In this document: one piece after another, positions 1-64,000 of the stretch | How the letters are laid out: every line of letters begins with the position of its first letter | Position numbering within the stretch: position 1 is the stretch's first letter | From: an uncultured Alphaproteobacteria bacterium | GTDB taxonomy: Bacteria > Pseudomonadota > Alphaproteobacteria > Rhizobiales > Hyphomicrobiaceae | Direction: 5' to 3' | DNA length: 64,000 nt | NCBI GenBank assembly: GCA_963696075.1 | Contig: CAVOJD010000036.1 | Coordinates: 2,199 to 66,198, forward strand | Notes under the pieces: generated by a model | Told to the model about the DNA's origin: nothing | The model's database searches: none | What the model saw: only the letters and a program-made list of their open reading frames with translations | Made by a program: the position numbers and the translations under genes

Positions 1-656
1 CCGCCAAGGACAGCGGCGGCAAACCGCCCGTCACCTTCCGCGACGTCGCTTCGCCCGCGATTTTGATGCTGACGCTGTTCTTCGTCCTGCTCGGCCTCTC
101 GACCGGCGGCATCAACGGCTTCGGCGTCCCCGCGCTGATCTCCGGCTACGAGGTCAACTATCAGACCGCCTCGTGGGCGCTCACCTTCTTCCTCGGCTTC
201 GCCTCGATGGGCGTCCTCGCCGGCGGTGTGCTTGCCGACAAGACCAACCGCCACGGCCACGTCGCAGCCGCCTGCTTCGCCCTGAACGCCGTCATCGTCT
301 TCGCGATCGCCATGACCACGCCCCCCGTCCTTCTCCTGATTGCGATGCTGGCCGTCGCGGGTTTCCTCTCAGGCCTCATCGCGCCGTCCCGCGACATGCT
401 CGTGCGCAAGGCAGCCCCCGCCGGCGCCGCCGGCCGCGCCTTCGGCATCGTCTCCACGGGCTTCAACATCGGCTCCATCATCGGCCCCATGATCTATGGG
501 CTGATCATGGACGCGAGTGCCCCCCGCTGGGTCTTCGCCGTCTCCGCCTTCTTCATGATCCTGACCGTCCTCCTGGCGCTCGATCACCGAACGCCGCGAG
601 CAACCCACACGCGAGGCGGCGCAATAAGCCCAATCGCGCCGCCATTCGCGTTCTGA
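1..656 (+). CDS. MFS transporter, C-terminal portion (5' end outside window)
   Basis: Frame is open from base 3 with no stop. Product is a run of hydrophobic helices with an MFS-type loop (SRDMLVRKAAPAGAAGRAFG, GFNIGSIIGP). High GC3. Confidence 0.75.
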   Translation, partial: AKDSGGKPPVTFRDVASPAILMLTLFFVLLGLSTGGINGFGVPALISGYEVNYQTASWALTFFLGFASMGVLAGGVLADKTNRHGHVAAACFALNAVIVFAIAMTTPPVLLLIAMLAVAGFLSGLIAPSRDMLVRKAAPAGAAGRAFGIVSTGFNIGSIIGPMIYGLIMDASAPRWVFAVSAFFMILTVLLALDHRTPRATHTRGGAISPIAPPFAF

Positions 657-779
657 TTTTCGATTGCCGAGGCTGTCCCCTGAGCGCTTGCTTCGCAGTA
701 AAGGATGAGGGATCGCATTTCCCTTCCCGCGGGCCGCGCTCAGGCCCCGCACAAAACCTGAAAGACAAAGAGGCGCGCC

Positions 780-1787
780 ATGGCATCGGACCGACCAACC
801 AACAAGAAGAAAATCCTCTGCTCTGAATCGCTTGCCCCCGCCGCCCGCGCCCTCCTCGACGCCCGCGACGACATCGAGCAGGTCTACTTCCCCCACCTCC
901 TGCCGAATGACGACTTCCTCGCGCTGGTGAAGAAGGAAGCCCCCGTCAACGCCTGGACCCTCGGCGCAACCCGCATCACGCCCGAAGTCATCGACTCCGC
1001 CAAGGACCTCAACGTCACGGCCCGCATCGGTGTTGGCTATGACGCCGTCGACGTCCCCGCCCACACCGAGCGCGGCATCCCCGTCATGATCGCCGGCACC
1101 GCCAACTCGCCCTCCGTCGCCGAGCACGCGATGTACATGATGCTCTGGCTCGCGCGCCGCTCGAACGAACTCGATCGCATGGTCCACAACGACACCTGGC
1201 TCGACCGCATGCAGGTCGTCCCCTACGACCTCCTCGGCAAGAAGGTCCTCATCATCGGCTTCGGCCGCATCGGCACGCGCACCGCGAAACGCTGCGATGC
1301 GATGGAAATGCAGGTCATGATCCATGACCCCTACGTCGACCAGACCAAGATCGCCGAGGCCGGCTACGAGGCCGCCCCCGACCTTGACGCAGCCCTCGAG
1401 CAGGCAGACTTCGTCTCGATCCACTGCCCCAAGAACGAGCAAACTGTCGGCATGTTCAACAAGGCCCGCTTGTCGCGCATGAAACCGACCGCCTACCTCG
1501 TCAACACCGCCCGCGGCGGCATCATCGACGAAGCCGACCTCTACGACGCCCTCAAGAACAAGACGATCGCCGGCGCCGGCCTCGACGTCTTCCTCGAGGA
1601 ACCCGTCAACACCGACAACCCCCTCCTCACCCTCGACAACATCATCACGTCCCCGCACATGGCCGGCGTCACCCGCGAAGCCCTCGAACGCATGGGCATC
1701 AACGCCGTGCGCAACATCCTGAGCGTCTTCGACGGCCACCCGATCGCGGAAAACATCGTCAACCAGGAAGTGCTCAAGAAGGGCTGA
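780..1787 (+). CDS. D-isomer-specific 2-hydroxyacid dehydrogenase family protein (phosphoglycerate dehydrogenase-like)
   Basis: NAD-binding motif VLIIGFGRIGTRTAKR. Catalytic-domain motifs NTARGGIIDEADL, GAGLDVFLEEP, SPHMAGVT. Confidence 0.85.
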   Translation: MASDRPTNKKKILCSESLAPAARALLDARDDIEQVYFPHLLPNDDFLALVKKEAPVNAWTLGATRITPEVIDSAKDLNVTARIGVGYDAVDVPAHTERGIPVMIAGTANSPSVAEHAMYMMLWLARRSNELDRMVHNDTWLDRMQVVPYDLLGKKVLIIGFGRIGTRTAKRCDAMEMQVMIHDPYVDQTKIAEAGYEAAPDLDAALEQADFVSIHCPKNEQTVGMFNKARLSRMKPTAYLVNTARGGIIDEADLYDALKNKTIAGAGLDVFLEEPVNTDNPLLTLDNIITSPHMAGVTREALERMGINAVRNILSVFDGHPIAENIVNQEVLKKG

Positions 1788-2208
1788 TCGCGCACCCGCC
1801 CAAAACCTGAAAACCCCTTGGTCTGAAACACAAAAATCGCCCCCACGCCAAATCGCTGGCCGGGGGCGGCCCACCCTTGACTTGATCCTGTCATACTTCT
1901 TGTTTCACACTGTGGCTCGTCGCCGTGCATGAGGCACGCCGGCCGGAGCCTGAAACCTGGCGCGCCCTGCGCCGCCTCGCACATTGTGAGGCATGAGCCG
2001 AACGAGTGGCCGGGCCGACGGATGTCATCGACATCCGCCCCGCCGCCGAAACCGCAATCAAACCGGCCCGTCCCCCAGTAACGAACAAAGTCAAACCGAT
2101 CCTCTATTCGCGCAGCCAACCGGCAATGAGGTTGGCACCGCATCCAATTCCCGGCCTTGTTCGTTCACTTATCAATTCACCCAAAAGACGACACGAAAGG
2201 TAGTCGAC

Positions 2209-3519
2209 ATGAGCGCAAGCCTCCAACGAGCCGCATCTGTCGCCAGGACGTCTCCCACCCACTTCGAAAACGTCCGCCGGGCGAGCCTCAAACTGGGCGA
2301 ACCCCTGTCCGATGCCGACGCCACCGTGCAGTCGATGCCCGACGCCAGCCCGGCGAAATGGCACCTCGCCCATACCACCTGGTTTTTCGAGCGCATGATC
2401 CTGGCCCCGAACCTCCCCGGCTACCGCGACTTCGATGAGAGCTTCAACTTCCTCTTCAATTCCTATTACGAGACCATCGGCGAACGTCAGCCCCGCCCGA
2501 GCCGCGGCATGATCACCCGCCCGACCCTCGACCGGGTCATCGCCTACCGCCATCACGTCGACGCGGCGATGGCCGATCTTCTCGGCCGCGACCCTGCCCA
2601 AGAGATCCTCGACCTCGTGGAACTTGGCTGCCACCACGAACAGCAGCACCAGGAACTCCTCCTCACCGACATTCTCCACCTCTTCGCCCAGAACCCGCTG
2701 AAGCCCGCCTACCGCGATCCCGAGCCGCTCGCCGTCGATAAGGACCACGATGATCCCCTCACCTGGATCGCCTACGACGGCGGCATCGTCGAAATCGGCC
2801 ATGACGCGAAAGCCGCCGACGCCGGCTTCGCCTTCGACTGCGAAGGCCCCCGCCACCGCGCCTTGCTCGAGCCCTACGCGCTTGCCGACCGCCTCGTCAC
2901 CAACGCCGAGTGGATCGACTTCATCGAGGACGGCGGCTACCGCGAAACCCTGCTCTGGCTTTCCGAAGGCTGGTCATGGGTTCTCGGCGAACAAATCGAG
3001 ATGCCGCTCTATTGGGAAAAGCGCGACGGCGCCTATTGGGCAATGACCCTGCGCGGCCTCCAGCCCGTCGACCCGGCCGCCCCCGTCACACACGTCAGCT
3101 ATTTCGAAGCCGACGCCTTCGCCACCTGGGCCGGCCACCGCCTGCCCCGCGAGGCAGAATGGGAAAACGCCGCAGCCAGCCTCTCCCCCGACACCGGCAA
3201 CATGGCATCCTCCGGCCGCCTCCGCCCCCGCCCCGCGCCCGCCCGCGACAGCGAAAGCGCAACCGCCACCCCGGCGCTCCGCCAGGCCTACGGCGACGTC
3301 TGGGAATGGACCGCGAGCCCTTACGTCGCCTACCCCGGCTTCAAGGCCGCCGAAGGCGCTGTCGGCGAATACAACGGCAAGTTCATGTGCAACCAGTTCA
3401 TCCTGCGCGGCGGCTCCTGCGTCACCCCGCCTGGCCACATCCGTGCGACCTACCGCAACTTCTTTCCCGCTCCCGCGCGCTGGCAGTTTTCCGGCCTGCG
3501 CCTCGCCAAAGACCTTTGA
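2209..3519 (+). CDS. egtB: ergothioneine biosynthesis protein EgtB (DinB-like plus FGE-sulfatase-like domains)
   Basis: PAKWHLAHTTWFFE, FNSYYETIGERQPRPSRGMITRP, ELGCHHEQQHQELLLTDI, C-terminal GDVWEWT...RGGSC. Start moved to the ATG at 2209, in frame within the 1993 ORF. About 436 aa, typical for EgtB. Confidence 0.85.
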   Translation: MSASLQRAASVARTSPTHFENVRRASLKLGEPLSDADATVQSMPDASPAKWHLAHTTWFFERMILAPNLPGYRDFDESFNFLFNSYYETIGERQPRPSRGMITRPTLDRVIAYRHHVDAAMADLLGRDPAQEILDLVELGCHHEQQHQELLLTDILHLFAQNPLKPAYRDPEPLAVDKDHDDPLTWIAYDGGIVEIGHDAKAADAGFAFDCEGPRHRALLEPYALADRLVTNAEWIDFIEDGGYRETLLWLSEGWSWVLGEQIEMPLYWEKRDGAYWAMTLRGLQPVDPAAPVTHVSYFEADAFATWAGHRLPREAEWENAAASLSPDTGNMASSGRLRPRPAPARDSESATATPALRQAYGDVWEWTASPYVAYPGFKAAEGAVGEYNGKFMCNQFILRGGSCVTPPGHIRATYRNFFPAPARWQFSGLRLAKDL

Positions 3520-3539
3520 TGCCAGGGAGGCCGTGCACC

Positions 3540-4529
3540 ATGTCTGCGATCGAAACCCTTGAAGCCCGCAACGCCCGCGCCATGGAAGCCCAGCGCGACG
3601 CCTTCCTCGACGAGGTCCTCACGGGCCTCGCGCGTCGCCAAAAAACCATTTCCAGCCGTTGGCTCTACGATGACCGCGGCTCGGAACTGTTCGAGCAGAT
3701 CACGGACCTGCCCGAGTACTATCCGACGCGGACCGAAACCGCGATCCTGACCGATCAGATCGGCGAGATCGCCACGTTCTGCGGTCCCGATGCCGTCATC
3801 ATCGAGTATGGCGCCGGCGCCAGTGTGAAATCAGAAATCCTCCTCGCCGGTCTCGACCACCCGCGCCTGTTCGTGCCCGTCGACATCGCCGGCGATTTTC
3901 TCGCGCTCTCCGCCGAACGTCTCCGCGCCCGCTTCCCGAACCTCGACGTCCACCCCGTCACCGCCGACTTCACCGCCGACTTCGATCTCCCCCCGAGCCT
4001 CCCTCACGACACCCGCCGCATCGGCTTCTTCCCCGGCTCCACGATCGGCAACCTCGCCCCCGCCGAGGCGATCCGCTTTCTCGCCCGCGTCCGCCGCCAT
4101 GTCGCCGACACGACCACCACCGCGAAAGGCCGCGCCATCATCGGCATCGACCTCGTCAAGCCGCTCGACGTCCTGATTCCGGCCTATGACGACGCCCAGG
4201 GCGTCACGGCAGCCTTCAACCTCAATCTTCTGGAACGCATCAATCGCGAATTGGGCGGCAATTTCGATCTGTCGCAGTTCGCCCACGAGGCCCGCTGGAA
4301 CCCGGACCAGTCGGCAATCGAAATGCATATCCGCGCCACCGCCCCCCAAAATGTCAGCGTCTCCGGCCAACGCTTCACGTTCGCCAAGGACGAGACCATC
4401 CACACCGAAAGCTCGCGGAAATACTCACTTCCCATGTTCCGCGACATCGCAAGCGAGGCTGGCTGGCAGCTCACCGACGTGTGGACCGACCCAGCGGAAC
4501 GCTTCGCCGTCACAGGACTGAGCCTCTAG
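3540..4529 (+). CDS. egtD: L-histidine N-alpha-methyltransferase EgtD
   Basis: WLYDDRGSELFEQITDLPEYYPTRTE, IIEYGAGASVKSEILL, FFPGSTIGN. ATG at 3540 lies 20 nt after the egtB stop, in frame within the long 2910 ORF. Confidence 0.85.
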   Translation: MSAIETLEARNARAMEAQRDAFLDEVLTGLARRQKTISSRWLYDDRGSELFEQITDLPEYYPTRTETAILTDQIGEIATFCGPDAVIIEYGAGASVKSEILLAGLDHPRLFVPVDIAGDFLALSAERLRARFPNLDVHPVTADFTADFDLPPSLPHDTRRIGFFPGSTIGNLAPAEAIRFLARVRRHVADTTTTAKGRAIIGIDLVKPLDVLIPAYDDAQGVTAAFNLNLLERINRELGGNFDLSQFAHEARWNPDQSAIEMHIRATAPQNVSVSGQRFTFAKDETIHTESSRKYSLPMFRDIASEAGWQLTDVWTDPAERFAVTGLSL

Positions 4530-4756
4530 GGACCCTCCAGAGTTTGCGGTAAATTCTGGCAACGCGGCAATGGTCTCAAAAACTGTCGCAGCCGCAAACG
4601 CCGCAAAAATCATTAAACCGCGTCTAAAATGAAGACTAATTTCAAATCGATCTATTGCGCTAATCAGGCTGTAAAAGTTTTCTGCCACGCTTCCCTCGTC
4701 TAAACAAGTGATTTGGCGCGCCGCTGGACAACAATCCGCGGTCAGGGGAGTCGGGC

Positions 4757-5116
4757 ATGAGCGAAGTTGGTGTTGTATCGGATCGCTTCTGGAGCGAATT
4801 GAAGTCGGAAGTTGCAGGCGCGCTTTCAGAAGAACAGCGCGGAGAAATCCAGCGCGCCCTTGAGAGCTCGTCCTCAGCCGAGGCCGGCAACAACGAACTG
4901 AGCGACCTGCGTCTCTCGTTCAAGTGGTTCTTCGTGCGCCTCATCTGGGGCCCGGAAAAACGCCACATCGACCGGATCAAGCAGGAACAGGAACTCCACC
5001 CGCCGATGGCGCGCAAGAACCTGCCGATGCTGGCCTCGCTGTTCGCCGGCTACATGGGCCTCTGGTACGTGGCACTTATCGTCACAACAGCGCTCTTCTA
5101 CTACTTCTTCGCCTGA
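4757..5116 (+). CDS. hypothetical protein with C-terminal transmembrane segment
   Basis: 119-aa ORF. Acidic N-terminal part and a hydrophobic C-terminus (LPMLASLFAGYMGLWYVALIVTTALFYYFFA). Preceded by an AT-rich gap. No recognisable family. Confidence 0.45.
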   Translation: MSEVGVVSDRFWSELKSEVAGALSEEQRGEIQRALESSSSAEAGNNELSDLRLSFKWFFVRLIWGPEKRHIDRIKQEQELHPPMARKNLPMLASLFAGYMGLWYVALIVTTALFYYFFA

Positions 5117-5303
5117 TCACGCCAACCTGGCCTCTAACGCACGCAACGCCTGAACGCGTTGTGTGCGTTGCCGTGCCTGCCGCCGAACGACGGCACCGCA
5201 CCAAATCGCTGTTGTCGTTCGGCGCACAAAAGCCCGGCCAACCATCTGTTTTCGGCACGCCCCCGCGTACGCCAGCAGCCAAGTTCATGCGGCGGCGACA
5301 CCC

Positions 5304-5378
5304 TTAGAGCGTTTCAGGAGTAGATGGAACCAATCTGCCGCGGCAGAATTGGTTCCATCTACTCCTGAACCGCTCTAA
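5304..5378. repeat. 75-bp near-perfect palindrome (REP/MITE-like hairpin)
   Basis: TTAGAGCGTTTCAGGAGTAGATGGAACCAATCTGCCG is followed by its reverse complement with one mismatch and one 1-nt bulge. It lies directly next to the truncation point of the IS remnant. Confidence 0.85.
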
Positions 5379-5382
5379 ATAG

Positions 5383-5880
5383 ATTTCTCAAAGACAAGCG
5401 GTTCTACGAGGATTTCCAGTATCAGGCTCAGAGCTGGGAGGACGAGCGCCGGGTGATTGCCAAGGTCGAATGGCATCCGGGCGAGTTCTTCCCCCGTGTC
5501 GGCTTCATCGTCACCAACCTGCCGATGGAGCCGGATTGGGTGGTGCGGTTCTACAATCAGCGCGACACCGCGGAGCAGCACACCAAGGAAGGCAAATACG
5601 CCTTCCGCTGGACGCGGTTATCCTGCAAGCGGTTCCGTGACAACGAGGTCCGGCTGCAACTGCATGCGCTTGCCTACAATCTGGCCAATGTCCCGCGCTG
5701 CATCGAATTACCCCAGGCGATGGTCGATTGGTCGCTGACCAGCTTGCAGCTCAAGCTGATCAAGAGGGGCGCCCGCGTCGTCCGCCACGCCCGCGCCATC
5801 ACTTTTCAGTAGGCCGAGGTCGCGGTGACCGGCCCAAGCAGAACGAAAGCGGCACGACAGGTTTGTCCGCCGTGCTGAAG
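5383..5880 (+). pseudogene. IS1380-family transposase remnant (C-terminal part only, with in-frame stop)
   Basis: Translation FYEDFQYQAQSWEDERRVIAKVEWHPGEFFPRVGFIVTNL...FYNQRDTAEQHTKEGKYAFRWTRLSCKRFRDNEVRLQLHALAYNL...RHARAITFQ*AEVAV matches the conserved C-terminus of IS1380-type DDE transposases. The N-terminal two thirds are absent, and a stop sits where homologues read on (TFQLAEVAV). The 3' limit is uncertain. Confidence 0.75.
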
Positions 5881-6051
5881 AACGGGGCCGCCGCTTTGAC
5901 GATTGCAGCAGGGCTTCGGAGCACGAAACACTTGATCAGGCGCCAGAAACAGGCGCATTTGGCGTCACGTGGCAGGCCACTTGGGAAATATCGGCTCAGA
6001 GCAATGACCTCTGCAGGACATACCCTCTGCAACGCCAATCGGAGCAATCAA

Positions 6052-7395
6052 ATGAAAAGACTGAACCTAAAGACCTTGACGGCGGCGCTTGCCGTCGCTG
6101 TCAGCGTCGCCTTGCCGGCGGCGGCTCAGGAGGCCTCCGGGCCGATCCTGTTCACCAACGTCAACGTCTTTGACGGTGTGAACGAAGCCCTGATCAAAAA
6201 CGCCTATGTCGTGGTGACGGGCAACAAGATCACCGCGGTGTCGACCAAACCGGTGGCCATCGCGGGGGGCACCGTGATCGACGGCGGCGGGCGTACGCTG
6301 ATGCCTGGCCTGACAGACTGCCACTGGCACAGCATGGCGGCCAATTTTAGTGGCAACGCGTTCGCCCTTGGTGAGGGCAAGCTGAACCTTGTGGCGGCCG
6401 ATGGGGCGGAAAAGACGCTTATGCGGGGCTTCACCTCGATCAGGGACGTGGGCGGCAATGTCTTCGATCTAAAGTCGGTGATCGACGACGGTATGTACAT
6501 TGGTCCCCGGATTTACGCTGCGGGGTCGATGGTCTCCCAAACGTCGGGCCATGCAGATTTTCGTCAAACGATTGATATACCTCAGAGCTATTCAAGGGAT
6601 CTTACCCCGCAGGAACGGATGGGGTCGGTCGCCATCGCAGACGGCAAGGCGCAAGTCCTGCAGCGCGTGCGCGAGAACCTGATGCGGGGAGCGGCCTTCA
6701 TCAAGTTGATGGGTGGTGGTGGGGTCGCCTCGCCCTCGGATCCGCTGGACGTCTCGCAATACACCGTCGAGGAAATCGCGGCGGCGGTCGAAGTGGCGCA
6801 GAACTGGGGCACCTACGTGACGGTTCACGCCTACACCGCAAAGGCGATCCAGAACGCGATCCGCGGCGGTGTCCGGAATGTCGAGCATGGCCATATGATT
6901 GACGAGGAAACCGCCAAACTGATGAAGGAGACGAATACGTCGGTCTGCATGCAGCCCTTCTATAACGACGAGGATGCGATCCCGCTCCCTGCCGGCTCGT
7001 TTGCGGAACAAAAGTACCAATTGCTGATCTCTGGAACCGATACAGCCTACGCGTTAGCGAAGAAATACGACCTGCTCTTCGGGTTCGGCACTGACAGTCA
7101 GGGTTCACCCGCGCTCGCCGCGCGTCAGGGCGCGCAGTTGGCGAAGCTCGCCCGCTATTACGAGCCCTGGGAAGTGCTGAAGATTGCGACCAGCCAGAAT
7201 TACAAGATCTTCAAGCGTTCCGGGCCGCGCGATCCCTATCCCGGTGACAACGGTGTGGTTCGGGAGGGTGCCTATGCCGACCTGCTTCTGGTCGACGGCA
7301 ATCCGCTCGAGAACATCGACCTGATCGCCGACCCGGACAAGAACTTCGTCATTATTATGAAGGACGGCGTGATCTACAAAAATTCCATCAAATAG
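6052..7395 (+). CDS. secreted amidohydrolase family protein (metal-dependent hydrolase)
   Basis: Signal peptide MKRLNLKTLTAALAVAVSVALPAAAQE. Then FTNVNVFDG, GLTDCHWH, VTVHAYT, VEHGH, GTDS motifs of the amidohydrolase superfamily. GGAG lies 7 nt before the ATG at 6052. The upstream part of the 5728 ORF reads through the IS remnant. Confidence 0.8.
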   Translation: MKRLNLKTLTAALAVAVSVALPAAAQEASGPILFTNVNVFDGVNEALIKNAYVVVTGNKITAVSTKPVAIAGGTVIDGGGRTLMPGLTDCHWHSMAANFSGNAFALGEGKLNLVAADGAEKTLMRGFTSIRDVGGNVFDLKSVIDDGMYIGPRIYAAGSMVSQTSGHADFRQTIDIPQSYSRDLTPQERMGSVAIADGKAQVLQRVRENLMRGAAFIKLMGGGGVASPSDPLDVSQYTVEEIAAAVEVAQNWGTYVTVHAYTAKAIQNAIRGGVRNVEHGHMIDEETAKLMKETNTSVCMQPFYNDEDAIPLPAGSFAEQKYQLLISGTDTAYALAKKYDLLFGFGTDSQGSPALAARQGAQLAKLARYYEPWEVLKIATSQNYKIFKRSGPRDPYPGDNGVVREGAYADLLLVDGNPLENIDLIADPDKNFVIIMKDGVIYKNSIK

Positions 7396-7484
7396 AAACG
7401 GCAAGAAAAGAAACAACAACTTTTGTCAACGCCGGAGTAAATTTGCATCGGTTGGCCGGAGCAAAAGTACATCACGGACGACAA

Positions 7485-7525
7485 GCAAGAAGGCCCGCGA
7501 TATCGGGGGCCTTCTTGCTTCAATT
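7485..7525 (+). terminator. rho-independent terminator after the amidohydrolase gene
   Basis: 12-bp stem GCAAGAAGGCCC / GGGCCTTCTTGC followed by a T-rich tract. Confidence 0.6.
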
Positions 7526-7582
7526 CTCTTCTTTCTTGATGGGTTCTGCCGGCTTAGATCGACCTGCTTGGGGTATGTCGGA

Positions 7583-7990
7583 TCAAGACGCCGGCACAGC
7601 CTGAGCCCTCAGCCCCACGGCCCGGTTGAGAAGCGCCGGCAGCTCCGACGTACGGAACGGCTTTGTCAGAAATTCATCCGCCCCGGCCTGCAGGCACTCG
7701 GCCCGCAGCTCTTCCGAAAGACTGGATGTAATGACGACGATCGGCAGATCTTCGGTTTTCGGTGCTGCGCGCACGAGTCCGACCAGCCGCACACCATCAA
7801 CCACCGGCATCAGCACGTCCGCAACCAGCAGGTCGAAACGCCCCTCGCTCAGGAGATCGAACGCCTCCGCCCCATCCTCAGCCGTCACGACCTCGAACTG
7901 ATCGCGCGGAAGATCGCTCCAGAACAGTTCGATGGAAAATGGATCATCATCAACGACCAGCACACGAAGCGGAATATTTTGAGTGTTCAT
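7583..7990 (-). CDS. single-domain response regulator (CheY-like receiver)
   Basis: LRVLVVDDDP, LLVADVLMPVVDG, LPIVVITS, FLTKPF. No output domain and no adjacent kinase. Confidence 0.85.
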   Translation of the reverse strand: MNTQNIPLRVLVVDDDPFSIELFWSDLPRDQFEVVTAEDGAEAFDLLSEGRFDLLVADVLMPVVDGVRLVGLVRAAPKTEDLPIVVITSSLSEELRAECLQAGADEFLTKPFRTSELPALLNRAVGLRAQAVPAS

Positions 7991-8228
7991 TTTACACGCC
8001 CGACAACGGGCCCGCCGTCAATCTTGCACACAAGACCCAGCCGCGGCCCTACCATTACTGATGGCAAGCCTACCGGCAGAATATTGATGATTGGTGGAGA
8101 TCGAACATTACCAGAAACAAAATAATAAGCAGCAAACAAACAATCCGTTGACGCTCGACAGAATGGGCTGCCTCTCGTCCCGCTCTTGATCGCGAGCGCT
8201 CATGCCCACCGGCACAGCAACGGCCAAA

Positions 8229-8280
8229 TAAAAACGAAAAAACGGCGAGACCAGCCGGCCTCGCCGTTTCATTTTTTTTC
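8229..8280 (-). terminator. rho-independent terminator after the thiolase/DUF35 operon (bidirectional shape)
   Basis: Stem AACGGCGAG / CTCGCCGTT flanked by an A-run on one side and a T-run on the other. A second small hairpin GACATCCC/GGGATGTC lies next to the stop codon. Confidence 0.6.
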
Positions 8281-8306
8281 GACATCCCAAATGCCGGGAT
8301 GTCCCC

Positions 8307-8696
8307 TCAGGCCGCCGTAAACATTGGCACGGGCTGGCCGTTCTCAGTCTCTTTGAAAACAACCTTCACCTTCTGCCCGATGGCCACCTTGTCGAGATCC
8401 GTGTCGACAATGTTGGTCATCATCGTGACGCCCTCGTCGAGCCGCACATACGCGATGCAGTAAGGGATCTTCGAGCGTTTCATGACCGAGAAGGTATAGA
8501 TTTCACCTGTCCCCGCCGCTTCGACCCATTCAACGTTACTGGAGCCTGTGAAGGGCGATCGCGCGCGCGGATAGAAATAGGGCTTCCCCGTATCCTTGCA
8601 CTTCATGATGAGGAGCTTGCCCTCTTTCGCCGCATCCCAGTACTTCTGGGTCTCGGGATTGGGTTCGGGCGATGCAATCGTTCTGGTTTCTGCCAT
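8307..8696 (-). CDS. DUF35 OB-fold / Zn-ribbon protein (thiolase partner)
   Basis: YWDAAKEGKLLIMKCKDTGKPYFYPR, GEIYTFSV, YVRLDEGVTMMTNIV, GQKVKVVF. Starts 6 nt after the upstream thiolase gene ends. Confidence 0.8.
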   Translation of the reverse strand: MAETRTIASPEPNPETQKYWDAAKEGKLLIMKCKDTGKPYFYPRARSPFTGSSNVEWVEAAGTGEIYTFSVMKRSKIPYCIAYVRLDEGVTMMTNIVDTDLDKVAIGQKVKVVFKETENGQPVPMFTAA

Positions 8697-8701
8697 GAGC
8701 C

Positions 8702-9871
8702 TTACTCCCGTTCCAGGATGACCGTCGAAGAGCCGTGGCGTGTGCCGATCGACCCGCCGGTACCATGCGCCAGCGCCAGATCACAATTCGGCACCTGCAC
8801 TTTTTCATGCGCCTCACCGCGCAACTGCCGCACCGCTTCGATGACCTTCGTCATACCGCCGCGGTTGGCCGGGTGGTTATTGCAAAGCCCCCCGCCATCG
8901 GTGTTGAACGGCAGCTTGCCGACGCCGGAAATCAGGTTTCCGTCGGAGACGAACTTGCCGCCCTGGCCCTTCTCGCAAAAGCCGAGATCTTCGAGCTGCA
9001 AAAGCACCGTGATCGTGAAGCTGTCATAGATCGAGGCATACTTGATGTCGGTCGGCTTGACGCCGGCTTCCTCGAACGCCTTCGGCCCCGTGAACCGCGC
9101 CGCCGTGTAGGTGAGATCCACCTGGCCGGCATTCTGCCCCTTGAGCGCCGATGCGCAGCCCTTGATCTTCACCAGCGGCCGCTTCAGCGACTTGGCAATA
9201 TCGGGATGCACAACGACCAGCGCGCCGCCGCCATCGGAAATGACGCAGCAATCCAGCCGGTGCAACGGCGTCGTGATCATCGGCGAGTTGACCACGTCTT
9301 CGACCGTCACGACCTCCCGGCGCACCGCGTGCGGGTTGTACTGGGCATGCGTCGAGGCTGCGACGCGGATCCAGGCAAGCTGTTCCGACGTCGTGCCGAA
9401 TTCGTGCATATGACGCTGAGCGGCCATCGCATACATGTTGGTGACGACCGGTGCGAACGGAAACTCGAACTGCACGTCCGGCGCCTGCTGGTTGTAGACA
9501 CGCGGCGCCGTCCCCGTTGCCATGCCTTCGGCTGCCGGGCGGCCGGCGAGCGTGATCAGCGCCACCTTGCAGCGCCCCTGCGCGATCGCCTGCGCGGCAT
9601 GCTCCACATGCACCACATAGGACGACCCACCGGTATCCGTTAAATCGACGTAGTTCGGGTTGATGCCGAGATAATCGACCATGTTGATCGGCCCGAGACC
9701 TGGCGCATCCCCGGCACAAAAATAGCCATCGACATCGGAGAGGGCGAGCCCCGCATCCTCGAGGGCGCCGTGTGCCACATCCGCGTGCAGCTCCGGCAGC
9801 GACTTGTCGATAGCCTTTCGCGTGGGGTGCTCGAAAGCCCCCGCAATATAGGCCTTACCATTGAGTGACAT
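8702..9871 (-). CDS. thiolase-like protein (SCP-x / lipid-transfer-protein type)
   Basis: MSLNGKAYIAGAFEHPTRK, CCVISDGGGALVV, NTDGGGLCNNHP, HGTGG. Start placed at the ATG at 9871; the N-terminal 59 codons of the 10048 ORF look non-coding. Confidence 0.8.
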   Translation of the reverse strand: MSLNGKAYIAGAFEHPTRKAIDKSLPELHADVAHGALEDAGLALSDVDGYFCAGDAPGLGPINMVDYLGINPNYVDLTDTGGSSYVVHVEHAAQAIAQGRCKVALITLAGRPAAEGMATGTAPRVYNQQAPDVQFEFPFAPVVTNMYAMAAQRHMHEFGTTSEQLAWIRVAASTHAQYNPHAVRREVVTVEDVVNSPMITTPLHRLDCCVISDGGGALVVVHPDIAKSLKRPLVKIKGCASALKGQNAGQVDLTYTAARFTGPKAFEEAGVKPTDIKYASIYDSFTITVLLQLEDLGFCEKGQGGKFVSDGNLISGVGKLPFNTDGGGLCNNHPANRGGMTKVIEAVRQLRGEAHEKVQVPNCDLALAHGTGGSIGTRHGSSTVILERE

Positions 9872-10233
9872 GCGCGTCGCGACCTCCCTTCGTGCTTCTG
9901 GAATTATCGCCGCGACGGTATCGGCGCCACCGGGCATCGGCAAGCCAAGGCCCGGATCATTGCCGCAGCCCCGGCCACTATCGGCTATCTGATTACGCTT
10001 GCGCGGCACCTGAGCCCCGTCTGCCGGCGCTTCGTCGAGGGCCGCCAAATCACATTCGGCACAAAAAGCCCCACCATGGCATCCCCGCTAACCTCGCATT
10101 TACCTGCCTCGGGCAAGGTGTTTCAAACCGGGATGACGAACAGCCGTCATTGAGTGATCCGTAAGATCGTGCCGGCTTGTAGATGGTCTGCATACCATCG
10201 CCTATCCGCGTAACAGTTGAGTAGAGTAATCAT

Positions 10234-11742
10234 ATGTCCAAGCGCGTTTTGATCGTCGACGACGATCCGGCTCAGCGTCGTATTCTCGAAGAAGTCATCA
10301 AGCGGCTTGGCTATCAGACCCGCACCGCGGCGTCCGGCGACAAGGCCCTCGATATCCTGCTCGGCCCAGAAGCCGGCACCATCTCCCTGGTCCTCCTCGA
10401 CCTCGTCATGCCGGGCATCGACGGCCTCGAGGTCCTCGCCAAGCTCAACGGCAAGCCCGCCATCCCCCCGATCATCGTCGAGACCGCCAACGGCTCGATC
10501 GACGCCGCCATCAATGCGATGCGCGCCGGCGCCGTCGACTTCGTCGTCAAGCCCGCCTCCCCTGAGCGCCTCGAATGCTCGATCAAGAATGCCCTCAAGA
10601 TCGAGCAGCTCTCCGGCGAAATCACGCGGATGAAAAAGAAGGCCGAAGGCAAGCTCACCTTCAACGACCTTATCATCTCCACCGATGCGATGGAACGCGT
10701 CGTCTCCCTCGGCCAGCGCGCCGCCCAGTCGAACATCCCCGTCCTCATCGAAGGCGAATCCGGCGTCGGCAAGGAATTGATCGCCCGCGCCATCCAGGGT
10801 GAAAGCGAACGCGCCGGCGGCCCCTTCGTCACGGTCAACTGCGGCGCCATCCCCGAGAACCTCATCGAGAGCACCCTGTTCGGCCACGAAAAGGGCTCGT
10901 TTACCGGCGCCCATGAAAAGCGCATCGGCAAGTTCCAGGAAGCCGATGGCGGCACGCTCTTCCTCGACGAAGTCGGCGAATTGCCCCTCGACGCCCAGGT
11001 CAAGTTGCTTCGCGCCCTGCAGGAAGGCGAAGTCGACCCGGTCGGCGGCAAGCGCCCGGTCAAGGTCAACTTCCGCCTGATCTCCGCCACCAATCGCGAC
11101 ATGATCCAGCTCGTCAAGGAAGGCAAGTTCCGCGAAGACCTCTACTATCGCCTGAACGTCTTCCCCGTCTGGGTTCCCCCCCTCAAGGACCGCCTCGAGG
11201 ACGTCCCCCAACTCGCCATGCACTTCCTGTCGCGCTTTGCGGCTGAAGAAGGCAAGCGCGTGAGCGCCATCTCCGATGACGCAATGGACCTGCTCACGAA
11301 ATACTCCTGGCCCGGCAACGTCCGCCAGCTCGAAAACGCCATGTTCCGCGCCGTCGTGCTTGCCGATCGCTCCGAACTCTCCGTTGCCGAGTTCCCGCAG
11401 GTGGCAGCCCACGTCACCGGTTACGAAACCGTTGTCCCGGATGCCCCGCCACCGGCTGCTCCGAGAGGTTCATTCGAAGGCCCGGCCCTCCTCGGCGCGG
11501 AAAACTACGTCCCCCGCACCGTTGAAATCCGCTCGGGCAACGAAAACGGCTCGATCGGCATACCTGCGATCTCGGATTCAGGCGACATCCGCCCCCTCGA
11601 TGCCATTGAAGCCGACATGATCCGTCTTGCGCTCGGCCGTTATCGCGGACACATGACCGAGGTCGCCAAGCGTCTCGGCATCGGCCGCTCGACGCTCTAT
11701 CGCAAGATGCAGGAATACGGCCTCGAAAGCCGCACGGGCTGA
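10234..11742 (+). CDS. sigma-54-dependent response regulator (NtrC family, TacA-like, orphan)
   Basis: Receiver (VLIVDDDPAQRR, DLVMPGIDG). AAA+ domain (GESGVGKE, GSFTGA, DGGTLFLDEVGEL, SATN). C-terminal Fis-type HTH (AKRLGIGRSTLYRKM). No adjacent histidine kinase. Confidence 0.85.
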   Translation: MSKRVLIVDDDPAQRRILEEVIKRLGYQTRTAASGDKALDILLGPEAGTISLVLLDLVMPGIDGLEVLAKLNGKPAIPPIIVETANGSIDAAINAMRAGAVDFVVKPASPERLECSIKNALKIEQLSGEITRMKKKAEGKLTFNDLIISTDAMERVVSLGQRAAQSNIPVLIEGESGVGKELIARAIQGESERAGGPFVTVNCGAIPENLIESTLFGHEKGSFTGAHEKRIGKFQEADGGTLFLDEVGELPLDAQVKLLRALQEGEVDPVGGKRPVKVNFRLISATNRDMIQLVKEGKFREDLYYRLNVFPVWVPPLKDRLEDVPQLAMHFLSRFAAEEGKRVSAISDDAMDLLTKYSWPGNVRQLENAMFRAVVLADRSELSVAEFPQVAAHVTGYETVVPDAPPPAAPRGSFEGPALLGAENYVPRTVEIRSGNENGSIGIPAISDSGDIRPLDAIEADMIRLALGRYRGHMTEVAKRLGIGRSTLYRKMQEYGLESRTG

Positions 11743-12032
11743 GGCTTGTTTCAGGGCCTGCGCCCGAGCCATCTCCGAGAAAACCCGCGAAGCCGCTCCT
11801 GACGGCTTCGTGATCAAGCCTTATTTGTCAGCCGCGCCACACTGTGGCCAAATTTGGTCAGGCTTCGCCGGATCAACACGACTTTTGCTGATTCTTCATC
11901 ACTGTTTCGGTGAACTGACGTATCAGTCGAGACGTAAATCCGTTATGGATAGCCTGTTGAAAACGTCTCCAAATGACCCAAATTCAACGGGATGTTTACA
12001 GCTCCACAACTTTTACGTGAGGACGCTTGAAT

Positions 12033-13694
12033 ATGCTGTCTCCGCTCCGGATTGCGTGTCTCGGGCTCGTATTGAGTATCTCCGCCCCGGCTAGCGCCGT
12101 CGAACCGGAAGCGCCGGACAGACTGATCACGGCTGAAGAAGCAGCCCTGATCACCATCCGCACCCGCCTGCGCGATGCCCAACCTGAAGGCAGAAGCCTG
12201 ACCCAGTTAGAGAAGGGCGACGCAATCGACCGAGCCGGTCTTGCGAAGTTCTACGCGACCCTCTCCGAGCATATCCCCGGCACGCCCAAGCCGCTTTGGA
12301 TCGACCAGGACGGCCTGACCGACCGGGCCCGCGCCGCCGCCGTCGAAATCTCGAAGGCGGACGAGTGGGGCTTCGATCCGAGCGAGTTCACGCTGCCGCA
12401 ATCCGATTTCACTGCGAACGGCCGCCTGACCGCCCGCGACCTCGTCGATCTCGAAATGACGATGAGCCTCGCAATCCTGAAGTACGTCCGCTATGCGCGC
12501 GGCGGCCGCATGGACCCAACCGACCTCTCCCTCGACATCGACCGCAAGCCCCCTCTCCTGCCGGCGGCTGACGTGTTGCGCGGCGCCTTCGCAGCTGACG
12601 ACATCGCCCAGTTCCTCCGCGACCAGCATCCCAAGCACGACCAGTTTCTCAAACTGCGCGACGCCTACCTGAAGATCCGCGACGAAGAGCGCGACCTTTC
12701 AGAAACCAGCGACAGGGATGATGAGCGCGCCCGCCGCCGCACCCGCGCAAGCACCTCCGACCTCTCCCAGCGCCTCCTTTACAACATGGAGATGTGGCGC
12801 TGGATGCCGCGTGACCTTGGCGACTTCCACGTCCAGGCCAACATTCCCGAATTCCGCATCCGGGTAATCAGCAACGGCCGCATCATTCACAGTGAGCGCG
12901 TCGTCACCGGCAAGGTCAAGAACAAGACCCCGGTCTTCTCTGACCAACTCGAATATCTCGAGTTCCGTCCCGACTGGGGCGTGCCGAACTCGATCAAGGT
13001 CAAGGAAATCCTGCCCAAGATCATGCGCGGCAAGGACGTCGAAAGCCAGGGCTTGCGGGTCAAGTTCAACGGACAGGATATCGATTCATCGCGCATCGAC
13101 TGGTCGCGCGCCGACATCCGCAATTATCACATCTACCAGCCCCCCGGCAGCCGTAACGCTCTTGGCCTCGTCAAGTTCATGTTCCCGAACAAGCATGCGG
13201 TCTACTTCCACGACACCCCCTCGAAGTACCTCTTCAAAAAGAAGGTTCGCGCCTACAGCCACGGTTGCATCCGCGTCCGTGATCCGATGAAGATGGCAGC
13301 CGTCCTCCTCGGCCATGACAAGGGCTGGGGCCGCGAACGGATCGACCGGATCGTCGAGTCCGGCATCGACAACAACCGGATCCAGCTCAGCCAGAAATAT
13401 CCTGTCCACGTCACCTACTTCACCGCCCGCGCAAATCAGGACGGTGAGATCGAGCTGACCGACGACATTTACGGCCACGAGGAACTCATCCAGAAGGGCT
13501 TCGACGGCAAGGCCCACACCATCGTCAAGGAAGACCGCAGCCTCGACGAACTGGTCCAGCGCAAACAGCGCAGTCTTGGCCGGGTCGCCGACAACCGTTC
13601 GTCGTCCTCCCGTTCCAATCCCTGGTACGAGTATCAAGCCCCCCGTCGCAGCCGCGACACCCGATGGAAGCGTCGCGTCTTCGGTTCTGACTGA
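12033..13694 (+). CDS. L,D-transpeptidase family protein (YcbB/LdtD-like)
   Basis: Signal peptide MLSPLRIACLGLVLSISAPASA. YkuD catalytic motif FHDTPSKYLFKKKVRAYSHGCIRVRDP. GAGGA lies 10 nt before the ATG at 12033. Confidence 0.8.
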   Translation: MLSPLRIACLGLVLSISAPASAVEPEAPDRLITAEEAALITIRTRLRDAQPEGRSLTQLEKGDAIDRAGLAKFYATLSEHIPGTPKPLWIDQDGLTDRARAAAVEISKADEWGFDPSEFTLPQSDFTANGRLTARDLVDLEMTMSLAILKYVRYARGGRMDPTDLSLDIDRKPPLLPAADVLRGAFAADDIAQFLRDQHPKHDQFLKLRDAYLKIRDEERDLSETSDRDDERARRRTRASTSDLSQRLLYNMEMWRWMPRDLGDFHVQANIPEFRIRVISNGRIIHSERVVTGKVKNKTPVFSDQLEYLEFRPDWGVPNSIKVKEILPKIMRGKDVESQGLRVKFNGQDIDSSRIDWSRADIRNYHIYQPPGSRNALGLVKFMFPNKHAVYFHDTPSKYLFKKKVRAYSHGCIRVRDPMKMAAVLLGHDKGWGRERIDRIVESGIDNNRIQLSQKYPVHVTYFTARANQDGEIELTDDIYGHEELIQKGFDGKAHTIVKEDRSLDELVQRKQRSLGRVADNRSSSSRSNPWYEYQAPRRSRDTRWKRRVFGSD

Positions 13695-13775
13695 TGACGG
13701 CCCGCGAATTATTGGGAATGGATCTTTTGATCCGTTCCCGATGGCAAAAGCGGCCTTGAGCCGCAAGAGGAACCC

Positions 13776-14669
13776 ATGCGTTGGCAACCGGGCACCGGCC
13801 CCGGCACCCGTAGACCGGCCCTATCGACCCGACTGAAGCGCTGGCTCGCCGCCAGCCTCATGCAAGATGCCCGGTTGCGCCGCCTCGCCATGAACGAGAT
13901 CTTCGCGCATCACGCCGCCTCCGGCCTCCTCCTCCGCGTGCCCTTCGCTGATCACGCGCTCTTCGTCGACCCCCGCGACGATCGCATCACCGCCACCCTC
14001 CTCCAAGGCCGCCCCTGGCAGCGCGACCACCTCACGCGCGCGATTGCAACGCTCCAGCAGCATGACCGCCTCCCGCCTGGCGGCACCTTCCTCGACATCG
14101 GCGCCAACATCGGCGCCCTCACCGTCTACGCGCTCCTATCCCAGACGTTCGCCCGCGCGATCGCCCTCGAACCAGACCCCGCCAATCGTGCGATCCTCAC
14201 CCGCAATATCGCCGAAAACGGCATGCACGACCGCGTCACCGTCATCGCCGCCGCCGCCTCCGGCTCACGCCACGACGCCACCCTCCATCGCGACCTGAAG
14301 AACCTCGGCGCCCATTCCCTGGAGCCAGGCTTCTCGATGTCGGCCGGCGAGCCCGTGACCGTCCCCGCCGACCGCCTCGACACCCTGCTGGCGGCTCACC
14401 CGCTCGACACCGCATCGATTACGCTCGCCAAGATCGACGTCGAAGGCCACGAATTCGCCGTCCTCGAAGGCGCAACCGACCTCCTGGCACGCAGCACGCC
14501 GTTGATGATCGAGGTCGTTTTCGCATCACCTGACGACCGGGCCCGCCTGATCACCGCACTGGCGCAGACCCACAAAACCTGCCTCGACCTCGCCGAACCC
14601 GGCGCGAAGCCGATCCCTCTCGAAACCTTTCACCCGAGCGCTCTGCAGCACGAGCTGCTCATTTTCTGA
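13776..14669 (+). CDS. FkbM family methyltransferase
   Basis: FLDIGANIGALTVYA, LEPDPANRAIL, LAKIDVEGHEFAVLEG. AGAGGA precedes the ATG at 13776. In-frame ATGs at 13860 and 13890 are alternative starts. Confidence 0.75.
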   Translation: MRWQPGTGPGTRRPALSTRLKRWLAASLMQDARLRRLAMNEIFAHHAASGLLLRVPFADHALFVDPRDDRITATLLQGRPWQRDHLTRAIATLQQHDRLPPGGTFLDIGANIGALTVYALLSQTFARAIALEPDPANRAILTRNIAENGMHDRVTVIAAAASGSRHDATLHRDLKNLGAHSLEPGFSMSAGEPVTVPADRLDTLLAAHPLDTASITLAKIDVEGHEFAVLEGATDLLARSTPLMIEVVFASPDDRARLITALAQTHKTCLDLAEPGAKPIPLETFHPSALQHELLIF

Positions 14670-14776
14670 ACCACACCCGCTGGCCGGTGCATATGATCTC
14701 CGGCAAGCGACACGCCGTAATGGATGCCAAGACGAAAATCGGCGCGAACCTCAAAACCTGCCGGAGACCCGAACCG

Positions 14777-15712
14777 ATGAGCTGGAACCCCGCACTCGAA
14801 CCGTCCTGCCCCGACGCTGCCTCTGTCGAGAGCATCGAAACCATGATCGTGCCGCGGACCCGTGACCTCGGCGGCTTCGAAGTCCGCCGCGCACTTCCTG
14901 CCCCCAAGCGCCAGATGGTCGGCCCCTTCGTTTTCTTCGACCAGGCCGGCCCAGCCGAATTCATCACCGGCAAGGGCATCGACGTCCGCCCCCACCCCCA
15001 CATCGGCCTTGCAACCGTCACCTACCTCTACGACGGCGAATTCCATCACCGCGATTCCCTCGGCACCGACCAGATGATCTATCCAGGCGCCGTCAACTGG
15101 ATGATCGCTGGCAACGGCGTCACCCATTCCGAGCGCACCAGCGCCGAGACGCGCAAAGGCCCAAGCAAACTCTTCGGCATCCAGACCTGGGTCGCCCTGC
15201 CCGACGCCAAGGAGGAGGTCGACGCAGCCTTCGAGCATCACGCCAAGGAGGCCTTGCCATTGCTCGAAGGCGAAGGCAAAGCGCTCCGCCTGATCCTTGG
15301 CCGCGCCTACGGCGAACGCGCCCCCGTCACCACGTTTTCAGACATGTTCTACATCGACGCGCAATTGGAGCCCGGCAGCGCCCTGCCCCTCCCCGATGAC
15401 CACGAGGACCGCGGCCTCTACGTCGTCTCCGGCTCGATCGAGATCGCCGGCGACAGCTTCGATGCCGGCCGGATGATGGTCTTTCGTCCCAGCGATCCCA
15501 TCACCGTAAAGGCCGGCCCCGTCGGCGCCCGCCTCATGCTCCTCGGCGGCGAAACCCTCAACGGCCCACGCTACATCTGGTGGAACTTCGTCGCCTCCTC
15601 GAAGGAAAAGATCGAGGCCGCCAAACACGCCTGGGCAGAAGGCGACTGGGACCATGGCCGGTTCAAGCTACCCCCCGGCGACACCAGCGAATTCATTCCG
15701 CTCCCGGATTGA
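14777..15712 (+). CDS. pirin family protein (bicupin)
   Basis: RDLGGFEVRRALP, VGPFVFFDQ, PHPHIGLATVTYL, HRDSLG, HSER. Start is uncertain: GTG 14687 in the track, ATG 14777 preferred on length and GGAGA spacing. Confidence 0.75.
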   Translation: MSWNPALEPSCPDAASVESIETMIVPRTRDLGGFEVRRALPAPKRQMVGPFVFFDQAGPAEFITGKGIDVRPHPHIGLATVTYLYDGEFHHRDSLGTDQMIYPGAVNWMIAGNGVTHSERTSAETRKGPSKLFGIQTWVALPDAKEEVDAAFEHHAKEALPLLEGEGKALRLILGRAYGERAPVTTFSDMFYIDAQLEPGSALPLPDDHEDRGLYVVSGSIEIAGDSFDAGRMMVFRPSDPITVKAGPVGARLMLLGGETLNGPRYIWWNFVASSKEKIEAAKHAWAEGDWDHGRFKLPPGDTSEFIPLPD

Positions 15713-15885
15713 TCGCTTGTATGGGTCATTCTGGGCCGTTCATTGCGATCGCCTCTTCGTCCGGGCGATGACGTGCGGCCTGTCCCCGCATCGTCTCAAT
15801 CTGCCCAACTTTCCAGCGCACCGTTTATCCTTGATCAAGGCGAATCATCCGACAATCCGGGAAACTGAAGCCGGATCGTTGAGTA

Positions 15886-17424
15886 TTGATCGCCACGATG
15901 AGGGATCGCGAACAGCACCGCATGAGAATATCGGGGGATATCGCGCGCCGAAGCCGGGGGGCCGAGGCATTGAACCGGGCAGCCCGCAGCTGGCTGGGTC
16001 TGACCCTTGCCGTCCTGTGCCTCCTCGTGCCCGGCCACGCCGCCGCCGCCGACACCCGCACAATCTCACTCTTCAACATTCACACCAAGCAGACGCTCAC
16101 CGCCACCTTCAAGCGTGACGGGCGCTTCGTTCCCGAGGCCCTCGAAAAGATCAACTGGCACTTACGTGACTGGCGCCGCAACGAAGCCACCAAGATGGAT
16201 CCCGACCTGATCGACCTGTTGTGGGAGATCCATCGCGAGGTCGGCAGCCGCCAGCCCGTCCACGTCATCTCCGGCTACCGTTCGCCGAAAACAAACAGCA
16301 TGCTGCGCAACACGCGCGGCGGCCAGGCGCGGCGCAGCCAGCACCTTCTCGGCAAGGCGATCGACGTCCACTTCCCCGACGTGCCCGTCCGCACCCTGCG
16401 CTATTCCGCCTTGATCCGCGAGCAGGGCGGCGTTGGCTATTATCCAACCTCAGCGACCCCCTTCGTCCATATCGACACCGGCCGCGTCCGCCACTGGCCA
16501 CGCATGGACCGTCAGGAGCTGGCCCTCCTGTTCCCCAGCGGCCGCACCCGGCATTACCCCAGCAGCGGCGGCCCGATCACACGCGCCGACGCGATATCCG
16601 CACGGCAAGATAATCCCGCACTGGCGAGCCGCATCGTCGCTTTCCATGATGCCCGCCGCAACGGCACCGTCTCCACGGCGAGCCGCACCCAGGTCGCCGC
16701 CGCCACGCCGCGCTCCACTCCGCGCCCCACGCCGCGCCTTGTCTCACGCCCGCGCCCCGTCGACCGCCCGCCTGAGCCCGTCCGCGCATCCCTGGGCCTC
16801 GGCGGCTGGAGTTACACCTTCGAGCCAGCTCCGCGACCGAAGCTCGCCGTGCCCACCCAGGCAGACCCCGGCATCACGCCGCCTGAACCGCGCCTCGCGC
16901 GGCCTCAGTTGGCAGCCCTTCCCGATGCCAACCTCCGCCTGCGCCCGGCGCCCTCGCTCGCAGCCCCACCTGCCATGAACGAGGATGACCGCAGCCGCCT
17001 CGCGAAACTGGCCGCCATGTTCGCGTCCCTGTCACCGAAGCCGGCATCACCGAACAATGCCCCGATGACGGCCCAGAAATGGGTCGGCGCGCCCGCCTTT
17101 GATGAGGAACACCCCGAGGAACTCTTCTACCGCCCCTTCCCCGTCGTGCCCTACATCACCGAGACCGCCTCAGCCGACGACAATGCCCTCCAGACCCTCG
17201 TCCATCCCTCGATCGAGGAAACCCTGGACTATCTCGTCGCCAACGGCTCTCCCGACCGGCCGCTTGAGCTGCGCCCCGGCCCGAGCACAGCCAATCTGCT
17301 CTGGGCACTCGCCTTCTCCGGCGCAAGCAGCGACAGCACCCGCGGCGCACTTGCCGCCCGCGCGCCGGACCCGGCACGCCAAGTGCTCGGCCGCAACTTC
17401 GTGCGCCTCGCTGGCAACCGCTGA
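15886..17424 (+). CDS. DUF882 / peptidase M15A family protein (YcbK/MepK-like) with Pro-rich C-terminal half
   Basis: LFNIHTKQTL, INWHLRDWR, VISGYRSPKTN, SQHLLGKAIDV, GGVGYYP..FVHIDTG. Tat-like N-terminus. True start is probably the ATG at 15898 or 15922. Confidence 0.8.
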   Translation: MIATMRDREQHRMRISGDIARRSRGAEALNRAARSWLGLTLAVLCLLVPGHAAAADTRTISLFNIHTKQTLTATFKRDGRFVPEALEKINWHLRDWRRNEATKMDPDLIDLLWEIHREVGSRQPVHVISGYRSPKTNSMLRNTRGGQARRSQHLLGKAIDVHFPDVPVRTLRYSALIREQGGVGYYPTSATPFVHIDTGRVRHWPRMDRQELALLFPSGRTRHYPSSGGPITRADAISARQDNPALASRIVAFHDARRNGTVSTASRTQVAAATPRSTPRPTPRLVSRPRPVDRPPEPVRASLGLGGWSYTFEPAPRPKLAVPTQADPGITPPEPRLARPQLAALPDANLRLRPAPSLAAPPAMNEDDRSRLAKLAAMFASLSPKPASPNNAPMTAQKWVGAPAFDEEHPEELFYRPFPVVPYITETASADDNALQTLVHPSIEETLDYLVANGSPDRPLELRPGPSTANLLWALAFSGASSDSTRGALAARAPDPARQVLGRNFVRLAGNR

Positions 17425-17532
17425 TTGTTAGAGTGTGTCAGGATTAGGTGGAATTGAACGCGCCCAACGTCGTCGGCCGCCGGAATGATCAGGTCATTCC
17501 TCGACGGTCAGGCCGTGGGCGCGTGTCGGCGG

Positions 17533-17841
17533 CTACTCAGCCGCCATAGCGGTGCTCGACGGCCCCTCGTCGGAATCCGGCATGATGACCGGATCAATCA
17601 ACATGCCAAGCGCATGCATGTAGGTCGTCAGCACCGCTTCTTCTTCCTGCCGGTCATCGGAACTCTTCTTGCGCAGTTTCAGGATCTCGCGCATCGCCTT
17701 GACGTCAAATCCGACCGCCTTGGCCTCTGAGAACTTGTCCTTGATGTCTTCGGCGATCGCCTTTTTTTCTTCTTCGAGACGTTCGATCTGCTCGATGAAC
17801 TGGCGAAGGTGGTTTTGTGCAGATTGAGGCAACGCGGTCAT
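17533..17841 (-). CDS. gapR: DUF2312 nucleoid-associated protein (GapR homologue)
   Basis: [47 protein letters not shown]...[11 protein letters not shown] closely matches the GapR/UPF0335 pattern. GGGAGA lies 7 nt before the ATG at 17841. Confidence 0.75.
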
Positions 17842-18211
17842 GGCAACATCTCCCGATGGAGGCCGGAGCAGGGCGCACGAGCCAGGACCCGGCCCTCGGC
17901 CGTCCCGAAACGCGCTCTGCCGGAAGCCTCCGGTTGAACGCAAGCAATTGATCCGCCACGCACCGGACGGGTCCGGCACCGGGCATCACACGAATTGTCC
18001 TGGGAACGGAGGGCCACGCTCAACGCCATGACCACATCGCGACGCACTACCACTCAGCGTCCGCACCACATCAAGATCTCGTTCGAGTAGCCCCATCGTC
18101 GGGCAACTTCAAGGCGCACGATCAACCAACGCTTGAGTTTTCCCCGCAACCCACGGACCCGCCCGCCAACCATCCTGTCAGCCTGTCAGCCTGACGCATC
18201 CGCTGGTGCGA

Positions 18212-18514
18212 TCAATGATCTTTCGGCCGGTTGGCATCAAACGCCTTGATCTGATCCCCGCTCGCCTCGGTCTGATGCTTTGCCTTCCATTCCGAATACG
18301 GCATGCCGTAGACGATCTCACGCGCCGCATCCTTGCTCATCTCGATCTTCTTTTCCGCCGCGGCATCCTGATACCAGTTGGACAGGCAGTTTCGGCAGAA
18401 ACCGGCGAGATTCATGAGATCGATATTCTGCACATCCGTACGCTCTCTCAGGTGCGAAACGAGGCGGCGAAAAGCTGCGGCTTCAAGTTCGGTACGGGTC
18501 TGTTCATCACTCAT
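18212..18514 (-). CDS. DUF1244 domain protein
   Basis: ELEAAAFRRLVSHLRERTDVQNIDLMNLAGFCRNCLSNWY is the characteristic DUF1244 core. Confidence 0.8.
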   Translation of the reverse strand: MSDEQTRTELEAAAFRRLVSHLRERTDVQNIDLMNLAGFCRNCLSNWYQDAAAEKKIEMSKDAAREIVYGMPYSEWKAKHQTEASGDQIKAFDANRPKDH

Positions 18515-18758
18515 GGATCACCTCTGGCGCTCAGTTGGTTCAAGAATTCCTCGCTCGGACTCTTATATTGTCCCGCACCCCGGATCAAAACAGCCCTGAA
18601 GTTCCCTGAAAACCACAATCCCGGCACAACTATCGTGGCACAAGGACGTGAACACCCCGCAGCGAGGCGTTGATTTCTCCATGATCATCGTGCCTTTAGA
18701 GGGCCAACATCAATCCCGGCAGATCACCGGCGTTCGTTGACGAATTGAGGGGGAAGCG

Positions 18759-19205
18759 TTGACACGAAAGCCTCGAAGCGGCCTCATCCGCGGCCTCTGT
18801 CTCACCGCCCTCGCGGCCTCGAGCGCCGCTGGTGCTGCCAACGCCGATCTCAAGCTGTGCAACGCCACGCCAAGCCGCATCGGGGTCGCCCTTGGCTACC
18901 AGGATCGCAAAGGCTGGGCGACGGAAGGCTGGTGGAACATCCCGGCCGAGACCTGCGAAAACCTCCTCAAAGGCACGCTGCCAAGCCGCTACATCTACGT
19001 CTACGCCATCGATTACGAACGCGGCGGCGAATGGTTCGGCGAACATCAGATGTGCATCAACGAGAAGTCTTTCACGATCCGCAATACCCGCAACTGCGAG
19101 GACCGCGGCTTCCGCAGCCGTGGCTTCTACGAGATCGACACGGGGACATCGCAGAGCTGGACGATCCGGCTCTCCGACCCGAAGGAAGTCAAATCCGAGG
19201 AATAA
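18759..19205 (+). CDS. DUF1036 domain protein, secreted
   Basis: Signal peptide, then LKLCNATPSRIGVALGY, GWATEGWWNI, YIYVYA, FYEIDTG. TTG start as given in the ORF track. Confidence 0.8.
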   Translation: MTRKPRSGLIRGLCLTALAASSAAGAANADLKLCNATPSRIGVALGYQDRKGWATEGWWNIPAETCENLLKGTLPSRYIYVYAIDYERGGEWFGEHQMCINEKSFTIRNTRNCEDRGFRSRGFYEIDTGTSQSWTIRLSDPKEVKSEE

Positions 19206-19255
19206 GAACGCTCACTCACCGGCCGGCGCCCTCCCCCGCAGTTGGACCGGACAGG

Positions 19256-19609
19256 CCCACGCCTTTCCGGTTCAGCTTTCCGCGAAACGGCGCAACAGCC
19301 TGATTGGGCCTCTCGATTTCATGATCCATGGTGGTCGAGACGCGAAATCCCGACCGGCATCGGCTCGTTTGTTTTTCCATTTCATTAGCCACCCCCACGC
19401 CGTCATGGCCGCGACGGCGGCCATCCACGCGCGCCTCGGCAAACGAGGCGCTTGCGGTGGAGTACATATTCCGCGGCAACGACATAGTGACCCGACAAAC
19501 CGCGTGAATGGAAACGCCCGTGGATGGCCGCCGTCGCGGCCATGACGCGTTGGGAAGGGAAAGCGGGGTCTACTCCTAGAGCGTTGGAGTTAGACCGGAC
19601 AGGTGTGGG
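19256..19609. mobile_element. MITE-like non-coding element, copy 1 (354 bp)
   Basis: Terminal inverted repeats CCCACGCCTTTCCGGT and ACCGGACAGGTGTGGG (14/16 complementary). 5-bp direct repeat ACAGG at 19251-19255 and 19610-19614. Homologous to 28573-28924. Confidence 0.75.
19401..19547. repeat. 29-bp perfect inverted repeats bracketing an 89-bp core (inside MITE copy 1)
   Basis: CGTCATGGCCGCGACGGCGGCCATCCACG at 19401-19429; its exact reverse complement at 19519-19547. Each arm also contains its own hairpin ATGGCCGC/GCGGCCAT. Confidence 0.9.
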
Positions 19610-19656
19610 ACAGGCCCTCGCTTGGCCGTTGCCTCATCTGATGCGCCCGTGCCGCA

Positions 19657-20532
19657 TCAGATGCCGCGGCCTTCCACCTTCTGGCGAAGCGTTTCCAACG
19701 CCTTGTCGAGACCCGGCCAGAACGGATGCACGTCCTTGAGTTTTTCATAAACGCTGAGCGCCTTCGCTTCGTCGCCCATCTGCTGGAAAACCGTGCCCAA
19801 CCCATCGAGCGCCTTGAAGTGATTGGGGTCGAGCGCCAGCGCCCGGCGCAAGTCTCCGGCCGCTGCCCGGTAGTTGTTCATGTGGTAGTGAACGAAGGCG
19901 CGCCGGTTCCATGCCTCGGCATTGTCCGGCGACAGTTCCACGATCGCGTTCAACAGCTCCAGCGCCAGTTCGTGCTTCTTCGCCTTCACCGCCCGCGTCG
20001 CCCGCACCAGCAGCACGCTGGTCGTATCGCTGCCCGTCTCCGCCCAAACACGCTGCAGCTGCTGCGCGATCTGACGGCCTTCCTTCTCGGTGCCAGCGCT
20101 CGCCAGCAACGCATAAAGATCATCGCGCAACGCCGCGCGCTTGGCCCCGTGTTTCGGAATACCGTCTTTCATGACAAGGCCGAGTGGTGACTGCGGCTCG
20201 GGCGCGCTATCAGCCCCCGCATCGGCCTGCCCCTGCCCGCCGTCGCCGTCCTGCTCTTCGGCGCCGGGACCCAGTGCCTCACCGCCTGAACCGTCATCCC
20301 CGCGCCCCTCATCGCCCGGCACACCGCCGTTCGGCGTATCGGGCAGGCGCTCCGGCCGCTCGCCATCGCTCTCCGGTATCGGCGCCGGCACGTTCTCACG
20401 CGGCGGCTGGAGCTGATCCTGCCCCTCGCGCGTGCCCTGTGCCTGCGCATCGGGCGCGAAAGCACTGATACCGAGCCCAAATGCCGCCGCCAGAGCGAGT
20501 ACAGTCAGCCGTTTCGCTTCCATGACCTTCAC
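19657..20532 (-). CDS. secreted tetratricopeptide-repeat protein
   Basis: Signal peptide (LTVLALAAAFGLGISAFAPDAQA), acidic Gly/Pro-rich linker, C-terminal TPR motifs (AEAWNRRAFVHYHMNNYRAAAGDLRRALALDPNH). Start is GTG 20532 or ATG 20523. Confidence 0.75.
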   Translation of the reverse strand: MKVMEAKRLTVLALAAAFGLGISAFAPDAQAQGTREGQDQLQPPRENVPAPIPESDGERPERLPDTPNGGVPGDEGRGDDGSGGEALGPGAEEQDGDGGQGQADAGADSAPEPQSPLGLVMKDGIPKHGAKRAALRDDLYALLASAGTEKEGRQIAQQLQRVWAETGSDTTSVLLVRATRAVKAKKHELALELLNAIVELSPDNAEAWNRRAFVHYHMNNYRAAAGDLRRALALDPNHFKALDGLGTVFQQMGDEAKALSVYEKLKDVHPFWPGLDKALETLRQKVEGRGI

Positions 20533-20739
20533 CGATCATCACCTCAAGAACACCGTGCGTCGCACATGGCAAACCCGTAACGGCCGGCCAGATACGATCG
20601 CCTGACACAATGGGCCAGACACGACAATAAATCCACTGCCAGCGAACCACCCGGCAGCAGAGATATTGGCGTCAATGAAGGCAATTTTCAGTGTGGTCGC
20701 TAAATCACGGGCCAAGCCGTCAGTCGTGACCGATCGGCC

Positions 20740-20865
20740 TCAGCCCTGGCGAGCCTTGAAGCGGCGCTGCGTCTTGTTGATGACGTAGATGCGACCACGC
20801 CGACGCACGACCCGATTGTCCCGGTGTCGCGTCTTGAGCGCCTTGATGGAGTTCTTGATCTTCAT
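20740..20865 (-). CDS. rpmJ: 50S ribosomal protein L36 (cysteine-free type)
   Basis: My own translation of the minus strand: [41 protein letters not shown], then TGA. 41 aa, below the ORF-track cutoff. Confidence 0.9.
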
Positions 20866-21085
20866 GACCGGTTCCCGAATGAACAAAACCGGTAGGTCTG
20901 CCGCCTGCCAGGGGCGCAGGACACCGGTGATCGAAGCTTGAAATTGGTTGTTTTGCCGCCCAAACAGCGTGAGAGAACACGGCTTGCCCAGCTACGGCAG
21001 GATCTGAGAACGCCCCTTATCGTATGCCGCCCGCCGCCTGTCAACCAATCACAGCGCCCGGCGAGCAACCTTACGAGCAACCTTA

Positions 21086-21613
21086 TCAGGCCTGCCGGCA
21101 CGACTTTCGCAGCATCTCCGGCAACGCCCGCGGCGCATCTTGCCGCTCCAACCGCTTCCGGCTTCCATCCGCATACGTGATATCGATCTGCCGGATCTCG
21201 ACGCACGACACCTGCTTGTCGTACCAGACTTGCGCCCAACGCGTCGCATCCGACTTCTGACGCGGCTGCAGCGGGCCCTTGAAGCGCAGCCTGACGAGCT
21301 CCTTGTCGCCTGCGAACGGCGCCACCACCCGGCCGCCCGTGTTGTATCCAACAACGATCAGGTCGACATACCGATAGGGTTTGTCGGACGTATTGTGGAG
21401 CTGCGCCGTTACGCCCACCGCGCCCTTGGTGTCCGGTGGCGTCGCCTCCATGAAGCCGACCAGGACCGGCTGCTTCTCACGCTCAGCCGCAGCAATCGCG
21501 CCCGTCGTAATCCGCCCCGGCTCCAGATACGCCGCCCCCCCGCAGCCCTGGAGAACCAGCACGGCTGCAATCCCCGCGAAAGCGGCGGCACGCGCCCTGA
21601 TGGAAATCCCCAT
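21086..21613 (-). CDS. hypothetical lipoprotein
   Basis: N-terminus MGISIRARAAAFAGIAAVLVLQGC has a lipobox. High GC3. No recognisable family. Confidence 0.55.
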   Translation of the reverse strand: MGISIRARAAAFAGIAAVLVLQGCGGAAYLEPGRITTGAIAAAEREKQPVLVGFMEATPPDTKGAVGVTAQLHNTSDKPYRYVDLIVVGYNTGGRVVAPFAGDKELVRLRFKGPLQPRQKSDATRWAQVWYDKQVSCVEIRQIDITYADGSRKRLERQDAPRALPEMLRKSCRQA

Positions 21614-21735
21614 GATGCCCGCTTCCTCCCTCTTGAAGGCCGCCTTGCATATCCTTCCCATCCACCATCTGGCCAGCCAGTCATCCCCAAAAAGTGTGTC
21701 GTTATCCACCGGCTGGGAAAACCACTTCCCGCGCG

Positions 21736-22272
21736 TTAGCGCCCCCCATCACCCCCCACCTCGCGGCGCAACTGATCGACATCAAGCCGCCGCGTGAACA
21801 TCTCCAACTCACCCGCCCCATTGCGCGGCCAGTCTTCCGGCGCCCGGTCGCGGTAGAGTTCGAGGCCGTTCCCATCCGGGTCATCGAGATAAAGCGCTTC
21901 CGAAACGCCATGATCGCTCGCCCCGGTCAGCGCAACGCCCGCCGCATCAAGCCGGTGCAGCGCATCCGCGAGACTGGCCCGGTCCGGATAGAGGATGGCG
22001 ACATGATAAAGTCCGGTTGTCCCGGCGGCCGGGCGCCCGCCGCCCCGGCTGTCCCAGGTGTTGAGGCCGAGGTGATGGTGATACCCGCCGGCCGCCAGGA
22101 ACGCTGCATCATCCCCGATCCGCTGCATCATCTCGAAACCCAGCACCCCACAATAAAACGCCAGCGCCCGGTCAAGATCAGAGACCTTGAGGTGGGCATG
22201 GCCGATCCGCACCCGGTCATCGATCGGGCGATCGCTGCCGCTGGCAAGCGGCTTCAAGCGAGGTGGTGACAT
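21736..22272 (-). CDS. VOC (glyoxalase/bleomycin resistance/extradiol dioxygenase) family protein
   Basis: IGHAHLKVSDLDRALAFYCGVLGFE, YHHHLGLNTW, GLYHVAILYP, SEALYLDDPDGNGLELY. Confidence 0.75.
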   Translation of the reverse strand: MSPPRLKPLASGSDRPIDDRVRIGHAHLKVSDLDRALAFYCGVLGFEMMQRIGDDAAFLAAGGYHHHLGLNTWDSRGGGRPAAGTTGLYHVAILYPDRASLADALHRLDAAGVALTGASDHGVSEALYLDDPDGNGLELYRDRAPEDWPRNGAGELEMFTRRLDVDQLRREVGGDGGR

Positions 22273-22620
22273 GTGTCTCTCCTGCAGTGATCGATGCGAA
22301 CTCAGCACAGCATCCACGTGATGAATGAGCGGCGCGACCCTCGGCTCTCTTGGCCTCGCCGCTCCCCCCAGCGATAGAGTGCTACGCCTAAATCACTTTC
22401 CCAAGCAGCGCCTGCGGCCAGTTGTCGGGTGCGCGCTCGGATGAAGTCTGTCCGTCCCGCCGGTAGCCCTAGGCCCGGCGCTCAAACGGCAAGCCGCCGC
22501 TGACACATCTGCGCAGGGCACGCCGACGCATAGGGATCACGGTGCGGGTCATCAGTCGAACGAACCCGCCCAAACAGTCATAACAGCAGTAACAAGCGAC
22601 AAACAACGAGAGGACAACAC

Positions 22621-23505
22621 ATGGCGAACAAGGACCGCGTCATCGGATTTATCGGCTTGGGCCAGATGGGTGGCCCAATGGCCGCCAACATTGCAAAGGC
22701 AGGCTTCAAATTGGTCTGCTACGACAACGCCGGTGTCGAGCAACTGAAGCCCGAGGGCGCCATCGCCTGCCCCTCTCTGGAAGACGTCATCACGCAAGCC
22801 GACACCGTCTTCCTGTCGCTGCCAAACGGCGCGATCGTAAACCAGGTCGCGGAGCAGATCGCAGCCGTCGCCAACCCGCGCACGACCTTCGTGGTCGACC
22901 TCTCGACCATCGGCCCCGATGCAGCCCGCCAGGCAGCCAAGACACTCGCGGCCAAGAACATCGTCTTTGGTGATGCCCCCGTTTCGGGCGGACGCAGCGG
23001 CGCCATCAAAGGCACCATCACCCTCATCTACGCCGGCGACAAGGCCACCTTCGATGATCACAAGGATGTCTTCGACGCATTTTGCGGCAACCCGTTTCAC
23101 GTCGGCGACGAACCCGGCCAGGGCCAGGCCCTCAAACTGCTCAACAACTTCCTCTCCGCGACCGCGATGGCAGCCACATCCGAAGCCGTCGTCTACGGCC
23201 TGTCCCAGGGCCTCGACATGAAAACGATTCTCGATGTCGTGAACGTATCGACCGGCGCCAACATGGCGAGCCAGGACAAGTTCCCAAACCGCGTTCTGAC
23301 CGGCACGTTCGACGCCGGCTTCTATGCAGAACTCCTGAACAAGGACGTGCAGCTCTACATCACCAACGTTCGCAACGCGAAGACCCCCTCCGACGTCGGC
23401 GAGACGGTCTCCTCGATCTGGCAGCAAGGCACCGACCACTTCGAGCCGAAGACGGATTTTACGAACATCTTCAAATTCATTCGCGATCACCGTGGCAACG
23501 AATGA
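22621..23505 (+). CDS. NAD(P)-dependent oxidoreductase, 3-hydroxyisobutyrate dehydrogenase family
   Basis: VIGFIGLGQMGGPMAANIAKAG, DAPVSGG, KLLNNFL. GAGAGGA precedes the ATG. Confidence 0.85.
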   Translation: MANKDRVIGFIGLGQMGGPMAANIAKAGFKLVCYDNAGVEQLKPEGAIACPSLEDVITQADTVFLSLPNGAIVNQVAEQIAAVANPRTTFVVDLSTIGPDAARQAAKTLAAKNIVFGDAPVSGGRSGAIKGTITLIYAGDKATFDDHKDVFDAFCGNPFHVGDEPGQGQALKLLNNFLSATAMAATSEAVVYGLSQGLDMKTILDVVNVSTGANMASQDKFPNRVLTGTFDAGFYAELLNKDVQLYITNVRNAKTPSDVGETVSSIWQQGTDHFEPKTDFTNIFKFIRDHRGNE

Positions 23506-23777
23506 TGCGAACGAACAACACTCACAGTTGATTTTTCCGGCCCCGGGCGCCGCATCGCCCGGGTGCCGCTGTCAGGCGCCAACCAGAAGAGTCCGCGCGT
23601 GCAACTGGTTAGCCGTGCAATTCGTGTCGGCGTGGCAGCGTTGTGGTCGGATTGGTGGGAACAAGTTGCTGAGTTCCTAAAGATTTCCGTTGGAACTGCA
23701 GCCGTATTTTTGCCATTGATCAGTCGACAAGTGCGAAATTGTCCGGCGTTACGGGTTAAGTTCAGAGGGAAAGTAAG

Positions 23778-24491
23778 ATGCGTTCGTTGATTGCTTTGGT
23801 TGCAGCAGCGACCACGATGGCTCTTGCAGGAGCCGCAAATGCTGCCGATCTCGGCGGCGACAATTACACATCATTCAAGGATGAAGCGCCTTACGTTCGC
23901 CAGTACAACTGGACGGGCGTCTATATCGGCGCCCAACTTGGGTATGCTTGGTCTGACGTCGACGCGGACTCAGGCCCCTTCGGCAGCTTCAATCAGAGCT
24001 ACGGCTATAACGTCGACGGCTTCATCGGCGGCGGCCACCTCGGCTATAACTGGCAGTCGCAGGGGATCGTCTTCGGCCTCGAAGCCGACGTCGAATATAC
24101 CGACCTTGAAGACGGCGGCATCGGCACGGCAGGGTTTGGCCATCGCACCGATGTCAACTGGATGGGCTCGATGCGCGCCCGCCTTGGCTTGCCGATGGAC
24201 CGGGCGTTGCTTTACGTCACGGGTGGTTGGGCTTTTGCGGACGTCGACGTCACCAAGTCGAGCCCGCCAGGCGCTGCGCCGTTCGGCTCATACGGTTCGA
24301 TACGTAACGGCTGGACCCTCGGCGTCGGTGCTGAATATGCCTTCACCGAGAACCTGACAGCCCGCCTTGAGTATCGCTATACGGACTTCGGTTCGGACAG
24401 TGGCTCGAGCCGCCCGGCAGCCGCCAACTGGCAGGACGACAGTGACCTCACGATGCACGCCCTGCGTGCCGGCATGTCGCTCAAGTTCTGA
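23778..24491 (+). CDS. outer-membrane beta-barrel protein, Omp25/Omp31/RopB family
   Basis: Signal peptide ending ANAADL. WTGVYIGAQLGYAW, GGHLGYNWQ, alternating beta-strand pattern, C-terminal LRAGMSLKF. Confidence 0.85.
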   Translation: MRSLIALVAAATTMALAGAANAADLGGDNYTSFKDEAPYVRQYNWTGVYIGAQLGYAWSDVDADSGPFGSFNQSYGYNVDGFIGGGHLGYNWQSQGIVFGLEADVEYTDLEDGGIGTAGFGHRTDVNWMGSMRARLGLPMDRALLYVTGGWAFADVDVTKSSPPGAAPFGSYGSIRNGWTLGVGAEYAFTENLTARLEYRYTDFGSDSGSSRPAAANWQDDSDLTMHALRAGMSLKF

Positions 24492-24560
24492 TCCCGCACG
24501 CGTATCGCTTCCGCGTCCACCGGCGCGTAGCACGATGACGGGCAAGAAATGATCACCTGA

Positions 24561-24599
24561 ATGAAGCAGGGCCGCGCCAATGACGCGGCCCTGCTTCAT
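24561..24599. terminator. bidirectional hairpin terminator between convergent genes
   Basis: ATGAAGCAGGGCCGCG / CGCGGCCCTGCTTCAT 16-bp stem, between the porin gene (+) and the ABC1 kinase gene (-). Confidence 0.6.
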
Positions 24600-24639
24600 T
24601 TCTGGCAAGATGTCTGGGGCTTCTTTTCCCTTGATCCGG

Positions 24640-26013
24640 TCAGACCGCGCTGCTGGCTACCGGCTGCGGCACACCAACCTCTGCAAATGTCTTGGCCTGT
24701 CGCGCACCAACCTCATCGAGATCGAAATCCTGGATCGTCTCGTTGAACAGCCGATACCAGTTGTGCCGCGCATCAAGATGCAGGAACACCCCGCCAAGCC
24801 CGATCGCCGCCCGGTCCATGAAGACAAACTCACGCGGAATGCGCACCGGCCCCTTCTCCTTCAGGATCTTGTGCACCGTGAACGCTTCCTTGCGGCCATA
24901 TTCCGCCGGCGTCGTCCCTTCCGCGATCGTCCGCTCCCGGTCATCGAGCAGCGGCCCATAGATGAACCGCGCCCAGATGTTCATCGCCTCGATCAGCTCT
25001 TCCGTGAGCCCCTGGAAGCCCCAGCTCTCATAGGCATGCACCACCCGCTCCCGGTCGCCCTCGAGCAGTCCCTTGTAAAGATCGATCACGCCCTGCACGA
25101 AGGCGGTCGGAAACGTCCGGATGCAGCCATAGTCGAGCAGATTGATGCCAGCAGGTGCCCCGTCTTCTTCAAAGATCGTGTAGTTGCCAAGATGCGGGTC
25201 GCCATGGATCACCCCATAGTGACTGAACGGGTACCACCACGCCTTGAACATCGCCTCCGCGATCCGGTTGCGATCCTCCAGCGGCGCGCCCTTGTAGTCC
25301 ATCAGCGGCGCGCCATCGAGCCACCGCATCGTCAACAATCGCTTTGTCGACAGCTCTTCGTGCACGCCCGGCACCCGGATGCGATCATCATTTTCGAAGA
25401 TCCGCTCATAAAGCCGGGCATGCCGCGCCTCCAGCGTATAGTCGAGCTCTTCGCGCAGCCGCGCCGCGATCTCCTGCAGCATCTCGCGCGTGTCGACCGC
25501 TGGGTTCATCCGCGCATGAATGCGAAAGATGACGCCGAGCTGCGAAACGTCCGCCTCCACCGCCGATTGCATATCCGGGTACTGCAGCTTGCACGCCAGC
25601 ACCTCCCCGTCATGCGAGACCGCCTTGTGAACTTGCCCCAGCGACGCGGACGCCGCCGCCTTGTTATCGAACGACTGGAACCGCTTTTGCCAATCGGCCC
25701 CGAGTTCGGCAACCATGCGCCGCTTGACGAAGGCGGGCCCCATCGCCGGCGCATTCGACTGCAGTTGGGCAAGCTCGCGTGCATACTCCGCCGGCAGCGC
25801 TTCGGGAATGGTCGAGAGCAGTTGCGCAACCTTCATGATCGGCCCCTTGAGGCCGCCCAGCGCTCGCGCAAGTTCAATCGCATCCTTGGACTTGTCCGCC
25901 TCGAAGCCGAACAACCGCTGTCCCGCCACCCTGGCCGCAATCGAGCCGACGTTGCCGCCAACCTTGAAATAACGCGCCGTGCGCGCGGACAACCGGTTCT
26001 CTTCGCCACTCAT
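24640..26013 (-). CDS. ABC1/UbiB-family atypical kinase
   Basis: GLKGPIMKVAQLLSTIPEALPAEYARELAQLQSNAP, ASLGQVHKA, HGDPHLGN, LLDYG. Confidence 0.85.
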   Translation of the reverse strand: MSGEENRLSARTARYFKVGGNVGSIAARVAGQRLFGFEADKSKDAIELARALGGLKGPIMKVAQLLSTIPEALPAEYARELAQLQSNAPAMGPAFVKRRMVAELGADWQKRFQSFDNKAAASASLGQVHKAVSHDGEVLACKLQYPDMQSAVEADVSQLGVIFRIHARMNPAVDTREMLQEIAARLREELDYTLEARHARLYERIFENDDRIRVPGVHEELSTKRLLTMRWLDGAPLMDYKGAPLEDRNRIAEAMFKAWWYPFSHYGVIHGDPHLGNYTIFEEDGAPAGINLLDYGCIRTFPTAFVQGVIDLYKGLLEGDRERVVHAYESWGFQGLTEELIEAMNIWARFIYGPLLDDRERTIAEGTTPAEYGRKEAFTVHKILKEKGPVRIPREFVFMDRAAIGLGGVFLHLDARHNWYRLFNETIQDFDLDEVGARQAKTFAEVGVPQPVASSAV

Positions 26014-26238
26014 GGGCCAGCCACAATCCTGTTTTTTTCGATTACACCAAGATAACGGAGATGGCGTCCGCGGCGATCACTTGCAATGCGCCGCGCAGTC
26101 TCCCGTCCAAGGCACCGTATCGATCAAATCTGCCGCGTCGGGCCCGACCTGCGCTTTCCCGTGGAGATATCGCTCTGCCGCTGGCCCCCCCGCCGCCGCT
26201 GTGTTACCGCAGCTTTGAAACGCGGGGGATAAGCAACC

Positions 26239-27102
26239 ATGATCGACCCCATAACAACACAGCCGAACGACGGCCCTGAATGGGGCACTTATGCACCAAA
26301 CACCAGCGTCGCCTGGCTGATCGGCCTCGCTCGCCGTTCGCCCCTTGGTCGCGGCATCGCGCGCCGGCTGATCTACAATGCCATCAACCGCCAGCACCCC
26401 GATCCAATCGACACCCGCATCTGGGGCACCCGCGTCCGCCTCCACCATCGCATCAACGTCTCCGAGCGCAAAAGCCTGCTCCGCCCCGATCTCCTTGATC
26501 CCGCCGAACTGCGCCTTATCCGCGAAGCGCTCAACCACCCCGGCGCCGTGTTCGTTGACGTTGGCTCCAACGCCGGCCTTTACGCACTGAACGTCGCCCT
26601 GAACGCCAGCGCCGGCACGCGCATCGTCGCCATCGAACCATCACCCGACCTGATCGCACGGCTCTCCTACAATCTCGACCGCGCCCGCGAAGACGGCCTG
26701 ATCGATCCCGGCGTCCGCCTCGACCGCCTCAACATCGCGGTCAGCGACACCGACGGCACCGGCACCCTCTCGATCGCTGGCGGGGAAGGCAATCGCGGCC
26801 TGGTCGCCGGTGAGAAAGGCATCGAAGTCCCAGTTCGAAGGCTCTCCGCTGCGCTTTCCGAAATCGGCATCACAGCAATCGATGCGATGAAGATCGATGT
26901 CGAAGGCCATGAAGACCACGTCCTGCCGCCCTATCTCGACGACACCGCCCCCGAAGCCTGGCCCCGCCTCGTCGTCCTCGAACACCTCTCGCGCGCGGAC
27001 TGGTCCGTCGACGTCATCGCGGACTGCGAACGGCGCGGATATCGGATCGAACGCCGCATCCGCAACAACACCATTCTGCGCCGCACCAGCCCCATCGCCT
27101 GA
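26239..27102 (+). CDS. FkbM family methyltransferase (second copy of the family in the window)
   Basis: VFVDVGSNAGLYAL, IEPSPDLIARL, AMKIDVEGHEDHVL. Confidence 0.75.
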   Translation: MIDPITTQPNDGPEWGTYAPNTSVAWLIGLARRSPLGRGIARRLIYNAINRQHPDPIDTRIWGTRVRLHHRINVSERKSLLRPDLLDPAELRLIREALNHPGAVFVDVGSNAGLYALNVALNASAGTRIVAIEPSPDLIARLSYNLDRAREDGLIDPGVRLDRLNIAVSDTDGTGTLSIAGGEGNRGLVAGEKGIEVPVRRLSAALSEIGITAIDAMKIDVEGHEDHVLPPYLDDTAPEAWPRLVVLEHLSRADWSVDVIADCERRGYRIERRIRNNTILRRTSPIA

Positions 27103-27195
27103 CGAATAGTCTCATCCCCCCGCTTGCACCGCGCCGGTGAATACCGGAATGTCGGAGCCTTATCCGTGAGTTCACGATTTTAGGCCTCCCCGCGC

Positions 27196-28467
27196 ATGAT
27201 GAAATTCTTCTCCTGGCTCATCTCGCCGACCGGCGTTGCCGTGTGCACGATCGGCATTGTCCAGATCATCGTTTGGGGCACCTCGTTCTATTCACTCGGC
27301 GTCCTCGCCCATCCGATCATTGAGGATACAGGCTGGAGCACGACCCTCGTCTTTGCCGGCCTCACCATCGGCCTGCTTGCCTCCAGCGCCATCTCGACCT
27401 GGGCCGGCGCCCTGATCGATCGCGTCGGCGCCCGCCTTGTCATGACGCTCGGCTCCATCCTCCTCGCAGCCACCCTTGCAGCCGTCGCCCTGAGCCCCAC
27501 GCTCTGGTGGTATCTCGCCGCCTGGGTCGCCGTCGGCCTCGCCATGCGGATCACGCTTTACGATGCAGCCTTTGCCGCCATGGTCCAGGTCTCGCCCGCA
27601 AACGGCCGTCAGGCGATCGCCTTTCTCACGCTCTTCGGCGGCTTCGCCTCGACCGTCTTCTGGCTGATCGGCCACGAACTCGTCACGCTCTACGGCTGGC
27701 GCACGACGTACTGGATTTTCGCCGGCCTCAACCTCTGCCTCTCGGCCCCGCTCTGCTACATCGGCCTCGCCCGCCGCGAGAAACCCGTGGCAGCCTCCCC
27801 CGACACGCCTGCAGCAAAGGCTGCGCCGGACTACGCGACCCGCCCGCCGCTCGAAGGCCGCCCGCGCACGATCGCCATGGCGCTTTTCTGCCTTGTCATG
27901 TCCGGCAACGCCCTCATCTTCGGCGTCGGCGCGGTCCACCTCGTCGGCCTCATCGAAGCCTCCGGCGTCGCCCTGGCGCTTGCCGTCTCGATCGCCTCGA
28001 TGAAAGGCGTGGCCCAGGTCGCAGGCCGCATCTGGGAAATCATCTGGGGCCGCAACATCGACCCCGTGAACCTCGGCCGCATCGCGATCGCCCTGCTGCC
28101 GGTCGCCTTCATCATCCTGCTGTTCGCCGGCGCCGATTGGTTGACCGCCGCCACCTTCACCTTGATCTTCGGCGCCTCGAACGGCCTCGTCACCATTGTG
28201 CGCGGCGCCGTCCCCCTCGCCCTCTTCGGCGCCGAGGGCTACGGCAAGGTCCTCGGCATCATCGCCACGCCGGTCCTCTTGTTCAACGCCATCTCACCGA
28301 TGCTGTTCGCGGCAATTGTGGAAGCCTGGGACTATCGCACAGGCACCTGGATCTTGTTCGCCCTCGCCCTTCTCTCCGCCGCCGCGATGGAGGGCATGGC
28401 CACCTGGTACCGCCGCCACTTGGCGCGCACGACCACCCCCACCGACGCCACCGGATCCCGCGCTTGA
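27196..28467 (+). CDS. MFS transporter
   Basis: About 12 predicted hydrophobic helices, with the GALIDRVGAR loop after TM2. Confidence 0.8.
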   Translation: MMKFFSWLISPTGVAVCTIGIVQIIVWGTSFYSLGVLAHPIIEDTGWSTTLVFAGLTIGLLASSAISTWAGALIDRVGARLVMTLGSILLAATLAAVALSPTLWWYLAAWVAVGLAMRITLYDAAFAAMVQVSPANGRQAIAFLTLFGGFASTVFWLIGHELVTLYGWRTTYWIFAGLNLCLSAPLCYIGLARREKPVAASPDTPAAKAAPDYATRPPLEGRPRTIAMALFCLVMSGNALIFGVGAVHLVGLIEASGVALALAVSIASMKGVAQVAGRIWEIIWGRNIDPVNLGRIAIALLPVAFIILLFAGADWLTAATFTLIFGASNGLVTIVRGAVPLALFGAEGYGKVLGIIATPVLLFNAISPMLFAAIVEAWDYRTGTWILFALALLSAAAMEGMATWYRRHLARTTTPTDATGSRA

Positions 28468-28572
28468 GACGTAATCGCCGCGCATCGCATCGATCGAGTA
28501 CGGCAGCGACCCGGCCCGCATCCAGCGCTTCTCTTGAACAACGAACCCCTCGTCTGTCATCCTCGGGCTTGT

Positions 28573-28924
28573 CCCACTGCTGTCCGGTTCAGCTTTCCGC
28601 GAAACGGCGCAACAGCCTGATTGGGCCTCTCGATTTCATGATCGATGGTGGTCGAGACGCAAAATCCCGACCGGCTTCGGCTCCCTCATTGTCCATTTCA
28701 TTTCCCACACCCATCGTCATGGCCGCGCAGGCGGCCATCCACGGGCATGTCCAATCCCGCGGCTTATCGGGGTCACGAAGTCGTTGCCGCGAAACATGTA
28801 CTCCGTAGCCGGCGCCTCGTCTGCCGAGGCGCGCGTGGATGGCCGCCTACGCGGCCATGACGGCGTGGGGAGGGGAAGCGCGGTCTAAGCCTAAAGCGTT
28901 CGAGTTAGACCGGACAGTAGTGGG
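28573..28924. mobile_element. MITE-like non-coding element, copy 2 (352 bp)
   Basis: Terminal inverted repeats CCCACTGCTGTCCGGT and ACCGGACAGTAGTGGG (15/16). 5-bp direct repeat CTTGT at 28568-28572 and 28925-28929. Left arm differs from copy 1 at 3 positions over the first ~100 nt. Confidence 0.75.
28716..28861. repeat. 28-bp inverted repeats bracketing a 90-bp core (inside MITE copy 2); core inverted relative to copy 1
   Basis: GTCATGGCCGCGCAGGCGGCCATCCACG at 28716-28743; reverse complement with 1 mismatch at 28834-28861. The core aligns to the copy-1 core only after reverse complementation. Confidence 0.9.
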
Positions 28925-29030
28925 CTTGTCCCGAGGATGACCACTGAGAGGCAGTGAGACCGTTGAGGGGCAGCGATAAAGCCGAAACCGCCTATCAGCC
29001 AACGATCCTCACCGCGAATACGAACACGTC

Positions 29031-29178
29031 AAAGGCAAAGCCTTCTGGGAGCATTGCGACCCGGCGCCTCGCTCCCGCGATCCGGATGCGCAGCATCCGC
29101 AGCGGCAGCGCAAAAATGAGCCGCCCCCGCGGAGGGCCCGGTCGCGAACGCGACCGGAATTGCCCGCGAGCGAAACAA
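29031..29178. repeat. degenerate solo unit of the 106-bp repeat family, with an inserted hairpin
   Basis: GGCAAAGCCTTCTGGGAGCATTGCGACCCGGCGCC and CCCGCGGAGGGCCCGGTCGCGAACGCGACCGGAATTGCCCGCGAGCGAAACA align to the array unit at 34363-34868. It ends a few nt from the pepF stop codon. Confidence 0.55.
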
Positions 29179-29182
29179 CTCC

Positions 29183-31063
29183 CTAAACCCCGGCTTTTTC
29201 CATGGCCTCGAGTTCGTCGATCATGTCTTCGATCACGCTCAGCCCCTTGTGCCAGAACTCAGGGCTGGACGCATCGAGGCCGAACGGCGCGAGCAGCTCC
29301 GAATGGTGTTTCGACCCGCCCGCACTCAGCAAGTCAAAATACTTCGCCACGAAATCCGGATGCGCATCCTCGTAAAGCTTGTAGAGCGAATTCACGAGGC
29401 AATCACCGAACGCGTAGGCGTAGACATAGAACGGCGAGCGGATGAAATGGCCGATATAGGCCCAGAACACCTCATACCCGTCCTTGAAAACAATCGCATC
29501 GCCAAGGCTCTCGCCCTGCACGCTCATCCAGAGCTCGTTGATCTGATCACTCGTCAGCTCCCCCTCACGCCGCGCGAGATGGACCTTACGCTCGAATTTG
29601 TAGAAAGCGATCTGGCGCACGACCGTGTTGATCATGTCCTCGACCTTGCCCGCGATCAGCGCCTTGCGCTCCTTCGGGTCCGTCGTCTCTTTGAGCAGCG
29701 CCTTGAAGGTGAGCATCTCGCCAAACACCGACGCCGTCTCAGCGAGCGTCAACGGCGTCTGCGACAACAGCATCCCCTGCTTCGCCGCCAGCACCTGATG
29801 AACGCCGTGTCCGAGTTCATGCGCAAGCGTCATCACGTCCCGCGATTTGCCGAGGTAATTCAGCAGAACGTACGGGTGCACCGACGGCACCACCGGATGC
29901 GAGAACGCGCCCGGCGCCTTTCCAGGCCGCGTCGGCGCATCAATCCATCTCTTGTCGAAGAAATCCTTCGCGATGTCGGCCATTTGCGGTGAGAACCCAC
30001 CATAGGCCGACAGCACCATTTCGCGTGCCTCGGGCCAGGCAATCACACGCTCCGGCTTATCGGGCAGCGGTGCATTGCGGTCCCAGTGGGCCAGCTGATC
30101 CATGCCCAGCCACTTCGCCTTCATCCGGTAGTAGCGGTGCGAAATCGAGGGGTATTTCTCCGTAACCGCATCGACCAGCGCCTCGACCACTTCCCCCTCG
30201 ACCCGATTGGCGAGATGGCGGCTATCCGCCACATCCTTGAAACCCCGCCACCGGTCGGAGATCTCCTTGTCCTTGGCGAGCGTATTGGTGATCAACGTGA
30301 ACACGCGGATGTTGTCACGGAACGTCTTGGCCAGCGCGTCGGCGCCCGCCTTGCGTCGCGCTTCGTGCTTGTCCATCAACAGGTTGAGCGTTGGTTCCAG
30401 TGTCAACGGTTCCGCCTCACCATCGACATCGAACCTGAGAGACGCCATCGTATCGGAGAACAGACGATTCCAGGCCCCGGCCGCCGTCTGCGACTTATCC
30501 GTGAACAGTTGTTCGAGTTTTTCATCGAGCTGGAAGGGCTTTTCCTTCCTCAGATCATCGAGCCAGGGCTTGTAATGCTTGAGCTTGCCATCCCCGAGCG
30601 CCACGCTAAGCGCCTCATCGTCGATCTGGTTGAATTCCAGCTCGATAAAGATGAGCTCGCGCGAAATCTCGGTCAGCTGGGCGATCGTATCGCCGTAGAA
30701 CTTGGCGCGCGCCTGGTCGGACTGGTCTCCGGCATAGTAAAGCCCGGCATAAGAGCCGAGCCGGCTCATCAGCTCCGCCACCTCCTCATAAGCCCGGATC
30801 ATGTCGGCAAGTTTTGCCCCATCGCGGCCAAGACCGACGATTTTGCCCTGGTAGGCAGCCTTGAGGCTTTGCGCCATCTCCCGCGCGCGCTCAATGTCGC
30901 GCTTGACCTCCGCCGCCTCAGGTCCGACGTAGAGATCGTCCAGGTTCCACTCCGGCATCTCGCCAAGTTCCGCCCCGCCCGGTGCCGCGCCCGCCTCCCC
31001 CGCCGGCGCGTCAGCTGCGGCAATTGCAATCAGGGGCAGATGAGGGTGCTCACGAAGAGGCAT
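29183..31063 (-). CDS. pepF: oligoendopeptidase F family (M3 metallopeptidase)
   Basis: Zinc motif TLAHELGHGVH. Length and overall pattern are typical of the PepF family. Confidence 0.85.
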   Translation of the reverse strand: MPLREHPHLPLIAIAAADAPAGEAGAAPGGAELGEMPEWNLDDLYVGPEAAEVKRDIERAREMAQSLKAAYQGKIVGLGRDGAKLADMIRAYEEVAELMSRLGSYAGLYYAGDQSDQARAKFYGDTIAQLTEISRELIFIELEFNQIDDEALSVALGDGKLKHYKPWLDDLRKEKPFQLDEKLEQLFTDKSQTAAGAWNRLFSDTMASLRFDVDGEAEPLTLEPTLNLLMDKHEARRKAGADALAKTFRDNIRVFTLITNTLAKDKEISDRWRGFKDVADSRHLANRVEGEVVEALVDAVTEKYPSISHRYYRMKAKWLGMDQLAHWDRNAPLPDKPERVIAWPEAREMVLSAYGGFSPQMADIAKDFFDKRWIDAPTRPGKAPGAFSHPVVPSVHPYVLLNYLGKSRDVMTLAHELGHGVHQVLAAKQGMLLSQTPLTLAETASVFGEMLTFKALLKETTDPKERKALIAGKVEDMINTVVRQIAFYKFERKVHLARREGELTSDQINELWMSVQGESLGDAIVFKDGYEVFWAYIGHFIRSPFYVYAYAFGDCLVNSLYKLYEDAHPDFVAKYFDLLSAGGSKHHSELLAPFGLDASSPEFWHKGLSVIEDMIDELEAMEKAGV

Positions 31064-31287
31064 GTTAAACTCCGTTTGGGATCTAATGGTCGATGGCGAA
31101 TGTGGCGCGCGTCACCCACATGATCAAGGCGTTTGGCGCTTTGACACCGCGCCGGCGACGCGATGAACCGTCACGCTCACCGTCACGCTCAATGTGATAC
31201 GGCGAAATCGGACTGGGAACACGCTTCCACCAATCGATGGCCCGAACGGCCTGGCAGAATAAGCGACAAGGGTGCGAGAAAGCCGCA

Positions 31288-32370
31288 ATGAACATTAAAC
31301 CTTCAGCCGATTCCTTTGAAACCGACCGCACCCACTGGCCCGACAGCCACCCGGACGTGCGCGTCGGGCGCATCGGCATCCTGCTCGTCAATCTCGGCAC
31401 CCCCGACGGCACCGATTATCGCTCGATGCGCCGCTATCTCGAGGAATTCCTCACCGACAAGCGTGTGATCGAGTGGCCGCGCGCGCTGTGGTACCCGATC
31501 CTTTACGGCATCGTCCTGAACCGGCGTCCGCAAAAGGTAGGCAAGGCCTACGAATCGATCTGGAACACCGAACGCGACGAGAGCTTCCTGCGCACCTACA
31601 CCCGCGCCCAGGGCGAACAACTCGCCGAACGCCTCATCGGCGCCGATCCCGGTGCCCGCCCCGGCAGCCGGATCGTGGTCGATTGGGCGATGCGCTATGG
31701 CAACCCCTCGATCCCCGACAAGCTTGCCGAATTGAAAGAAGCCGGCTGCGACCGCATCGTCTGGTTCCCCCTCTACCCGCAATATGCCGCCGCGACGACT
31801 GCCACCGTGAACGACAAGGCTTTCGAAGCCCTCATGAAAATGCGCTGGCAACCCGCCGTCAGAACCGTCCCGCCCTATCACGACCACCCGGCTTACATCG
31901 AAGCCCTCGCAAAATCGCTCGAGCGCCACGTCGCCGGCCTCGACTGGGAGCCGGAACGCGTCATTGCCTCCTACCACGGCATTCCCAAAAGCTATTTCGA
32001 GAAGGGCGACCCCTACCACTGCCACTGCCTGAAAACGACCCGCCTCCTGCGCGAACGCCTCGGCTGGAGCGAAGACTACCTGATCTCGACGTTTCAATCC
32101 CGTTTCGGCCCGGAAGAATGGCTGCAGCCGTACACAGACGAAACCATTGAGAAACTCGCACACGACGGCGTCAAGAGAATTGCTGTTTTCAATCCTGGTT
32201 TTGTTTCCGATTGCCTTGAAACGCTTGAAGAAATCGCCGAGGAAGCAAAAGAGGAATTTATCGAGGCCGGCGGAGAAAAATTCACGCACGTCCCCTGCCT
32301 GAATGATACCGACCTCGGTCTTGACGTCATCGAGGCCATCGTGCGCCGCGAGGTGGCCGGCTGGATTTGA
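31288..32370 (+). CDS. hemH: ferrochelatase
   Basis: GILLVNLGTPD, YLEEFLTDKRVIE, MRYGNPSI, FPLYPQY, SYHGIP, SRFGPEEWLQPYT, PGFVSDCLETLEEI. Confidence 0.9.
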   Translation: MNIKPSADSFETDRTHWPDSHPDVRVGRIGILLVNLGTPDGTDYRSMRRYLEEFLTDKRVIEWPRALWYPILYGIVLNRRPQKVGKAYESIWNTERDESFLRTYTRAQGEQLAERLIGADPGARPGSRIVVDWAMRYGNPSIPDKLAELKEAGCDRIVWFPLYPQYAAATTATVNDKAFEALMKMRWQPAVRTVPPYHDHPAYIEALAKSLERHVAGLDWEPERVIASYHGIPKSYFEKGDPYHCHCLKTTRLLRERLGWSEDYLISTFQSRFGPEEWLQPYTDETIEKLAHDGVKRIAVFNPGFVSDCLETLEEIAEEAKEEFIEAGGEKFTHVPCLNDTDLGLDVIEAIVRREVAGWI

Positions 32371-32502
32371 CGCCACGCAGCCACACACGCCGCAGTGGGA
32401 CAGCCCTGACGTGACCTGACTGACGACGTCTCAGTGCCTCACGAACAGCAGGGCGACCCGGTTCATTCGGCTCAATTCAGCCGCTATTTCCCATTAATCT
32501 CA

Positions 32503-32537
32503 GGCCGAGCATGCTTCATGCTCGGCCTTTATTTTTG
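32503..32537 (+). terminator. rho-independent terminator after hemH
   Basis: GGCCGAGCATG / CATGCTCGGCC stem followed by TTTATTTTTG. Confidence 0.7.
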
Positions 32538-32655
32538 TTCGAATTTCAAAACGATATACAAATTTTCAGTCTATTTACCAATTATTCCCAGTTTGACGAC
32601 ATATTGAGACCCAAATCCGAATATGAGCCCGACAAACCCAGACGAGGAATCGGAA

Positions 32656-33684
32656 ATGATTGGAAGCGCAGGCATTGCCGGACTGATATTGATTGCATTC
32701 GCAATCGCCATTCTCTGGTCCGTGGTCAAGATTGTACCCCAGGGTTACAATTACACAGTCGAGAACTTCGGAAAGTACAGCCGCACGCTCCAGCCCGGCC
32801 TGCACTTTCTTACCCCCGTCGTCGAACGCGTCGGCTACAAGATGAACATGAAGGAGCAGGTCCTCGACATTCCCGGCCAGGACGTCATCACCCGCGACAA
32901 CGCCATGGTCCGCGTTGACGGCGTCAACTTCTACCAGATCCTGAATGCCGCCAAGGCCGCCTACGAAGTCGACTACCTCGAAGGCTCCATCATCAACCTC
33001 ACCATGACCAACATCCGTACCGTCATGGGTTCGATGGATCTCGACGAACTCCTCTCCAACCGCGACGTCATCAATGCCAAGCTCCTCGAAGTCGTCGACG
33101 CCGCAACCGAGACCTGGGGCGTCAAGGTCACCCGCATCGAGATCAAGGACATTGACCCGCCGCGCGACATCGTCGATTCGATGGGCCGCCAGATGAAGGC
33201 CGAGCGCGAGAAGCGTGCCCAGATCCTCGAGGCCCAGGGCTCACGTGAATCCGCCATCCTGAAAGCCGAAGGCGAAAAGCAGGCCGCCGTCCTCGAAGCC
33301 GAAGGCCGCCGCGAAGCTGCCTTCAAGGACGCCGAGGCCCGCGAACGTTCCGCTGAAGCCGAGGCCAAGGCGACCCAGATGGTCTCCGACGCCATCAGCG
33401 CTGGCAACGTCCAGGCAATCAACTACTTCGTCGCCAACAACTACATGAAGGCGCTGGAAGGCATCGCGAAATCGCCGAACCAGAAAATCCTGATGATGCC
33501 GCTCGAGGCCTCATCGATCATCGGCTCGCTCGCCGGTGTCGCGGAAATCGCCGGCGAAGCCTTCGGCGGCAAAAGGTCCAGCAACACCAACGGATCGACC
33601 ACGGCCAACGGCACCTCGAACACGCCGCCGCGCACACCGCCCGCGGCTCCGACAACACCAGACAACCCTTGGGGAAATTCTTAG
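32656..33684 (+). CDS. SPFH/band-7 (stomatin-like, QmcA-type) protein
   Basis: N-terminal TM helix, then [43 protein letters not shown], coiled-coil AEREKRA. GAGGAA lies 6 nt before the ATG at 32656. Confidence 0.85.
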
Positions 33685-33789
33685 TTCCCTAACAACCCTG
33701 ATGTAGACTGCCTGAGCCGGGCCCCTGGGCCCGGCTCAATGCGAAGCGACCAAGTCGGTCGGGCGAGAGCCAATTGACCCCGCCCGCAA

Positions 33790-34260
33790 ATGAGGGACGA
33801 CTGCCCGATGCAGGACTTAATGACGTTCGTTCTCAGCCTCGGCGGCTGGCTCTGGTTCATTCTGGCGCTGATCCTCATCCTGCTGGAATCGGTCCTGCCC
33901 GGCATCCATTTCATCTGGTTCGGCATGGCCGCCATCATCGTCGGCTTCCTTGCACTCGCCCTCGATATCGACTGGCAGATCCAGGTATTCTTGTTCGCGA
34001 TCCTATCCGTCGTCACCGCATTGCTCGCACGCCGCTTTCTGTCGCCTGAAAACACCGTCACCGACGAACCGAGCCTGAATGAGCGCGGCGCGTATTACGT
34101 CGGCCGTGTCGTCGTCGTCGAAGAGCCGATTGTAAACGGCCGTGGCCGCGTCCGCGTCGGCGACAGCCTCTGGACCGCCTCCGGCCCGGACATGGCAACC
34201 GGCGCACGCGCCAAAGTCACCCGCGTCGACGGCACCGTCCTCGTCGTTGAACCGGCCTGA
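33790..34260 (+). CDS. NfeD family membrane protein (partner of the SPFH protein)
   Basis: Three N-terminal TM helices and a C-terminal OB-like beta domain (GRGRVRVGDSLWTASG...VTRVDGTVLVVEP). Start could be the ATG at 33790, 33808 or 33820. Confidence 0.8.
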   Translation: MRDDCPMQDLMTFVLSLGGWLWFILALILILLESVLPGIHFIWFGMAAIIVGFLALALDIDWQIQVFLFAILSVVTALLARRFLSPENTVTDEPSLNERGAYYVGRVVVVEEPIVNGRGRVRVGDSLWTASGPDMATGARAKVTRVDGTVLVVEPA

Positions 34261-34362
34261 GAAACCCGGCCAGGGCGCCACTGCCCGCCAGCAGAACCCG
34301 GCGGCAAGACCCGTAGATCTTGCGAAGCCAAAACGGCAACCGGCACACCGTTCTATCCGGGG

Positions 34363-34868
34363 GCAACCGCGACCCGCGCCTTTGGCGCACCCACGCGGAG
34401 GGTCCGATCGCGACTACGACCGGAACAGCCCGTGCGCGAAATCACCTCGGCGGCAAAGCCGCCGGGGAGCAACCGCGACCCGCGCCGTTGGCGCGCCCGC
34501 GCGGAGGGCCCGATCGCGACTGCGACCGGAACAGCCCGTGCGCGAAATCACCTCGGCGGCAAAGCCGCCGGGGAGCAACCGCGACCCGCGCCGTTGGCGC
34601 GCCCGCGCGGAGGGCCCGGTCGCGACTGCGACCGGAACAGCCCGTGAGCGAAATCACCTCGGCGGCAAAGCCGCCGGGGAGCAACCGCGACCCGCGCCGT
34701 TGGCGCGCCCGCGCGGAGGGCCCGGTCGCGACTGCGACCGGAACAGCCCGTGAGCGAAATCACCTCGGCGGCAAAGCCGCCGGGGAGCAACCGCGACCCG
34801 CGCCGTTGGCGCGCCCGCGCGGAGGGCCCGGTCGCGACTGCGACCGGAACAGCCCGTGAGCGAAATCA
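34363..34868. repeat. tandem array of a 106-bp GC-rich structured unit (4.8 copies)
   Basis: Unit starts at 34363, 34469, 34575, 34681 and 34787, an exact 106-nt period. Copies 3 and 4 are identical, copy 2 differs from them at 2 positions, and copy 1 is the most diverged. The last copy is truncated at GAAATCA. Confidence 0.95.
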
Positions 34869-36113
34869 GAGCCCGACGCGCAACAGGTCGTGCACATGCA
34901 CGATGCCAACCGGCTTGCCCTTCTCGACGACGAACAGCGCCGTAATCCGCGCACTGTTGATCTGCTCGAGCGCTGCGGATGCCAGCAGATCCGGCCGGAT
35001 CGTCTTCGGCGCCTTGGTCATGATCTCGGCCGTCGTTGCCGTCAGCAGCCCATTGTTCATGTGTCGGCGAAGGTCACCGTCGGTGATTACACCGACCAGC
35101 CGGCCCGTGCGGTCAACCACCCCCAGGCACCCGAACGCCCTCTGCGTCATCGTCACGATCGCGTCCGCCATCGAAACGTCCTTGCCGACCAGCGGCAGCG
35201 CACCATCACCCGCGTGCATGATATCGCTGACATACTTGAGCTGCGCGCCAAGTGAGCCGCCCGGATGGATCTGCTTGAAATCCTCCGCCGTGAACCCCTT
35301 CGCCTCAAGCAACGCAATCGCCAGGCAATCGCCCAGCGCCAGCGTCATCGTCGTCGACGTCGTCGGCGCCAACCCATGCGGACACGCTTCCGGCGCCTTC
35401 GGCAACGTCAGCACGACGTCTGCCGCCTTGCCGAGCGCTGATCCTGCTTTCGACGTGATCGCGATCAGCGGAACAGCAAATCTGCGGGTATGATTGAGGA
35501 TATTGCCAAGTTCGAACGTCTCCCCCGACCATGAGATCGCCAGCACCGCATCATCGCGCGTAATCATGCCAAGGTCGCCGTGCGAGGCTTCACTGGGGTG
35601 GACAAAATGCGCCGTCGTCCCCGTGGATGCCAGCGTCGCGGCGATCTTCTGGCCGATGTGACCGGATTTCCCAATCCCTGTCACGATCACCCGGCCCCGC
35701 GCCGCACCAAGCACTTGCACCGCCTTCGCGAAAGGCGCCGCCATCTGCTTCGACAGCGCCGCCATCAAGTCGTTCAGACCGTTGATTTCCAGCTTGAGCG
35801 TCCGCTTGGCGGATCGCGCAATGAGCGAGACCCCGGCCGCACGCGTGCCCGCCGTCGATCGGGCAACCCGCTTAGGTGTCCGCGTCTTGGCGCCCGCGGC
35901 AGACTTCGTCTTGCTTTTAGGGTTCGCCACTGCCTGAGCCGCGCCCGCCGGTTTCGGCGCAGCGCCCTTCTTGGGCCCCTTCGCGGGCTTGGCCGCCTGC
36001 TGGGATTTCCCCGCCACAGCCTTTGCCCCGCGCACAGGCTGACTGCGTTTCACCTTGCCCGTCTCGCCGGTCTTGAGCGTCTGCCGCCGTGTCGTGGCTG
36101 CCGTCATCGTCAT
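34866..36113 (-). CDS. kpsF: KpsF/GutQ-family arabinose-5-phosphate isomerase with Ala/Lys/Pro-rich N-terminal extension
   Basis: SIS domain (VIVTGIGKSGHIGQKIAATLASTG, LAISWSGET) and tandem CBS domains (GCLGVVD, ALFVVEKGKPVGIVHVHDLLR). About 90 extra N-terminal residues rich in A, K and P. ATG at 36113 or 36107. Confidence 0.8.
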   Translation of the reverse strand: MTMTAATTRRQTLKTGETGKVKRSQPVRGAKAVAGKSQQAAKPAKGPKKGAAPKPAGAAQAVANPKSKTKSAAGAKTRTPKRVARSTAGTRAAGVSLIARSAKRTLKLEINGLNDLMAALSKQMAAPFAKAVQVLGAARGRVIVTGIGKSGHIGQKIAATLASTGTTAHFVHPSEASHGDLGMITRDDAVLAISWSGETFELGNILNHTRRFAVPLIAITSKAGSALGKAADVVLTLPKAPEACPHGLAPTTSTTMTLALGDCLAIALLEAKGFTAEDFKQIHPGGSLGAQLKYVSDIMHAGDGALPLVGKDVSMADAIVTMTQRAFGCLGVVDRTGRLVGVITDGDLRRHMNNGLLTATTAEIMTKAPKTIRPDLLASAALEQINSARITALFVVEKGKPVGIVHVHDLLRVGL

Positions 36114-36451
36114 CAATCCCCCAGGTCGCGGCCCCCGCCGCTTCCGCGCCGTATCGCGTTTGGACTGTCCATACAATCCCTCGCGTGCAAACTGAAACAA
36201 TTTCGAGCCCCGATACACAACGAAAAGGCCGCGACCTGCCGTCTCGAACCGCAACACCACCTAACCAAACCTTAACCCACCCGATAGTAGTCTCATCCCG
36301 CGGCGCCGTATTGCGTGCAATCAGACCGGACAAACTCTGACGCCCCGTTGGTTGCTTTTTGCCGTTGATCGAAAGCGATTAGCGCAATTCGGAGCGGGTT
36401 TTGCCGCGCATCCCAGAACATGATCGTGCATCCGGCCCCGTGCCGGAGCCA

Positions 36452-37928
36452 ATGACACCCGCAGCCCTGCTGCGCGTGGCAGCGTCGGCTTGCGCCCTCT
36501 TCCTCCTGCCGCTCCTCATTCTGCTTCTCGTCTTCGCGCCCCTCAACACCGCCCAGGCCCAGGACCAGGCGTCCCCCGCCTCTTCCGCGATCAGCCAGTC
36601 ATCGGACTTGCGCCCAACCGTGCGCCCCGAGCCGGGCGATTTTTCAGCCGACCTTAAGGCCACCGACCGCTTGGGCCCGCGTGAGCCGGACCTGCGCCTC
36701 GAAGCTGACCGCAACGCTTTTAACGATCCACCTGCAGGCTACGACAGCCGCCGTTTCCAGATCGAGCCGATCCCCCTTGCCGACCGCCGCATCCGCGACC
36801 TCTATGAAATCGAGCCTTACGAACACCTGGGCTGGCGGCTCGGAAGCTTCATCCTCTATTCGCAGATCGACATCGGCGGCGGCTGGGAGTTCGAACGTCT
36901 TCTATGAGCCGTCCGCCCGCGCCGACTGGTTGGCCGCGATTGACTCCGAAACCCGCCTCGTCTCCGACTGGGACAACCACGCCCTCGAACTGCGCATGCG
37001 TCATGCCGGCGACTTCCAACGCGACTTTCCCGGCCAGGACGATGCCGCCAGAACGTATGAACTGCGCGGCCGCCTCGACGTGCGCCGCTCAACCCGGCTC
37101 GAGGCCACCATCGGCCACGACACCACCCGCGAAGAAGCCAACGCCATCGATGCCGCGCCCAATGCCGGATCGCGCCGCGACGTCACAACCGACCGTGCCA
37201 CGGTATCGGCCAACCATAGCTTCAACCGCCTGAGCCTCGACCTGCGCGGCGGCTTTCGCAACACCACCTACGACGATCCCCTTACGACGCCGTCGCGTGA
37301 TTTCAACCAGCGCACCATCACCGGGCGCGCCTCCTGGTCCTTCCGCCCGACACTCGCAGCCTTCAGCGAACTCGGTTACGACCGCCGTGACCGTGCCGCC
37401 GCGCCCGCCTCCGATGGCTTGTCACGCTCCTCCGATGGCGAGCGTGTCCGCCTTGGCCTCTCCTTTGGCCAGACCGGCGCGGTCCTGCGCGGCGAGGCAA
37501 GCCTCGGCTACGGCCGCCAGCGCCCGGACAGCGCAGCGCTTCCCGACGTCCACGCCTTCCTCATCGACGCCAATCTCGCCTGGCGCATCACGCCACTGAC
37601 CGCGCTCCTCTTCACCGCCGAGACGACCATCGACGAGACCAGCGTTGCCGGCGCCTCAGCCGCCGTGAACCGGCGCTTGGGAGTTGGAATTCGCCATGCT
37701 TTCCGCCGTCATCTGATTGGCGAAGCGGGCATCACCTACGGCGTCCAGGACTACCGCGGCGCCACCCTCGATGAGACATCCATCGAGTTCCGCTCCCGCG
37801 TCGAATACACCGTAAACCGCAACGTCGCCCTCTTCACCGAGGCGCGTCACACCCGCTTCGATTCGACCGCCACAGGCCGCGACTACGACGCCACCGCCCT
37901 CCGCTTCGGCGCCCGCCTGCGCAACTGA
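36452..37928 (+). pseudogene. outer-membrane beta-barrel protein gene interrupted by a +1 frameshift (or sequencing indel)
   Basis: Frame A carries the signal peptide (MTPAALLRVAASACALFLLPLLILLLVFAPLNTAQA) and LGWRLGSFILYSQIDIGGGW, then stops at 36907. Frame B continues SSNVFYEPSARADW... through a long barrel ending ALRFGARLRN. The switch is at the GGG run near 36885-36887. Confidence 0.6.
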
Positions 37929-38190
37929 TTGAGATCGCGCCGGCCCAGTCATCTTAACCACGCAGGCCCGAATCAGCGCCGACCATTGATCCACCCAACG
38001 GTCTGCGTTCCCGAAAAATGCGAGAGCATTTATCCGGGATCTTTCGCGCCTGCGGCAAGCCACACCGTGACATTCGATGATAAGGATCCCGGATAAGCGC
38101 TGACGCGCTTTCCGGGAAAGCAAATTGGAAACCCGAGGCGTGCTTCAACCTCACAGTTAGGAGGTGTCCGCTAATCGGGATTGGCCTTGA

Positions 38191-39078
38191 TCACCCAAGC
38201 ATCCGCTTGATCTCGGCCTTAAGCTCATCGCTCAACTCCGGCCGCGACAGGGCATAGGCAATGTTCGCCGTCAGGAACCCGATCTTTGAACCACAGTCGT
38301 GGATTTCACCATCATACTGGACCGCAAAGAACGGCTGGCCGAGATCATCTCTGAGCCGCAGCATCGAATTGGTCAGTTGTATCTCACCACCGACACCGGC
38401 TTCCTGCTCACCCAGGAACTTGAAGATCTCCGGCTGCAGGATGTAGCGCCCCGAAATGTGCAGGTTCGACGGCGCGTCCTCCTTCGCCGGCTTCTCCACC
38501 ATCTCCGTAACCGGCGACACCTTCGCCGTGCGATCCTCGACCCCGCAGATGCCGTACTGGTGCACCTGGTCTTCCGGCACCGGCGCAACGTTGATGTGAT
38601 TGCCGCCGTGCTCGTTATAGGCCTCGATCATGCTCTTCAGGCACGGCGTCTCGCTCAAGTGCAGCATATCCGGCAGCAACAGCGCGAACGGCTCATCACC
38701 GACAATATCGCGCGCACACCACACCGCATGCCCGAGCCCCAGCGGCGCCTGCTGGCGTGTGAAACTCGTCATGCCCGCCGCCGGCAGATCCGCCTTGAGC
38801 CCCTCGAGGGCGTCCTTCTTGCCGCGCTTCGCCAGCGTATCCTCGAGTTCGTAGGCAAGGTCGAAATGATCCTCGATCACCGCCTTGTTGCGTCCCGTCA
38901 CGAAAATGAAGTGCTCGATACCGGCCGCCCGCGCCTCGTCAACCACATGCTGGATCACCGGCCGGTCGACCACGGTGAGCATTTCCTTCGGCACCGCCTT
39001 CGTCGCCGGCAGGAACCGCGTCCCCAAGCCTGCGACGGGAAACACCGCCTTGCGCACCTTTTTGTGTTTCTGAGACAT
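38191..39078 (-). CDS. galU: UTP--glucose-1-phosphate uridylyltransferase
   Basis: KAVFPVAGLGTRFLPATKAVPKEMLTVVDRPVIQ, LGLGHAVWCA, VEKP. Confidence 0.9.
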   Translation of the reverse strand: MSQKHKKVRKAVFPVAGLGTRFLPATKAVPKEMLTVVDRPVIQHVVDEARAAGIEHFIFVTGRNKAVIEDHFDLAYELEDTLAKRGKKDALEGLKADLPAAGMTSFTRQQAPLGLGHAVWCARDIVGDEPFALLLPDMLHLSETPCLKSMIEAYNEHGGNHINVAPVPEDQVHQYGICGVEDRTAKVSPVTEMVEKPAKEDAPSNLHISGRYILQPEIFKFLGEQEAGVGGEIQLTNSMLRLRDDLGQPFFAVQYDGEIHDCGSKIGFLTANIAYALSRPELSDELKAEIKRMLG

Positions 39079-39317
39079 TCAGCAAGCTCCCTCTTTCTCA
39101 AACGTGACGGCATTCAAAGCGCATCGATCCGTGAGCATAAGCAACCACCGCGAGGCCATGCCCACTTCAAAACCCGGCGAGTTAGGTCCGTCCGGATCAA
39201 CAGTGTCAAGCAAACCAGTAAATAGGGTTTGGTAATATGGTGAAGGGTATGATTTGACGTCATCTTATTGCGGCGGAGGCCCGCAATATGCCTTTCAACG
39301 AATGGAAAAAAGTAAAT

Positions 39318-40307
39318 ATGAGCATCCTCGTGACGGGCGGCGCCGGCTTCATCGGCTCCCACATGACCCATCGCCTTGCCGACCTCGGCGAAAAAGCCGT
39401 CGTGCTTGACAATTTGTCGACCGGCTTTCGCTGGGCCATCCCTGACGAGACCCCACTCGTTGAAGGCGATATCGGTGACCAGGAGCTCACAGCCCGCATC
39501 ATCGACGAACATGAGGTTGACGCGATCATCCACTTCGCCGGCTCCATCGTCGTGCCGGAATCAGTTGCAGATCCCCTCGGCTACTATCTCAACAACACCG
39601 TGAAATCGCGCGCCCTGATGGCGGTCGCAGTCGAAAAGGGCGTCCGCCACTTCATTTTCTCCTCCACCGCCGCCGTCTACGGCGCGCCCGAGACCATGCC
39701 CGTCACCGAGGCCACCCCCCAGCTCCCCGTCTCGCCTTATGGCTCCTCCAAGCTGATGACCGAGACGATGCTGCGCGACACCGCCGCAGCCCACGACTTT
39801 CACTACGCCGCTTTGCGCTATTTCAATGTCGCCGGCGCCGAACCGAAGGGCCGCACCGGCCAGTCGACCAAGGGCGCCACCCACCTCATCAAGGTTGCCT
39901 GCGAAACCGCCCAGGGCAAGCGCACCCACCTTGACGTCTACGGCACCGACTATCCCACCCCCGACGGCACCTGCGTGCGCGATTACATCCACGTCTGGGA
40001 CCTCGTCAAAGCCCATTCCGACGCCCTCGCCTATCTGCGGGGCGGCGGCCCGTCGACCATCATGAACTGTGGCTATTCCCGAGGCTTTTCCGTCCTCGAG
40101 GTCATCGACGCCGTCAAACGCGTCTCCGGACGCGACTTCGAAGTCCGCCTGACCGGCCGCCGCCCCGGCGATCCGCCTGAGATCGTCGCCGCCTCCGACC
40201 TCATCCGTAAAACCCTCGGCTGGCAGCCCGAACTCGAGGATCTCGACCTGATCGTCCGCCACGCGCTCGACTGGGAAGCAAACCTTGCCCGGCGCAACTC
40301 GATCTGA
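39318..40307 (+). CDS. galE: UDP-glucose 4-epimerase
   Basis: MSILVTGGAGFIGSH, SSTAAVYG, YGSSK, RYFNVAG, DYIHVWDL. Confidence 0.9.
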   Translation: MSILVTGGAGFIGSHMTHRLADLGEKAVVLDNLSTGFRWAIPDETPLVEGDIGDQELTARIIDEHEVDAIIHFAGSIVVPESVADPLGYYLNNTVKSRALMAVAVEKGVRHFIFSSTAAVYGAPETMPVTEATPQLPVSPYGSSKLMTETMLRDTAAAHDFHYAALRYFNVAGAEPKGRTGQSTKGATHLIKVACETAQGKRTHLDVYGTDYPTPDGTCVRDYIHVWDLVKAHSDALAYLRGGGPSTIMNCGYSRGFSVLEVIDAVKRVSGRDFEVRLTGRRPGDPPEIVAASDLIRKTLGWQPELEDLDLIVRHALDWEANLARRNSI

Positions 40308-40411
40308 TCCAGCCCTCGACGTCTCCATGACGCCGCCCTATTCCTGTTCTGGATGAAACCGCGCCCACGCCATCATCGGCCGGGCGCGCGTATTCCAGGC
40401 GGGAAAAGGTC

Positions 40412-41702
40412 ATGCTTGAACAGCGCAAGCCACAGCGAACCACGAGGCGCGAGCAGACCCGCGCTGCTGCATGTATCGCAGCGCTCGTGTGCCTCTTTGC
40501 CCTCCCGCTGGCCCCCGCTGCCGCATCCGGCCCCACCTTCGACGCGTGGCGCGCCGCGCTCTGGCCGGACGCCCGCGCCTTTGGCATCACCCGCGAAACC
40601 TTCGATGCAGCCTTCCGCGGCGTCACCCCCGACACCTCACTGCCCGACCTCGTCCATCCCACCGGCAAACCAGCTCCCCCGAAGCGCGGTCAGGCCGAAT
40701 TCACGCGCCCGCCCCAGGCCTACGTCGATGATACGCGCATCGCCCGGCTTGCTGAAATCGGTCGCGAACTCGCCGAAAAACATCGCACCATCCTCGACAA
40801 AATAGAGGCCCGCTTCGGCGTTGACCGCGCCGCCATCCTCGCAATCTGGGGCCGCGAGACCGCCTACGGCACCTACCAGGTCCGCCATGACGCCATCCGC
40901 GCGCTCGCAACCCAGGCCTTCATGGGCCGTCGCGCCGACATGTTCCGCCAGGAGTTGCTCCACGCCCTCAAGATGCTCCAGGACGGCGTCATCACCCGCG
41001 AGCGCTTCAAGGCCTCCTGGGCCGGCGCCACCGGCCTCACCCAGTTCATGCCGTCTGAATTCGACAAGCTCGCCGTCGACATCGACGACGACGGGCGCCG
41101 TGACATCTGGTCCATCCCCGACGCGCTCGCCTCCGCCGCCAATCAGCTCGCCACCAAAGGCTGGATCAGCGGCCGTACCTGGGGCTACGAAGTATCCCTG
41201 CCCAAAGGCGTCACCTGCGCCGAAGACGGTCCCCCCCGCACCAAGCCCGTCCGCGACTGGGTTGCCCGCGGCGTCCGCCGCGTTGCCGGGCGCAAATTCT
41301 CAAGCCCAGGCACTCGGCTACGACACCTTCCTCTTCTCCCCCGGCGGTGGCATGGGCCCGACCTTCCTCGTCACCGAGAACTTCATGGTCTTCAAGGCCT
41401 ACAACATGTCCGACCTTTATGCCCTCTACGTCGGCCACCTCATGGATCGCATCAAGGGCGGCGGCCGCTTCGTGACCGGCTGGGATCGCATCACCCAGCT
41501 CCCCACCCGTCAGATCGCCGCAATTCAGGAGATTCTGCAGCGTGAAGGCTATGCCATCGCCAAGATCGACGGCTTCATCGGCCCGAACACACGCAGCCAG
41601 ATCGGAACCTACCAACTGAAACACGCCCTTCCCGTTGATTGTTGGCCCTCCGCCACCCTGCTCGAGACCATGCAACAACGAACATCCGCCCCCCCGCGCT
41701 AG
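40412..41702 (+). pseudogene. lytic murein transglycosylase (MltB-like, C-terminal peptidoglycan-binding domain) interrupted by a +1 frameshift (or sequencing indel)
   Basis: Frame A: AILAIWGRETAYG, GATGLTQFMPSEF, up to VARGVRRVAGRKF. Frame B continues QAQALGYDTFLFSPGGGMGPTFLVTENFMVFKAYNMSDLYALYVGHL and the PG-binding motif IQEILQREGYAIAKIDGFIGPNTRSQI. Total span is 3n+1 nt. The switch is near 41289-41300, at GGG/AAA runs. Confidence 0.7.
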
Positions 41703-41743
41703 CCGCTTGGCCACAACCCGCGAACCGGTTATCAGGTTGAACC

Positions 41744-43210
41744 ATGAGCCGACCCGCCCTGATATCCTCGCGACCTCGCCCCGGACCGCCAAACCGGTCC
41801 TCGCGCAGCCACGCGCGACATCTCGGCGGCTTCGTTTCCATGTGCGCGGCCTTGGCCGTTATGCTCATCAGCGGTCTTTTTGCGCTCACCACCAGCGCGC
41901 CGCCGGCCCGCGCCCAGAGCGGCGACCTGCGCAGTGGTGAACTCAATCCGTTTCCCAAAGATGACGTCTACCAGGTCCACTTCATCGGCGACTGGTGGAT
42001 GGATGGCCTCAAATCGAGCCTGACCGCCTCCCTCAAGACCCTGCCCCGCCTGCGCCTCAACGACGACGTCATCGAATTGCGCTCGGTGCGCCGCACCGGT
42101 TGGGCGGACGAAATCGCAGCCCTCAAATCCCGCGCTGATTCAAGTCAGCTCGACATCTCGGTCGTCATGTTCGGCGCCAGCGAAATCGGTTCTGTCTTCA
42201 CCCCCACCCGCCATCGCTTCGGCACCGACGAATGGGCCAAGCTCTACGCCGCCCGCATAGACCAGGTCATGAAGACCCTCAAGGTGCACAGCGGCGCCGT
42301 CTATTGGATTGGCATTCCGATCGTCCGCCGCGCCGACCACAGCGAAGCATTCCAACTCATCAACACGATCCTGCGCGAACGCGCCTACCTCAACGGCATC
42401 AATTTCATCGACACCTACGCCCGCTTTCAGGACGAGAACGGCGGCTTCAACCGTTATGGCCCCGACCTCGCCGGCACCATCAAGTTGCTGCGCGCCAAGG
42501 ACGGCGTCTATTTCACCGCCGAAGGCAACACCAAGATCACACAACTTGTCGCGCAGATGATCCGCCGCGACCTCGCGGCTGTGAAAGCCCAGCGCGTCAT
42601 CGACCTCGCCGGCACCGAGGAAGAACTGGCCATCATTCGCAATCAGGCCAACCCCGATCGCACCAAACCCAAGCAGCCCGCCAAGACCGCGGCCAAGACC
42701 GCCAAGGCATCGATACCAAGCCCCATCTACGGTCGCCTGCAGGGCGGCGGCCTGACCGCGGACGACACCAGGGTCGCAATCGACACCAACTTCTCCGGCA
42801 CCCCGATCCGCCTCGACCTTGACCTCCCCCGCCCCGCATTGTCGGCCGCCGTGATGTCGCTCGTCACCCGCAACCAATCGAAGGACAAGCCCGCGCGCCT
42901 CGGCGACAACGCCGTCGAAGTCGCGCCCGGCGGCATCCCCCTGCTCTCCACGATCACCCCCACGGACCAAAGCGCGCTCGCGCTCAGAACGCGCCGCCTC
43001 TCGCCCACCCAGTCCACCTTCTTCAAGGTTTGGGGCAAAGGCGAGCGCCTTCCCCCCAAACCCGGCCGCGCCGATGATTTCTCCTGGCCGCGCCCCGAAC
43101 CCGAACCCGTCGTCCACGTAACAGCCAAGCCGGCAGATCAACTGGTCAGGCAAAGCCCCGAGCGTGACCCCAACCTGCCGCCATTGCCCCTCCAGAACCC
43201 GTTCCGCTGA
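41744..43210 (+). CDS. DUF459 / SGNH-hydrolase-like envelope protein
   Basis: N-terminal TM/signal segment, then VHFIGDWWMDGL, VVMFGASEIG, VYWIGIPIV, DGVYFTAEGNTK. Long Pro/Lys-rich C-terminal region. Confidence 0.7.
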   Translation: MSRPALISSRPRPGPPNRSSRSHARHLGGFVSMCAALAVMLISGLFALTTSAPPARAQSGDLRSGELNPFPKDDVYQVHFIGDWWMDGLKSSLTASLKTLPRLRLNDDVIELRSVRRTGWADEIAALKSRADSSQLDISVVMFGASEIGSVFTPTRHRFGTDEWAKLYAARIDQVMKTLKVHSGAVYWIGIPIVRRADHSEAFQLINTILRERAYLNGINFIDTYARFQDENGGFNRYGPDLAGTIKLLRAKDGVYFTAEGNTKITQLVAQMIRRDLAAVKAQRVIDLAGTEEELAIIRNQANPDRTKPKQPAKTAAKTAKASIPSPIYGRLQGGGLTADDTRVAIDTNFSGTPIRLDLDLPRPALSAAVMSLVTRNQSKDKPARLGDNAVEVAPGGIPLLSTITPTDQSALALRTRRLSPTQSTFFKVWGKGERLPPKPGRADDFSWPRPEPEPVVHVTAKPADQLVRQSPERDPNLPPLPLQNPFR

Positions 43211-43330
43211 TCCTCCGCCCACTGGCCCCCCACCGGCCCCATCTGGCGCCTGGCCGCGAAGCCCCGTGCACCGCATCACCGAATCGGCCATTGGTTGCAT
43301 CAACCAGAAACGAGAGCGGAAGGCGTCGCC

Positions 43331-44866
43331 ATGGCAGGTCCGGACATCGCCACGAACCCGGCATCAATCACGCCCCCCTCAGGCCCCCCCTACCTCACCA
43401 AATCGAGCTACGTCCGCGCCACCAAGTGCGACCGCCTGCTGTGGCTCTCCTGGCATCGTCGCCAACCCTACCAGGACCCGCTCCCAGGCTCCCCGGCAGC
43501 AACCGGCATGGAGATCGGCGAATACGCCCAGCGCCTGTTTCCCGACGGCGTACTCGTCGACCAGGCCCCGTGGCAACACGCCGAAGCCGTCGAGCGCACC
43601 CGCACCTTGATGGAAGACCCCTCGGTGCCGGCGATATTCGAAGCCGCCTTCGAGGCCGACGGTATCCGTATCCGCGCCGACATCATCGAGTATCTCGGCG
43701 ACAATCGCTGGGGCCTGCGCGAGGTCAAGTCCTCGACCCGCGTGAAGGCTGACCACGTCGTCGACGCCGCCGTCCAGGCCCATGTCATGACGCTATCGGG
43801 TGTCGAACCGGCCTCCATCGAACTGATCCACGTCAACCGCGACTATGTCTTCCAAGGCGGCGATATCGATTGGCCCGAGTTCTTCGCACGCGCCGATATC
43901 GCCGAGCAGGTCGCAGCCGAACGCATCGGCATGGCCGACGCCGTCACTGCCTTCCACGCCGTCCTGAACAGCACCCTCGAGCCCGACATCCCCCCCGGCC
44001 CCCATTGCCCCAAGCCATGCGATTACTGGGAGCACTGTACGGCTGAAAAGCCCGCCGACTGGATCATGAACTTGCCCCGCCTGTCTGAGAAACGCTTCGC
44101 CGATCTCACCGCCCGCGGCATCGAGCGCATTTCCGACATCCCCGCCGACATCGACCTCACCGAACATCAGGACCGCATGCGCGACGTCATCGTCACCGGC
44201 CGTCCGTACCTGTCCGATGGCCTGCGTAACGCGCTCACCCCCCTCGACGGACCGGCCAGCTACCTCGACTTCGAGGCAATGAACCCCGCCATCCCCATAT
44301 ACGCCGGCACCCGCCCCTACGAGCGCCTCCCCTTCCAGTGGTCTTTGCATCGCAGCGGCGGCCCCGACGGCCTCACCCACGAAGATTACCTCGCGCCCCC
44401 GGACCCGGCCCGCGATCCCCGTCCGGGCTTTACCGCCAGCCTGATCGATGCGCTCTCACATGACACCGCCCCGATCGTCGTTTACTCGCCCTACGAGCGC
44501 ACTGTCCTCCAGGAGATGGCGCGCCACCTCCCCGAACACGCCCCCGCCCTCGACGCGATCATCGCCCGCCTCGTCGACCTCTACGTCATCGTGCGCAGCC
44601 ACGTTTATCTCGCCGGCTTCTCCGGCTCCTTTTCCATCAAGACCGTCGGCGGCGCCCTCGCCCCGCATTTCAGCTACGACGGCCTCAACGACGTCGCCAA
44701 CGGCGAGCAGGCAGCCAGCACCTTCCAGCGCCTCGTCCTGGCCGATCTCCCCGCCAACGAAAGCGCCCGCCTGCACGATGCCCTCCTCGCCTACTGTCGC
44801 CTCGACACCCTCGCCCTCGTCGAGACCCATCAGGCCCTCAAACGGCTCGCCGGCGCCACCGCCTGA
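43331..44866 (+). CDS. DUF2779 domain protein (Cas4/RecB-like nuclease N-terminus)
   Basis: YLTKSSYVRATKCDRLLWL, IRADIIEY...LREVKSST, cysteine cluster HCPKPCDYWEHC, C-terminal YLDFEAMNPAIP...FQWSLH. ATG at 43331 preferred over TTG at 43295. Confidence 0.75.
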   Translation: MAGPDIATNPASITPPSGPPYLTKSSYVRATKCDRLLWLSWHRRQPYQDPLPGSPAATGMEIGEYAQRLFPDGVLVDQAPWQHAEAVERTRTLMEDPSVPAIFEAAFEADGIRIRADIIEYLGDNRWGLREVKSSTRVKADHVVDAAVQAHVMTLSGVEPASIELIHVNRDYVFQGGDIDWPEFFARADIAEQVAAERIGMADAVTAFHAVLNSTLEPDIPPGPHCPKPCDYWEHCTAEKPADWIMNLPRLSEKRFADLTARGIERISDIPADIDLTEHQDRMRDVIVTGRPYLSDGLRNALTPLDGPASYLDFEAMNPAIPIYAGTRPYERLPFQWSLHRSGGPDGLTHEDYLAPPDPARDPRPGFTASLIDALSHDTAPIVVYSPYERTVLQEMARHLPEHAPALDAIIARLVDLYVIVRSHVYLAGFSGSFSIKTVGGALAPHFSYDGLNDVANGEQAASTFQRLVLADLPANESARLHDALLAYCRLDTLALVETHQALKRLAGATA

Positions 44867-45008
44867 CCGACCGGCAGCTTGGCCACACCCCATCGGTCTC
44901 ATCGCCCCACCGCGCCCTTGCCGGTTTAAGCCCCCTGGCCCCTCGGCTAGAACTGTTGTGAGAAGAACACCTGTAAGACTGCGTTGATATTGTACTCGGG
45001 GGATTCAA

Positions 45009-48000
45009 ATGCGCCGGCTCGCCATCCTGGTTTTCGCAGCCCTTGCAGCGCTTCCCGCCAACGCCCAGGAAAAGGCGGAACCGCCAGCGACGGCTGAGAA
45101 GCCGACCGATCCGCGTGTGGAGAAATTCTCGAGCGAGTTGGCAACGCTCCACAAGCTTTGGAAAGCCCGCAAATACCGCGAAGCAATCGCCCCCGCCGAA
45201 CGCCTGACCGCGCTTGCCCGTGAGATCTATGGTGAAAACCACCTGCGCTTTTCAGGCTCCCTGTTCAATCTCGCAATGCTCTATCGCAACACGGGCCAGT
45301 ACGAAGCAGCCTTCGCCGTCTTCGCCAAGGTCTTCACGATCCAGCACCCGCTGCGCTCACCGGCCGACAAAGCCTACAAACGCATCCTGCAGCAGCTCGA
45401 CGAAACCGGCCAGCGCGTCGGCACCGGCCGCGAGGTGGTTGGTTATCTTGAGACGGCGCTTGAAAAGCTCGCCGCCGAAGGCACCGCCGGCACCGAGCAC
45501 GACGTCGAAATCAAGGCCCGCCTCGGCCGCCTCCTAAGGTTCCTTGCCGACTACGACCGCGCCGAGCAGGTCCTGCGTGAAGCCCTCGCCGTGCGCCGCC
45601 GCATCACGACCCCCGACGACATTTCGATCGTCATGGACCTCAACAACCTCGCCGGTATCGTCCGCGCGCGCGGCAAATACGCCGAAGCCGCCAAATTCTA
45701 CAAGGAAGCCATCGACGTCCAGATCCGCATCAAGGGCGAGAACAACGCCAACACCGGCATTCTCCTGGACAACATCGCCGTCATGTACCTCACCATGGGC
45801 CAGCCCGAGGAAGCCGAGCCCTATCAGAAGCGCGCGCTCGCGATCCTCGAAAAAACACTCGGCGATCACCACACCTCGACCGGCATCGCGCTCGGCAACA
45901 TGGCGGAACTCTACCGCAACCTCTCCCGCTACGCTGAAAGCGAACCTCTCTTCCGCCGCGCCATCGCAATTCTCACAAAGGCGCTCCCCCCGAACCATCC
46001 CCTTCTTGGCGCCGTTACCGACAACTACGCCGGCCTCTTCCAGCAGCGCGGCCAGCACGAAAAAGCGCTGGAGACCTACCGCAAGGCCATCACAATTCTC
46101 TCCGCCGCCCACGGCCCCGAGCACCCGGAAGTCGCCGTCGCATACAACAACATCGGCCTCGCACTCGGTTCGCTCGGCCGCCACGAGGAATCCGAGCAAA
46201 ACTTCTTGAAGGCGCTCGGTATCTCCCAGCGCGCCTTTGGCGAGGACAGCATCAAGCTCGCCACCACCTACGCCAACCTCGCCGACGTGCGCATTTCCTT
46301 GGCAAAGCTCGACGCCGCCCGCGCCGATGCCCAGCGCGCCATTGACTTGATCTCGACAAGCCTCGGCCCGCGCCATCGCCGCCTGATCTTTCCCCTGACC
46401 CGTGTCGGCGAAGTCGCCTTGCGCCAGAAAGACGCCGCCACGGCGTACGAGAAATTCAAGACCGCCGCCGAAATCTACGAGGAAGCCCGCCTCGCCATGG
46501 CGGCCCGCGGCGGCACCTTCGACGACAGCGGCGCGCTCAACCGCGTCATCGCCACCGCCTTCAACCTGAAGCGCGACGGCGGCCCCCTCGGCCCCGGCGA
46601 ATACCAGTCCCAGGCCTTCCGCTTCTCGCAATTGAAGACCGCCACGAAAGCCGGCGAGGCCCTCAACAAGCTCGGCGCCCGCCTTGGCGCGCGCGATCCC
46701 AACCTGCGCACCCTCGCCCGCGAACAGCAAGACCTCCTCGAAGCCTGGGCCAAGGCCGACAAGACCTTGATCAGCGCCGTCTCCGCCGCCCCCGCCCTTC
46801 GGGACAAGGCACGCGAAGCCGCGTTGCGCGCCGAAATCAAACGCTACGGCGACCGCCTCACCGAGATCAATTCCAGGTTCGAAACAGACTACCCCGAATT
46901 CACCGAACTGAGCCGGCCGCGCCCCGTCACCGTCGCAGCCCTCCAGCAACTCCTGAGCGACGATGAAGTCCTGATCCAGTACGTCGTCAATCCGTTTGCA
47001 ACCTACGCCTGGGCCATCACCGCCAGCGAGGCCCACTGGGTCCGCCTTCCCCTCAAGCGGCGCGAACTGCGCGACCTCGTCCACGCCGTGCGCTGCGGCC
47101 TCGACGTGGCCGAATGGATCGGCGAAGAAAAGCCGCTGGCCTGCTTCAACCTGATCGGCCGCTTCGCCGAAGGCGGTGGCGCCCTGCCGTTTGCAACCGA
47201 CAAGGCCCACGCGCTCTACACCAAACTGCTTGAGCCGATCAAAGACATCATCGCGGGCCGCAAGCTGTTGATCGTCACCTCCGACGCCCTCAATCGCCTG
47301 CCGATGCACGTCCTCCTGACCGAGCCGGTCGCCGACGACAGCCTTGAAAACCTCAAGCAGGCCCCCTGGCTGGTCCGCAGCCATCCGATCACCGTCCTCC
47401 CCTCGGTCTCGAGCCTCGCCATCCTGCGCCGGTCAAACCCGCTCCCCGTCACCACCGCAAGCACCGGCGAAACCGAGCGTCACCCCTATTTCGCCCTCGC
47501 CAATCCCCTTCTCCTTGGCCCTGACGGCAACGATCGCTCCGCCTTCGCCGTCACCGGCTGTGAGCACCATCAGGCGCCCAAGCCCGATGCGATCGTCTCC
47601 GCTGCCACAACACTGACGAGCTTCTTCCGCGGCGGCCAGGCTGACGTCGCGCGCCTGCGCACCCTCGCGCCGCTGCCCGACACCGCCGCCGAAGTTTGCG
47701 CCGTCGCCCGCGGCCTTGGCGTCTCCGCCGGCCATCTGCTGCTCTCAGACGCCGCGACCGAAACCCGCCTGCGCCAGCTCGACCGCGATACCGGCGCACT
47801 CTCGCGCTACCGCGTCCTCCACTTCGCAACCCACGGCCTCGTCTCCGGCGAGTTGAAAGGCCTCGCTGAACCAGCCCTCGTCCTCACGCCGCCTGAAAAA
47901 GCAACCCCGGAAGACGATGGTCTCCTCACCGCCTCCGAAGTCGCCGAACTCAGGCTTGATGCCGATTGGGTCATTCTGTCGGCCTGCAACACCGCCGCCG

Positions 48001-48299
48001 GCGCCGGCGCGGACTATGGCGGCGACGAGGCCCTATCCGGCCTCGCCCGCTCGTTCTTCTTTGCAGGCGCCCGCTCGCTGCTGGTCTCGCACTGGCCCGT
48101 GCGCTCGGATGCCGCCGTTGAACTGACGACACGCGCCCTCTCCCAGATCACGAACAACGCCACCATGAACCGCAGCACCGCCCTGCAGCGTGCCATGGTG
48201 AGCCTGATCGCAGACGAGAAAATCTACGCAGCCGCCCATCCCCAGGTCTGGGCCCCCTTTGTCGTCGTCGGCGAAGGCGCCAGCGCGGCTGGGAAATAG
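45009..48299 (+). CDS. secreted TPR-repeat CHAT-domain (caspase-like) protease
   Basis: Sec-type signal peptide MRRLAILVFAALAALPANAQE. About 9 TPR_12-like repeats (LNNLAGIVRARGKYAEAAKFYKEAI etc.). C-terminal CHAT His/Cys dyad (RVLHFATHGLV and WVILSACNTAAG). Confidence 0.85.
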   Translation: MRRLAILVFAALAALPANAQEKAEPPATAEKPTDPRVEKFSSELATLHKLWKARKYREAIAPAERLTALAREIYGENHLRFSGSLFNLAMLYRNTGQYEAAFAVFAKVFTIQHPLRSPADKAYKRILQQLDETGQRVGTGREVVGYLETALEKLAAEGTAGTEHDVEIKARLGRLLRFLADYDRAEQVLREALAVRRRITTPDDISIVMDLNNLAGIVRARGKYAEAAKFYKEAIDVQIRIKGENNANTGILLDNIAVMYLTMGQPEEAEPYQKRALAILEKTLGDHHTSTGIALGNMAELYRNLSRYAESEPLFRRAIAILTKALPPNHPLLGAVTDNYAGLFQQRGQHEKALETYRKAITILSAAHGPEHPEVAVAYNNIGLALGSLGRHEESEQNFLKALGISQRAFGEDSIKLATTYANLADVRISLAKLDAARADAQRAIDLISTSLGPRHRRLIFPLTRVGEVALRQKDAATAYEKFKTAAEIYEEARLAMAARGGTFDDSGALNRVIATAFNLKRDGGPLGPGEYQSQAFRFSQLKTATKAGEALNKLGARLGARDPNLRTLAREQQDLLEAWAKADKTLISAVSAAPALRDKAREAALRAEIKRYGDRLTEINSRFETDYPEFTELSRPRPVTVAALQQLLSDDEVLIQYVVNPFATYAWAITASEAHWVRLPLKRRELRDLVHAVRCGLDVAEWIGEEKPLACFNLIGRFAEGGGALPFATDKAHALYTKLLEPIKDIIAGRKLLIVTSDALNRLPMHVLLTEPVADDSLENLKQAPWLVRSHPITVLPSVSSLAILRRSNPLPVTTASTGETERHPYFALANPLLLGPDGNDRSAFAVTGCEHHQAPKPDAIVSAATTLTSFFRGGQADVARLRTLAPLPDTAAEVCAVARGLGVSAGHLLLSDAATETRLRQLDRDTGALSRYRVLHFATHGLVSGELKGLAEPALVLTPPEKATPEDDGLLTASEVAELRLDADWVILSACNTAAGAGADYGGDEALSGLARSFFFAGARSLLVSHWPVRSDAAVELTTRALSQITNNATMNRSTALQRAMVSLIADEKIYAAAHPQVWAPFVVVGEGASAAGK

Positions 48300-48526
48300 C
48301 CGCGCCGGCTGAAAATCATCACCGGGCAATCGGCTGAAAATATCGGTCAGTGCCGGTGATTTCTTTTCACCGCACCGCCCCCGCCACATTTGGGCGTCAG
48401 GAAACGTTGCAGCCCGGTGCGTCACAGGTGCGCGCCCTATGTCCCCTTCTGTGCGCCTTTGCGCCGAGGCGTCTCACCGGACCGCGCCACGACGCAGGAC
48501 AATCGACGAATGAGTAGGAGAGCCCG

Positions 48527-49894
48527 ATGGGCCTTGTCGACGCCATCCGCCGCCTCACCAATGCGCCAGCCTTCAAGTTCCTGCTGATCATCGTCCTCAT
48601 CCTGGCCCTCGCCATCCCCCTCATCTTCGTCTACCTGCTGGTCTCTGAGCGCGCCCAGTACGCCAGCCGCGCCAAAGCCGAGATCGGCCAGGCCTGGGGC
48701 GATGCGCAGACGCTGCGCGGCCCCTTCGTCATCGTCCCAACGAAACGCGAGCGCACAATTCAGGTCGGCAACGAAACCCGCACCGAACAGATTTCCGAAC
48801 TCGCCGTCTTCCTCCCCGAGACCCTCAACGTCAGCCCGAACGCGCGCACCGAACAGCGCCAGCGCGGCATTTACGCCGTCCCCGTCTACCGCAGCAACAT
48901 CACCATCACGGGTCGCTTCATCGCCCCTGAAACCCGGCGGATCACGAACAAGGGTGCAACCTTCCTGTGGGATGAAGCCGTCCTCACCATGCTGATAACG
49001 GACGTGCGCGGCATCAAGAAAACCGCCGAGATCGAGCTTGGCCAGGAGACCACCCGCTTCCGCTCGGGCCCCGGCGTCGACAGCGGTCCCGCCGGCCGCC
49101 AGCCCGGCGCCATCCACGTCCCCATCGGCGCCACCCGCGCCGAGCAGGGCTTCACCTTCACCTTCAATCTCGAACTGAACGGCTCCAACGCCCTGAACTT
49201 CGTCCCCGCCGGCGGTGAAACCGAAATCGCCGTGCAGTCCGACTGGCCCCACCCCTCTTTCTCCGGCGCCTTCCTCCCCGACACCCGCACGATCTCGGAC
49301 AATGGCTTCGAAGCCACCTGGAAGATCCCCCGCCTCGCCCGCGGCCAGGGCCAGACCCAGCACGTCTCGGGCCTCGACAATCTGATGCAGCAAACCGTCT
49401 TCGGCGTGCGTTTCTTCCAGCCGGTGAAATTCTATTCCCTCGCCGAACGCGCTCTGAAGTACGCCCAGGGCTTCATTGCCATCGTCTTCTTCGCCGTCTT
49501 CGTCATGGAGATGAAATCAGCCCGCCGCGTCCACTGGATCCAGTACTTGTTTGTCGGCCTCGCGCTCGCGATCTTCTACCTTGTCCTGATCGGCACCGCC
49601 GAACACATCGGCTTCGAATGGGGTTATCTCGCAGCCGCCACCGCGACCACCGTCCTGGTGGCCGCCTACATTGCCACCGTCACCCGCTCGCCAACCACCG
49701 GCGCCCAGATCTTCGCGATCATCGCCGTCATCTACGCGCTGCTCTATCTGCTCCTGCGCGTCGAGGACTACGCACTTCTGATCGGCTCCCTCGCCGCCTT
49801 CGCAATGCTGGCAGCCGTGATGTTCGCAACCCGCGACGTCGACTGGTCACGTGGCCACAATCCTGATGACCAACCCCAGAGGATGAGCGAATAA
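48527..49894 (+). CDS. creD: cell envelope integrity protein CreD
   Basis: KFLLIIVLILALAIPLIFVYLLVSERAQY, GPFVIVP, YRSNITITGRF, and a C-terminal block of five TM helices, typical of the CreD family. AGGAGA precedes the ATG. Confidence 0.8.
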   Translation: MGLVDAIRRLTNAPAFKFLLIIVLILALAIPLIFVYLLVSERAQYASRAKAEIGQAWGDAQTLRGPFVIVPTKRERTIQVGNETRTEQISELAVFLPETLNVSPNARTEQRQRGIYAVPVYRSNITITGRFIAPETRRITNKGATFLWDEAVLTMLITDVRGIKKTAEIELGQETTRFRSGPGVDSGPAGRQPGAIHVPIGATRAEQGFTFTFNLELNGSNALNFVPAGGETEIAVQSDWPHPSFSGAFLPDTRTISDNGFEATWKIPRLARGQGQTQHVSGLDNLMQQTVFGVRFFQPVKFYSLAERALKYAQGFIAIVFFAVFVMEMKSARRVHWIQYLFVGLALAIFYLVLIGTAEHIGFEWGYLAAATATTVLVAAYIATVTRSPTTGAQIFAIIAVIYALLYLLLRVEDYALLIGSLAAFAMLAAVMFATRDVDWSRGHNPDDQPQRMSE

Positions 49895-49922
49895 ATCCGC
49901 ACGCGCTGGCATCGGCCAGCCG

Positions 49923-50345
49923 CTACGGCCCGATTAACGCCTTGGCCTTCTGGCAGATCTCGTTGACCTGTGCGCCCGGTTCGGATTTCCCCGAGAGGAC
50001 GTTGGCGAACCGCACGGCGTTTTGTTGATCAAGCATTTCGAACAGCGACCAGCAACTTGTCGGGCCTTCCGTCCGGAAACGTTCCGCCCGCGCCCGCGCG
50101 CCCCCATCGCTCTGGAGGCCACACAGCTTCGGCCCCACTGATTGAATGGCAAGGTTGGTCACGATCGTGCGGTGAGGACAGGCAAGACCCCGCCACGCGC
50201 GCCCGGATAACGGATTAGCCAGCGTGAAACTGACCGCCGAAGCATGCACACCCGGTTCCGCATCGGGATTGCGCGACCAGGAAAAACCGAACAAGCCCGC
50301 AACTGCCAGAACGCCAATCGCGATGAGCGCAACGAAAAGCCGCAT
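49923..50345 (-). CDS. hypothetical exported protein
   Basis: N-terminal signal anchor MRLFVALIAIGVLAVAGLFGF and four Cys. No recognisable family. Confidence 0.4.
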   Translation of the reverse strand: MRLFVALIAIGVLAVAGLFGFSWSRNPDAEPGVHASAVSFTLANPLSGRAWRGLACPHRTIVTNLAIQSVGPKLCGLQSDGGARARAERFRTEGPTSCWSLFEMLDQQNAVRFANVLSGKSEPGAQVNEICQKAKALIGP

Positions 50346-50605
50346 GAAACTGTCCCCCAGAACCAATGGCGCACGCATGGCAAGAGCCCGTCCTCTCCGC
50401 CATCATGCGCGCAGTCTGTTTAGCGCGTCACTTCCCAGTCCGCCAACCGCCCACAGGTCAAAACTGATCTGACAAACCATCGAAACACCGCACACAACCA
50501 AAAGAAAAACGGCACAGGGAGCCCCTGCGCCGCTTGGCAATTCATTTTGACTGACTGAGGCCAGCGCCAAGTGGCGCTGACCTGCCGGCCGAACGCGCTG
50601 TGCGA

Positions 50606-50956
50606 TCAGGCGGCCACGCCCTGACTCGGCGCCTGTTGCGTGGCCCGCGCCCCGGCAACCTCACCCTCGGTGACCGGAATCAGCTTCAGGAACAGGCCTG
50701 CCAGAGCGATGTGGATGGCGAAAGTCGCAAAGAATGCTGCCGTGCCACCGATCACGGTGTTCAGTGCCAGCGCGAGATAGAACAGCGACCCGGCAACGGC
50801 ATACGTCATCAGCAGAGCGACAACATAAGCCGGAATCGTATTCGTCGCCCATGACGGCAAGCTCGACGAACGGAATGCAAGGCGAAGGATCGCAAACAAA
50901 GATAGAACCGCGGCCGCGATGGCCGATGCTGCCAGGATGTCGTAGGTGGCTTCCAT
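50606..50956 (-). CDS. hypothetical small membrane protein (3 TM)
   Basis: Three hydrophobic helices. GGGAGA-type RBS upstream. Hairpin CAGCGCC/GGCGCTG downstream. Confidence 0.5.
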   Translation of the reverse strand: MEATYDILAASAIAAAVLSLFAILRLAFRSSSLPSWATNTIPAYVVALLMTYAVAGSLFYLALALNTVIGGTAAFFATFAIHIALAGLFLKLIPVTEGEVAGARATQQAPSQGVAA

Positions 50957-51264
50957 TTTTTCGTTTTCTCCCTGTCTGAATTACGCGCCGGAGGCGCTTC
51001 GACTTTCGCTTGAGCCGGAGCGCCTCTCCTCGAAAATGCGCCATTCGCAACAATGGAGACGCCGGCGCCATCGACGCCAATCGGAAAAACCAGAATGGTC
51101 GATCGGATTTTTCGATCGACCTCCTCAAATACGCGAAATCCGACCGCTCCCACCCACCAGGAGGGCAGACGCAATTCGTCCGCAAATCGTCCACAAATCG
51201 TCCAATGAGATATATGCGGGCTTAGAATGGCGGCGGGATCGTCGAACGCCTCAAGCGGAACGCC

Positions 51265-52191
51265 TCAAGAGGCGCCAAGAACCGTACAGTCAGGGAATTC
51301 GCGCTCGACCAGCGACCGCAGCAACTGCGCGAGTTCGCGGTACTGCTCATGGCGTGCCGTGCTGCGCCGCCACATCATCCCAACGGTGCGATAGATCGCC
51401 CGGTCATTCAGTTCGATAATCGCAACGCTGTCATCGCGTGCCGCCACCGCACGTACATAAAGGCCGGGCAGGAATGTCACGCCGAGCCCCATCGCAACCA
51501 TCTCCCGCAGCGTATCCAGGCTGGTCCCTTCGTAGTCGTAGCGCAGTCGTGCCCCGAACTCCTCGCTGAGCGCCAGCGCGGCATCATGCAGCTGATGCCC
51601 CCGCGCCAGCGCCAGTATGTCCTCCCCCTCGAGATCCGCCCGCACCACCTTCGCCTTCTTCGCGAGCGGATGCCCCTTGGCAACGGTCAGATACAACGGC
51701 TCGCGAAACAGCTCCTCAACATCGATATCACCGTGCTTGACCGGCAGCAGCGACACCAGCAGATCATGCCGCCCCTCGCTCAGTGCGCTTGGCAGGCCGC
51801 TCGGCAGTTCTTCGCGTACGTAAAGCTTGAGGTCCTTGTAGTGGCGCTGCAGCTCGGGGATAACGATTGGGAGAAAATACGGCCCGATCGATGCCGGCAG
51901 CCCAAGCCGCAGGATGCCGGCAAGCTCGCGCCCCCCGCTTGATGCCAGCGCCCGGATTTCATCGGCATCCGCCAGCATCCGCCGCGCAATCTGCACGATC
52001 TGCGCGCCAAGCGGCGTCATCATTACCCGGTTGCGCGTCCGCTCCACCAACTGCGCCCCAAGCCGCACCTCCAACACCTTGAGTTGCTCGCTCAACGTCG
52101 GCTGCGTGGTGTTTGCCCGCTCTGCGGCGCGCCGGAAATGGCGGGTTTCATCGAGTGCCACAAGATATTCAAGCTGTCTCAGATTAGGCAT
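51265..52191 (-). CDS. LysR-family regulator, OxyR-like but lacking both redox cysteines
   Basis: LRQLEYLVALDETRHFRRAAERANTTQPTLSEQLKVLE aligns along its length with OxyR. The positions equivalent to OxyR C199 and C208 read GHQLHD and ALSEEFG. Confidence 0.85.
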   Translation of the reverse strand: MPNLRQLEYLVALDETRHFRRAAERANTTQPTLSEQLKVLEVRLGAQLVERTRNRVMMTPLGAQIVQIARRMLADADEIRALASSGGRELAGILRLGLPASIGPYFLPIVIPELQRHYKDLKLYVREELPSGLPSALSEGRHDLLVSLLPVKHGDIDVEELFREPLYLTVAKGHPLAKKAKVVRADLEGEDILALARGHQLHDAALALSEEFGARLRYDYEGTSLDTLREMVAMGLGVTFLPGLYVRAVAARDDSVAIIELNDRAIYRTVGMMWRRSTARHEQYRELAQLLRSLVEREFPDCTVLGAS

Positions 52192-52552
52192 TCGATCCTC
52201 TGGCCAACAATGATGAGCTGCAACGTATCAATTTAGGGATGATCGCCGCATCTTCGAGTGCCACCGCCACGATCGGCAAAACCGATCGCAAGGGCGATGC
52301 CTTTCGATTGGAAAACCACCGCTCTTGAGCCCAGTTGAGGGGGTGTCGGAGCAGCGAAACGGTGGCCGGGCACGAGGCCGAACTTACAAAGTACCGGTGG
52401 TTCAGTCATTTCAGCGCTGAGGATAGGCGGCGCTGAAGGTGAGTTGCCATCAGGCAGTGCCTGGTCACCTTATCTGCGCCCTGGGTGCGCGGCCCAAACC
52501 GCTCTCCCGGCGGCGTACCCTTTGCCCGCAACCCGTGAAGGAGATTGGTTCG

Positions 52553-52834
52553 ATGTTGGACTTGGCGAAACTGGCAGGACTGGTTGGCGATCTCTTCGGC
52601 GAAACAGCGGAGCGCCCCGGCATGGACGCCATCACCGGTCAACTTGACGCGCTTGGGATTGATCCTGCGACGCTTGAGGGCCTGGACGCCCAGCAGATCC
52701 TCGAAACACTCCAGGCCCAGGGCATTGATTTGTCCGGCCTCGACCCGAGCGAACTCGTAGCACTCGGCTCGGAAACGGGCCTCGATAGCATCGTGCCCGC
52801 CCTGATTGAACGCATAACCGATCGCGCTGCCTGA
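52553..52834 (+). CDS. hypothetical small acidic protein
   Basis: GAAGGAG lies 8 nt before the ATG at 52553. 93 aa with internal GID(P/L)..L.GLD repeats. Followed by a terminator. Confidence 0.45.
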   Translation: MLDLAKLAGLVGDLFGETAERPGMDAITGQLDALGIDPATLEGLDAQQILETLQAQGIDLSGLDPSELVALGSETGLDSIVPALIERITDRAA

Positions 52835-52883
52835 TCCTTCCTCGACGAACCCTCCCTGTCGACCGGTCAGTAGCGCCCTTAAG

Positions 52884-52925
52884 CCCGGCAACTTCCGCTT
52901 CGCGGAAGGTGCCGGGCCTTTTTCT
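52884..52925 (+). terminator. rho-independent terminator
   Basis: CCCGGCAACTTCCGC / GCGGAAGGTGCCGGG stem (1 mismatch) followed by CCTTTTTCT. Confidence 0.65.
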
Positions 52926-53037
52926 GCCCGCCATCCGCCGCAGGCCGCAGACCTCACGCAGAACCACGCGGCAGCCGGCCGCGTGAAACCGCAGCACGAG
53001 GGTCTGGATCATCTTAGAATATTGCAAGATCGGGAAA

Positions 53038-53113
<76 letters not shown>

Positions 53114-53273
53114 AGGAAACGTTCACCCGGCACCGTACCACGACGTGCCGATCCGCTCCGAAGAGCGCATCCTATAGGGGAAAACCGTCACCCCTGGCAA
53201 GTGCTTCATCCGTGAAAGTTTGCGCGCCCGCACAACCAACCTCTCGACGCAACCGTGACCTTAACCAGGCCGC

Positions 53274-53666
53274 CTAGCCCGCCAGCACCGCATCGATCTC
53301 ATTGACGAGCTGCTTGAGGTGAAACGGCTTTGACAGAACGCGCGCGTCCGGGCGCACACCGTGCCCCTCGTCAGTATTGAGCGTAACCGCGGCAAAGCCC
53401 GTGATGAACATGATCTTGAGCATCGGATCGAGTTCGCTCGCCCGCCGCGCCAGCTCAATCCCGTCCATCTCCGGCATCACGATATCGGTCAGCAACAGCG
53501 AAAACGGCTCCTGCGACAGGCGCTCATAAGCCGCAACGCCATTCTCGAACGCATGCACTTCATAGCCCGCACGCGTCAGCGCCCGCTCGAGAAAGCGGCG
53601 CATCGATTCCTCATCCTCCGCCAGAAGGATCCGTCGAATGGGAAGGCTCGATGGCTTCGCGGTCAT
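53274..53666 (-). CDS. cpdR: single-domain response regulator CpdR
   Basis: RILLAEDEESMRRFLERALTRAGYEV, EPFSLLLTDIVMPEMDGIELARRASELDPMLKIMFITGFAAV, LSKPFHLKQLVNEI matches the CpdR pattern. ATG at 53666. Confidence 0.8.
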   Translation of the reverse strand: MTAKPSSLPIRRILLAEDEESMRRFLERALTRAGYEVHAFENGVAAYERLSQEPFSLLLTDIVMPEMDGIELARRASELDPMLKIMFITGFAAVTLNTDEGHGVRPDARVLSKPFHLKQLVNEIDAVLAG

Positions 53667-53992
53667 GAAATACTCCCAGGGGCGTCGAATTCTCGCCAAC
53701 GGCAAAGGCGACACGGGTCGCAGCCGCTTGTCAGGCCCCAATGTGCCGCCGTTTTGGTAAATGACCGGTGAACCACGTCGCATTCATGGCACATCTCAAC
53801 ATCCCCCGTTGCCATTTTGCGCGCAATAACGAAAGTCTGATTGTTGTCCCTTCGCACTTGCAACATGTCATAAGCCGACGCACAGTCGATCGGGATGTGG
53901 CGGTCAACGTTAAGGGGAACAGCTCCGATCGGCACGAAACACGTGCCAAGCTACCTCTGCCCATAAATTGAAAGCGATTGCGGGACGTCTAC

Positions 53993-54892
53993 ATGCCATC
54001 GAGAGAACGCCAGGCAATCGCCGAAGAAATCAATCCTCCATTCTCCATCTACCGCCCGCGCGAGCAGACCACGCCCCTCGTCTTTTGCTCCCCCCATTCA
54101 GGCCGCGTCTATCCGTCCGTGCTGCGGGAGGCAACCAACCTCGACGAGCTCGGCCTGCGTAAATCGGAGGATTGCTTTGTTGACGAACTCTTCTCCAGGG
54201 CACCAGACGCCGGCGCGCCGCTGATCGCAGCCCACTTCCCCCGCGCCTACCTGGACGTCAACCGCGAGCCCTTCGAGCTCGATCCCGAGCTCTTCGACGA
54301 GCCGCTTCCCGCCTTCGCCAATGCCCAGACAATGCGCGTCATCGGCGGCCTCGGCACGATTCCACGCATCGTCGCTGAAGCGGAAGAGATCTACGACGCC
54401 CCCCTGTCGCTCGCCGTCGCCATGGTGCGCATTGAACGCCTTTACCGCCCCTTTCACGCCGCACTCAACGAACTGCTTGAGACAACGCGAGAGCGCTTCG
54501 GCTATGCCGTCCTGATCGATTGCCACTCAATGCCGTCTGCGTCGCTGACATTTCCGGCAACCACCCGGCCTGAGTTTATTCTCGGCGACCGCTTCGGCAG
54601 CTCATGCGATTTCCGCGTCACCCGCACCGCCCGCGAGGCCATCGTGGACCTCAAATACCGCGTCCAATTGAATCGCCCCTATGCCGGCGGCTTCATCACC
54701 GAGCACTACGGTCGTCCGTCAGAAAACCTCCATGCGCTGCAAATCGAGATCAATCGCGGCCTCTACCTGAACGAACGAACGCTGCAACGCGCCCGCCACT
54801 TTGATGCCTTTCAGCGCGAGATCTCGACCCTGATCGCCAGCCTTACCAGCCGTATTCCAACGGTCATAGAGGGCAGTCTTGCCGCCGAATGA
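53993..54892 (+). CDS. N-formylglutamate amidohydrolase family protein
   Basis: LVFCSPHSGRVYP, AHFPRAYLDVNREP, LIDCHSMPS, PYAGGFIT, LQIEINR. Confidence 0.8.
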   Translation: MPSRERQAIAEEINPPFSIYRPREQTTPLVFCSPHSGRVYPSVLREATNLDELGLRKSEDCFVDELFSRAPDAGAPLIAAHFPRAYLDVNREPFELDPELFDEPLPAFANAQTMRVIGGLGTIPRIVAEAEEIYDAPLSLAVAMVRIERLYRPFHAALNELLETTRERFGYAVLIDCHSMPSASLTFPATTRPEFILGDRFGSSCDFRVTRTAREAIVDLKYRVQLNRPYAGGFITEHYGRPSENLHALQIEINRGLYLNERTLQRARHFDAFQREISTLIASLTSRIPTVIEGSLAAE

Positions 54893-55056
54893 CGGCTCGG
54901 CCTGGCGCCAATTTCCCACCTCTCCCGTCCACGTCCCGCTTCGCTGGTATCCAGCCCCGCCTTGCGCACGCCGTGCGCCCTCAGTCCGTCCGCCGTTGGC
55001 GCCAAACCGGCGTTGCCTTGGTCCGCGCTGACGATAGCGACTCTGGGGCTCCAGGC

Positions 55057-55149
55057 AAAAAAAAAGGCCGCTCGATGAAGAGCGGCCCGAAGTCTAGGGA
55101 GGAAACGCCCAAGGAGGGCAGCAGTCGATGAAACCATCGACCACACCGA
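55057..55149 (-). ncRNA. candidate trans-acting sRNA A (anti-Shine-Dalgarno CCUCCC type, AbcR/alpha-r15-like)
   Basis: Minus strand: hairpin GUCGAUG/CAUCGAC, hairpin GCCC-UCCUU-GGGC, single-stranded GUUUCCUCCCUAGACUUC, then terminator GGCCGCUCUUCAUCGAGCGGCC plus U9. Candidate promoter TTGCAA-N18-GATATT at 55156-55185. The 5' end is inferred only. Confidence 0.5.
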
Positions 55150-55472
55150 GAAGGTAATATCGCATTGCACAATTCGCAATTGCAAAAACCGCAAAGCTGA
55201 CCTGCATTCGTAGAGGAGATCCAGCCGAAGCCGCGCGAAATACGCATAGCGAGCGCATAACACACTGTTAAATAGGGGATTTCACCAGAGCGACCCTGCG
55301 ACGTTTTAGCCTTCATCCGACAGAGGAATGTATTCCAACGAGCCCGATACGCGACCAGACAGCTCTTCAAGTCGGCAAAAACCAGACAAAATATCGCAGC
55401 GCAGCAAAAATCAGAAACGTGAAGGTCCCTGATCAGCAAACCGTCACTGCAAGGTTCCCTTGCCTGCTCCAC

Positions 55473-55582
55473 AAAAAAAGGCCGCTCATCAAGAGCGGCC
55501 CGAAGTCTAGGGAGGAAACGCCCAGAATGGGCGCAGGTGAGCCAGGGCTCGCCTGTAAGACGAATATGGGAACGATTCGGTT
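55473..55582 (-). ncRNA. candidate trans-acting sRNA B (paralogue of A)
   Basis: Shares the 45-nt 3' module (GGGCGUUUCCUCCCUAGACUUCGGGCCGCUC...GAGCGGCC plus U7) with sRNA A. Has an upstream hairpin with GUUCCCA. Candidate promoter TTGACA-N15-TATTGT at 55589-55615. The 5' end is inferred only. Confidence 0.5.
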
Positions 55583-55873
55583 CACGTCACAATACGACAG
55601 ACGCGAAAATGTCAACTCTCGAGCGTCTGACACCCGTTCAAGCTGTAAGTGTGACGATTTAGACCCGGTTGAGTTGCATGCTTGCCCGGCACGTGCCCAA
55701 TGCTGCGCCCACGTCATCCAATTCGGTGCCCTTGAGCGCGACAATTACTGGCCGGATACGTCACGAAATGCGATTGAGCCTGGGGCCGCGCAATTCAGCC
55801 GCGCTATGCTGGCGTGGTGCCCGGCCCCCACACACCGCCGCAGCCTGCTCAACACCATGACCTGCTCAACACC

Positions 55874-56704
55874 ATGACAGACCCGAAATCGCCCGACGAT
55901 CACGCCGGCAGAATAGCTTTGATGCACCAGGCAGCCGACGCCGCCGGCCAAGCCATTCTGCCGTTCTTCCGCACCGGCCTCGACGTCGACGTCAAACCCG
56001 GCAACCGCCCCTTCGATCCCGTGACTGAAGGCGATCGCGCGGGCGAACAAGCCATCCGAAGCCTTCTCGCGTCCGGCGCGCCCAACGATGCCGTTTTCGG
56101 GGAAGAATTCGGCGCCATCGAACCCGCCGCACCGAGCGGCTATCGCTGGATCATCGACCCGATCGATGGCACCCGTGGGTTCATTCTCGGCCTGCCAACC
56201 TGGGGCACGTTGATCGGCGTCGAGAAAGACGGCGTCCCGACCCTCGGCCTCATGGACCAACCTTACGTCGGCGAACGCTTCTATTCTGACGGCACCGCGT
56301 CCTATTTCGCCCGCCACACAACCACCCCGCGCCGCCTCGAAACGCGCAACACCCAATCCCTTGCGGAAGCCCACATGGCGGCAACCCACCCCGACATCTT
56401 CGCCTCCCCCCACGAGCGCAGCGTCTTTGATAAATTCCGCCAGCGCGTCCGCGACACCCGTTTCGGGACCGACTGCTACGCCTATTGCCTGCTCGCCGCC
56501 GGCTTCATCGACATTGTCATCGAAGCAGGCCTGCAATCGTATGATGTCGCAGCCCTGATCCCGATCATCGAGCATGCTGGCGGATGCATCACCACCTGGG
56601 ACGGCGCCCCCGCACAGGCCGGCGGCCGCATCATCGCGACCGCCAATCCAGCGTTGCACGCCGCGGCGCTGACCGAGATCCGCGCAACTGGCGGATCGCC
56701 CTGA
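55874..56704 (+). CDS. inositol monophosphatase family protein (histidinol-phosphatase HisN-like)
   Basis: PVTEGDRAGEQAIR, FGEEFG, WIIDPIDGTRGFILGLPTWGTLIG, LGLMDQPYVGERF, DCYAYCLLAAG, WD. Confidence 0.8.
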   Translation: MTDPKSPDDHAGRIALMHQAADAAGQAILPFFRTGLDVDVKPGNRPFDPVTEGDRAGEQAIRSLLASGAPNDAVFGEEFGAIEPAAPSGYRWIIDPIDGTRGFILGLPTWGTLIGVEKDGVPTLGLMDQPYVGERFYSDGTASYFARHTTTPRRLETRNTQSLAEAHMAATHPDIFASPHERSVFDKFRQRVRDTRFGTDCYAYCLLAAGFIDIVIEAGLQSYDVAALIPIIEHAGGCITTWDGAPAQAGGRIIATANPALHAAALTEIRATGGSP

Positions 56705-56831
56705 TCACCTTGCATCGTTGTAAGTGGGTGCTGATTGAGCATGCTTGCGATATGAGCGCCCACACAACCACCCATCACTTGGCAGCCTTCAATCCGACCG
56801 CCACTATGCGGCACCGACCGGAGAAAAACCC

Positions 56832-58136
56832 ATGACCGATACCGCTGCCCAATCACACAACCCCACGTCCGCCGAATGGTACGAACGCGCCAAGGCCGTC
56901 CTGCCCGCCGGCACCTTCGGTAATTTTGCCGGCGACATGATCATCCGCGAAGGCCGCGCCGCACGCGTTTGGAACGAAGACGGCCGCGAATTCGTCGATT
57001 ATCTCATTGGCTCCGGCCCCATGCTGGTCGGCCATTGCCATCCCGAAGTCATAGCCGTCGTCGAAGACCAACTGCGCCGCGGCACAACCTTCTTCGCCAA
57101 CAACACCCACGGCATCGAACTCGCCGAAATCATTTGTGACGTGGTCGCGTGCGCCGAAAAAGTCCGCTTCGTCTCCTCCGGCACCGAAGCCGACATGTAC
57201 GCCATGCGCGTTGCCCGCGCGTTCACCGGCCGCGAGAAAATCTTGAAGTTCGAAGGCGGCTATCACGGCATGAGCGATCACGCCCTGATGAGCCTCGCCC
57301 CGCGCCATCTCGCCAATTTCCCGAACGCCGTACCCGATTCAGCCGGCATCCCATCGAGCGTCCGCGACACCATGATCGTCGCCCCCTTCAACGACGCTGA
57401 AGCAGCCACCCGTCTCATTGAAGAACATAAGGCCGACCTCGCCGGCGTCATCGTCGAACCGCTCCAGCGCCTCATGCCGCCCCGCCCGGGCTTCCTTGAA
57501 GCGCTCCGCGAAGCCACCGAAAAAGCGGGCATCCCCCTCATCTTCGACGAAGTCGTCACCGGCTTCCGCCTCGCCTATGGCGGCGCCCAGCAAGTCTACG
57601 GCGTGGTCCCGGACCTGTGCACCCTCGGCAAGGCCATCGGCGGCGGCTTCCCGCTCGCCGCAATCGCCGGCCGCGACGACATCATGGCCCACTTCGATGC
57701 CGGCCGCGTCTCCGATGCCGACTTTGCCCTCCAGATCGGCACGCTCAGCGGCAATCCGGTTGCAGCCGCAGCCGGCCTCAAGACGCTCGAAATCCTCTCC
57801 CGCCCCGGCGCCTACGAGCGGATCTATAAGACCGGCAATGCCCTCATGCAGGCGATCACCGACAACTTCCGCGACACCCCCGTCAACGTCCAGGTTGTCG
57901 GCCATCCCGCGATGTTCGATTGCGTCTTCACCGACCAGCCGGTCCATGACTATCGCGCGATCTTCCATTCCAACAAGGACCGCCTGAAGCGTTTCAACGC
58001 CCTCCTGCGCGAAAAGGGCATCCTGAAATCCGAAGGCAAGTTCTACGTCTCCGCCGCCCATGACGACGCCGACGTCGCCCAGACTGTCGACGCCATTGAG
58101 TATGCCGCCAAGACGCTTGCCAGCGAAGTCGCCTGA
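56832..58136 (+). CDS. class III (aspartate aminotransferase family) PLP-dependent aminotransferase, GSA-aminomutase-like
   Basis: DYLIGSGPMLVGHCHPEV, SSGTEADMYAMRVARAFTGR, GGYHG, LIFDEVVTGFR, CTLGKAIGGG. Confidence 0.85.
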   Translation: MTDTAAQSHNPTSAEWYERAKAVLPAGTFGNFAGDMIIREGRAARVWNEDGREFVDYLIGSGPMLVGHCHPEVIAVVEDQLRRGTTFFANNTHGIELAEIICDVVACAEKVRFVSSGTEADMYAMRVARAFTGREKILKFEGGYHGMSDHALMSLAPRHLANFPNAVPDSAGIPSSVRDTMIVAPFNDAEAATRLIEEHKADLAGVIVEPLQRLMPPRPGFLEALREATEKAGIPLIFDEVVTGFRLAYGGAQQVYGVVPDLCTLGKAIGGGFPLAAIAGRDDIMAHFDAGRVSDADFALQIGTLSGNPVAAAAGLKTLEILSRPGAYERIYKTGNALMQAITDNFRDTPVNVQVVGHPAMFDCVFTDQPVHDYRAIFHSNKDRLKRFNALLREKGILKSEGKFYVSAAHDDADVAQTVDAIEYAAKTLASEVA

Positions 58137-58218
58137 CGGGTCCCTGTCCCCTCGGTTTTAGATTGGCCCCGCACGTGCCGCGAGCACGTGCGGGCAACTT
58201 GCTTGATAAGGACCACAA

Positions 58219-59124
58219 ATGCGCACCAACGCGCTCTCCCCCCAGCTCATCGGGATCCTCGCGATGTCTGCGGCAGGCGCTGTGTTCTCTGGTCACGACG
58301 CGATCACCAAATACCTGGCCGAGCGCTATCCGATCGGCGAGATCATCTTCTTCCGTCAGCTTGCCTCCGCCGTCCTGCTCACGACCTACATCTGGTTCGC
58401 CCAGGGCCTCGGCGTCATCAAGCCCGTCCGCATCAACGGCCAGATCCTGCGCGCACTTTTCTTCGTCGCCTCCACGATCCTGATCGCCATCTCGGTCGCA
58501 AGCCTTCCCCTTTCGACCGCCCTTGCCATCATCTTCTCAAGCCCCCTCCTGGTCGCAGCCCTGTCCGCCTCGATCCTCAAGGAACCGGTTGGCCCCCGTC
58601 GCTGGCTCGCGATCATCGTCGGCTTCATCGGCGTCCTGGTCATCATTCGTCCCGGCGGCACGTCGTTCACGTGGCTCCTGCTGATCCCCGTTGCCGCCGC
58701 CTCGGCAAGCGCGCTACGCGACATCACAACCCGCATTCTCCACCGCACCGACAGCACCTACGCCATCCTGTTTTGGTCCAACATCGCCATTCTCATCGCC
58801 ACGCTGTTCAGTGCGCCTTTCGGCTGGAAGCCGATCGAATGGGCCGACGCAGCCTTCCTGATCCTCGCCGGCGGCCTCAACACGCTTGCCCACTTCCTCA
58901 CGATCACCGCCCTTCGCCACGGCGACGCAGCCCTCGTCACGCCCTTCCGCTATACCGCCCTCGTTTGGGCAGCCCTCCTCGGCTTCGCGATATGGAGCCA
59001 CATTCCGGATTTCTGGACGATCGTCGGCGCCTTGATCATCGTCTCAGCCGGCGTCTACCTCGTGTTGCGCGAGGCGCAAGTGCGCCGCGCAGCCAAAGCA
59101 GCGGCTACCGACAAGGCGGATTGA
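58219..59124 (+). CDS. DMT-superfamily (EamA-type) transporter
   Basis: Ten hydrophobic helices in two EamA-like halves. Chosen over the overlapping Arg/Pro-rich frame at 58188. Confidence 0.8.
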   Translation: MRTNALSPQLIGILAMSAAGAVFSGHDAITKYLAERYPIGEIIFFRQLASAVLLTTYIWFAQGLGVIKPVRINGQILRALFFVASTILIAISVASLPLSTALAIIFSSPLLVAALSASILKEPVGPRRWLAIIVGFIGVLVIIRPGGTSFTWLLLIPVAAASASALRDITTRILHRTDSTYAILFWSNIAILIATLFSAPFGWKPIEWADAAFLILAGGLNTLAHFLTITALRHGDAALVTPFRYTALVWAALLGFAIWSHIPDFWTIVGALIIVSAGVYLVLREAQVRRAAKAAATDKAD

Positions 59125-59179
59125 TCGGATTAATCGCAAAACGAAGCCGTTCGCGTTGATCCCGTTGCGTCCGCCCTGA

Positions 59180-59830
59180 TCAAGTCTTGGCGAAGGCGGC
59201 GCGCGCGTAATCCGCCAGCGACACAAGTGAGGCAATGACCGCAATCATCAAGATCGCATACCCGGTCTCAAACCCGCCCGGCGTTGTCTCTCCGATAAGC
59301 CCGAGCGCGATCATGACCACCACGAGCTGCGCCACCCCGTGGATCGCCGTCTTCACCTTGCCTGAAAAGCGCACGCCGAGATCGATGCCCTTTTGCCGGG
59401 CCAGCGTCCTCAGATACGGGACGCCAAGATCGCGCGCATAGATCACAAACAGCATCCAGGGTTCGATCCAGCCCTGTTTCAAAAATGCCATGAAGACCGA
59501 GACATGGTAGATCACGTCTGAAACCGGATCGATCAGCCGGCCCAGTTCCGACTGTTGATTGAGCGCGCGTGCCAGATAGCCATCGAGGAAATCCGTCACC
59601 TCCGCCACCAGCATGAGGATAAGCGCCGCCCACAGCGCCGACGGTGTTTGCGTGAGGATCAGCCAAACCACGACCGGCGTAAGGAGCAACCTGAGCAGGC
59701 TCAAGCCGTTCGGCAGCGTCACCCATCGCGACGAATGAATACCGTCCCCGTTCCCTCTGTCCTGCTCCAAGGCCACGTCTGGCCCCTTTCCACTGGTTGT
59801 TATAGTTGGGCGCATCGCGGCCGGCGGCAT
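59180..59830 (-). CDS. CDP-alcohol phosphatidyltransferase family protein (PgsA-like), paralogue 1
   Basis: LPNGLSLLRLLLTPVV and the signature DFLDGYLARALNQQSELGRLIDPVSD (D-x2-DG-x2-AR-x8-G-x3-D-x3-D). Confidence 0.8.
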   Translation of the reverse strand: MPPAAMRPTITTSGKGPDVALEQDRGNGDGIHSSRWVTLPNGLSLLRLLLTPVVVWLILTQTPSALWAALILMLVAEVTDFLDGYLARALNQQSELGRLIDPVSDVIYHVSVFMAFLKQGWIEPWMLFVIYARDLGVPYLRTLARQKGIDLGVRFSGKVKTAIHGVAQLVVVMIALGLIGETTPGGFETGYAILMIAVIASLVSLADYARAAFAKT

Positions 59831-59858
59831 CCACCACCTGACGCACGACGCACCGCCA

Positions 59859-60533
59859 TTACTCTAGTCTTGCCGCAGCCCCACCGCCACGCAACGCATT
59901 CGTCACACCGACCGCATAGTCAAACATCGACCAGATCGTAACCCCAATCGCGAGATAAAGAAGCCCCGACACAATCAGATCCGCAACCGGCGAAATATGG
60001 AGCCCCCCGCCGAGCGCATAGGCAAAGACAACGGCGAACTGCGCAACCCCCTGCAAGGCGGCCCGCACCTTGCCGATCGGCCGCGCCGCCAGCGTTACAT
60101 TCGCGCGCTGTGTCAGAAGCCGCACTTCGGACATGCACAGATCCCGCGCCGCCATTACGATCAGCATCCAGAGCGGCATCCAGCCGTTCGCGACAAGCGC
60201 CACGAACACGCTGATCCGATAGAGGCTATCCGCCATGGGATCGAGAACTTTGCCCGACCGCGACACCCACTGCATGCGCCGCGCAAGGTAGCCGTCGAGC
60301 CAGTCGGAAATCTCCGAGACCAGCATCAGCCCCAGCGCCACCCACAACAGCCAGCCCTCGCCCGGTTGCGCACCAGCGTGGATCAGCCACATCACGGGCA
60401 GTATCGCCACGATACGGCTGAGCGTAATCAGGTTTGGAACCGTGACGAGCGTATCGGTCACATCGACAACACCCTGTTGCGTAAAGCGATTTCTGAGTTC
60501 GTCTCGTCCGAAAGGCAAACGTCGGCAGCGCAA
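59859..60533 (-). CDS. CDP-alcohol phosphatidyltransferase family protein (PgsA-like), paralogue 2
   Basis: VPNLITLSRIVAILPV and the signature DWLDGYLARRMQWVSRSGKVLDPMAD. 28 nt upstream of paralogue 1 on the same strand. Confidence 0.8.
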   Translation of the reverse strand: MRCRRLPFGRDELRNRFTQQGVVDVTDTLVTVPNLITLSRIVAILPVMWLIHAGAQPGEGWLLWVALGLMLVSEISDWLDGYLARRMQWVSRSGKVLDPMADSLYRISVFVALVANGWMPLWMLIVMAARDLCMSEVRLLTQRANVTLAARPIGKVRAALQGVAQFAVVFAYALGGGLHISPVADLIVSGLLYLAIGVTIWSMFDYAVGVTNALRGGGAAARLE

Positions 60534-60674
60534 AACTCAGATAACGGCGGCTCGCGCAACATGAGGCCAATTCGAGGGCTTCCGCAAGCCGCTTTCTCAG
60601 GCGTGCCCTGCCGCAAATCGCGCCACGCCCATTTCACAATCCTCACCCCGAACCAGCGTCAGGCAACCTGCCGT

Positions 60675-62006
60675 TCACCGCGCAACAACCTGCGCCGTGC
60701 CCTGCTCCCCATCATCCGCCTGCCAATGGATCAGGCCGCCGCGTTGGCGCAACCGGATGCAATGAGCTTCTCCATCGAGCCACGTTTTCCAGCGCTGGCA
60801 CAGACGCCCCTTCGCGGTCCACCACGTGCCGCTGTCCTGATTGGCGCCAAGGAAAAATCCGAGCGAGCCTGCGTGTCCCCGCATCGTCCCATCGCCATTG
60901 AACAGAATCGGAATTACTGCCCCGATCCGCGTCTTGAGCAGCACCTTGCGTCCACTGATCAGGTCCCGAATGGCCTGCTCCTGGGCGGCAACGGGATCAA
61001 GCCGCGGCTTGGCAACGGCTTGCGGCATCGCCGGGCGTTGCGGTGCTGGAACCCGGGCAGCTTCAGTAATCGGCCGGCGTTTTGCAACACCGGTCCCGCG
61101 AACGCCCGCCCCACCGCTGCGCGGCGTTGGCAAGGGCACCAGTGATGCGGTCTGGAATTGTGGCACCGGCGTCGGCTTGACCGCGCGAACCGGCGCACCG
61201 ATCCGCCCAAGCGAGGAACGGGCCTCCGCGAGTGCCGGCTGACCGCTTGGCACAGCCACGTCGCGACGATCGCGGCCCTTGGGCAGCGCAAACACCCAGG
61301 CCGTTGACGCAATCTGCGGCTGGCGCGGCGCCGGCGCCGCCGCGACAACCGGCCGTCCCCCGCAGTAGCGGGCCTGGAACTGCTGTGCGAGGCGAATGAT
61401 CGTCTCGAGATACGCGACATTGCCCGGCGCCCAGCGCATCGCGAGTTCGTCATACGTAATGCGCTGACCGGCAAATTGGCTATGCCATGTCTGAAGCACG
61501 CGCCACATCTGCACTTTGCGGGTGCGCTCCGCGACAGGCGCCTCGATCGTGCGCCCGGCATAATGCAGAACGTGCTCGAGATGCGCCCTGACGCCGTCTG
61601 ACGGAGTGGCAAATCGTTCACCCGGCTGCCCGTCGCCGACAGCGCCGAGCCCCGCGAAATTATTGTCCCCCGCGCGCACGTCACCCGGCGTGCCGTCGCC
61701 CCGCTGGAATGACAGCGCGGCCGTCTCCACCATCATCTGAAAGAAGGCAACATCCCACCGCACCCCGAGATCGTCACCGTGGCGGGCATAAAGCTGAGCA
61801 AGGTCTGAAAACCGCCGATCGAACCGCCCGTTGCGGCCTTTGAGAAACCGCATCAAACGCTTGGGCGACACGCAGTCGGGCACGTAGTTGCCCGCTCCCG
61901 TCTCCACCGCCGGCAACCCTTTCGCCGCGACGGGCCCCGCGCCGAGACCAATTATGACGGCTGCGCAGAGCAACCGCCATGCCCTCTTGTCCATGCGCTC
62001 ACGCAT
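60675..62006 (-). CDS. secreted glucosaminidase-domain protein (FlgJ/LytD-like muramidase fold) with Pro/Ala-rich linker and C-terminal domain of unknown function
   Basis: Signal peptide MDKRAWRLLCAAVIIGLGAGPVAA. VAFFQMMVETAALSF, NNFAGLGA, HLEHVLHY. GGAG lies 9 nt before the ATG at 62006; ATG at 61994 is also possible. Confidence 0.7.
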   Translation of the reverse strand: MRERMDKRAWRLLCAAVIIGLGAGPVAAKGLPAVETGAGNYVPDCVSPKRLMRFLKGRNGRFDRRFSDLAQLYARHGDDLGVRWDVAFFQMMVETAALSFQRGDGTPGDVRAGDNNFAGLGAVGDGQPGERFATPSDGVRAHLEHVLHYAGRTIEAPVAERTRKVQMWRVLQTWHSQFAGQRITYDELAMRWAPGNVAYLETIIRLAQQFQARYCGGRPVVAAAPAPRQPQIASTAWVFALPKGRDRRDVAVPSGQPALAEARSSLGRIGAPVRAVKPTPVPQFQTASLVPLPTPRSGGAGVRGTGVAKRRPITEAARVPAPQRPAMPQAVAKPRLDPVAAQEQAIRDLISGRKVLLKTRIGAVIPILFNGDGTMRGHAGSLGFFLGANQDSGTWWTAKGRLCQRWKTWLDGEAHCIRLRQRGGLIHWQADDGEQGTAQVVAR

Positions 62007-62267
62007 GCTCGAAAACTCCTGAACCGGGCCCCCCGCCGGCACTTACTCACCCCGGGTTCCTCATGGGTCCATGAGATTGGTTAACGCCGTAGGGTGAAGA
62101 CAGCCTTAAAAGCCGATCAATTGTCGGCAGAATCATGGCGTTGCAGCTACTCATCTCGCACCGCAGCGCAAAAATGTCCTCTCCCCTGAGACACCTCACC
62201 GCTTGCCGCGCCCAACGGAACCGGCTAGACGAGATCGAACACGATAAGTCTCGGGGAAACGCCTGAA

Positions 62268-62411
62268 ATGCAGATTGATTTCGACAAAAGCCACCCGGCG
62301 ATGAACATCGACGATAAGCGCAACCTCTACATCGGCTTTGTGCGCGTCTCGGCAATACTGACCGGCCTGATCGCCCTGCTGCTGATCGGCATGGCCATCT
62401 TCCTGATCTGA
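62268..62411 (+). CDS. small membrane protein, aa3-type cytochrome oxidase subunit IV-like
   Basis: 47-aa ORF MQIDFDKSHPAMNIDDKRNLYIGFVRVSAILTGLIALLLIGMAIFLI, my own translation (below the track cutoff). Polar head plus a single TM helix, as in the CoxIV family. High GC3. Confidence 0.45.
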   Translation: MQIDFDKSHPAMNIDDKRNLYIGFVRVSAILTGLIALLLIGMAIFLI

Positions 62412-62453
62412 CCGGCCGGCCGGCGTTGAAAATCCGGCCCCACCAAACGCCCG

Positions 62454-63614
62454 CTACGGATTGCGCCCGAACCAGCGCCGGTAGATCTCATCGTACCGGC
62501 CGTCTTCGCGCATCTTGAGCAGCATCCGGTCGATACGCTCCCGATAGGGGCTACCGGCCTGCAACGCGATCCCGTATTTCTCGGGCCGCAGCACCGAGCC
62601 GACGAGCCGCACTTGCCCGCGACCGGTCGTGTTCGCGTAGTACCTCAGTACCGGCGCGTCATGCACAATGGCATCGAGTTGCCCCTCTTCCAGCGCATTG
62701 AATACGTCATCCATTTTCTCGAAATGCCGGTACGGCACCGAGTGAAAATCGAGGAATGCCGCCGAGGTTGAACCAGCCGTCGTGCCAACCCGGCGATTGA
62801 AGAGGTCCCGATAGCTTTGGATCTGCGCCTTGAGCTCGCTCACCGTCAGCGACGCGGTGATCTTCGCAACAAACGCCGAGACGAGAAACAAACTCGCGAT
62901 CACAAGAAAGACCGCGAACGCACGCCCTTTCCGGGTCTGCGGCACCCGCTCCTCGAAGCCCCCATTGACGATCACGTTCAATGCCCACCAGAACGAACGC
63001 CAGATCCCTTCCTTGTAGGGGTACTGGAAATAGGGCTGCTCCCGCCGTTCGAAGAACCACATCAGGTTCGCGATGATGAACAGGATAACGCCGGCAAGCA
63101 CGATCAGCCCCAGCATCTCCCAATTGAACAGCGCACCGACCAGTCCCGCCGGTCCATCCTCATCACGCACGAGCACTTGAATGCCGGAATCGAAGATCGG
63201 TTGCGTGAAGTCCATCTTCTGCTCACGCGCCGACGTAATCGTGATGTTGGCGATCGCCGCGTCCGCCTCCCGGCCCTCGACCTTGCCAAGCATCTCTGAG
63301 AACTGGGTCGCCACCTCAAAGTCGTAGGCAATCCCAAGTTCTTGCGCCATCGCATCCCACAGGTCGACCGAGAACCCGACCAGCTTGCCGTTCATCACCA
63401 TTGCGAACGGTTTGCGCTCGATCGTCATGACTCGAAACTTGGTCTGCGCCTCAGTAGCCGTTGCCCCCTGCACCCCGCCGCCCGCCGACGGGCTTTGCTG
63501 AGCCTCGGCCACGCCGGTGCCCAAACCCAAACCCAAGACCATAACCATGACGGCCATGACCCTCAGGATGGCGGCCAACGCCAGCCGCTTGATGCAAAAC
63601 GCAATGAGCTTCAT
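62454..63614 (-). CDS. GluR0-type ligand-gated ion channel (periplasmic amino-acid-binding domain split by a two-helix pore module)
   Basis: Signal/TM, lobe S1 (GFSVDLW, ANITITSAREQKMDFTQP), M1 (MLGLIVLAGVILFIIANLMWFF), pore loop (IWRSFWWALNVIVNGGFEE), M2 ending SAFVAKITASLTV (compare eukaryotic SYTANLAAFLTV), lobe S2 (VGTTAGST, DAIVHDAPVL, YGIALQ). Confidence 0.75.
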   Translation of the reverse strand: MKLIAFCIKRLALAAILRVMAVMVMVLGLGLGTGVAEAQQSPSAGGGVQGATATEAQTKFRVMTIERKPFAMVMNGKLVGFSVDLWDAMAQELGIAYDFEVATQFSEMLGKVEGREADAAIANITITSAREQKMDFTQPIFDSGIQVLVRDEDGPAGLVGALFNWEMLGLIVLAGVILFIIANLMWFFERREQPYFQYPYKEGIWRSFWWALNVIVNGGFEERVPQTRKGRAFAVFLVIASLFLVSAFVAKITASLTVSELKAQIQSYRDLFNRRVGTTAGSTSAAFLDFHSVPYRHFEKMDDVFNALEEGQLDAIVHDAPVLRYYANTTGRGQVRLVGSVLRPEKYGIALQAGSPYRERIDRMLLKMREDGRYDEIYRRWFGRNP

Positions 63615-64000
63615 TCGGTCCTCTCGGGCGCCTCGTTCGAAGTGCACCGGCACCTCAACCAACAACGCACACGCCCCATTTCTGCAAGGCGCGCGCACCA
63701 TGCAACGCATCGACTAGCGTTTCAACATCAACAACCTGAAAGCGTGTTCTCGCCGCGAACATAGCTCACCGCCACATGTCCGCCTCGCGCAAGCGCCTGC
63801 TCACGCCCTAGTAACGCAGGCTTGAGCGAACGTTTAAGGCTATCGCGGGACGAATAGAGGAACCTAATGCTCGATATCACGCAAACCGGATCGATCGAGC
63901 ATGACGACAGGCCCAATCCCGGCAACAGCCCCAAGCCTCGTGGCCGCTGCATGCCTGATGGCATCAAGCGGCTTGTCCAACGCTGCCGACATGCGGTCTG

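Follow-up and report, generated by a model that had tools for sequence, protein, structure and literature searches.

The window (the whole stretch of 64,000 nucleotides analysed here, C36:2199-66198) carries two copies of an element that is most probably a non-coding MITE of about 350 bp with the terminal inverted repeats (TIRs) of ISRel1-like IS4-family insertion sequences (IS). Its ends are of the IS4Sa type (CA------T). We give this reading a probability of roughly 90%. A preliminary description of the same DNA reported related, "MITE-like" elements near 19251 and 28573, placed both in convergent intergenic regions and saw no autonomous partner within the window. Elements are present at both places, each between convergent ORFs, and the window indeed holds no partner. 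The term MITE-like is supported by the TIRs, the target duplications, a copy number of about 19, a length that leaves no room for a transposase gene, congeners that lack the element and have shorter spacers, and full-length IS with the same ends in other genomes.

The true limits of the element are CAC...GTG. Copy 1 occupies 19258-19607 (350 bp) and copy 2 28575-28922 (348 bp), both on the forward strand, so the two copies earlier sized at ~353 bp are real but slightly shorter. A 9-bp direct repeat, GGACAGGCC, flanks copy 1 at 19249-19257 and 19608-19616, and copy 2 lies between two copies of GGCTTGTCC at 28566-28574 and 28923-28931. The left TIR of copy 1, CACGCCTTTCCGGT (19258-19271), pairs with ACCGGACAGGTGTG at 19594-19607. 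The terminus CACNNCTGTCCGGT is kept at both ends of the element, with 38 terminus matches falling within known copies, and it also bounds IS4-family elements of 1265-1278 bp. Over the 16 nt originally taken as TIRs, the ends of copy 1 (CCCACGCCTTTCCGGT / ACCGGACAGGTGTGGG) are complementary at 14/16 positions and those of copy 2 (CCCACTGCTGTCCGGT / ACCGGACAGTAGTGGG) at 15/16, exactly as described. The proposed start at CCCAC, however, does not hold, since the CC and GG belong to the target: some copies have non-CC base pairs beside CAC, with the flanks GCCTGTGGC and GCCCCAGCC in this genome and GGGGCAATC, GGACACAAT and GGTAAACTC in others.

The 5-bp direct repeats ACAGG and CTTGT that had been noted around the two copies are the middle of the 9-mer. 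Copies borne by REP-like repeats fit a duplication of 5, 7 or 9 bp equally, because their target reads GG-N5-CC and the element then seems to read CC...GG. The length is settled by three copies at other sites, where perfect 9-bp repeats (GGACAGGCC, GCCTGTGGC and GCCCCAGCC) go with CAC...GTG limits. With the earlier boundaries, two of these three would need mutated termini. Among the 18 full-length copies in the genome, 12 have perfect 9-bp direct repeats (three of them at non-REP sites), two match at 8/9 positions and four have perfectly inverted flanks. The internally deleted copy has GCACAAGGC on both sides, which brings the perfect repeats to 13 copies. Duplications at other copies, which were to be checked, are thus present, but they measure 9 bp and not 5 bp.

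In the four copies with inverted flanks, the 9-mers are GGCTTGTCC...GGACAAGCC, and all four read TGTCAT...GGCTTGTCC (element) GGACAAGCC...ATGACA. In the usual inverted REP pair (+ then -), these sequences form the outer halves. We infer that such flanks arose by deletion, through recombination between like-oriented copies in the two REPs of one pair. Inverted 9-mer flanks are also common in other genomes, around MITEs and full IS alike (~40% of pairs among the matches listed). At two places, C8:321384-322099 and C6:579442/579448, two elements are separated by a single 9-mer, an arrangement that fits re-insertion into the duplicated 9-mer, re-creating the preferred target. A longer element that includes the flanking hairpin halves was considered as well, the inverted repeat of copy 2 reaching 33 nt. 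It was rejected: there is no outer duplication, and 18 hairpins occur free of the element.

Counting copies by BLASTN had been proposed as a check. Searching both window copies against the source assembly (5.4 Mb, 38 contigs, 96.5% complete) returned 18 full-length copies of 347-351 bp, one internally deleted copy (C26:58538-58781) and one end fragment (C31:82790), for a total of ~19 copies. This number of repeats is far above chance. The elements are small, and tblastn with the partner transposase described below gives no match inside them. Copy 1 belongs to subfamily alpha and is 95-98% identical to nine other genomic copies. Copy 2 belongs to a more diverged subfamily, gamma, in the assembly-wide comparison, its nearest copy being C9:352458. 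Members of the alpha subfamily are 95-99% identical to one another, which suggests that they spread in a burst not very long ago.

The usual target, GG-N5-CC, is the loop of a REP-like hairpin (TGTCATCCTCGGGCTTGTCCCGAGGACCCAT). Fifteen of the 18 copies are inserted in the loop of the palindromic repeat TGTCATCCTCGGG-CTTGT-CCCGAGGA, which continues (CCCAT/TGACA) after CCCGAGGA, or lie beside another copy. Copy 2 splits such a hairpin. Its left half (GTCATCCTCG + GGCTTGTCC) lies at 28556-28574, the last 9 nt being the left duplication, and the right duplication together with the right half (CGAGGATGAC) at 28923-28941. A further 18 hairpins in the genome are uninterrupted, often as inverted pairs ~120 bp apart, and these are paralogous empty sites. 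At copy 1, the stretch 19240-19255 (AGTTGGACCGGACAGG) matches the right subterminal sequence of the element, AGTTAGACCGGACAGG, at 15/16 positions. It is probably left over from an older end and was included in the target when this copy inserted.

A genome from another genus of the same family (G012) contains seven copies of a 1265-bp IS with 54% amino-acid identity. They are inserted in a different REP hairpin, CGTCATCGCGG-AGCGATGCT-..., with 9-bp repeats or in the inverted form. The target loop is AGC-N3-GCT in that genus and GG-N5-CC here. As the G012 IS uses a different REP hairpin, the comparison suggests that the geometry of the hairpin weighs more in target choice than its exact sequence.

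The interior of the element explains why the two window copies seemed to diverge after the first ~100 nt. The divergence is real when the copies are compared as written, but its cause is an inverted core of ~100 nt between internal inverted repeats. In an alignment on both strands, the core of copy 2 is 83% identical to that of copy 1 when reverse-complemented and 65% as written. In copy 1, the left arm of the internal repeat (19394-19433) is a REP unit and itself a hairpin, ATGGCCGC-GACG-GCGGCCAT. It is 40 nt long and 90% complementary to the right arm at 19515-19554, and the core between them (19434-19514) has orientation A. In copy 2, the left arm, again a REP unit (28715-28746, 32 nt), is 94% complementary to the right arm (28831-28862), and the core (28747-28830) lies on the reverse strand relative to copy 1, orientation B. 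Each arm of these 32-40-nt repeats follows the pattern ATGGCCGC-NNNN-GCGGCCAT.

Both orientations occur among the 18 copies (11 A, 7 B). The core of C7:78701 (A) is 99% identical to that of C6:442490 (B), and the arms of the two are of the same beta lineage. This flip is independent of the split between alpha (A) and beta (B), so that the orientation has changed at least twice. In C2:51546 and C37:22263, an alpha left arm (99%) is joined to a beta core and right arm. Both are chimeric copies whose parts meet at the left REP unit. The internally deleted copy, C26:58609, has kept a single fused REP unit and lost the core, and in C6:711425 the core is partly palindromised. Inversion, deletion and exchange have all taken place at one set of self-palindromic repeats, a pattern better explained by homology-driven recombination or template switching than by a dedicated invertase.

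The two orientations, the repeated changes between them and the bracketing inverted repeats could also be read as a working invertible switch, operated by a site-specific recombinase and controlling, for example, an outward promoter, with the MITE as its vehicle. We consider this improbable. The copies occupy 18 unrelated intergenic sites that, to judge from their locations, share no neighbouring recombinase or gene. A scan of copy 1 for promoters and terminators found nothing, including no sigma-70-like promoter. The same repeats have also given rise to a deletion and to chimeras, the usual products of homology-driven or template-switch events. Most flips are old, as shown by the many substitutions that separate cores of opposite orientation.

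The MITE resembles the IS in its terminal ~32 nt and nowhere else, its interior being unrelated; the first 32 nt of the MITE and the end of the Aquibium IS agree at 29/32 positions. The inner module consists of two inverted hairpin units of ~40 nt that are ~80 nt apart, a doublet belonging to a REP family resident in this genome. Units of this family (GTCATGGCCGC-NNNN-GCGGCCATCCACG) number ~45 in the genome. Of these, 37 are inside MITE copies and eight are free, as doublets or singles. The free units (~41 nt, CCCCACGCCGTCATGGCCGC...CATCCACGCGCG) are located at C6:782275/782396, C15:292125/292243/292720, C15:37201 and C30:23700/23854. Each insertion of the MITE into a REP-like hairpin splits a second REP family.

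These features raise the question of whether the element is instead a structured repeat of the REP, BIME or REPIN type, which would owe its spread to a RAYT (Y1) transposase or to recombination rather than to a DDE enzyme. The element does sit in REP clusters and hold a REP doublet, its REP units stand alone in this and related genomes, and the whole of it is predicted to fold as one long nested hairpin (-221 kcal/mol, z = -11.3). However, a search of the 96.5%-complete assembly for RAYT genes (Y1_Tnp, PF01797) gave no match, and neither exact 9-bp duplications nor ends identical to those of IS4-family elements are features of RAYT-mobilised REPINs. In addition, the arms of the element have no match elsewhere among the sequences retrieved (genomes of the family and metagenomes), whereas the REP units are widespread. 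A REPIN-type origin is slightly less probable still than the switch.

If the element is an IS4-family MITE, it may have become the main vehicle that amplifies this REP family in a genome where no RAYT was detected. An IS4-type transposase would then spread REP doublets by hitch-hiking and seed recombinogenic palindromes, and the doublet might still flip or be deleted at a measurable rate. We put this forward as a tentative proposal, one that is itself rather doubtful. Were it true, it would amount to a RAYT-independent route of REP proliferation.

The autonomous partner was sought by scanning one genome per species with the terminus CCCACNNCTGTCCGGTYNARCT, which returned more than 114 stretches, most of them in Alphaproteobacteria among the matches listed. 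These include Bradyrhizobium, Mesorhizobium, Rhizobium, Aquibium, Hoeflea, Inquilinus, Roseibium and many MAGs. Many matches lie at contig ends, as expected of a multi-copy IS. Paired ends among the matches listed fall into two size classes, MITEs of 200-450 bp and IS of 1265-1278 bp. Examples of the ~1270-1278-bp elements are three copies in Bradyrhizobium sp. SZCCHNR1015 and one each in Aquibium carbonis and a Hoeflea sp. Exactly 9-bp direct repeats flank 20 of the 52 end pairs in other genomes (among the matches listed); of the remaining pairs, just two show a flanking repeat of any kind, one of 3 bp and one of 1 bp.

The long elements contain a single ORF that encodes a transposase of 394-424 amino acids. 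The partner transposases match NF033592 ("IS4 family transposase") with 263 and 245 bits (cut-off 115), as well as PF14294 (DUF4372) and PF01609 (DDE_Tnp_1), and the Y-2-R-3-E-6-K (YREK) motif is readable in two of the proteins as YRRRWAIELFFRWVK and YEARWQIELFFKWIK. In a tblastn search of annotated plasmids, ISRel1 of Rhizobium etli came out as the nearest named relative, with 62.5% amino-acid identity; ISRm16, at 39%, is more distant and ends in CAGGGCTGTCCGG. The end of ISRel1 reads ...AACCGGACAGCAGTG, followed by CT and not GG. On the R. etli plasmid p42a, only one end of ISRel1 is recognisable and no duplication is readable.

According to the published description (PMC2266710), elements of the IS4Sa subgroup have ends of the form CA------T, are 1150-1750 bp long and are flanked by direct repeats of 8-10 bp. 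The terminus CACTGCTGT has C1, A2 and T9. The direct repeats are exactly 9 bp in 20 outside pairs and in 13 copies here, and the partner-type elements, at 1265-1278 bp, encode a single-ORF DDE transposase with a YREK motif. Judged by ends, repeats, size and motif, these elements match the published IS4Sa description.

In the source genome, tblastn with two partner transposases gave a single match, to amino acids 337-392, at C6:579467-579634. It is part of a remnant of ~190 bp (C6:579448-579634) that consists of the transposase C-terminus and its own end, CCCACGCCTGTCCGGTTCAGCATA. The coding match lies 19 nt inside this end, an arrangement also seen in intact elements, and the end is similar to that of the IS in G012. 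The remnant adjoins a MITE copy (C6:579089-579442), and what separates their two ends is a single 9-mer, GGCTTGTCC. In a search of the genome for a second partner end with at most two mismatches, only the C31:82790 fragment and the C6:579448 remnant were found. Neither the 96.5%-complete assembly (38 contigs) nor five congeners contain an intact partner IS. As the assembly holds no intact partner transposase, the MITE copies are probably stranded at present.

The element had earlier been linked to the IS1380 family, as a MITE with CC ends and 4-5-bp duplications moved by resident IS1380 elements. At face value the ends do start with CC and a 5-bp repeat flanks both window copies, and the genome contains eight intact IS1380-family transposase genes and several remnants, one of them in the window. 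When the resident elements were tried as partners, however, all eight intact copies were found to end in CCTAGCCCGAACTTCTCCC or CCCTATCTATTCACCGCAT, unrelated to the MITE end CCCACNNCTGTCCGGT. Neither Cc/g ends with 4-5-bp repeats nor ends shared with an IS1380 element were found. Wherever an insertion lies outside a GG-N5-CC target, its ends read CAC and its duplication measures 9 bp, and all full-length elements with the same ends (among the matches listed) encode an IS4-family transposase. The IS1380 affiliation is therefore rejected as very improbable.

None of 40 sampled relatives, among them the five congeners, yielded the full element, and its left arm had no match in 200 further genomes of the family (51 genera) or in a scan of metagenome contigs. 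Presence at orthologous sites in distant relatives, named earlier as an observation that would speak against a MITE, was thus not encountered in 40 + 200 genomes. Only the ~30-nt internal hairpin unit matched among the 40 relatives; it is abundant in some other genera of the family, G010 and G012 each giving 37-43 matches. Synteny of the flanking genes is kept in four congeners at site 1 and in two at site 2. The orthologous intergenic spacers there measure 60-125 bp, compared with ~470-760 bp here, and are thus ~350-700 bp shorter. Empty sites, which had also been suggested as evidence, are accordingly represented by these short spacers and by the 18 paralogous hairpins; the flanking genes of the congeners are 70-84% identical, too diverged for a base-exact orthologous empty site. 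On this comparison, the element is an insertion and not a conserved gene. A function-conserved, immobile family of small-RNA genes, to which the strong predicted secondary structure and the intergenic location would be suited, is as improbable as the IS1380 affiliation, given the absence from syntenic congener sites, the target duplications and transposon ends, and the lack of any relevant Rfam family at E<=1 in or around either copy.

A mechanism for the IS4-family MITE can be proposed. The DDE transposase of an ISRel1-like IS, supplied in trans, would bind the CACNNCTGTCCGGT ends, cut the MITE out and paste it into a 9-bp staggered cut with the loop of a GC-rich hairpin (GG-N5-CC) at its centre. 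Such a hairpin would usually be one of the REP-like palindromes between convergent genes, and insertion would duplicate the 9 bp. The internal REP units are palindromic in themselves as well as inverted relative to each other, so that recombination or template switching may have occurred between them, turning the core round at least twice, removing it once and giving rise to the chimeras.

MITEs and mobile insertion cassettes of the IS4 family are a known category, an example being the IS231-derived MIC231 of Bacillus cereus. Like MIC231, the window element is short and non-autonomous and has IS4-family ends, and it was probably moved in trans in the same way. Unlike it, MIC231 belongs to the IS231 subgroup, with CAT ends and 10-12-bp repeats, and comes from a different host phylum. 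MIC231 also has neither the REP targeting nor the nested REP doublet that are both found here.

The inner module resembles REP doublets and REPINs in that two inverted hairpin REP units enclose a short spacer, and such units are also free in this genome and in related genera. In contrast to REPIN systems, no RAYT gene was found in the genome, and 37 of the ~45 REP units ride inside the MITE rather than alone.

With ISRel1 (Rhizobium etli CFN42 p42a) and the ISRel1-like IS of Bradyrhizobium sp. SZCCHNR1015, Aquibium carbonis and Hoeflea sp., the element shares the terminus CAC(T/G)GCTGTCCGGTT, and with the ISRel1-like elements also the 9-bp duplication at GG-N5-CC hairpin loops. It differs from these IS (1265-1278 bp, with a transposase of 394-424 amino acids) in that only the ends are shared and the source genome has no intact IS.

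The closest parallel in targeting is ISRm22 of Sinorhizobium meliloti, an IS4-family element with all its copies inserted at the palindromy axis of REP sequences (Tobes & Pareja 2006, PMC1525189) and belongs to the IS4Sa subgroup (De Palmenaer et al. 2008, PMC2266710). Both are IS4-family elements inserted at the axis of REP hairpins, often in REP clusters between convergent genes. In both, a minority of copies lacks matching direct repeats (4/18 here); for three such ISRm22 copies, recombination between copies was proposed (PMC1525189). Unlike the window element, a derivative of 350 bp that encodes no protein, ISRm22 is autonomous. The direct repeats of ISRm22 are 6 bp in the published description, on which our comparison is based, against 9 bp here.

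We found no published description of this particular element. IS4-family insertion in REPs (PMC1525189, 2006) and the IS4Sa signature of ends and duplications (PMC2266710, 2008) were already known. What is new is the placement of the element in the right family, the finding that the ISRel1-like clade and its many MITEs duplicate 9 bp and target hairpin loops, and the nested, recombining REP doublet, with the MITE as the main carrier of that REP in the genome. The annotation is corrected in family (IS4/IS4Sa instead of IS1380), boundaries and duplication length. With ~19 copies and recombining internal palindromes, the elements are likely to be assembly-breaking, rearrangement-prone sites. They offer a concrete case in which most copies of one genomic REP family travel inside a MITE, and they extend the REP targeting of ISRm22 to a widespread ISRel1-like clade and its MITEs across Alphaproteobacteria.

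In the genome that carries the window, eight transposase genes of the IS1380 family are intact (C1:29984, C1:37545, C17:5258, C27:6759, C24:17861, C6:439933, C24:30061 and C1:12060; Cn denotes contig n). They fall into at least three types and are accompanied by remnants, including that at about 5393-5815 of the window. The terminal inverted repeats of these resident elements read CCTAGCCCGAACTTCTCCC or CCCTATCTATTCACCGCAT. One intact copy (C6:439933-441147) is located 1.3 kb from a copy of the MITE, and its ends are unrelated to those of the MITE.

The hairpin targeted by the MITE, TGTCATCCTCGGGC(T/G)TGTCCCGAGGACCCAT, occurs in the same genome as inverted pairs with a spacing of approximately 115-120 bp, and such pairs also form an array in which they are repeated three times in tandem, at a period of approximately 305 bp (pairs and array at C9:351720-352348, C15:336915-337054 and C6:285334-285469). 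The family is BIME/REPIN-like. A search of the genome for a RAYT found none.

The 16 nucleotides to the left of MITE copy 1 (window 19240-19255, AGTTGGACCGGACAGG) are identical at 15 of 16 positions to the right subterminal sequence of the element; copy 1 seems to have inserted into a scrap of an older end. In the copy at C6:711425-711787, the core matches the two orientations almost equally well (78% and 74%) and is partly palindromised, as if by template switching within a hairpin.

The intergenic region of MITE copy 2 contains a member of a further dispersed repeat family of approximately 55-155 nt (window 29040-29195), with matches at C2:233314, C6:353734, C15:148119, C10:183271 and C29:344316. 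It also matches a tandem array with a 106-bp period at window 34600-34865 (C36:36798-37063).

A MITE of 259-263 bp, unrelated to that of the window but with identical termini, is present in stretches L110 (320-578) and L063 (Hyphomicrobiaceae MAG bins.509). Since this element also holds one REP unit, GTCATGGCCGC...GCGGCCATCCACG, REP capture by MITEs with these termini may be recurrent.

A 1265-bp ISRel1-like IS is present in seven copies, with 9-bp repeats (L159, L162-L164), in a genome from another genus of the family. Its target is a REP hairpin unlike that of the window's genome, CGTCATCGCGG AGCGATGCT TCGC..., and the target specificity seems to be either set by hairpin shape or co-evolved with the local REP.

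Follow-up and report, generated by a model that had tools for sequence, protein, structure and literature searches.

REPINs are pairs of REPs in inverted orientation with a preferred spacing, a spacer that is less conserved than the ends and a hairpin fold (Bertels and Rainey 2011, PMC3116915). In the REPINs of SBW25, 71 bp separate the invariant 16-mers (PMC3116915). Short inverted repeats that form hairpins also drive small “flip-flop” inversions without a dedicated recombinase, as is stated, citing Kim and Lee 2005, in PMC12928735; the plastid inversions treated there involve 5-50 bp between 11-24-bp repeats in AT-rich DNA. Inverted repeats likewise bound the two-orientation segments of fimS, hin/gin and the Bacteroides invertible promoters. 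The DNA analysed here, a stretch of 64 kb (64,000 nucleotides; below, the window) from a bacterium of the Hyphomicrobiaceae, contains two repeats, 9.3 kb apart, in which a segment between inverted repeats (“brackets”) lies in opposite orientations. We conclude that this is probably a fixed, bracket-mediated inversion of a REP-type doublet inside a MITE-like repeat and not a working switch.

The first repeat (copy 1) occupies positions 19256-19609 of the + strand (354 nt, with boundaries taken from the alignment of the two copies) and lies between a DUF1036 gene (+) and a TPR gene (-), a convergent pair. Its terminal inverted repeats are CCCACGCCTTTCCGGT and ACCGGACAGGTGTGGG, and the target-site duplication read from the sequence is ACAGG (left, 19251-19255; right, 19610-19614) or, in an alternative reading, the 10-nt GGACAGGCCC. 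The left bracket (19401-19429, + strand) is a REP-like hairpin unit, CGTC-ATGGCCGC-GACG-GCGGCCAT-CCACG, and the right bracket (19519-19547, - strand) is its perfect inverted copy. The 89-nt core between them (19430-19518) defines orientation A and includes a conserved inner hairpin, GCGCCTCG-GCAAA-CGAGGCGC, that adjoins the left bracket. The second repeat (copy 2; 28573-28924, + strand, 352 nt) lies between another convergent pair, an MFS transporter gene (+) and an M3 oligoendopeptidase gene (-), has terminal inverted repeats CCCACTGCTGTCCGGT and ACCGGACAGTAGTGGG and is flanked by the duplication CTTGT (left, 28568-28572; right, 28925-28929). Its left bracket (28715-28743, + strand, loop GCAG) and right bracket (28834-28862, - strand, loop GTAG) enclose a core of 90 nt (28744-28833) in orientation B, that is, the reverse complement of the copy 1 core. 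The terminal repeats of the composite are ~17 nt long, of the form CCCAC(N)CTGTCCGGT, with 15-16 of 17 positions matching, as at the ends of MITEs; the duplications of 5 nt may alternatively be read as 10-11 nt.

An earlier note on this DNA had described a core of roughly 90 bp bracketed by 28-29-bp inverted repeats. The segment is indeed bounded in this way, by 29-nt inverted arms that match at 29 of 29 positions in copy 1 and at 28 of 29 in copy 2, where the single mismatch lies in the hairpin loop (GCAG versus GTAG). Each bracket also has, as had been noticed, a hairpin of its own with an 8-bp stem and a 4-nt loop, and this pattern (ATGGCCGC-NNNN-GCGGCCAT) occurs four times in the window versus 0.01 times expected by chance. 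The outer arms are collinear between the copies, with 95% identity over 111 nt on the left (19256-19366 versus 28573-28683) and 84% over 95 nt on the right (19515-19609 versus 28830-28924). The middle, conversely, pairs between the copies only as inverted repeats (101 nt at 88% and 57 nt at 86%), and a full-length match of the two copies is obtained once the middle of one of them is reverse-complemented. When the core was aligned alone (89/88 nt), the flipped alignment scored 49 with 71 identities, which makes the earlier manual count of 73 of about 90 essentially right, and the direct alignment scored -5; shuffled controls (n = 500) had a mean of -11, a standard deviation of 4.3 and a maximum of 3. 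A four-way alignment of the arms places the collinear-to-inverted breakpoints inside the brackets or at most ~8 nt outside them. The flipped core is real, and the observation was confirmed in every particular.

The same loci were available from a second strain, L121, an independent metagenome assembly of the same species with 98.0-99.3% identity to the window over 19 kb. Both copies are found at the same sites in L121, and alignment to their window orthologs is collinear from bracket through core to bracket (421 nt at 96%, 375 nt at 97%). Copy 1 is in orientation A and copy 2 in orientation B in both strains, no locus being found in both orientations between these consensus assemblies; the flip is therefore fixed and predates the divergence of the strains. 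The comparison is between two genomes of the species, in both of which, as consensus assemblies, alternative orientations of low frequency are invisible, and for two loci in two strains the chance of agreement under fast random switching is 1 in 4. L121 also bears on the possibility that an assembler oriented a short segment between perfect inverted repeats arbitrarily. Inverted repeats of 29-40 nt can confuse short-k-mer graph assemblers, but the 147-nt unit is about as short as one short read, the cores have diverged by 20% with locus-specific substitutions common to both assemblies, and the independent L121 assembly repeats both orientations at both loci. We therefore consider an assembly artefact to be extremely unlikely.

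The two strains differ in ways that reveal ongoing exchange between brackets and between copies. The left loop of copy 1 is GACG in the window versus GCAG in L121, the right loop being GACG in both; the left loop of copy 2 is GCAG in the window versus GTAG in L121, with GTAG on the right in both. In each copy, then, the arms are identical in one strain and unequal in the other, and the change in copy 1 affects two adjacent bases; this is what is expected if one arm served as the template for correcting the other. A tract of at least 47 nt in the left arm of copy 2 (~28613-28662, + strand) resembles copy 1 rather than its own L121 ortholog: 53 of 55 aligned columns agree with copy 1 and 45 of 55 with the ortholog. 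Judging from these columns, copy 1 sequence has replaced this tract after the strains diverged. In L121, the left arms of copies 1 and 2 are only 80% identical overall, and the 95% identity of the left arms in the window is due to the recent ectopic conversion. The underlying divergence of the copies is uniform, with ~80-84% identity everywhere, the core included. Taken together, bracket homogenisation and the conversion tract indicate that short-homology exchange operates both within and between the copies.

Syntenic loci from other genomes were gathered by a protein search with the MFS transporter of the window, followed by contig look-ups. Sister species with 86-90% nucleotide identity lack both copies at the syntenic loci. 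At site 1, 61-85 nt replace window positions 19206-19655 in L118, L120, L122, L124-126 and L128; at site 2, 111 nt are found in place of window positions 28576-28929 in L118 and L133; the contigs for P0122 and P0123 come from the sister species and lack the element. Since these species do without it, the element is dispensable. The 352-354-nt composite, present in both strains of one species and absent from its relatives, has the anatomy of a MITE and is a mobile insertion. Like MITEs, Correia, RIME and BIME, it combines terminal inverted repeats and a short duplication with the absence of coding capacity, an intergenic location and presence/absence between relatives, and it is composed of palindromes in mosaic fashion, as BIME and RIME are. 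Unlike these elements, it has no similarity to the plasmid collection or the fetched loci. A distant blastn search of the plasmid collection with the whole element gave no match, a 24-kb near search returned only housekeeping-gene matches (73-77%), and the only match in a metagenome scan with a left-arm 22-mer was one due to chance. No autonomous partner with matching ends, no carrier without the doublet and no third copy of the carrier were found in the plasmid collection, the fetched loci or the metagenome scan.

Both insertion sites have a history of their own. Copy 2 occupies precisely the loop of a hairpin of the host DNA, GTCATCCTCGGG-CTTGT-CCCGAGGATGAC, the left half of which (GTCATCCTCGGG-CTTGT..., 28556-28572, + strand) is separated by copy 2 from a right half that ends at 28941. 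Site 2 (window positions 28556-28572 plus 28922-28941) represents a second hairpin type, GTCATCCTCGGG-CTTGT-CCCGAGGA, and in the sister species a 143-nt inverted doublet of this second type is found there (L118 11353-11498; L133 3620-3760). The single closed hairpin at site 2 of the window species is consistent with a deletion between the 8-nt direct repeats CCCGAGGA, and the loop of the collapsed hairpin became the target of copy 2. At site 1, the sequence immediately left of copy 1 (19240-19255) is similar to the right end of the element itself. In L121, the right arm of copy 1 (at approximately window position 19575-19580) is interrupted by an IS481-family element (L121 11295-12335) that encodes a 322-aa transposase and is flanked by a CTAGA/CCTAGA duplication, so that mobile DNA has targeted site 1 more than once. 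No match was found between the ends of the IS481-family element and those of the composite.

The flipped core had been interpreted in the earlier note as the geometry of a DNA inversion switch. The inversion between inverted repeats did occur; the switch is unsupported, given the same orientations in L121 and the failure to find a recombinase or a promoter. In such a programmed switch, a recombinase encoded elsewhere would flip the core and thereby alter the expression of the neighbours or the 3′-end structure of their RNA. Near-perfect inverted repeats that bound a segment seen in both orientations are what a switch would have, and the brackets are indeed the most conserved part of the element and are homogenised within each copy. 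However, when all 122 ORFs of at least 140 aa in the 64-kb window were scanned with Pfam and PHROGs, no integrase, invertase or transposase appeared in the best 25 of 84 Pfam families and the best 25 of 36 PHROGs families listed. Nor do the gene lists of the syntenic loci contain a cognate serine or tyrosine recombinase, the one entry of a recombinase kind being the IS481-family transposase that interrupts copy 1 in L121. A consensus scan identified no promoter-like (σ70-like) site in either region and no excess of terminator-like sites over chance, and the ORFs across the element have no Pfam match, so that no orientation-sensitive promoter, terminator or coding segment was detected by these means; the absence of a nearby recombinase and promoter, noted earlier, was borne out within this scope. 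Rfam searches with gathering and with E-value cut-offs yielded no family; the hairpin matches that they returned were far below threshold and due to chance. A candidate coding ORF, which runs in both copies from ATGATC(C/G)ATGG to a TGA in the right bracket, was rejected as a GC-rich chance ORF: it has no Pfam domain, no Shine-Dalgarno-like sequence was seen upstream of it, and two indels shift its frame between the copies, the C-termini of which would be unrelated.

Other observations, too, speak against a switch. The second strain keeps the orientation at both loci, and the element is a recent mobile insertion that lies 3′ intergenic between convergent genes and is missing from sister species. 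The distance between the sites, 89 nt, is below that of characterised invertible segments (314 bp in fimS and ~170-230 bp in Bacteroides promoters). Thus, the window segment differs from fimS, hin/gin and the Bacteroides promoters in being much shorter, in having no recombinase or promoter that we could find and in its orientation, which is fixed across strains. It differs from them also in that its repeats are a dispersed family and not a private pair: in other genomes these brackets are found at scores of unrelated loci, in many cases alone or on either side of an ORF. One old rearrangement mediated by the palindromes fits better than a switch, which we consider very improbable; a recombinase-driven switch would require both an enzyme encoded elsewhere and infrequent switching.

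The bracket unit, CGTCATGGCCGC-NNNN-GCGGCCATCCACG, is REP-like and common in Hyphomicrobiaceae. A scan of a genome collection with the bracket pattern, one genome per species, retrieved at least 117 loci, nearly all of them from Hyphomicrobium/Hyphomicrobiaceae, along with a few chance matches inside coding sequence in other phyla. These loci and the window contain at least 162 exact-pattern matches, with a maximum of 5 per 8 kb in one MAG, and wherever genes were called (the window, L121 and L134-136) the matches are intergenic, as expected of REPs. The only part shared among the loci is CGTCATGGCCGCG(A/C)AGGCGGCCATCCACG with a pyrimidine-rich stretch on the head side; neither the outer arms nor the core of the window element was found in any of the at least 117 loci listed (best E 0.1). 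The loci listed include just two orthologous pairs, neither of which is informative on flips. Units often form tail-to-tail inverted pairs (26 among the loci listed). More than half of the short doublets (11 of 20, the two of the window included) measure 139-143 nt, those of the window being 141 and 142 nt long; the doublet cores are otherwise unrelated, and the flanks show no target duplications. In the predicted single-strand fold of the two window doublets, the brackets are paired and the core forms a branched loop (z = -9.0 and -7.0).

As can be seen, both the doublet spacing and the hairpin fold are those of REP doublets and REPINs. In common with those of Pseudomonas and Enterobacteria, the unit is a GC-rich palindrome in inverted pairs, here ~141 nt end to end; it is extragenic, its spacer is less conserved than its ends, its single strand forms a hairpin and target duplications are missing from its flanks. 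Unlike in REPINs, the spacer in the window is longer (~90 nt), and a branched loop takes the place of a continuous stem. A second difference is that the units of the window genome are confined to the interior of another mobile repeat (4 per 64 kb). A generic GTC-stem-loop-stem-CCA scan found only the four brackets in the 64-kb window, versus 0.1 expected by chance, and no free-standing doublet was found there; with four brackets only in 64 kb, the doublet appears to be a passenger of the larger repeat. No closed “empty-site” palindrome of the family-1 hairpin (GTC...GAC) was present in the fetched loci.

A third difference from REPINs concerns the gene that the brackets accompany. A motif scan of ~1 Mb of fetched related loci, which is a weak test, revealed no ORF with a RAYT-like motif pair; the gene found flanked by the repeats encodes a GIY-YIG nuclease and not a RAYT. 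In other Hyphomicrobiaceae, the same inverted brackets surround units of 440-470 nt with a ~110-aa GIY-YIG ORF (Pfam E ~1e-15). Genes of this kind, enclosed by the same hairpins or by stem-swapped versions with the identical flanks CGTC...CCACG, were located at L048 6931-7393, L062 6512-6974, L081 3705-4174, L099 4975-5437, L052 6260-6702, L134 2917-3400, L135 2962-3440 and L136 2997-3441. A profile of the ORF identified eight genes in the fetched loci; all eight have a bracket hairpin at most 112 nt away on at least one side, and five have hairpins within ~80 nt on both sides. L134, L135 and L136 were fetched by means of the GIY-YIG protein and are thus free of hairpin selection bias. In L135, an exact hairpin precedes the annotated start by 11 nt, and its inverted partner downstream is truncated; in L136, an exact hairpin is located at the gene start, and none was found downstream. 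In L134, from the isolate Hyphomicrobium sp. D-2, hairpins are present on both sides, with stems ATCCCGAC/GTCGGGAT and ATCCCGGCG/GGCCGGGAT and unchanged flanks CGTC...CCACG. The window hairpin split by copy 2 and the 143-nt doublet of the sister species have the same layout, and across these hairpins the stem covaries and the flanks are fixed.

We consider it possible, though short of likely, that the bracket hairpins are the ends of an undescribed mobile or selfish family that employs a ~110-aa GIY-YIG nuclease in place of a RAYT. If so, the 141-143-nt doublets may be non-autonomous derivatives and the flipped core of the window may be a relic, and cleavage of hairpins by the nuclease followed by repair could drive inversion and bracket homogenisation. 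The GIY-YIG protein has 2074 homologue clusters, many of them on ~1-kb contigs, and a full-text literature search returned no paper linking GIY-YIG genes to REP, REPIN or MITE in bacteria. We also considered the doublet cores as internally deleted GIY-YIG cassettes and found no support for this: an nhmmer profile of the cassette gave nothing at E up to 10 against all 20 cores; doublet cores and GIY-YIG cassettes are alike only in the subterminal 10-15 nt.

If doublets are mobile on their own, the opposite orientations in the window could have another origin: a mobile doublet of ~147 nt, REPIN-like and possibly GIY-YIG-mobilised, would have inserted separately into the two carriers, at one and the same quasi-palindromic position but with opposite orientations, or the core would have been converted from a donor in antiparallel register. 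Doublets at unrelated sites in many Hyphomicrobiaceae, with the length of ~141 nt conserved and the cores diverse, do imply spread of the family, and at one orthologous site a 142-nt doublet is found in one genome and a 463-nt GIY-YIG unit in another. In the carrier, the doublet is flanked by a C-rich/G-rich inverted repeat into which either orientation would fit, and the cores are only 80% identical. This identity is, however, equal to that of the unconverted arms (80-84%), as expected if core and arms were duplicated together. Moreover, there is no other hairpin or doublet of this type in the 64-kb window, no GIY-YIG gene of the subfamily was found in the window or in L118-L129, and no doublet-less carrier turned up in the searches described above. 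That two entries should fall on an identical position in both copies, with none elsewhere, is improbable. With only four hairpins and no free doublet in 64 kb, one acquisition followed by a flip is more economical, and we regard separate entries, or conversion from a donor, as unlikely.

For the inversion of an already nested doublet, which we favour, we envisage the following course. The segment is an inverted doublet of CGTC-ATGGCCGC-NNNN-GCGGCCAT-CCACG across a spacer of 89-90 nt, nested mid-way in a 352-354-nt MITE-like repeat that has inserted twice between convergent genes, the copies differing by one inversion of the doublet. The likeliest cause is an unprogrammed exchange between the 29-40-nt inverted brackets, either by intramolecular homologous recombination between them or by a double template switch at a stalled fork while the brackets are paired as a stem. 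The exact mechanism is inferred; an inversion would be the expected occasional crossover or template-switch outcome of bracket pairing. The event precedes the split of the two sampled strains and is fixed at each locus; it may have taken place before transposition, in a master copy, or at the locus itself after insertion. The orientation is probably neutral, because the same stem of 28 bp or more forms in a transcript or single strand either way and the element is 3′ intergenic and has no detectable promoter. As summarised in PMC12928735, plastid small inversions are similar in that a segment flanked by hairpin repeats is flipped by general recombination or replication errors and gives rise to fixed lineage differences; they are described there as having no functional consequence, and we take the same to hold for the window flip. 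The window inversion differs from them in its dimensions and setting, with ~90 bp between GC-rich repeats of 29-40 bp in a bacterial mobile element.

The window contains several further repeats and structured elements. Five tandem 106-nt units with a hairpin CCGGTCGCG-ACT-GCGACCGG are located at 34253-34888, between NfeD and SIS/CBS genes; a lone relative of this unit occurs downstream of copy 2 (29122-29175), and one stretch in the sister species (L118 16873-16959) also matches the 106-nt units. A near-perfect palindrome at 5304-5378 (31-nt arms at 97%, 13-nt spacer) has the 9-mer TCTACTCCT in common with the right arm of the composite and may represent another intergenic repeat family. At 38004-38122, arms of 41 nt (78%) flank a 37-nt spacer in an imperfect inverted repeat. 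Two tandem mmgR (suhB family) sRNA paralogues on the - strand (55050-55126 and 55464-55539) scored 80.5 and 62.6 bits in Rfam, above the gathering threshold, and mark the organism as an alphaproteobacterium; a tRNA is located at 53041-53112.

A paralogous segment that occurs in two orientations between inverted repeats is, by itself, no evidence of phase variation, and REP-type doublets of this kind will be among the hits when genomes are searched for invertons. In a repeat of ~350 nt, we find inversion, arm-to-arm homogenisation and ectopic conversion between copies 9 kb apart, three short-homology processes whose timescales are bracketed by the strain and species splits. The link to GIY-YIG genes is a more interesting lead than the flip itself: if true, REP-like repeats would have a second route, independent of RAYT, by which to arise and persist, and an abundant, uncharacterised family of small nucleases would gain a role.

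Follow-up and report, generated by a model that had tools for sequence, protein, structure and literature searches.

Two tandem alpha-r8 (MmgR/SuhB-type) small RNA genes and a decayed middle copy predicted between an FGase-family gene and hisN in a Hyphomicrobiaceae genome

What is encoded in the 981-nt gap that separates an FGase-family gene from hisN, between positions 54892 and 55874 of the 64,000-nt stretch of DNA analysed here (the window), which comes from a metagenome-assembled genome of an uncultured Hyphomicrobiaceae bacterium? A sequence-only reading had placed in it two tandem paralogous minus-strand genes for trans-acting small RNAs (sRNAs) with an exposed anti-Shine-Dalgarno (anti-SD) CCUCCC motif, and had assigned them to the AbcR1/AbcR2 (alpha-r15) family. 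The kind of gene was recognized correctly, and the family is a different one. Very probably, the genes in the gap belong to the alpha-r8 family of trans-acting sRNAs that depend on Hfq, two of them functional and a third decayed. MmgR (Sinorhizobium), SuhB (Sphingopyxis) and SisA-D (Caulobacter) have been described from this family. The features discussed below are compiled in Table 1.

Table 1. Features of the sRNA locus and its flanking genes, in positions of the window.
Feature	Position	Strand	Evidence and remarks
FGase-family gene	53978..54892	+	PF05013, E 6e-74; convergent with the sRNAs; synteny anchor of alpha-r8
Unit 1, predicted alpha-r8 (MmgR/SuhB-type) sRNA, ~93 nt	55057..55149	-	5' end inferred; 3' end is the U9 tract
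Unit 1, RF00519 match	55050-55126	-	80.5 bits, E 4e-15, model positions 1-77 of 77
Unit 1, terminator stem-loop, Rho-independent	55065..55088	-	Terminator scan, 9 pairs; followed by U9, 55065-55057
Unit 1, seed, 10-mer UUUCCUCCCU, anti-SD	55096..55105	-	Sequence; within 17-nt single-stranded stretch
Unit 1, 5' stem-loop, core GUCGAUG-GUUU-CAUCGAC	55121..55144	-	Fold; domain beyond the Rfam model
Unit 1, promoter	55155..55185	-	-35 TTGCAA (55185-55180), N18, -10 GATATT (55161-55156)
PhaR/AniA-type operator GAATTG-TGCAATGCG-ATATTA	55175-55155, core 55169-55161	-	Predicted; in the spacer of the unit 1 promoter
Decayed middle unit (pseudo-sRNA)	55290..55415	-	Promoter match, global alignment, repeat D2
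Perfect 21-nt PhaR consensus TTTTGCTGCGCTGCGATATTT	55409-55389	-	Predicted operator in the decayed unit
Unit 2, predicted alpha-r8 sRNA, ~84 nt	55473..55556	-	5' end inferred from RpoH-like -10; 3' end is the U7 tract
Unit 2, RF00519 match	55464-55539	-	62.6 bits, E 1.6e-10, model positions 1-77 of 77
Unit 2, terminator stem-loop	55479..55501	-	Terminator scan, 9 pairs; followed by U7, 55479-55473
Unit 2, seed UUUCCUCCCU	55509..55518	-	Sequence and fold
Unit 2, promoter, RpoH (sigma-32)-like	55563..55592	-	TTGTGA (55592-55587)-N16-CCCATAT(T) (55570-55563)
hisN, histidinol-phosphatase, IMPase family	55874..56704	+	PF00459; TIGR02067, 284.8 bits against cut-off 275.15; divergent from the sRNAs

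The two units and their family

As had been noted, the GC content of the gap is low (0.577 versus 0.628 across the window), and none of its open reading frames has a genome-like GC3, the values being 0.57-0.64 compared with 0.74-0.78 for the flanking genes. Only the figure for the frame at 55419 had to be corrected, from ~0.57 to 0.64. In tblastn, the similarity of the gap ORFs to relatives does not extend beyond the sRNA units with their promoters. On these two grounds, low GC3 and restricted similarity, a protein-coding role of the gap ORFs was rejected.

The FGase gene, whose closest named relatives belong to metagenome-assembled genomes (MAGs) of uncultured Hyphomicrobiaceae and Hyphomicrobium, ends 165 nt from unit 1. 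On its upstream side lie the gene of a CpdR-type single-domain response regulator (53274-53783, minus strand; NF046022, 181.1 bits against a cut-off of 180) and a tRNA gene (53041-53112, minus strand, 68.6 bits) with the anticodon loop UUGACAU, read as GAC and thus Val. The nearest LysR gene, at 51265-52191, is OxyR-like, and the tRNA, cpdR and FGase genes lie between it and the sRNAs. At the opposite end of the gap a perfect 17-bp tandem duplication, two copies of CCTGCTCAACACCATGA on the plus strand (55844-55877), spans the start of hisN. It yields a first ATG at 55857, which opens a 6-codon frame with a TGA overlapping the hisN ATG at 55874.

A repeat search returned a direct repeat of 52 nt, at 55060-55111 and 55473-55524, with a start-to-start distance of 413 nt, in good agreement with the two units ~415 nt apart of the sequence-only reading. 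On the minus strand both copies run, as described there, from GGGCGUUUCCUCCCUAGACUUC through a 9-bp GC-rich hairpin into a run of nine or seven uridines, respectively. Each unit folds into three stem-loops, with z-scores of -5.2 for unit 1 and -4.9 for unit 2. The 10-mer and the next seven bases are unpaired in the folds of both units, the 10-mer in the MFE as well as in the centroid structure. The first hairpin loop distinguishes the two classes: unit 1 and its orthologues have GCCC-UCCUU-GGGC, whereas GCCC-AUUCU/ACUUU-GGGC is found in unit 2 and the orthologues of that unit.

The units also differ in their 5' hairpins, as had been pointed out, with GUUU and CCCU as loops, neither of which carries an anti-SD motif. 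In 97% of 69 Hyphomicrobiaceae units, the 36-nt segment that precedes the weak hairpin folds into a strong hairpin (median z -3.0 compared with shuffles), and these hairpins are very divergent in sequence. By folding, this variable 5' stem-loop is thus a conserved domain of the Hyphomicrobiaceae alpha-r8 RNAs. The structural description relies on the score of the Rfam model and on single-sequence folds; an RNAalifold consensus from a MAFFT alignment of 35 cores was set aside as wrong because indels in the terminator misalign.

In a scan of the whole window with Rfam 15, both units matched RF00519 (suhB/MmgR, alpha-r8) over the entire model, above its gathering score of 41 bits and with E-values far beyond chance. 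No other RF00519 match is present in the 5.4-Mb genome. RF00519 is the family listed as suhB, 'Makes More Granules Regulator RNA' or mmgR, and hisN is the 'suhB'-type neighbour, suhB being the name which the Rfam entry bears. Rfam assigns it to clan CL00108. The alpha-r8 family has been defined by a Rho-independent terminator, a single-stranded 5'-UUUCCUCCCU-3' following a weak hairpin, and linkage to FGase (Vogt et al. 2025, PMC12559287). All three hallmarks are present in both units, namely a terminator with a U-tail, the exact 10-mer in unpaired form and the FGase linkage. Family membership by sequence and structure, synteny, conservation, copy-number pattern and promoter motif classes are shown directly.

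It is highly improbable that the units are cis-acting leader elements of hisN, in line with the idea of a 'suhB element', or mere repeated terminators or relics without being independent RNA genes. The family was indeed first described as a motif close to suhB-type genes. However, hisN and FGase are encoded on the other strand, so that neither mRNA can include the units, each unit comes with a conserved promoter-like block and a 5' hairpin of its own, the plus-strand hairpins are not followed by a T-run, and the homologues are proven trans-acting sRNAs (PMC12559287).

The CcsR/ar14-type alternative that had been named besides AbcR found no support: a permissive scan of 54800-55950 listed none of the alpha-r14 (NfeR1), alpha-r35 and CcsR models among its matches up to E=10. 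In RNAs of the AbcR/alpha-r15 type the loop of the first hairpin from the 5' end displays an anti-SD motif, and their locus lies beside the LysR regulator LsrB/VtlR. That the units are AbcR1/AbcR2 homologues repressing ABC-transporter mRNAs is barely credible, for all the tandem paralogous layout with an anti-SD motif and the likewise split promoters of the S. meliloti AbcR siblings, one factor-dependent and one of RpoH1 type (PMC8844928), since the ar15/AbcR model RF02345, searched directly, has no match at E<=10 in the whole genome while RF00519 matches full length, the 5' loops are of another kind, and the units are flanked by FGase and hisN with no LsrB/VtlR-type LysR gene beside them. The mislabel is understandable because ar15 has its second hairpin and terminator module in common with suhB (del Val et al. 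2012, PMC3346310).

Promoters of the two units

For both units of the alpha-r8 pair sigma-70 promoters had been proposed, TTGCAA-N18-GATATT for unit 1 and TTGACA-N15-TATTGT for unit 2. Both strings exist, but neither passes the threshold of a sigma-70 scan, and orthologues do not preserve the -10 of the second.

The unit 1 promoter is conserved in orthologous units. The predicted operator in its spacer consists of a core YGCRNYGCR with AT arms and deviates by one mismatch from the 21-nt S. meliloti consensus WNWDDNYGCRNYGCRNHHWNW. This full PhaR motif has been confirmed by EMSA in the mmgR promoter of S. meliloti, where it is located 13 nt upstream of the start site (PMC12542648). Such an operator characterizes S. 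meliloti mmgR and is no defining trait of alpha-r8 as a whole. Across the Hyphomicrobiaceae loci 40 of the 43 proximal, middle or single units have a PhaR core box between -110 and -30, but only 6 of the 27 distal ones do, compared with a background of ~0.10 in random windows, and the boxes cluster at two fixed positions. The genome encodes phaR and two phasin genes, and one phasin promoter outside the window (G000:C8:450395) contains three PhaR-core boxes, TGCACTGCA, TGCGTTGCA and TGCACTGCA, within 70 nt, mirroring the paired boxes of S. meliloti phaP1 and phaP2. Because phaR is present and a phasin promoter carries three boxes, the PhaR-type motif appears to be in use in this genome. With a sigma-70-type promoter and a PhaR/AniA operator in the spacer, unit 1 would report the status of carbon storage (polyhydroxybutyrate, PHB), as at S. 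meliloti mmgR.

Unit 2 is devoid of a PhaR box. Its promoter-like element TTGnGA-N16-CCCATAT is kept across the orthologous unit 2 promoters, including CGAATC in the spacer (55579-55574; CGAAY across orthologues). The more general motif TTGNNN-N13-17-SSCATMY was found in 19 of 27 distal units but in only 2 of the 43 others and 1% of background windows. Its end invariably lies ~55 nt ahead of the seed, which leaves ~7 nt to the base of the 5' hairpin. The element is similar to the RpoH1 consensus of S. meliloti, CTTGAA-N16-CCTATAT (PMC8844928), having a good -10 (CCCATAT) and a weak -35 (TTGTGA). It also resembles heat-shock promoters of the host, i.e. those of dnaK (GTTGAA-N16-CCTATAT), clpB (CTTCAA-N15-CCCATATC), groES (CTTGAC-N13-CCCCATAT) and an hsp20 gene (CTTGAA-N17-CCATATC), in a comparison of individual promoters made by eye, the strict motif scan of the genome having returned too few sites for a regulon. 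From the motif, the odds that unit 2 depends on RpoH appear roughly even; under such a conserved RpoH-like promoter it would report stress.

Possibly, unit 2 is transcribed instead from a sigma-70 promoter together with a factor that binds the conserved CGAAC. In favour of this the -10 reads GCGCATAC in other Hyphomicrobium genomes. The TTGACA-N15-TATTGT promoter, which would give an RNA of ~110 nt, is an unlikely driver of unit 2. Five of six genus-level orthologues retain its TTGACA (55615-55610), as does L028, the sixth (G003) having TTGACT. Against it stand the short N15 spacer and the -10 (55594-55589), which reads ATGTTG, TTCTTG or TTATTG in orthologues, and it is the TTGnGA-N16-CCCATAT element that is conserved instead, with its family-wide position relative to the 5' hairpin. 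On the minus strand this TTGACA precedes the RpoH-like -35 by 18 nt and has no conserved -10 partner. It may serve as an UP element, an operator or a second promoter.

An EcfG-type promoter (GGAAC-N16-17-CGTT) was rejected for unit 2, the window reading GAAC-N17-CGTC, which is not conserved in orthologues. As to sigma-54, there is just a poor GG-N10-GC match ~100 nt upstream of unit 2.

The middle copy and the evolution of the array

Between the two units, remnants of a third are discernible. Of the 28 perfect matches to the 21-nt PhaR consensus that the genome contains, TTTTGCTGCGCTGCGATATTT is the only one in the window. Over 19 nt, at 95% identity in blastn, it corresponds to the middle-copy promoter in a genome of the same genus (G001), and a 14-nt repeat links its region with the box and the -10 region of unit 1. 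In a global alignment with the middle unit of G001 what is left of the seed is UUCCUCUG (55328-55321), and neither the weak hairpin nor the terminator has survived. The distance between the outer copies, 413 nt here with two copies, compares with 414 nt in G001 and 432 nt in G005, likewise of the same genus, which have three copies each. The remnant is best read as a middle sibling that decayed in place, the alignment past the promoter being weak. A third live copy was rejected, as RF00519 has no match between the two units even at E<=10 and only the promoter remnant and this weak alignment remain. Middle copies in the genus of the window show seed variants, such as UUUCCUCCUU in G001, which hints at a relaxed constraint on them.

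RF00519 matches occur in all 24 genomes of the same family, 22 of which show tandem arrays of two or three copies, spaced at most a few hundred bases apart, and genomes from other families of the order mostly have one. With a local profile of the unit core, used in nhmmer over 80 FGase-anchored loci, an alpha-r8 copy was found at 72, where it directly follows FGase and is encoded on the other strand. Two or three copies are present at most of the Hyphomicrobium and Hyphomicrobiaceae FGase loci; those of Rhizobiaceae, Phyllobacteriaceae, Brucella, Methyloceanibacter and Kaistia contain a single one. In the three-copy arrays of four Hyphomicrobium MAGs (L049, L053, L056 and L057) both FGase-proximal units have PhaR-type boxes, with differing promoter layouts, and the RpoH-like motif is present in the distal unit only. 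Tandem siblings as such are not new because several alpha-r8 copies, some of them adjacent, have already been reported for many genera, according to the part of PMC12559287 that cites Lagares et al. 2016. Beyond this known picture, the sibling-specific conserved promoters and the third copy, which has decayed while its PhaR box is intact, are a modest addition.

From seed to terminator (55057-55105 and 55473-55518), the two siblings are 94% identical to each other in their 3' modules, compared with 61-88% identity to the positional orthologues of the same-genus genomes G001, G004 and G005. In G003 the 3' modules are likewise closer within the array than to positional orthologues. Promoters and 5' hairpins, unlike the 3' modules, track the positional class. 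This pattern of identities suggests gene conversion of the 3' module within the array.

Proposed mechanism and comparison with known systems

For both units we infer transcription, Hfq dependence, regulators and targets by analogy. Each RNA, ~85-95 nt in length, would consist of the variable 5' stem-loop, the weak GCCC/GGGC hairpin, a 17-nt single-stranded stretch opening with the family 10-mer UUUCCUCCCU, the Rho-independent terminator and the U-tail. As in SisA, MmgR and SuhB, the 10-mer would pair on Hfq, for which the genome encodes an hfq gene, with the Shine-Dalgarno regions of target mRNAs, and translation would be repressed. For SisA, repression of targets via the 10-mer with Hfq has been demonstrated by compensatory mutations (PMC12559287). 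The siblings have a seed in common and appear to be wired to different signals, and their differing 5' stem-loops and first hairpin loops (CUCCUU versus AYUYU) may tune the choice of targets while the seed remains unchanged.

In S. meliloti the phenotype is linked to phasins, whereas the two phasin mRNAs of this genome pair with the seed no better than background (-7.4 and -12.0 kcal/mol; background mean -8.6, 5th percentile -13.9), and phasin mRNAs are therefore unsupported as direct targets. The best seed-complementary sites adjacent to start codons in a genome-wide scan belong to the TRAP transporter genes dctP and dctQ and to murB, which are candidate leads at a level that carries no statistical support after multiple testing.

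Taken together, we tentatively propose, at somewhat below even confidence, that alpha-r8 of Hyphomicrobiaceae is a conserved tandem array of siblings acting as a signal integrator, in which a PhaR operator would connect the FGase-near copies to PHB and carbon, an RpoH-like promoter would connect the distal copy to stress, and turnover would proceed by birth and death together with gene conversion of the 3' module. The main value of the analysis lies in annotation, i.e. two Hyphomicrobiaceae sRNA genes are placed in a characterized family and the AbcR label is excluded. To the field of sibling sRNAs the family-wide pattern, with two to three tandem copies, a promoter class (PhaR box or RpoH-like) set by array position, and one copy in decay, offers a natural system for the question of why bacteria retain several copies of one seed.

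Among the known systems, AbcR1/AbcR2 (alpha-r15, RF02345) resemble the locus in their tandem siblings, their anti-SD seed and the 3' module which they have in common with suhB. They nevertheless form a different family, from which the units described here are set apart by the covariance search, the synteny and the 5' loop.

SuhB of Sphingopyxis granuli TFA belongs to the same alpha-r8 family as the two units, and its deletion leads to over-accumulation of PHB and to stress resistance (bioRxiv 10.64898/2025.12.09.693200). It is, however, a single copy under a LysR-type regulator, while no LysR gene adjoins the array studied here.

MmgR of Sinorhizobium meliloti is like both units in covariance family, in the 10-mer, in the weak hairpin followed by the terminator and in the linkage to FGase, and the PhaR/AniA-type operator of the mmgR promoter has its predicted counterpart in unit 1. 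In contrast to the single 77-nt copy of S. meliloti, two live copies and a decayed one are arranged here in tandem, the units have an extra 5' stem-loop each, giving lengths of ~85-95 nt, one copy is without a PhaR box, and neither an NtrC nor a sigma-54 element was identified.

SisA-D of Caulobacter crescentus are multiple siblings having a seed in common and unrelated promoters, as is the case here (PMC12559287), and in both systems the sibling copies are presumably expressed differentially. One of the Caulobacter copies is located beside an FGase gene as well, and the mechanism established there is anti-SD repression on Hfq. Whereas the Caulobacter siblings are dispersed, the units described here stand in tandem at the FGase locus.
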